19,628 bases of DNA. Origin: Thermostichus sp. DRC_bins_24. GTDB lineage: Bacteria; Cyanobacteriota; Cyanobacteriia; Thermostichales; Thermostichaceae. Below, in pieces: positions 1-19,628 of the stretch. The notes under the pieces were generated by a model. That model searched no databases and was not told the DNA's origin. It saw only the letters and a list, made by a program, of their open reading frames with translations. The stretch's first letter is position 1. Every line of letters starts with the position of its first letter. The position numbers were made by a program, and so were the translations under genes. The stretch covers positions 1 through 19,628 of the forward strand of contig JAUQVK010000075.1 in NCBI GenBank assembly GCA_039794845.1, read 5' to 3'.

Positions 1-96
1 GTTACCGGGTGGGTTGAAGGAGATAGCCGGAGGGCTACTGAAGGGCTTTTGGAAAGCCCGCGACTGTGTAAGCCGTCAGCGTCGGGAAGACGTTAC
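1..96 (+). mobile_element. Probable right end of an IS200/IS605-family (TnpB-type) element, truncated by the window start
   Basis: AAAG (53-56) sits just 5' of an imperfect bulged hairpin, CCCG-CG-a-CTG...CAG-CG-t-CGGG (57-86), which is followed by TTAC (93-96). AAAG/TTAC is the guide/cleavage pair known from IS608. Frame 1 is open from base 1 and reads ...LLESPRL..., resembling TnpB C-termini. No transposase body lies inside the window. Confidence 0.45.
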
Positions 97-257
97 ATGC
101 TTGTCCAGATCTTTATCTGCACAAGCGGCGGTACAGCCCAAGCCGCCACCCGGAGAAAGCCTGTATCCTAGAAGAAGTACAGGGGCCTGATGAAAATAAG
201 TCGGGCCATGCTTGTGCCATCCCTCCTTCTTTGGTTCCCTATGTTGATTTGGATCCC

Positions 258-2690
258 ATGAGTGCGCTTCTCTTCCCGGCAACGGATTTGCTGGATGAGT
301 TGCGAGGGATTTTCCCCTTTGAGCTGGATGAATTTCAGATCCGGGCCATTCAAATCCTGGCGGCAGGGGAATCGGTGGTGGTCTGTGCTCCAACGGGATC
401 CGGCAAAACCTTGATTGGGGAATACGCCATCTATCGGGCTTTGGCCCATGGCAAGCGAGTTTTCTACACAACGCCCCTCAAGGCCCTTTCCAATCAAAAG
501 TTCCGCGATTTTGGTCAGCAGTTTGGTCCCGAGCGAGTGGGCTTGCTCACCGGCGACATCTCCATCAACCGCGAAGCGCCGATTTTGGTGATGACCACCG
601 AGATCTTTCGCAACATGCTCTACGGCACGCCGGTCTCCTTGGCGGTTTGTGCCGCTGGCTCGCTGGCGCGAATGGCCGATGAAGAGGTGGCGGAAGCGAT
701 GCTGGGGGATCCCCTGCAGGATGTGCAGGCGGTGATCCTGGATGAATGCCACTACATGAACGATCAACAACGGGGCACTGTTTGGGAAGAATCGATCATC
801 TATTGCCCCTCCACCATTCAGCTCATCGCCCTTTCCGCCACCATTGCCAACAGCGACCAACTGACGGATTGGATGAACCATGTGCATGGCCCCACCCATT
901 TGATCGACTCCGACCATCGCCCTGTTCCCCTGCAGTTCCACTTTGCCAATCACAAAGGGCTTTTTCCGTTACTGGAGCAAACCGAGTCGGGCCAATGGAT
1001 CCGCAATCGTCGCCTGAGAGGCAAACGTCCCAACCCCCATGAGCATTCACGGGCCGGGGTGCCGGACATGACGCAGGTGTTGGAAAACTTGCGCCAGCGG
1101 GATATGTTGCCGGCCATCTATTTCATCTTCAGTCGCAAAGGCTGTGATGCAGCGGTGGCCAGTGTGGGTGCTCTGGATTTGATTGCGACCCCAGAAGAGC
1201 GGCAGCGATTGGCCCAACAGATCGACCAATTCTGTCAGGAAACTCCAGAAGCGGTTCGCCAAGATCACCTCAGTGCCCTCTATCGCGGCATTGCCGCCCA
1301 CCATGCCGGAATGTTGCCCGCCTGGAAGGGGTTGGTAGAACACCTGTTTCAGCAGGGGTTGGTGAAGATCGTTTTTGCCACCGAAACCTTGGCTGCCGGG
1401 ATCAACATGCCTGCCCGCACCACCGTCATCTCCTCCCTTTCCAAACGCACCGATACGGGCCATCGTCTCTTGACGGCGTCTGAGTTTATGCAAATGTCGG
1501 GGCGGGCGGGTCGGCGGGGTAAGGATGTGATCGGGCATGTGGTAACGGTGCAATCTCCCTTTGAAGGGGCCCAAGAGGCAGCGCGACTGGCCACATCGGG
1601 GGCGGATCCCTTGGTGAGCCAATTTACCCCCACCTATGGCATGGTGGTGAACCTGCTGCAGAAGCACTCTCTGGAGGCGGCGCGGGATTTGATCAACCGC
1701 AGCTTTGGCCAGTATTTGCTCTCGTTGCAAAAGTTGCCCGAGCAACACGAACTCCAGCACACTCGCGCCGAGCTAGAGGAGCTGGATCGCACCCTGGGGG
1801 ATATTTCCAGTGAGGATGTCACCCGCTACGAGAAGATGCAGGCGCAACGACGAGAGGAACGACGCCTTCTGCGGTATTTGGTGAAACAACGGGAAGCGGA
1901 GCCGGATCCCACCCTGCGATTGCTGGCTTTTCCCCACATTCAGGCCCAAGAAGAGAAAATCCGCGCCCTAGAAACCCAAATTCGGGCCAATCCGGCTCAC
2001 AAGGTGGGGAAAAAATTGTTGAGCTTGCAAGAAAAACGACAACGGCTGCTGAAACGCCTCGAGCACCTCGAACGACAAAGTGATTCGGTACAAGAGTTGC
2101 GCTGGCAGCAATTTATGGCTTTGGTGCAGGTGTTGCAGGATTTTGATTGTTTGGAAAACTCAGGGGATCCCCATGAGGGGCACCAACCCACCGCGAGTGG
2201 AGAAGTGGTGGCGGCTTTGCGGGGGGATAACGAGCTATGGCTGGCGTTGGCTTTGCTGTCTGGGGAATGCCAGGGCTGTGATCCGCATCACTTGGCGGGA
2301 GTGGTAGCGGCTTTGGTCACAGAACCGCCTCGTTCGGGTACCTACAGTCGGCTGCGCACTTCGGGGTTGGTGGAGGATGTGTTGCATGGGTTACGGGGCC
2401 TGCGGCGGCAACTGTTTCGCAGCCAACGGCAACATCAGGTGTTTCATATGCCGATTTGGTTTGAGCCCGGCCTGGCTGGAATTGTTGAACATTGGGCCCA
2501 AGGGATCCCTTGGGAAACCCTGGAAGCCAACACCAACCTGGATGCCGGAGACTTGGTTCGCTTAATTCGCCGTACCTTGGATTTGCTCTCGCAGATTCCC
2601 CATGTGCCCCACCTGCCGCAGGATCTGCGGGAGAATGCCCGTCAAGCCCAAAACATGTTGGATCGCTTCCCGATTAGCGAACTGATCTAG
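258..2690 (+). CDS. helY: Ski2/HelY-like DExH-box SF2 RNA helicase with C-terminal DSHCT domain
   Basis: Motifs: FELDEFQ (Q motif), APTGSGKT, TTPLKALSNQK, LLTGD, MTTEIFRNMLY, DECHY, LSAT, HHAGM, ATETLAAGINMPA, QMSGRAGRRG and C-terminal DAGDLVRLIRRTLDLLSQI. ATG 258 is preferred over the TTG at 231. Confidence 0.93.
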   Translation: MSALLFPATDLLDELRGIFPFELDEFQIRAIQILAAGESVVVCAPTGSGKTLIGEYAIYRALAHGKRVFYTTPLKALSNQKFRDFGQQFGPERVGLLTGDISINREAPILVMTTEIFRNMLYGTPVSLAVCAAGSLARMADEEVAEAMLGDPLQDVQAVILDECHYMNDQQRGTVWEESIIYCPSTIQLIALSATIANSDQLTDWMNHVHGPTHLIDSDHRPVPLQFHFANHKGLFPLLEQTESGQWIRNRRLRGKRPNPHEHSRAGVPDMTQVLENLRQRDMLPAIYFIFSRKGCDAAVASVGALDLIATPEERQRLAQQIDQFCQETPEAVRQDHLSALYRGIAAHHAGMLPAWKGLVEHLFQQGLVKIVFATETLAAGINMPARTTVISSLSKRTDTGHRLLTASEFMQMSGRAGRRGKDVIGHVVTVQSPFEGAQEAARLATSGADPLVSQFTPTYGMVVNLLQKHSLEAARDLINRSFGQYLLSLQKLPEQHELQHTRAELEELDRTLGDISSEDVTRYEKMQAQRREERRLLRYLVKQREAEPDPTLRLLAFPHIQAQEEKIRALETQIRANPAHKVGKKLLSLQEKRQRLLKRLEHLERQSDSVQELRWQQFMALVQVLQDFDCLENSGDPHEGHQPTASGEVVAALRGDNELWLALALLSGECQGCDPHHLAGVVAALVTEPPRSGTYSRLRTSGLVEDVLHGLRGLRRQLFRSQRQHQVFHMPIWFEPGLAGIVEHWAQGIPWETLEANTNLDAGDLVRLIRRTLDLLSQIPHVPHLPQDLRENARQAQNMLDRFPISELI

Positions 2691-2910
2691 ACCCTCTCGG
2701 CTGCCCAAAATTGGCCCTGAAGAATGACCTGAAGAATGCTCTACAGGGATCCCGGCAGCCTTTTGGCTTAGCCGTTTTCGGGGCAAGATACAGGATGTCT
2801 TTGCGTACTGAGGCTTGGCAGCTATAGTCCTTGTAATTAACGACATGACTTGTCAAGCCCTATCTGAGGCATCCCAGCCTAGAGGCCCTATCCGAAGCGG
2901 ATCGTCTCGA

Positions 2911-2983
2911 TGGGGCGTACAGGGATCGAACCTGTGTGAGGCAAATTATGAGTTTGCTGCCTGAACCGCTCGGCCAACGCCCC
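2911..2983 (-). tRNA. trnI: tRNA with CAT anticodon, most likely tRNA-Ile2 (lysidine type); Met not excluded
   Basis: The reverse complement is GGGGCGTTGGCCGAGCGGTTCAGGCAGCAAACTCATAATTTGCCTCACACAGGTTCGATCCCTGTACGCCCCA. Acceptor stem GGGGCGT/ACGCCCC, anticodon arm GCAAA-CTCATAA-TTTGC, T arm ACAGG-TTCGATC-CCTGT; CCA is not encoded. It lacks initiator features (no 1:72 mismatch, no triple G:C anticodon stem). A -10-like TAGAGT lies upstream on the minus strand (2995-3000). Confidence 0.93.
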
Positions 2984-3084
2984 TGCTTTTCTCTACTCTA
3001 CCGCCCTTGTTTCTCCTCGAATGGGGTGGAGGGCAGCCAGCCGAGAGGATAAGCTGCTTATCGGTGATTATCCACAGCAACAAC

Positions 3085-3627
3085 ATGGCGTCGTCGCATC
3101 CCTGGAAGGGTGAACTGGTTTTGAGCTTGGGGCTAGCCTCTTTGTCTTTGGTCATCTGTCTTGCTTTTTTGACCTTTGGACATCATTACCTACATTGGAG
3201 CGGGGGCTCCGGCTCCCTGGCTATTCAGGCACCCGCAGAAAACTTGGCTCCATCTCCCATTCCGGATACAGCGCTCCAGGCGGCGCAGCTACCCATTGGG
3301 CCCCCCTCTGCTGCTGACAGCCCCCCCGAGGGATCCCCATCCCCCTGGCTTGTAACCTTTTTAACTGTCTTTGTGGCGGAAATGGGAGATAAAACCCAAC
3401 TGGCCACCCTGCTGATGAGCGCCCAATCGAGATCCCCTTGGGCAATCTTTTTCGGCTCCTCCAGCGCCCTGGTGACCGCCAGTTTGCTCAGCGTGTTGCT
3501 GGGGGGGGGTCTGGGGCAGGTGATCCCGGCAGGCTGGTTACAATGGTTGGCGGGTGCAGGATTTCTGGTGATCGGGAGCTACGTCCTGTGGCAAGAATGG
3601 CAAGGGGATGGCCTACCGGAGAGATAG
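3085..3627 (+). CDS. Half-size TMEM165/GDT1 (UPF0016) Mn2+/Ca2+ transporter subunit with an N-terminal extension
   Basis: Signature AEMGDKTQLATLLMSA plus three hydrophobic helices. The extension has an extra hydrophobic helix and a Pro-rich linker. ATG 3085 is chosen over TTG 3007, which abuts the divergent tRNA promoter. Confidence 0.88.
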   Translation: MASSHPWKGELVLSLGLASLSLVICLAFLTFGHHYLHWSGGSGSLAIQAPAENLAPSPIPDTALQAAQLPIGPPSAADSPPEGSPSPWLVTFLTVFVAEMGDKTQLATLLMSAQSRSPWAIFFGSSSALVTASLLSVLLGGGLGQVIPAGWLQWLAGAGFLVIGSYVLWQEWQGDGLPER

Positions 3628-3687
3628 CCGGCGGGTCTGAAGAACCGATGCAAACAGACAGGAGAAGATGGGGAGCAGCAGAAGGAC

Positions 3688-4020
3688 GTGTTGAGCAACA
3701 ACGACGATAGCCAGATTTCATCTTCCTTAACCCAGGCCGCTTGGCGGGTTGCCTTGGTGAGTTTCGCCTCAATTCTGTTGGCAGAAATGGGGGACAAAAC
3801 CCAACTGGCCACCCTCCTCCTCAGTGCCCGCTCCCAAAACCCTGCGGTGATCTTTTTCGGGGCCGCTGCCGCCCTGGTTAGCACCAGTTTGATCGGGGTG
3901 TGGGCGGGAGCCTGGGTGGCGAGAATCTTTCCTCCCCGTTGGATCAAAACCCTGGCAGGACTGGGGTTTGTCTTGATTGGCCTTACCCTACTGTGGGGAT
4001 CCCTGCCGACGGCCAGTTAG
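3688..4020 (+). CDS. Half-size TMEM165/GDT1 (UPF0016) transporter subunit, partner of the upstream gene
   Basis: AEMGDKTQLATLLLSA motif and three TM helices. The GTG start is uncertain. Same frame as the upstream gene. Confidence 0.88.
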   Translation: MLSNNDDSQISSSLTQAAWRVALVSFASILLAEMGDKTQLATLLLSARSQNPAVIFFGAAAALVSTSLIGVWAGAWVARIFPPRWIKTLAGLGFVLIGLTLLWGSLPTAS

Positions 4021-4048
4021 GTGGTTTCAGAAAAGCTCAAGCAAGCCA

Positions 4049-4057
4049 TGCTAGCAT
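4049..4057 (+). promoter_or_regulatory. Putative extended -10 promoter element (TGcTAGCAT) for the small basic ORF
   Basis: TGn-TAnnnT match in the intergenic region, about 75 nt upstream of ATG 4131. Confidence 0.4.
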
Positions 4058-4130
4058 TGGAAACGCTTGATTTTCACACCCCGCCGGGGCTCTTTCACTT
4101 TATACCGGACAGCCGGTTAGGAACACCAGC

Positions 4131-4277
4131 ATGGCCAAAAAACGCAACCTAAAGCGAGAAAAAGCTGAGCGAAACCGCGAATACGCCAGACAGTTTCAAA
4201 AGAGCCGTGCTCGCAATGGTCGCCGCTTCCGTTCTACCCCCCGTGATAACGATGCCACTGCTGGTGAAGAGCAATAA
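4131..4277 (+). CDS. 48-aa highly basic small protein (MAKKRNLKREKAERNREYARQFQKSRARNGRRFRSTPRDNDATAGEEQ), missed by the ORF track
   Basis: ATG 4131 to TAA 4275-4277, followed by a second stop TAG. An AGGA SD-like sequence lies about 8 nt upstream, and the ORF fills an otherwise empty gap. The N-terminus resembles, from memory, a conserved cyanobacterial small protein (MAKRRNxKKEKAxRN). Confidence 0.75.
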   Translation: MAKKRNLKREKAERNREYARQFQKSRARNGRRFRSTPRDNDATAGEEQ

Positions 4278-4330
4278 TAGCTGGCCGGGATCCTTGATGG
4301 ATGCGCTGAACAGGGCTAGCTCAACAAACC

Positions 4331-4339
4331 TGCTATGGT
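4331..4339 (+). promoter_or_regulatory. Putative extended -10 element (TGcTATGGT) upstream of pyrH
   Basis: TGn-TAnnnT about 30 nt before ATG 4368. It overlaps the ORF-track ATG 4335, which favours the downstream start. Confidence 0.35.
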
Positions 4340-4367
4340 ATGCAGGGGTGGGCTGGAGCGGGTGAGC

Positions 4368-5126
4368 ATGAGATACCGACGGATTCTGTTAAAGCTGAGT
4401 GGCGAAGCCCTGATGGGGGAGCGTTCCTATGGGATCGACCCCGAAATTCTGCAGTCCATTGCCAGTGAAGTGGCTTCCGTGGTGCGAGCCGATGTACAAG
4501 TGGCAATTGTGGTGGGGGGCGGTAACATTTGGCGGGGGCGCAAAGAAGCCGCTGCCCAAGGCATGGATCAGGCCTCTGCCGACTATGTGGGGATGTTGGC
4601 CACTGTCATCAATGCCCTCACCCTGCAGGATGCCATCGAACGAGCCGGGATCCCAACTCGGGTGCAAACCGCCATTGCCATGCAGGAGGTGGCAGAACCC
4701 TACATTCGTCGCCGCGCCATTCGTCACCTGGAAAAGGGGCGGGTGGTGATTTTTGGCGCAGGTTCTGGCAATCCGTTCTTTACCACTGACACCACCGCCG
4801 CGCTGCGCGCCGCCGAGATCGATGCGGAAGTGATTTTCAAAGCTACCAAGGTAGACGGGGTTTACGATGCCGATCCCAAAACCCATCCTCAAGCCCGCCG
4901 CTACGATGCCCTCAGTTATCAAGATGTGCTCACCCACGATTTGCGGGTGATGGACAGTACTGCCATCGCCCTGTGCAAAGAAAATCAACTGCCCATCGTG
5001 GTCTTTGATCTCACAACCCCTGGAAACATCTACCGGGTGGTCAAAGGGGAGCCCATCGGCACTTGGATCGGGCAACGGGCTGCCGAAAGCAACGGGATCC
5101 CTGCCGGCTTGGCTCAGGGGAATTGA
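4368..5126 (+). CDS. pyrH: UMP kinase
   Basis: [65 protein letters not shown] and VMDSTAI. Confidence 0.97.
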
Positions 5127-5271
5127 AGTGGATCCCAAATGAAATGGGGTCAAGGCTAAAATGAGGCCGGCCTCAGGTTCCTGTTAGCAGCACCCGGGAT
5201 TGTCCCTGGCCAGTGTTCGGCTCTGGGGATAACTTGGCTAGTGGGCATGCTTAGGCTATTCGGAGAGGAAA

Positions 5272-6402
5272 GTGATGACGGAAGATCATGTCCAGCATCC
5301 AGCCCAAAGGGATCCCAGCTTATCCAAGCGCTCTAGCGGCCATCGCTGGGGCCGGCGCCTTGTGCAAAGCCTAGTATTCTTGCTAGCTCTTGCAGTTGGG
5401 TTTGGTTACTGGCAGTGGCAGACTTGGCTACAGCCAGTTGGGGAGTCAGAACCCATCCAGGTGGTGATTGAGCCGGGGAGCAGCAGCCGCTTGATCGGGC
5501 AGAAACTCTACCAAGCGGGGGTGATCCGCTCCGACTTGGCCTGGAGACTGTGGAGCCGCACCTTTGGGCGTGATTGGGTGTTCCAGGCAGGCACCTACGC
5601 GCTGGATCCCGGTCAAGACATGGTGGCGGTGGCCCAACAGCTGCGACAGGGCAACGTCTTGCAGACACGGCTGACAATTCCAGAAGGTTGGCGCATCAAG
5701 CAGATGGCAGCGGCTTTGGCCGAGCGAAACTGGTTGGAGGCCGACGCCTTTATTGCCACGGCCCAGGTGATTCCACCCCTTGATTGGCTACCCGCCAACT
5801 TAAACTCTCTGGAGGGGTACCTGTTCCCAGATACCTATTTTTTCCCTGTCGAAAAAGTAGAGGGATCCCTGCCAGATCATGAAAAAGCCCAAACGGTGGT
5901 GAATGCCATGCTGCAGCGGTTCGTCTCAGTGGCTTTGCCCCTGTTTCGGCAACATTCCACCTCCTTATCCCTCCACGAGTGGGTCACCTTGGCCAGCATT
6001 GTCGAGCGGGAAGCCGTGGTGCCGGAAGAACGTGCCCTGATCGCGGGGGTATTTCTCAATCGACTTCGAAAAGGGATCCCGTTGGGGGCTGACCCGACCG
6101 TGGAGTATGCCCTCAACATCCGCCAGACCCCTGATCGCCGCCTTACCTTCGCCGAAGTGCGCACCCCTTCCCCCTACAACACTTACCTCAACCCGGGCTT
6201 ACCCCCTGGCCCGATCGCCAGTCCGGGTTTGGCCAGCCTAGAGGCCGTCTTGGAACCGGAAGAGACCGATTTCCTCTATTTCGTTGCCCGTTACGATGGC
6301 ACCCATGTGTTTAGTAAAACCCTAGCCGAGCATGAGGCTGCCCAGTTGCAGATCATCCAAGAGCGCCAAAATGCCGCAACTGGAGCCACCGTTAGCCCCT
6401 GA
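5272..6402 (+). CDS. mltG: Endolytic transglycosylase MltG (YceG family)
   Basis: N-terminal TM anchor, LTIPEG, LEGYLFPDTY, LASIVERE (catalytic Glu), VFLNRL, LGADPTVEY, SPYNTYLNPGLPPGPIASPG and LYFVA. Start is GTG 5272 or ATG 5275. Confidence 0.96.
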   Translation: MMTEDHVQHPAQRDPSLSKRSSGHRWGRRLVQSLVFLLALAVGFGYWQWQTWLQPVGESEPIQVVIEPGSSSRLIGQKLYQAGVIRSDLAWRLWSRTFGRDWVFQAGTYALDPGQDMVAVAQQLRQGNVLQTRLTIPEGWRIKQMAAALAERNWLEADAFIATAQVIPPLDWLPANLNSLEGYLFPDTYFFPVEKVEGSLPDHEKAQTVVNAMLQRFVSVALPLFRQHSTSLSLHEWVTLASIVEREAVVPEERALIAGVFLNRLRKGIPLGADPTVEYALNIRQTPDRRLTFAEVRTPSPYNTYLNPGLPPGPIASPGLASLEAVLEPEETDFLYFVARYDGTHVFSKTLAEHEAAQLQIIQERQNAATGATVSP

Positions 6403-6412
6403 GGCAGAGTAA

Positions 6413-6901
6413 ATGGTACACAAACCCTGGTTTAAGTTGCTGCAGCCGGATATTGTGGTCGCCGGTACCGTTTTGCGGCTACAACCGGAAAGCCTGCTGG
6501 AGTGGGGGGTGCGGGGCATCATCTTCGATGTTGACGATACGTTGGTGCCGATTCGGCAAGCGGTTGTGGATCCGGCGGTGGTGGCCTGGCTGGAAAAACT
6601 ACGCCCCCACTTTCAAATTTGGCTGGTTAGCAACAACATCAACCGCAACCGCATTCGACAGATCGGTGAAAGTTTGGCGCTGCCCCATATTCACCGCGCC
6701 GGCAAACCTTCCCGGCGAGCCTTGCGGCGGGCGGTGGCCGAGATGGGCTTGCCGGTGGAGGCCGTAGCCATGGTGGGGGATCGGCTGCTCACCGATATTC
6801 TGGCGGGCAATCGTCTGGGTTTGGTGACGGTGTTGGTCAACTCCCTGTTGGCAGGGGTGATGGAGGAGAAGCCCTCCGCCCTGCTGGATCCCCGTTTGTA
6901 G
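6413..6901 (+). CDS. yqeG: YqeG-family HAD IIIA phosphatase
   Basis: IFDVDDTLV (motif I), LVSNN, AGKP and MVGDRLLTDILAGNRLG. It starts 10 nt after mltG, so is probably co-transcribed. Confidence 0.92.
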   Translation: MVHKPWFKLLQPDIVVAGTVLRLQPESLLEWGVRGIIFDVDDTLVPIRQAVVDPAVVAWLEKLRPHFQIWLVSNNINRNRIRQIGESLALPHIHRAGKPSRRALRRAVAEMGLPVEAVAMVGDRLLTDILAGNRLGLVTVLVNSLLAGVMEEKPSALLDPRL

Positions 6902-6936
6902 CGGGGAACCCATCCGAGGGGCCGTACCCTTGTACC

Positions 6937-9243
6937 CTATGTTGCCGGGATCTGGTCCTGAGCGCCCACAGGCTCCGGGGGTTGCCACTTCAGCACCAAG
7001 GTGGAGAGCTGCGGCAGACAGAGATCCAGCGAGTAGGGCAGGTTGTGGTAGGCCCAGTCGTCCGTCCATTTGCCTCCCAAATTGCCCACCCCGCTGCCCC
7101 AAAACTCCACAGCGTCGCTATTGAGGACTTCCCGGTAAAAGCCGCGTGCCGGCACCCCAATGCGGTAGTTGGGCCAGACCACCGGCGTGAAGTTACAGAC
7201 CACCACCACCCACTCGTTGGGATCCTCCCCATAGCGAATAAAGGAGACAATGCCACGGTGGTCACTACAGTCGATCCAGCGGAACCCCTCCGGTCTGATG
7301 TCTTGGATGTAAAGAGCCGGTTCCGAGCGCAACAATCGGTTCAAACTGCCCACATAGTTGCGCAACTTGGCATGAGGTTCAAACTGCAGTAGATCCCAAT
7401 CCAGATCCGCCCAAACATTCCATTCGTTCCACTGACCAAACTCCATGCTCATGAACAGGGTTTTCTTGCCGGGGTGGGTGAACATATAGCCGTACAAAGC
7501 CCGCAAACTGGCAAATTTGTGCCACTGATCCCCGGGCATTTTGCCCAACATGTGGCTCTTGCCATGTACGACCTCATCATGGGAAAAGGCCAGCATGTAG
7601 TTTTCGCTAAAGGCGTACATGAGGCTGAAGGTCACCAAATTGGAATGGAACTGGCGAAACCAGGGATCCATATGGAAATAATCCAGCATGTCGTGCATCC
7701 AGCCCATGTTCCACTTTAGGTTGAAACCCAACCCCCCCACATGGGTGGGCCAGGTCACCATCGGCCAGGCAGTAGATTCTTCGGCAATAGAAAGGGCACC
7801 TGGATTGTATTTGAAAATAAGGGTATTCAATTGCCGGAAAAAGTCAATCGCCTCGATATGCTCCCGTCCGCCGTAGGGGTTGGGTAGCCATTCTTTGCGG
7901 TCGTAATCCAGATACAGCATCGAAGCCACCGCATCCACGCGGATCCCGTCGATGTGGTATTTCTCAAACCAAAAGAGGGCATTGGCCACCAGGTAATTGC
8001 GCACTTCATTGCGGCCATAGTTGAAGACCAACGTGCCCCAGCCCTTGTGTTCCCCTTTGCGAGAATCACCATACTCGTACAGATGGCTGCCGTCGAAAAA
8101 GGCCAGCCCATGCCCATCTTTGGGAAAATGGCCCGGTACCCAATCGACGATGACCCCAATCCCGGCTTGGTGGGCTTGATCCACAAAGTACATGAAGTCT
8201 TGCGGGGATCCATAGCGGGATGTGGCGGCATAATGGCCGATCACCTGATAGCCCCAGGATCCATCGAAGGGGTGCTCTGCCACCGGCAAAAGCTCGATGT
8301 GGGTAAAGCCCAGTTCCTTCACGTAGGGGATCAATTTATCCGCCAGCTCCCGATAGGTAAGGAAGCGGGTGTTGGGCTTCTGATCCACCGGTACACTCGG
8401 CCCCTGAGCGGGGGGATCCTCAGCCGAGCCATGCATCCAGGATCCCAAATGCACTTCGTAAACAGAAACCGGTGAGCGGAGGGGTTCGGTGGCGGCCCGC
8501 CGTTCCAGCCAGGCTTGGTCGCCCCAACTGTAGGTGTTCAAGTCCGTCACAATGGAGCCGGTTTTCGGACGCACCTCCTGCTGGAACCCATAGGGATCCG
8601 ACTTTTCGTAGATGTCGCCCCAGGGGGTTTTCACCTCGTACTTGTAGATCGCCCCCAAGGGCACACCGGGGATGAACAAAGCCCAGATGCCACTCTCCCC
8701 CAGCACCTTCATCTGGTGTTGGCGGCCATCCCAGTGGTTGAAATCGCCGATAACGCTGACATTGCGGGCGTTAGGGGCCCAAACGGCAAAGTGCACCCCC
8801 GCTACCCCTTCAACGGTGAGGGGATGAGCGCCCAGCTTGTCGTAGATGCGGTGGTGGTTGCCCTCGCCGAACAGGTAGCGATCCACCTCCCCCACATGAT
8901 CCACCTTCTCCGGTGGAAACCGATAGGGATCCTCCCACTCTTCCAGGCGTTGCCCATCGGGATCCCAGGTGCGCTGCGATCTCAAAAAATAATCCGGCAG
9001 GGGGGCGCCGGGGGCCAAGCGCAGTTCAAACAGGGTTTCCGGGTGCAGTGGCTGCATTGGATGGGCCTGGCCTGTGGCCCGTTCTACCACCCAAACCTGC
9101 CTGGCATTGGGCACAAGGGCACGAATCAGCCAATAGGACTCCCCGGCTTCTGCAATCTGCTGTGGCCCCAGAACGGCAAAGGGATCCTGCCACTGATTGG
9201 AGACAAACTGACCCACTTGTTCGGCAGACAAGAGAAATGCCAT
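6937..9243 (-). CDS. glgB: 1,4-alpha-glucan branching enzyme (GH13)
   Basis: FAVWAPNA, YEVHLGSW, ELLPVAEHPFDGSWGYQ, DWVPGHFP, DGIRVDAVASMLY, AEESTAWP, KWNMGWMHD and SHDEVVHGK. Confidence 0.98.
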   Translation of the reverse strand: MAFLLSAEQVGQFVSNQWQDPFAVLGPQQIAEAGESYWLIRALVPNARQVWVVERATGQAHPMQPLHPETLFELRLAPGAPLPDYFLRSQRTWDPDGQRLEEWEDPYRFPPEKVDHVGEVDRYLFGEGNHHRIYDKLGAHPLTVEGVAGVHFAVWAPNARNVSVIGDFNHWDGRQHQMKVLGESGIWALFIPGVPLGAIYKYEVKTPWGDIYEKSDPYGFQQEVRPKTGSIVTDLNTYSWGDQAWLERRAATEPLRSPVSVYEVHLGSWMHGSAEDPPAQGPSVPVDQKPNTRFLTYRELADKLIPYVKELGFTHIELLPVAEHPFDGSWGYQVIGHYAATSRYGSPQDFMYFVDQAHQAGIGVIVDWVPGHFPKDGHGLAFFDGSHLYEYGDSRKGEHKGWGTLVFNYGRNEVRNYLVANALFWFEKYHIDGIRVDAVASMLYLDYDRKEWLPNPYGGREHIEAIDFFRQLNTLIFKYNPGALSIAEESTAWPMVTWPTHVGGLGFNLKWNMGWMHDMLDYFHMDPWFRQFHSNLVTFSLMYAFSENYMLAFSHDEVVHGKSHMLGKMPGDQWHKFASLRALYGYMFTHPGKKTLFMSMEFGQWNEWNVWADLDWDLLQFEPHAKLRNYVGSLNRLLRSEPALYIQDIRPEGFRWIDCSDHRGIVSFIRYGEDPNEWVVVVCNFTPVVWPNYRIGVPARGFYREVLNSDAVEFWGSGVGNLGGKWTDDWAYHNLPYSLDLCLPQLSTLVLKWQPPEPVGAQDQIPAT

Positions 9244-9314
9244 CGGGAGCCCTCAACAGACAACTGATCTCGACTGATCCCAGTGTAACGGCGGCTGAGT
9301 TCCCCTTTGGCCGA

Positions 9315-10775
9315 TTAGCTCCAGGCCCGTCGCCAGGAGAAGAAGCCTTCTAAAAAGTTTTGCAGGCGGGTATTGGCGGCAAAGTTTTGTTTTTTGTGCT
9401 GCAGGGCGGCTTTGGCTGTCACCTCCGAGAGGGTGGGGTAAACGTGAATCCCTGTCAGGGCAGAGACGGGCAGTTTGTGGCTCATGGCCAAGACCACCTC
9501 ATGAATCAGTTCCCCCGCATGGGCTCCCACCAGGTGCGCCCCCAAAAGTTGCCCGTTGCGCCGGCAGATCAACTTGGCAAACCCCAGTGTGGCGGCTTCC
9601 GCCTGCGCCCGATCTACTTCCGCAAACTCGTGCTTGAGTACCATCACATCGTTGCCGTAGTGTTGCTTGGCTTCGCGTTCGGTGAGGCCAACCCGGGCCA
9701 ATTCCGGCTCGGTAAAAGTAGCCCAGGGAATGACCCGATAACTGGCTTTGCTCACGGGTAAAAACAGGGCATTCACCAGGGCCACCGCCGCTTCGTATCC
9801 CGCCACATGGGTAAATTGCGGCCCCCCGATCACGTCCCCACAGCCATAAATGCGCGGATTGCTGGTTTGCAGTTTGGCGTTCACCTGAATCCCTTGGGGG
9901 CCAACCTGCACGCCCGCGGCTTCCAACCCCAAGTCTTCCACGTTGGGCACCCGCCCTGCTGCCACCAAAATCGCTTCGACGCGCAGCACCTTGCTGCCGT
10001 TACCCGTGTTCCCGTCCACGTACAAAAGCTTTTCCCCCTGCTCTTGGCTGGCTGTCTGGGCTCGCACTTCTGTAAGAATGTGGATCCCTTCTTGGGCCAA
10101 CTGCTGCTGCACCACCTGGGCTGCTTCTGGGTCTTCTTTGGGCAAAATACGGTCGCGGCTGGCAATCAGGGTGACCTCGGATCCCAAGCGAGCTAGGGCT
10201 TGTCCCAACTCACAGCCAATCGGCCCCGCTCCGATCACCGCCACCGACTTTGGCAAGCGCGTCAGGTCAAATACCGATTCGTTGGTGAGGCAACCCACTT
10301 CTGCTAACCCCGGCAAGGGAGGAATCCGGGGACGGGATCCCGTCGCCACCACAAAAGCCCGTGCCCGTACCCGCCGCCCTTCCACCTCAAAGGTGTGTTC
10401 ATCCACAAAGCGGCCTTTGCCAAAGACGATCTCCACCCCCAGTCGGCGAAAGCGCTCCGGCGAGTCGGCGTGGTTGGCAATGAACTCCTGAGCGGAGCGA
10501 ATGTGCTGGTACACCTTGAGATAGTCCACCTGGATCCCCGCCCCATGGATGGCAGAGACCAAGCCAGAAGCCGTAGCCTGGCGAATGTGATGGACAGTAC
10601 GGGCCACGTGAATAAGGGATTTGCTCGGCACACAGCCATACCAAAGGCAGTCTCCACCGATGCGGTCGCTTCCTTCCACCAGCAGAACCTTGGCCTTCAG
10701 TTGCGCGGCGGCGCTGGCGACCACAAGGCCTGCTGAACCGGCGCCAATGACGACAACATCATAGGGAACGGTCAT
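9315..10775 (-). CDS. Class I pyridine nucleotide-disulfide oxidoreductase (LpdA/MerA-like flavoprotein)
   Basis: GAGSAG FAD motif, redox disulfide GGDCLWYGCVPSK, ATGS, GAGPIG NAD(P) motif, GDV and HVYPTLSE. Start is ATG at 10775 (MTVPYDVVVIG). No NmerA domain and no C-terminal Cys-Cys pair. Confidence 0.92.
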   Translation of the reverse strand: MTVPYDVVVIGAGSAGLVVASAAAQLKAKVLLVEGSDRIGGDCLWYGCVPSKSLIHVARTVHHIRQATASGLVSAIHGAGIQVDYLKVYQHIRSAQEFIANHADSPERFRRLGVEIVFGKGRFVDEHTFEVEGRRVRARAFVVATGSRPRIPPLPGLAEVGCLTNESVFDLTRLPKSVAVIGAGPIGCELGQALARLGSEVTLIASRDRILPKEDPEAAQVVQQQLAQEGIHILTEVRAQTASQEQGEKLLYVDGNTGNGSKVLRVEAILVAAGRVPNVEDLGLEAAGVQVGPQGIQVNAKLQTSNPRIYGCGDVIGGPQFTHVAGYEAAVALVNALFLPVSKASYRVIPWATFTEPELARVGLTEREAKQHYGNDVMVLKHEFAEVDRAQAEAATLGFAKLICRRNGQLLGAHLVGAHAGELIHEVVLAMSHKLPVSALTGIHVYPTLSEVTAKAALQHKKQNFAANTRLQNFLEGFFSWRRAWS

Positions 10776-10800
10776 GGCTCTTTCCGAGGTAGGGTGAATC

Positions 10801-10824
10801 GAGCAATCAAAAGAGCAATCAAAA
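10801..10824. repeat. Perfect 12-bp tandem direct repeat (GAGCAATCAAAA)x2 in the divergent oxidoreductase/tatA intergenic region
   Basis: Read directly at 10801-10812 and 10813-10824. Confidence 0.85.
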
Positions 10825-11016
10825 TCAGACTCCCCAGAGGGATAGGACAATCCTACCGATCTCATCCTGAATGGGTTGTGGGTGAGATAGAGATATATGA
10901 AGTTCCTGAGAAGGCGTAGGCCAAAGGATCCCTTTCTGAATCGGAGAAGAACTTGCTAGAGTGAGACAAGCTGGCAGTTACCAACTTTTTTTCTGTTTCT
11001 TGGGTTTCGGGGATCT

Positions 11017-11268
11017 ATGACTATTCTGCTACCGAGCGAACCTATCCTGGCCGTAAGCATTTTCGGCATGGGCCTGCCGGAACTGGCAGTGATTGGGGTA
11101 ATCGCAGTGGTCGTGTTTGGTCCCAAGAAGCTACCGGAGTTGGGCAGCGCCGTCGGCAAAGCGTTGCGGGGCTTCAAGCAAGAGATGAACAATCCCAGCG
11201 GTGATGAAGAATCTGCCCCTGCTAAGGCCGAAAACACCGAAAAAGTGGTGGAGAAGGACGTCGCCTGA
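11017..11268 (+). CDS. tatA: Twin-arginine translocase TatA/TatE-family subunit
   Basis: FGMGLPELAVIGVIAVVVFGPKKLPELGSAVGKALRGFKQE (TM helix, FGP hinge, amphipathic helix) followed by an acidic tail. A TGcTAGAGT -10-like element lies at 10954-10962. The start codon is uncertain. Confidence 0.92.
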   Translation: MTILLPSEPILAVSIFGMGLPELAVIGVIAVVVFGPKKLPELGSAVGKALRGFKQEMNNPSGDEESAPAKAENTEKVVEKDVA

Positions 11269-11413
11269 ACCAAGGCTTCCTGAAGATGGGCAATCAATCG
11301 GCATCGGGTCGGCTTCCAGCCAAACAAACTCTAAGGGTAGTGTATATTTTGTAGGGATCTCTGCTTCTAACGCTAATGGCAGGGCTTAGTCGACTTGGGC
11401 CAAACGGAGTCTT

Positions 11414-12250
11414 ATGGCTGAGCTGACCGATTCCGAGCTGATGCGCCAGATCCAGTCGCGGGATCGGCGTGGCCATTTCCTGCTGAAGGATCGCTATCAA
11501 AAGCGCCTGCTGGAGATTGCCTTGGCCACCCTTAAAAAACCCCACCAAGCGGAAGAGGTGGTGCGCCAGGTCTTTGAGTTTTGCTGGAAACGGGCAGATA
11601 CATTCGATATCGAACGGGATCGCTCGGTGGCCCTGTGGCTCTACGAATTGACCGCCTTTCAAGCCAGAGAGCGGTTGCGGCGCTGGGCTTGGTTGCCGGC
11701 TCCCACCTCGATTCAAACGACGGTTTCGGTTTGGCCGCGACGCATCCTGCTGGGCCTCCTGGGGGTTCTGGGGGTTTACGCGACGGCCATGACGCTGGAG
11801 TACTGGCGGCTACGCTGGCGGTGGGGATCCCTGCTCCAAAGTGAATCCGTGGCGATTCAGCGGCTGTATCAGGACTGGCAACGACAACCCGATATCCAAA
11901 GGGCAACCCTACGGGATCCCAACTTTGGCAACCCAACGTTGGTGCAGGCCCTCTGGTCGCCGCGCGCCAAACAGGTGCTGTTGCTGGCCTCAGACATGGC
12001 CCCCGCTCCGCAGGGAAGCACCTATCAACTGTGGTTGCAGTCGGAACTGGAGGGAGGGGTACAGATGGTCGAAAATGCCGGCACATTCGCGGTGAACGGC
12101 GAGGGATCCCTGCAATGGCTGAGTCGGCCCACTCTTTCTCCCCAACCCTCTCGCCTAACCATCACCCTCGAACCCGCCGGGGGCAGTGAATCCCCCACCG
12201 GATCCCCCCTCTTGCAAAGCAGCTTTTTGATCCCGGCAGCTCAGCCGTGA
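11414..12250 (+). CDS. Chimeric membrane protein: ECF sigma region-2-like N-domain, TM helix, and RskA-type anti-sigma C-terminal domain
   Basis: Residues 1-90 (TDSELMRQI...LKDRY...IALATL...AEEVVRQVFEFCWKRADTFD...SVALWLYEL...ARERLRR) follow the SigK-like sigma2 pattern. Residues 111-131 are hydrophobic. The C-terminus has RskA motifs LWSP, PAPQGSTYQLWL, AGTF and LTITLEPAGGSESPTG. Confidence 0.8.
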   Translation: MAELTDSELMRQIQSRDRRGHFLLKDRYQKRLLEIALATLKKPHQAEEVVRQVFEFCWKRADTFDIERDRSVALWLYELTAFQARERLRRWAWLPAPTSIQTTVSVWPRRILLGLLGVLGVYATAMTLEYWRLRWRWGSLLQSESVAIQRLYQDWQRQPDIQRATLRDPNFGNPTLVQALWSPRAKQVLLLASDMAPAPQGSTYQLWLQSELEGGVQMVENAGTFAVNGEGSLQWLSRPTLSPQPSRLTITLEPAGGSESPTGSPLLQSSFLIPAAQP

Positions 12251-12274
12251 GGGAGCAAATATCCAGCGACCCCC

Positions 12275-12745
12275 TTAAGAAGCTCGCGCCACCCCCGACC
12301 GCCGCTTCCCACGGGATCCCCGTAGACGCACCTTGAGGCGGTAGCGGACGGTCTCGTGCACCACCTTGTAAGAAGCATCCACCCCGTGGTTTTCCCGCAA
12401 CCAGTCACGGATGTCGCTGTAGGTGCGAAATCGACCGGGCTGGTGTAGCTCCTGCTTAAGGGTTTCCAAAATCGGCTTGGGAATGAGGGGTTTGCGCCCT
12501 TGATTGCGAGGCACCGTCAACATGCCATCCAGCCCTGTGGTCTTGTATCGTTGAAACCACCGAAAGATCGTTGAGATATCCCGGCCCAGAATTTCAGCCA
12601 AGCCCGTAATGGTTTTGACTTTTCCAATTTTGAGAAGATAAAGAGCTTGAACCCGCTCTTTGCCCGTAGGAGTAGATTGCCTGCCGAGTAGCAATTTTAG
12701 CTCCTCGGCTGATTCCCGAATATCGAGCTTGAGAACTCCAGCCAT
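12275..12745 (-). CDS. Stand-alone HTH DNA-binding protein related to the IS630-family transposase N-terminal (OrfA) part
   Basis: MAGVLKLDIRESAEEL...KERVQALYLLK...LAEILGRDISTIFRWFQRYKTTGLDGML...GRKP...YSDIRDWL...SYKVVHETVRYRLK resembles cyanobacterial IS630 OrfA. It is 156 aa from ATG 12745. No DDE ORF follows; the convergent gene ends 24 nt after its stop. Confidence 0.8.
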   Translation of the reverse strand: MAGVLKLDIRESAEELKLLLGRQSTPTGKERVQALYLLKIGKVKTITGLAEILGRDISTIFRWFQRYKTTGLDGMLTVPRNQGRKPLIPKPILETLKQELHQPGRFRTYSDIRDWLRENHGVDASYKVVHETVRYRLKVRLRGSRGKRRSGVARAS

Positions 12746-13267
12746 GTTGGGATGCCGTAGGATCAACTGTGAACTCAAAATCTGGCAGGGAAAGCCGCAA
12801 AGACTTCACCTTCAGAAGAAAATCGGCTAAAGCCTGACCAAACTTAACCAAGGTAAGTAGGCGAGATCCCTAGCCAGAAAGCACCCCCAGCAGCCGAACG
12901 CGTCAGAGAAAATCTGCCTACGCACGGAGTGGGGTTGAACCCGCCACTTGGCTGTGAGTGTAGCACGGATACTTTAGTTTCTGGAAGCTGCCTCTGAAGT
13001 TTTTGTGGTCATTGCTTGACCTTTACAGAATCTGGATCTGAAAAAGCCACTGAACAAAGCTGCATCTACTTCAGGTCTTCATCTTTCATGCAGTCATTAC
13101 AGCCCCTCTGCCAGTCACCTACAACAACTCCGTTGAGACCTACCTCCCGAATCCCTGCCGTAGAGAACCCGCGCAAGGGCTGTACCGGTGGGTTGGCTGG
13201 AGGGATCCCCTCCTTCGCGGCGGGTTGCGGCTATAGGATTGGGGGGCAAGCTTGCCGGTGGCGCACC

Positions 13268-14167
13268 ATGATCCATAGACATTCGTCTTGGGAGGGGTTT
13301 CGTTGGTTTCGGTTGGCCCTACAGCTCCAGGGCTCTGTGGTGCCGGCCGTGCTTACCCGCACTTTGGTTTGCGGGTTGTTCGGGGTGCTGGTCTCGATTC
13401 TCTACGAGTTGGGGTTACCCCTGGCGCTTTCGGCGTTGGTGGCGTTCGTGCCGAATATCGTTTTGGGGTTGATGTTGGTGTTTCGCACAAACACGGCCTA
13501 CGAGCGATTCTGGGAAGGGCGTAAAGCCTGGGGATCCCTGGTAAATGATGTGCGAAATTTAGCTCGGCTGATTTGGGTGGCGATTGAAGAACAGCAGTCC
13601 GGCGACCGGGAAGAGAAAATCAAAACTCTGTACCTGTTGCCCGCTTTCGCGGTGGCCATGAAGCAGCACTTGCGCCAAGAGCGCCTCCTTGACGAGATCC
13701 AGCCCTTAGTCAGCCCCCAACAGTTGCAACGCCTAAAAGATCTCAATCACCCCCCCCTGCAAATCGCCTTCTGGATAGGCGATTACCTGCAGCAGCAATA
13801 CGAGACAGGCCGGGTTGAGGTGTATCAGCTAACGATCATGGTGGAGCGGCTCAACAGCATGGTGGATGCCTTGGGGGCTTGCGAGCGCATTTTGATGACC
13901 CCAATGCCCCTGGCTTATGCTCTCCACTTGAAGCAATTGTTGTTGCTCTATTGCTTGTCTTTGCCGTTCCAGATGGTGCAAGGATTGGGCTGGATGACCG
14001 GGCCTATCGTGGGGTTGTTGAGCTTTATGTTGTTTGGCATTGAAGAGATTGGCATCGAAATTGAGAATCCCTTTGGCCGGGATCCCAATGATTTGCCGCT
14101 CGATGGTATTTGCAACAAAATGCGCCACAACATCGCGGATTTGATTCATTCAACGCGAGGAAGCTGA
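13268..14167 (+). CDS. Bestrophin-family (YneE-like) anion channel
   Basis: LGLMLVFRTNTAYERFWEGRKAWG, CERILMTPMPLAY and GIEEIGIEIENPFGRDPNDLPLD. ATG 13268 gives about 299 aa, typical for the family. Confidence 0.93.
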   Translation: MIHRHSSWEGFRWFRLALQLQGSVVPAVLTRTLVCGLFGVLVSILYELGLPLALSALVAFVPNIVLGLMLVFRTNTAYERFWEGRKAWGSLVNDVRNLARLIWVAIEEQQSGDREEKIKTLYLLPAFAVAMKQHLRQERLLDEIQPLVSPQQLQRLKDLNHPPLQIAFWIGDYLQQQYETGRVEVYQLTIMVERLNSMVDALGACERILMTPMPLAYALHLKQLLLLYCLSLPFQMVQGLGWMTGPIVGLLSFMLFGIEEIGIEIENPFGRDPNDLPLDGICNKMRHNIADLIHSTRGS

Positions 14168-14185
14168 TCCTCAGGGCCTTAAGCC

Positions 14186-14368
14186 AGGGTTACAGCCCTT
14201 GTGCGGGTCTTCTACAGCAAGTTTTGCACTTCCTGTTCCTGATACGCGGGGTGCGGAGCACCATCCGGCTGGAAGAGGAAGTCTCGGCTTCCACGGTTCT
14301 AGGTGACCGGCGTTGCCCTATGGTGGGTGAACGCACTCGCGTGTCCTGGGCGTAAAGGGCTGTGAAGC
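14186..14368 (-). ncRNA. ssrS: Probable 6S RNA (SsrS/SsaA); ends approximate
   Basis: About 180 nt that fold into a rod on the minus strand. Closing stem ACAGCCCUU/AAGGGCUGU (14355-14363 with 14192-14200), inner stem GCGAGU/ACUUGC, a large central bubble, then GGGC..CGCCG/UGGUGCUC and apical UGGAAG/CUUCCA. G:U pairs in the inner stems favour the minus strand. GGGCAACGCC, CUAGAAC and UAUCAGGAAC resemble recalled cyanobacterial 6S motifs. Confidence 0.7.
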
Positions 14369-14459
14369 GGCAGTGTCTACCGGTAGTGGTAATCCTCAGG
14401 GCCTAGTCGCAAATTTGCCGAAAGGGATCCCCATATCTGGGTGGCAGTGGGATTCCGTC

Positions 14460-14468
14460 TGCTAAACT
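14460..14468 (+). promoter_or_regulatory. Putative extended -10 element (TGcTAAACT) for the sbcD-sbcC-nurA operon
   Basis: TGn-TAnnnT about 30 nt before ATG 14498. Confidence 0.4.
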
Positions 14469-14497
14469 GTGGACAATTTGCCTGGCATCTCTGGGTT

Positions 14498-15778
14498 ATG
14501 GCCCGTTCAACCTGCACGTTTCTGCATCTGGCCGATGTGCATCTGGGCTACGACCGGTATGACAGCCCGGAGCGCAGCAAAGATTTCTTTTTGGCCTTTC
14601 GGGACGTGGTGCGGCGGTACGCCATTCAGAAGCCCGTGGATTTTGTCCTCATTGCGGGGGATCTGTTTGAGCACCGACAAATTCAACCGGGGGTACTCAA
14701 CCAAGCCCAGATCGTCCTGCGGGAACTGAAACAGGCGGGGATCCCGGTTTTGGCCATTGAGGGCAACCACGACAATCGTCCCTATGGGGTGAAAACCAGT
14801 TGGCTGCGGTACTTGGCGGATCACGGGGAGTTGATTTTGCTCGAACCCGGCGAAGGAGATCAAGGACTGGAGTTACACCCTTGGTCAGGCCAACGGGGAG
14901 CTTATCTGGATTTGCCCTGTGGGGTGCGGGTGATCGGATCCCAGTGGTACGGGTCGGCAGCCCCCAAATCCATTGAGCAGTTGTCGACAGCGATTCGGCA
15001 GTTGCCCCCCGGCCCAGAGCGAGTGATCCTGCTGTTCCATCACGGCCTAGAAGGCCAAATTGCCCGTTATCAGGGGGCTTTGCGCTACAGTGAGTTGCTG
15101 CCCCTGAAGGAAGCCGGGGTGGGCTACCTGGCATTGGGCCATATTCACAAAAGCTATTGCGAAGGGGGTTGGGTTTTCAATCCCGGATCCCTGGAGGCCA
15201 ACAGCACGGCAGAGTGGGATTTTCAGCGGGGTGCCTACCGGGTGGAGTGGGGAAATGGCGAACCGCAAGCCGAGTTGGTGCAGGATTACTATCAGCGACC
15301 CTGTCAGCGGTTACGTCTTGAGGCCAAAGGCAGAGAAACCCCCGAACAAATTGTGGCCGCAGCGATTGCCTTGGCAAAAGGAGCCCGACCTCAAGAAAAC
15401 GGGCCAGGAAACCGGGTAGAACCCATTGTGGAGTTTCGTCTGGTGGGACAAGTGGGTTTTGCCAAACACGAACTGGATAGTCGCACCCTTCAACGACAGA
15501 TTCAGCAAATTACGGGTGCTTTGATTGTCTTGTTCCGCTTCGAGGCCACACCCTTAGAGATCGGATCTGCTTCGGTGGCTTGGGAAGAAGCGGGCCAACG
15601 GCTACAAATCGAAGAACAAATCTATACGGATCTGTTGAGCAGTCATGCTCACTATCGCAAGCGCAGTGGGGAGCTGGCTCGTTTGCTGCTGGATCTCAAG
15701 GAGAGGGTTCTGGATGGGCAAGGGGAATCAGAGGTGTATGCTCATCTGGCTGAAACATTTTTAGGGGAGGAAGACTGA
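14498..15778 (+). CDS. sbcD: SbcD/Mre11-family metallophosphoesterase DNA repair nuclease
   Basis: LHLADVHLG, LIAGDLFE, IEGNHD, LFHHG, LALGHIH and NPGSLE. Start is ATG 14498. Confidence 0.94.
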   Translation: MARSTCTFLHLADVHLGYDRYDSPERSKDFFLAFRDVVRRYAIQKPVDFVLIAGDLFEHRQIQPGVLNQAQIVLRELKQAGIPVLAIEGNHDNRPYGVKTSWLRYLADHGELILLEPGEGDQGLELHPWSGQRGAYLDLPCGVRVIGSQWYGSAAPKSIEQLSTAIRQLPPGPERVILLFHHGLEGQIARYQGALRYSELLPLKEAGVGYLALGHIHKSYCEGGWVFNPGSLEANSTAEWDFQRGAYRVEWGNGEPQAELVQDYYQRPCQRLRLEAKGRETPEQIVAAAIALAKGARPQENGPGNRVEPIVEFRLVGQVGFAKHELDSRTLQRQIQQITGALIVLFRFEATPLEIGSASVAWEEAGQRLQIEEQIYTDLLSSHAHYRKRSGELARLLLDLKERVLDGQGESEVYAHLAETFLGEED

Positions 15779-15780
15779 GT

Positions 15781-18700
15781 ATGCGAATTCTTTCCCTAGC
15801 TCTGCAAAATTTTAAGTCTCATGTCGATCATATTTTTGAATTTGAGCCGGGTACCAACGCCATTTGTGGGGAAAATGGGGCCGGGAAAACCAGTATCCTG
15901 GAAGCCATTGCCTGGGCTTTGTTTGATCACTGTCCTTACAGCCAGGAGGAAATTATCCGCTCAGGAGCCAGTGATGCAGTGGTCACGGTGCAGTTCATCT
16001 CCCAATGGGATCAGCGCACCTATGACGTTCGCCGCAGTGTTACTCAAGGGTATCGCCTGTTCGACCCCCAACTGAAGCAGCGCCTGGACTATGAGCGAAA
16101 GGTGGATGTACTGCCCTGGTTAAGACAACATCTGGGCGTACCTGTGGGTACCGATCTGGCTCGGCTGTTTGCCACAACCATCGGGGTGCCCCAAGGAACC
16201 TTCACGGCAGACTTTCTCAAAACGGGTCGGGATCGTAAAGAAGTCTTTGACCGTATCTTGAGGGTAGAGGAATACCAAACGGTGGCTAAGGACTTGCTGG
16301 CAGTAGAAAGATTTAGTGAAGCGAAAGTTCAAGCCATCAAACATCAAATTGAACTCTTTAATCAACAGCTACAGGGCTGGGATCCGCTACAGGCAGAATG
16401 CATTCAGGTTGAGCAAGAATTAACCCATTGGCAAGAGCAGATCAGACAACATACCCATACTCTTGGGCAGGTGAAAACTCAAATTGAGAGCTTGGAAAAT
16501 CTATCTCGGCAAATCCAGGGTCTTGAACAACAAATTACCCAACTGCAACAGCAGGGATCCCTGCTGGAAATGAGTGTAGAACAAGCTCAAAAGTTACTGG
16601 AGGAAGCCCAACAAGCGCAACTCCAACAGCAGCAATATCAAGAGGGATCCCAGCTTTTCTTGGCGGCAGAAGCCCAACTGCGAGAATTGGAAAAACAGCA
16701 ACAGCAGCGGCTAGAGTTGCTCAAAAAACGAGATGCTTTGCTCTTGCAACGGCAGGAGGTTGAAACAGAATTAGCAAGACTTCAGGAGAAGCTCAACCAA
16801 CTGCAACGCTGGAAACAAGAGCTAGAAGATCTGGCTCCCAAAATTCAAGCTCAGCAAAAACTTGAACATCAGCAGATCCAATGGACTCAACAGCTCAACA
16901 CTTGGCAGCAACTGCAAAATGAACTGAAACACCTGCAGGCAGAATGGGCAACCCAGTCGCAGCGATGTCAACTTTTACAAAACCGAGTGGAAGAAGCAGA
17001 ACAGGCGCAGGCCGTGTGTCAACAGCATCAACCTGCCCACGATCGTTATCTGGAATTGGAAACGCTGATCGCAGAGCAGGAAAGGCTGCGACGAACGCGG
17101 CAAACCCTAACCGGCCAGCGGGAAACGTTGCTGAATCAATATCATCAACTACAACTTCGAGAGGCAGAATATAAGCAGCGACTGTATGCCTTTCAACAAA
17201 TTGAGCAGGAAATACTTAGCCTACAGCCTCTCTGCGAAAAACAGGGATCCCTAGAGCAGCACTATTCCCAACTCACCCAAAAATTGGCTCCCTTCCAAGC
17301 CCTTCGCCTCGAGCTCAAACAAAGAGAGACCGAGCAAGAACAAGGTCGGCAACAATTACATCAGCTAGAAGTAGCTCTTAAACAAAGACAAGCCAATTTA
17401 GAGCAAGTAGCTAAGATCCCAGCCTTGGAATCTCAACAAGAACGCCTGCAAACCCAGCTTAGCCGTATTGCTGCTGCTCGACAGTTTCAACAAGAACTAG
17501 AAACGATTTTTGAGCAAGGCTCCAATCAACTCGCTCTGCAAAATCAAAGCATCCAACAGCTTTTGGATGAAATCAAGATACTGCAACAAGACAATCCCCA
17601 GTTAAAATCCCTGTGGCAGCGGATCCCTTTAACCTTAACCCAATCTTCGGCGTTGAGTCAGCAATTGCTCCAATCCATTCAACGTATTTTACAGGATCTA
17701 GCTCCACAAACTTCGGAACCTCAACTTCGCTGGCAGCTAGCCGATCTGCGAAAACAACTGAAGACTTTACAACCTTTACTGGGTTTGACGACGCAGATCC
17801 CAGAATTAGAGACACAGATTCAGCAACTGTACCAATTACAAGCAGAACTACAAAGCAGAATTGACGATCTCAATTGGAGTCTTGAGGCGGAGCCAACCTA
17901 TCTTCGACAACAACGGGAACTGAGCGAGGAATTACAAGCTTTAGGAGATCCAAGAGGGCAGATACAACGCCTAGAGAAAGACCTCGAAGATCGGGCCAAA
18001 ACGGAGCAAGAATGGCAACAAATAGTGAAACACCTCCATCAGCTTCATCAAGGTCTTCAGGATTTGGAGCAGCAGCTTCAGCCTCTCTCGGATCTGGATG
18101 ATAAAATTGCATCCCTCAGGGAAGAGCAGAAAACTCATCGCAACAGCTATGAAACCGTGATTGGCTCACAAGTTACTGCCCAAGGTCTGAGCCGAAGGCA
18201 GAAAGATCTCCAGGCCGCCCAATGGGATCTCGAGAGAATACAACAATCCGTCGAAGAGAAGCAAGCCCATATCAGCCAATGGGAAAAGGCACACGGGACA
18301 AAAGAGCAGTTGCAAACCCAGCTAGAACAGGCCGACGGAACTTTGAAGTCTTTGGGGGATCCCAGAAGCCAAGCTGAACGACTGAGGACTGAGCTGAAAG
18401 CTGAATCTCAGTATCTGCAACTGCAAGCACATTATTTAGGGCAACGTCAGCACCTTGAGGCAGAACTCAGCCAGATTCAAGAAGCTTTATCTCAGACCGA
18501 TCACCTGGAAAGAGATCTGGGATCCCTACAACAACGACGAGATCAACATCGCCTTGCCCATGAGCGTTATCTTCAGGCAGAACCTATTGCAAAACTGCTG
18601 CCCCAACGAGAACAAGAGCTGGCAAAGTTGAACACTCAACAACAGGAGCTGCAAACTCAACTGTCCCAGCTTCGGGCGGCATGGGATCCCTTAGCCTCTC

Positions 18701-19374
18701 AATACCAACCTCAAGAACACGAACGCCTTAAAACCTTGTTACAAACCACCGAAATTCAAAAAACTGAGGCTCAAACACGTCTAGAAAGCCTTGCTCCTCA
18801 GCTGCTCAGAATTCAGGAAAAGTTGCAGCAACTAGAGCAGATTAAAGAAAATCTAAAGCAAGCTGAGGCAGAGCGAGTTGAAAGAGAAAGATTACATCGC
18901 TTTATCAAGTTTAGTCGAGAGGTTTACAAAAAAGCAGGTCCACAAATCACCCAACATTATCTTCAACAAATTAACCAAACAGCAGACCAGTTGTTTCGCG
19001 AAATCCTCAACAGGCCTGATGTCACCCTCACTTGGGAACCCGACTACGAAATCCGCATTCAAGAAGCGGGCAGCTCCAAACGACGCTTTGCTAGCCTTTC
19101 CGGTGGGGAACAAATGTCGGCGGCTCTGGCGGTACGATTGGCCCTGCTAAAGGTATTGGGACAGTTGGATATTGCCTTTTTTGATGAACCCACCACCAAC
19201 ATGGATGCACAACGGCGGCAACGGCTGGCGGAAGCCATTACCAATCTACGCTCTTTCCAGCAGTTGTTTGTGATCAGTCATGATGATACCTTCGAACGAG
19301 TCACCGAAAATATTATTCGAGTAGAAAGACGCTCCGAGCAAACGCAAAGGAGGGATCCCGCCTATGGTGCTTAG
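15781..19374 (+). CDS. sbcC: SbcC/Rad50-family SMC-like ATPase
   Basis: LQNFKSH, Walker A GENGAGKTS, Q-loop VPQG, a long Gln/Glu-rich coiled coil, signature LSGGEQ, Walker B/D-loop FFDEPTTNMD and H-loop VISHD. It starts 2 nt after the sbcD stop. Confidence 0.95.
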   Translation: MRILSLALQNFKSHVDHIFEFEPGTNAICGENGAGKTSILEAIAWALFDHCPYSQEEIIRSGASDAVVTVQFISQWDQRTYDVRRSVTQGYRLFDPQLKQRLDYERKVDVLPWLRQHLGVPVGTDLARLFATTIGVPQGTFTADFLKTGRDRKEVFDRILRVEEYQTVAKDLLAVERFSEAKVQAIKHQIELFNQQLQGWDPLQAECIQVEQELTHWQEQIRQHTHTLGQVKTQIESLENLSRQIQGLEQQITQLQQQGSLLEMSVEQAQKLLEEAQQAQLQQQQYQEGSQLFLAAEAQLRELEKQQQQRLELLKKRDALLLQRQEVETELARLQEKLNQLQRWKQELEDLAPKIQAQQKLEHQQIQWTQQLNTWQQLQNELKHLQAEWATQSQRCQLLQNRVEEAEQAQAVCQQHQPAHDRYLELETLIAEQERLRRTRQTLTGQRETLLNQYHQLQLREAEYKQRLYAFQQIEQEILSLQPLCEKQGSLEQHYSQLTQKLAPFQALRLELKQRETEQEQGRQQLHQLEVALKQRQANLEQVAKIPALESQQERLQTQLSRIAAARQFQQELETIFEQGSNQLALQNQSIQQLLDEIKILQQDNPQLKSLWQRIPLTLTQSSALSQQLLQSIQRILQDLAPQTSEPQLRWQLADLRKQLKTLQPLLGLTTQIPELETQIQQLYQLQAELQSRIDDLNWSLEAEPTYLRQQRELSEELQALGDPRGQIQRLEKDLEDRAKTEQEWQQIVKHLHQLHQGLQDLEQQLQPLSDLDDKIASLREEQKTHRNSYETVIGSQVTAQGLSRRQKDLQAAQWDLERIQQSVEEKQAHISQWEKAHGTKEQLQTQLEQADGTLKSLGDPRSQAERLRTELKAESQYLQLQAHYLGQRQHLEAELSQIQEALSQTDHLERDLGSLQQRRDQHRLAHERYLQAEPIAKLLPQREQELAKLNTQQQELQTQLSQLRAAWDPLASQYQPQEHERLKTLLQTTEIQKTEAQTRLESLAPQLLRIQEKLQQLEQIKENLKQAEAERVERERLHRFIKFSREVYKKAGPQITQHYLQQINQTADQLFREILNRPDVTLTWEPDYEIRIQEAGSSKRRFASLSGGEQMSAALAVRLALLKVLGQLDIAFFDEPTTNMDAQRRQRLAEAITNLRSFQQLFVISHDDTFERVTENIIRVERRSEQTQRRDPAYGA

Positions 19375-19628
19375 AACCGATCGGATCCTGACGGTATTGG
19401 ATCAAAAACGTGAGGCCTTTACCACCTTTGACCAGAGGTTATCAGAGCGGAGAGAGTGGTATAGGCAAGCAATGGAGCAGTTGTGTAAGTGGTCAAGTTT
19501 AGAAATTGCCGAAAAAATAGCCCCCTTTGCTTTTCCAGGAGCTTTGCCTACGGCTGAATGGGATACTTATCGCAATTGGAAATTGCCTTTTCACCACGAA
19601 TGGACTAACTATGAAGAAAGCTGTGAAT
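19364..19628 (+). CDS. nurA: 5' part of an ORF coupled to sbcC, probably NurA-family nuclease (truncated by the window end)
   Basis: ATG 19364 has a strong SD AAGGAGG (19347-19353) and overlaps the sbcC stop. The frame is open to the window end: MVLRTDRILTVLDQKREAFTTFDQRL...PGALPTAEW...WTNYEESCE. It resembles recalled N-termini of cyanobacterial NurA proteins. The catalytic DGS motif would lie beyond the window. Confidence 0.6.
   Translation, partial: MVLRTDRILTVLDQKREAFTTFDQRLSERREWYRQAMEQLCKWSSLEIAEKIAPFAFPGALPTAEWDTYRNWKLPFHHEWTNYEESCE

Follow-up and report, generated by a model that had tools for sequence, protein, structure and literature searches.

A sigma region 2 tethered to an RskA-type anti-sigma ectodomain, without sigma region 4, in Thermostichus and related cyanobacteria

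The open reading frame (ORF) at 11414..12250 on the forward strand of Thermostichus sp. DRC_bins_24 encodes a fusion protein, labelled X here, that is a bitopic membrane protein with a cytoplasmic ECF-type sigma region 2 (sigma2), one transmembrane (TM) helix and an external RskA-type beta-sandwich. X carries neither a sigma region 4 (sigma4) nor an anti-sigma domain. The gene occurs once per genome and has been inherited vertically within a single deep family of cyanobacteria, made up of Thermostichus and its relatives, and strong purifying selection acts on both halves of the protein. Few signalling modules are as common in bacteria as ECF sigma/anti-sigma pairs, whose known variations are anti-sigmas that are soluble, C-terminal extensions, full sigma/anti-sigma hybrids and mimicry of the PhyR type. 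A protein that is conserved and keeps sigma2 alone on an anti-sigma chassis lies outside all of these. The window, the whole stretch of DNA that was analysed, measures 19,628 nucleotides and is an entire contig.

The ORF begins with an ATG and encodes 278 aa followed by a stop codon, with no internal stops. The open frame as a whole measures 286 aa and begins just 8 codons 5′ of this ATG, and a hidden N-terminal domain is therefore excluded. Pfam places Sigma70_r2 at aa 26-91 (E 8.1e-7; 29.2 bits, cut-off 24) and RskA_C at aa 146-263 (E 6.4e-14; 52.8 bits, cut-off 29.4), and Sigma70_r4, r4_2, zf-HC2 and RskA_N give no match in X at E<=10. The order of sigma2-like domain, TM helix and RskA_C ectodomain along the whole ORF is supported by Pfam, NCBIfam and the family alignment. 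The top NCBIfam match of the sigma part is the SigK-type PRK09646 (E 1.7e-8, aa 6-89), and aa 104-265 correspond to positions 78-217 of a 217-position NCBIfam anti-sigma model (E 1.8e-16). As the first 77 positions of that model are unmatched, the anti-sigma domain is the part that has been replaced by sigma2. These results bear out an earlier sequence-only reading of the DNA, which had described one intact 278-aa ORF with a sigma2-like N-part and an RskA-type C-part, and had noted that sigma4 and the cytoplasmic anti-sigma domain were missing. The motifs TYQLWL, ITLEPAGGSESPTG and AEEVVRQVF are all present in the X sequence.

The cytoplasmic ECF sigma region-2-like domain occupies aa 1-92 (11414..11689, + strand) and is defined by Pfam, PDB profile matches, AlphaFold, Foldseek and dN/dS. 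Its helices span aa 6-14, 18-40, 43-59 and 72-92. Comparison of the X family profile with the PDB returns the ECF sigma2 structures 5or5 (1.1e-5), SigW 5wuq (4.7e-5) and SigK 4nqw (6.4e-3). In the AlphaFold model of full-length X, built from 13 sequences, the N-domain has a pLDDT of only ~50, and a Foldseek search with this model gives no match at E<=0.001. The model of aa 1-104, built from 44 sequences with ECFs among them, has a pLDDT of 82 and matches sigmaE region 2 in Foldseek with a TM of 0.75-0.86 and an rmsd of 1.2-1.5 Å; because ECFs were included in this alignment, the sigma2 fold of the model is partly built in. The sigma2 similarity claimed by the sequence-only reading is thus found in both the Sigma70_r2 profile and this fold match.

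The linker at aa 93-110 (11690..11743, + strand) has low pLDDT and a conserved RRWxW...P motif in the X-family alignment, where W91 and W93 are nearly invariant and P95 is invariant. Approximately 18 residues separate sigma2 from the TM helix, and the linker has room for neither a sigma4 nor an anti-sigma helix. The single TM helix, I111-W131 (11744..11806, + strand), is a hydrophobic stretch in the sequence and lies where it had been placed by eye. It is part of a long helix, 107-157, in the AlphaFold model, and L119, Y122 and T127 within it are invariant in the X-family alignment. The RskA_C ectodomain at aa 146-263 (11849..12202, + strand) is a beta-sandwich on the evidence of Pfam, AlphaFold and fold comparison, with a pLDDT of 82-91 and an SOD-like fold (Z 8.0-8.7). 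The family member P0023 has C-terminal SLH domains, which is consistent with a periplasmic ectodomain.

The residues of the sigma2-like domain were compared between 16 X-family members and 28 ECFs, using RpoE numbering, which coincides with that of X. Position 51 is R in 12/16 of the X family as opposed to Q in 23/28 ECFs. Position 52 is Q in 15/16 and acidic in 0/16, whereas 27/28 ECFs have D/E. Position 55 is E in 10 of the 16 members, while L/V is found in 19/28 ECFs. Within region 2.4, R81 is kept in 4/16 of the X family in contrast to 21/28 ECFs, and position 82 is F in 11/16 where 21/28 ECFs have N/S/H. X does not carry the consensus core-binding and -10 residues of ECF (group 4) sigmas (Q-E/D in 2.2; R plus N/S/H in 2.4). 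These consensus residues of regions 2.2 and 2.4 function in core binding and in reading of the -10 element, and the counterparts of positions 51/52 in sigma70, Q406 and E407, are classical core-binding positions. The acidic AEE of sigma2.2 is kept (A46 in 14/16, E47 in 11/16, E48 in 12/16), and almost no variation is seen in the L3 loop of the X family (F64, D65, D69, S71, V72, A73, W75, L76, Y77); the same loop of sigmaE holds the flipped -10 base. Judged from the alignment, the sigma2.2 face is diverged in a way that is conserved and family-specific, which supports the divergence remarked upon earlier in AEEVVRQVF. Positions 51, 54, 55 and 58 of sigma2.2 are predicted to touch helix 4 of the anti-sigma and are, in general, also the positions that bind beta′ (PMC7406223), and the EcfP passage of PMC8999054 describes beta′ binding as needing acidic sigma2.2 residues.

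The intact, stop-free architecture is present in 21/30 genomes of the order, with its own genome counted. X is single-copy in 20/22 other genomes of its cyanobacterial family, covering 8/8 genera, and occurs in 0/7 genomes of the sister family. In a sample of the phylum it was found in 2/401 genomes, both of its own genus, and a search of 1.84 billion cluster representatives with the X-family profile gave 9 clusters below E 1e-30, followed by a gap in E-value from 1e-44 to 1e-13. The architecture also occurs in independent assemblies and metagenomes. The dN/dS values, taken from 15 pairs among 6 X orthologs, are 0.040-0.110 for the N-domain, 0.149-0.503 for the linker and TM helix, and 0.079-0.208 for the C-terminal part. 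The fusion is therefore conserved across 8 genera as opposed to unique to one assembly, and its overall dN/dS of 0.09-0.18 is far below 1. Across genera, the N-domain of X is 54-73% identical, compared with 52-64% for the sigma2 of the resident C6 ECF, and its ectodomain 36-42%, compared with 29-38% for the ectodomain of the C6 pair. The N-domain of X is conserved at least as well as a working sigma2 of the same clade.

X shares features with several known systems. RskA-type class I anti-sigmas, the partners of SigK/ECF18-19-type sigmas, have the same single TM followed by RskA_C and the TLEPxGGSxxPTG motif. They differ in that the cytoplasmic RskA_N/zf-HC2-type domain is swapped for sigma2 in X, and in that X has no adjacent cognate sigma gene. 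The absence of an adjacent sigma gene had been noted from the sequence, and no further sigma domain is found elsewhere on the contig; the ORF lists of 10 related loci, read as such and not run through Pfam, contain no sigma gene. In the one-polypeptide hybrids, namely IutY of Pseudomonas putida, ECF48/52/53 and the ECF-TM-RskA_C fusions, one chain likewise combines a sigma domain with a TM and with a periplasmic domain of anti-sigma type, and it is among such fusions that the sigma2 sequences nearest to X occur. These hybrids have a complete sigma2 and sigma4 and yield an active sigma upon release, whereas X is without sigma4 and has altered residues in sigma2.2 and 2.4. PhyR, of the alphaproteobacterial general stress response, has a sigma-like domain that has lost its role in transcription and binds an anti-sigma. 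The logic proposed below for X may be analogous, with a sigma-derived domain as the anti-sigma binder. However, PhyR is soluble, with sigma2- and sigma4-like halves under receiver domain control, whereas X is membrane-bound and has sigma2 only, a periplasmic domain and no receiver domain in Pfam. The PhyR partner switch is named in a figure legend of PMC8999054. RsoA, as described in PMC7826278, likewise has a sigma2-type domain on a polypeptide without sigma4, but it is small and soluble and its gene lies beside a sigma4-bearing partner, while X is a membrane protein for which such a partner was not found in the genome.

The same design is found outside the X family. Sigma2 and RskA_C without sigma4 were found in 13/25 other matching proteins scanned, made up of the P0033 family and 12 further cluster representatives, in the same order as in X and conserved within their lineages. 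These other sigma2-only fusions are evidence that such a design has appeared more than once and has been retained. One Atlas cluster of this design has 60 members, mostly Pseudomonadota. The relatives of P0033 show 41-61% identity and are named in JGI, for example, ‘anti-sigma-K factor RskA/sigma-70-like protein’. All these proteins and X are separate families, divided by the E-value gap given above. In the P0033 family, sigma2 is still followed by anti-sigma helix 4 (LPEGLKEKIM) before the TM helix begins, and position 52 is acidic in 18/20 sigma2-only fusions of other lineages; X keeps neither, and lacks even the helix-4 remnant that other sigma2-only fusions have. A literature search, with subscription journals and supplements outside its scope, returned no paper that deals with a protein of sigma2 plus RskA_C or with hybrids lacking sigma4, and no characterised member among the other sigma2 + RskA_C proteins without sigma4.

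X is probably derived from a module of ECF sigma and RskA anti-sigma by loss of sigma4 and the anti-sigma domain. The sequence-only reading suggested that an in-frame deletion across an ancestral sigma/anti-sigma pair could have done this. Such a deletion is plausible for X, and the unrelated P0033 lineage is directly traceable to an in-frame loss of sigma4 and anti-sigma helices 1-3. For X itself, it is equally possible that a protein already fused went on to lose sigma4, as its sigma2 is no further from the one-polypeptide ECF-TM-RskA_C fusions (37-40% identity) than from the resident two-gene pair (29-31%). Full-sigma fusions of this kind were found as P0019-21, P0040, P0051, P0062 and P0097.

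The genome encodes four ECFs, each with its own adjacent anti-sigma (contigs C6, C61, C18 and C25), which leaves X as an additional orphan. Within the genome, the two halves of X are nearest to the same pair, at 31% to ECF_C6 and 31% to its anti-sigma. Two canonical RskA-type anti-sigmas lie beside their sigma genes, and phyletic profiling of these two pairs produced no partner for X. The C6 pair occurs without X in the genomes G423 and G424 and in some of the sister family, and the C61-type anti-sigma was not found in several X-bearing genomes. The resident anti-sigma domain evolves fast, with 35-56% identity between genera.

Upstream of X, on the same strand, lies tatA (11017..11268, +), encoding 83 aa with a Pfam TatA_B_E match at E 1.7e-18. 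A GTGTATA(T/G)T box with a -10-like TATAnT (11343-11348) is located at 11340..11348 (+), 66 nt upstream of the X ATG, and is a candidate promoter of X. It was recognised by spacer alignment and is kept in 6/6 aligned Thermostichus-type intergenic regions, in which the rest of the spacer is poorly conserved. A consensus promoter scan called neither this box nor anything else, and Rfam gave no match near the gene. Downstream and tail-to-tail with X is a single-copy HTH-only ORF (12275-12778, - strand) that is transposase-like by its Pfam HTH_23/HTH_32 matches.

In real ECFs, the sigma2.2 helix is the docking face for the clamp helices of RNA polymerase beta′ and, in class I anti-sigmas, for helix 4. 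With -35 reading lost, region 2.4 altered and region 2.2 re-specified, the tethered sigma2 would most likely be a protein-binding mimic at the membrane. The reading tentatively preferred here, at less than even confidence, is that X is a sigma4-less sigma/anti-sigma hybrid whose sigma2 acts as such a mimic and not as a working sigma. X would no longer be a sigma factor, being unable to read a -35 element and lacking the usual R and N/S/H of region 2.4. Its sigma2.2 face may have been re-specified to R51/Q52/E55 and afterwards frozen. The ligand of this face would be an amphipathic helix resembling helix 4, with one of the four resident anti-sigmas as its most plausible source, and binding would tune the release of the sigma by that anti-sigma, as a one-protein, membrane-bound form of PhyR-type mimicry. 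The periplasmic RskA_C would set the stability or availability of X. Some observations count against a mimic. The retained AEE and the nearly invariant L3 loop both fit continued binding of RNA polymerase or DNA, and a decoy for a fast-evolving anti-sigma domain is not obviously in need of such conservation. X has no helix-4 remnant of the kind retained elsewhere, no partner emerged phyletically, and its sole firmly conserved neighbour, tatA, is neither a sigma nor an anti-sigma gene.

It has to be considered whether X is instead a tethered half-sigma that still binds core, with site-1/site-2 proteolysis, triggered by envelope stress, freeing a sigma2 of ~100 aa that either competes with other sigmas for core or, like T4 gp55, serves as a specificity subunit for the -10 alone. 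The AEE motif and the invariant L3 loop and aromatic residues speak for this, and an N-domain conserved like a working sigma2 fits a slowly evolving partner, e.g., beta′. Site-2 protease homologues are encoded (5 Peptidase_M50 matches at 4 loci), and position 52 is acidic in nearly all sigma2-only fusions of other lineages. IutY provides a one-polypeptide precedent, activated by Prc/RseP proteolysis (PMC8999054; see also PMC5411451). However, in the X family position 52 is never acidic, position 51 is mostly R and not Q, and R81 and N82 are missing from region 2.4; without sigma4, reading of the -35 is impossible. A half-sigma is accordingly rated unlikely. That X is an anti-sigma of a new type, with its sigma2-like domain holding a resident sigma at the membrane, e.g., via its sigma4, is improbable. 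Public annotation pipelines do call X ‘anti-sigma factor (domain-containing protein)’ and its TM and ectodomain are RskA-type, but these names derive solely from the RskA_C match, and each of the four resident ECFs is already paired. To our knowledge, there is no precedent for tight binding of a foreign sigma4 by sigma2, which also counts against it.

The position of tatA, directly upstream of X in 9/10 related loci where the other flanking genes all differ, could reflect a link to Tat export. X would be co-expressed with TatA, and its N-domain or TM would sense or bind TatA, whose amphipathic helix would replace anti-sigma helix 4, so as to report Tat or envelope status. No terminator-like site is called in the tatA-X spacer, and a TatA identity of 64-86% across the related loci is compatible with the strongly conserved N-domain. 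Yet the conserved spacer box suggests that X has its own promoter, two same-genus genomes keep tatA after clean loss of X, the sister family has tatA without X, and synteny can be inherited within one family in the absence of selection, all of which leave this link distinctly improbable. Highly improbable is a split sigma, of which X would be one half together with a separately encoded sigma4-type DNA-binding protein, although the sequence-only reading had considered it and SigO-RsoA offers a two-polypeptide ECF precedent (PMC7826278). A PF08281 scan of the genome gave no plausible sigma4-only gene, a scan that a divergent HTH partner could escape. Sigma70_r4_2 outside full sigmas is confined to an 87-aa LuxR-type protein, a 72-aa frame in a plasmid-like region and weak matches within longer frames. 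The HTH ORF downstream of X is found in synteny in 9 further genomes from 3 genera, but it is broken in 2/9, is missing from 10 X-bearing genomes and has stops or breaks in others, locus L031 included; as an obligate sigma4 stand-in it was rejected. X is, moreover, anchored in the membrane. That X is a lesion of recent date, an assembly error or a functionless remnant in decay is next to inconceivable; nothing was found in its favour, and it is refuted by the presence of the intact gene in 21/30 genomes, its recovery from independent assemblies and metagenomes and its low dN/dS; the density of GGGATCCC in X is host-typical.

Beyond the mimic reading of X itself, it is possible, if rather doubtful, that sigma4-less hybrids form a recurrent class, so far unrecognised, of sigma2 mimics tethered to the membrane. 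These would have arisen repeatedly by in-frame deletion of sigma4 and anti-sigma helices 1-3, and would serve as one-protein partner-switch regulators with PhyR logic and no phosphorylation, in which RskA_C, as the sensor in the periplasm, is coupled to the freeing of other ECFs. Of these hybrids, those of the Thermostichus family would have diverged furthest, with helix 4 lost as well and sigma2.2 re-specified. The pairing of sigma2 with RskA_C in several unrelated lineages and the strong selection on X make a general function probable. An anti-sigma decoy or a conditional RNA polymerase binder would represent a new regulatory layer and a compact, orthogonal part for synthetic sigma circuits; a merely degenerate anti-sigma relative with a structural role would be of modest interest. 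X marks a lineage-specific, tatA-linked envelope-signalling gene of the deep-branching, hot-spring Thermostichus group.

Both the recurrence of the architecture in other lineages and the tight linkage to tatA had escaped the sequence-only reading. Its three GGGATCCC sites in the open frame of X are located at 11824, 11913 and 12103, and the window as a whole contains 29 copies of GGGATCCC against 0.65 expected from shuffles.

The ORF at window positions 11414-12250 (+ strand), termed X here, is a single intact reading frame of 278 aa. A Pfam scan at E<=10 returns two domains only: Sigma70_r2 at aa 26-91 (E 8.1e-7, 29.2 bits; cut-off 24) and RskA_C at aa 146-263 (window 11849-12202, + strand; E 6.4e-14), with no sigma4, zf-HC2 or RskA_N. 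The sigma2 domain ends at ~aa 92, and ~18 residues separate it from a hydrophobic helix, I111-W131. The closest NCBIfam models for the sigma part are SigK-type, and an anti-sigma model of 217 positions covers aa 104-265 with its positions 78-217. As only these positions match, the cytoplasmic anti-sigma domain is exactly the part missing from X. The open frame starts only 8 codons 5′ of the ATG; therefore, no further upstream part is hidden. The motifs named in the sequence-only reading, including the AEEVVRQVF string and three GGGATCCC sites, are all found in X. In the whole window GGGATCCC, the host's highly iterated palindrome, occurs 29 times (~1.5 per kb) vs 0.65 expected from shuffles.

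A profile of the X family matches solved ECF sigma2 domains, namely 5or5 (1.1e-5), SigW 5wuq, AlgU and SigK 4nqw. The model of aa 1-104 (pLDDT 82) fits region 2 of sigmaE (TM 0.75-0.86, rmsd 1.2-1.5 Å, ~90 residues), a fold that is partly built in because the underlying alignment included ECFs. The sequence matches argue for a sigma2 domain independently of this model. The topology is probably N-in/C-out, given the RskA homology and P0023, a 516-aa family member that has C-terminal S-layer-homology (SLH) domains. The ectodomain is modelled with confidence (pLDDT 82-91) as a beta-sandwich nearest to Cu,Zn superoxide dismutases (SOD; Z 8.0-8.7), with SOD or SOD-chaperone chains filling the top 14 rows of structure matches. 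This resemblance is one of fold only, since aa 133-278 contain neither His nor Cys. By sequence comparison, the RskA_C domain matched no solved structure.

X is a real, old gene. Close relatives with both Pfam domains are encoded by hot-spring isolates and MAGs of Thermostichus and “Synechococcus” (75-87% identity); remoter cyanobacterial MAGs have relatives at 43-49%. The gene is single-copy in 21 of 30 genomes of its order, the window's own included, and is carried by 20 of the 22 other genomes of its family (8/8 genera) and by none of seven in the sister family. An even sample of the phylum contains it in 2/401 genomes, both of the same genus as X. Among 1.84 billion cluster representatives, nine fall below E 1e-30 with the family profile, and the E-values then jump from 1e-44 to 1e-13. 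Two same-genus genomes, G423 and G424 (2.2-2.4 Mb, 99% complete), do not have X; their tatA loci (L075 and L074) are cleanly devoid of it, and no remnant can be detected. The type of sigma/anti-sigma pair resident on contig C61 was not found in either genome when searched with queries from the contig C6 pair.

Selection was estimated by the Nei–Gojobori method (15 pairs from six orthologs). The dN/dS ratios, some of them rough because dS exceeds 1 in several pairs, are 0.040-0.110 for the sigma2 part, 0.149-0.503 for the linker and TM helix, and 0.079-0.208 for the ectodomain; in the pair with the least saturation, the values are 0.078, 0.149 and 0.116, respectively. Conservation is highest in the sigma2 part, at 54-73% identity between genera. 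Across the same family, the pair of the resident working ECF on contig C6 shows 52-64% in the ECF sigma2, 35-56% in the anti-sigma domain and 29-38% in RskA_C. The fusion is thus neither devoid of sigma2 likeness (a Pfam match above cut-off, ECF profile matches, the sigmaE fold), nor unique to this assembly, nor evolving at a dN/dS near 1, the three outcomes that the sequence-only reading had named as fatal to it.

The sigma2 domains of 16 members of the X family were aligned with 28 ECF-type sequences, and both groups share the hydrophobic core and W58/W75. Position 51 is R in 12/16 family members (Q in 23/28 ECFs), position 52 is Q in 15/16 and never acidic (D/E in 27/28), and position 55 is E in 10/16 (L/V in 19/28). 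At position 81, R is found in 4/16 against 21/28, and at position 82, F in 11/16 replaces the N/S/H of 21/28 ECFs. The family also has a one-residue insertion in the L3 loop. Residues 51, 54, 55 and 58 of RpoE, whose numbering coincides here, are listed in PMC7406223 as predicted sigma2.2 contacts of class I anti-sigma helix 4, and as positions that in general bind beta′. A face altered and then frozen suggests a partner that is specific but no longer the original one.

The reading tentatively favoured, with less than even confidence, is that X is not a sigma factor but a membrane-tethered sigma2 mimic governed by RskA_C. The re-specified sigma2.2 face would bind a helix-4-like helix, most plausibly helix 4 of a resident anti-sigma, and the ectodomain would govern the availability of the mimic. 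The main rival, which is unlikely, is that X is a half-sigma on a membrane tether, still able to bind core polymerase and freed by intramembrane proteolysis; site-2 protease homologues are encoded in the genome. The passage on EcfP in PMC8999054 states that beta′ binding requires negatively charged sigma2.2 residues. The A-E-E of this acidic motif is retained in the X family (14/16, 11/16 and 12/16), and hardly any variation is seen in the L3 loop and the aromatics beside it. These features speak against a complete loss of sigma function, and the domain may have retained polymerase or DNA binding.

There are three lesser rivals. X might be part of a split sigma; a Sigma70_r4_2 search found no sigma4-only ORF in the genome, a small match on contig C79 being rejected as an 87-aa LuxR-type protein. 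Each of the four ECF sigma genes has an anti-sigma gene directly downstream: RskA_C-type on C6 and C61, short on C18 and HC2-like on C25. As all four ECFs have their own anti-sigma and no sigma4-only ORF was found, X is an orphan fifth player. An ortholog of the C6 ECF in another genus (L055, G412:C67:15484-16113) is reported with one in-frame TGA. X could alternatively be a new kind of anti-sigma. By its make-up it falls outside the RskA anti-sigmas, as it has neither an anti-sigma domain nor an adjacent sigma gene. It likewise falls outside the ECF sigma factors, which have sigma4, and the IutY-type hybrids, whose sigma is complete; at most, it may work similarly to a PhyR-type mimic. Lastly, X might have a Tat-linked role.

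A single neighbour of X is firmly conserved: tatA (Pfam E 1.7e-18), which immediately precedes X on the same strand in 9/10 related loci. In the remaining one, L038, the contig is 3.9 kb long and part of the upstream sequence is masked. Other flanks vary (ispG, glgB and others); G423 and G424 keep glgB and tatA, with X and the HTH ORF described below both missing. The absence of an adjacent sigma gene extends to the whole contig, which the window spans in full and where no sigma domain besides that of X is present. Within the tatA-X spacer, which varies in length and otherwise shows little conservation, a GTGTATA(T/G)T box at 11340-11348, 66 nt before the ATG, is present in 6/6 aligned Thermostichus-type spacers. 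This is a likely candidate for a -10 element, not picked up by a consensus promoter scan. No terminator-like site was called in the spacer; transcription of X probably starts from a promoter of its own, and some read-through from tatA is possible. Downstream, a single-copy 167-aa ORF (12275-12778, - strand) with HTH_23/HTH_32 only (IS630-transposase-like N-terminal) lies tail-to-tail with X, 24 nt from its stop codon. It accompanies X in nine other genomes (three genera), and is missing from 10 X-bearing genomes; in two genomes and one related locus, it is broken or contains stops. It resembles an old transposase fragment that is slowly decaying or has been domesticated.

The pairing of sigma2 with RskA_C recurs elsewhere. 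A Pfam scan of 25 further proteins from the family profile search found Sigma70_r2 and RskA_C without sigma4 in 13, a complete ECF-TM-RskA_C fusion in eight, RskA_C alone in three and TIR with RskA_C in one. In the protein Atlas, every one of the 60 members of a cluster that is commonest in Pseudomonadota has both domains. In public databases the pair bears automatic annotations, for example “anti-sigma factor domain-containing protein”, and a literature search for it found no study. Position 51 is Q in 11/11 complete fusions and in 8/20 sigma2-only proteins of other lineages (several close kin), of which 18/20 are acidic at position 52.

An origin by in-frame deletion across a sigma/anti-sigma pair, as previously proposed, is borne out in a lineage other than that of X, the family of one such protein, P0033 (relatives at 41-61% identity). 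Free-standing ECFs of 185 aa share 57-58% identity with its sigma2, and free-standing anti-sigmas of 261-264 aa share 63-65% with its C-terminal two thirds. At the junction, sigma4 and anti-sigma helices 1-3 are gone and an LPEGLKEK(I/V) helix, read as anti-sigma helix 4, is kept. X, in contrast, has no helix 4, and it could equally have come from such a deletion or from a one-polypeptide fusion that shed its sigma4. Its sigma2 shows 37-40% identity to one-polypeptide fusions and 29-31% to the resident C6 sigma, and its ectodomain is ~30% identical to the C6 anti-sigma. The TIR-bearing protein, in which RskA_C is found behind the TIR domain, is P0092 (434 aa).
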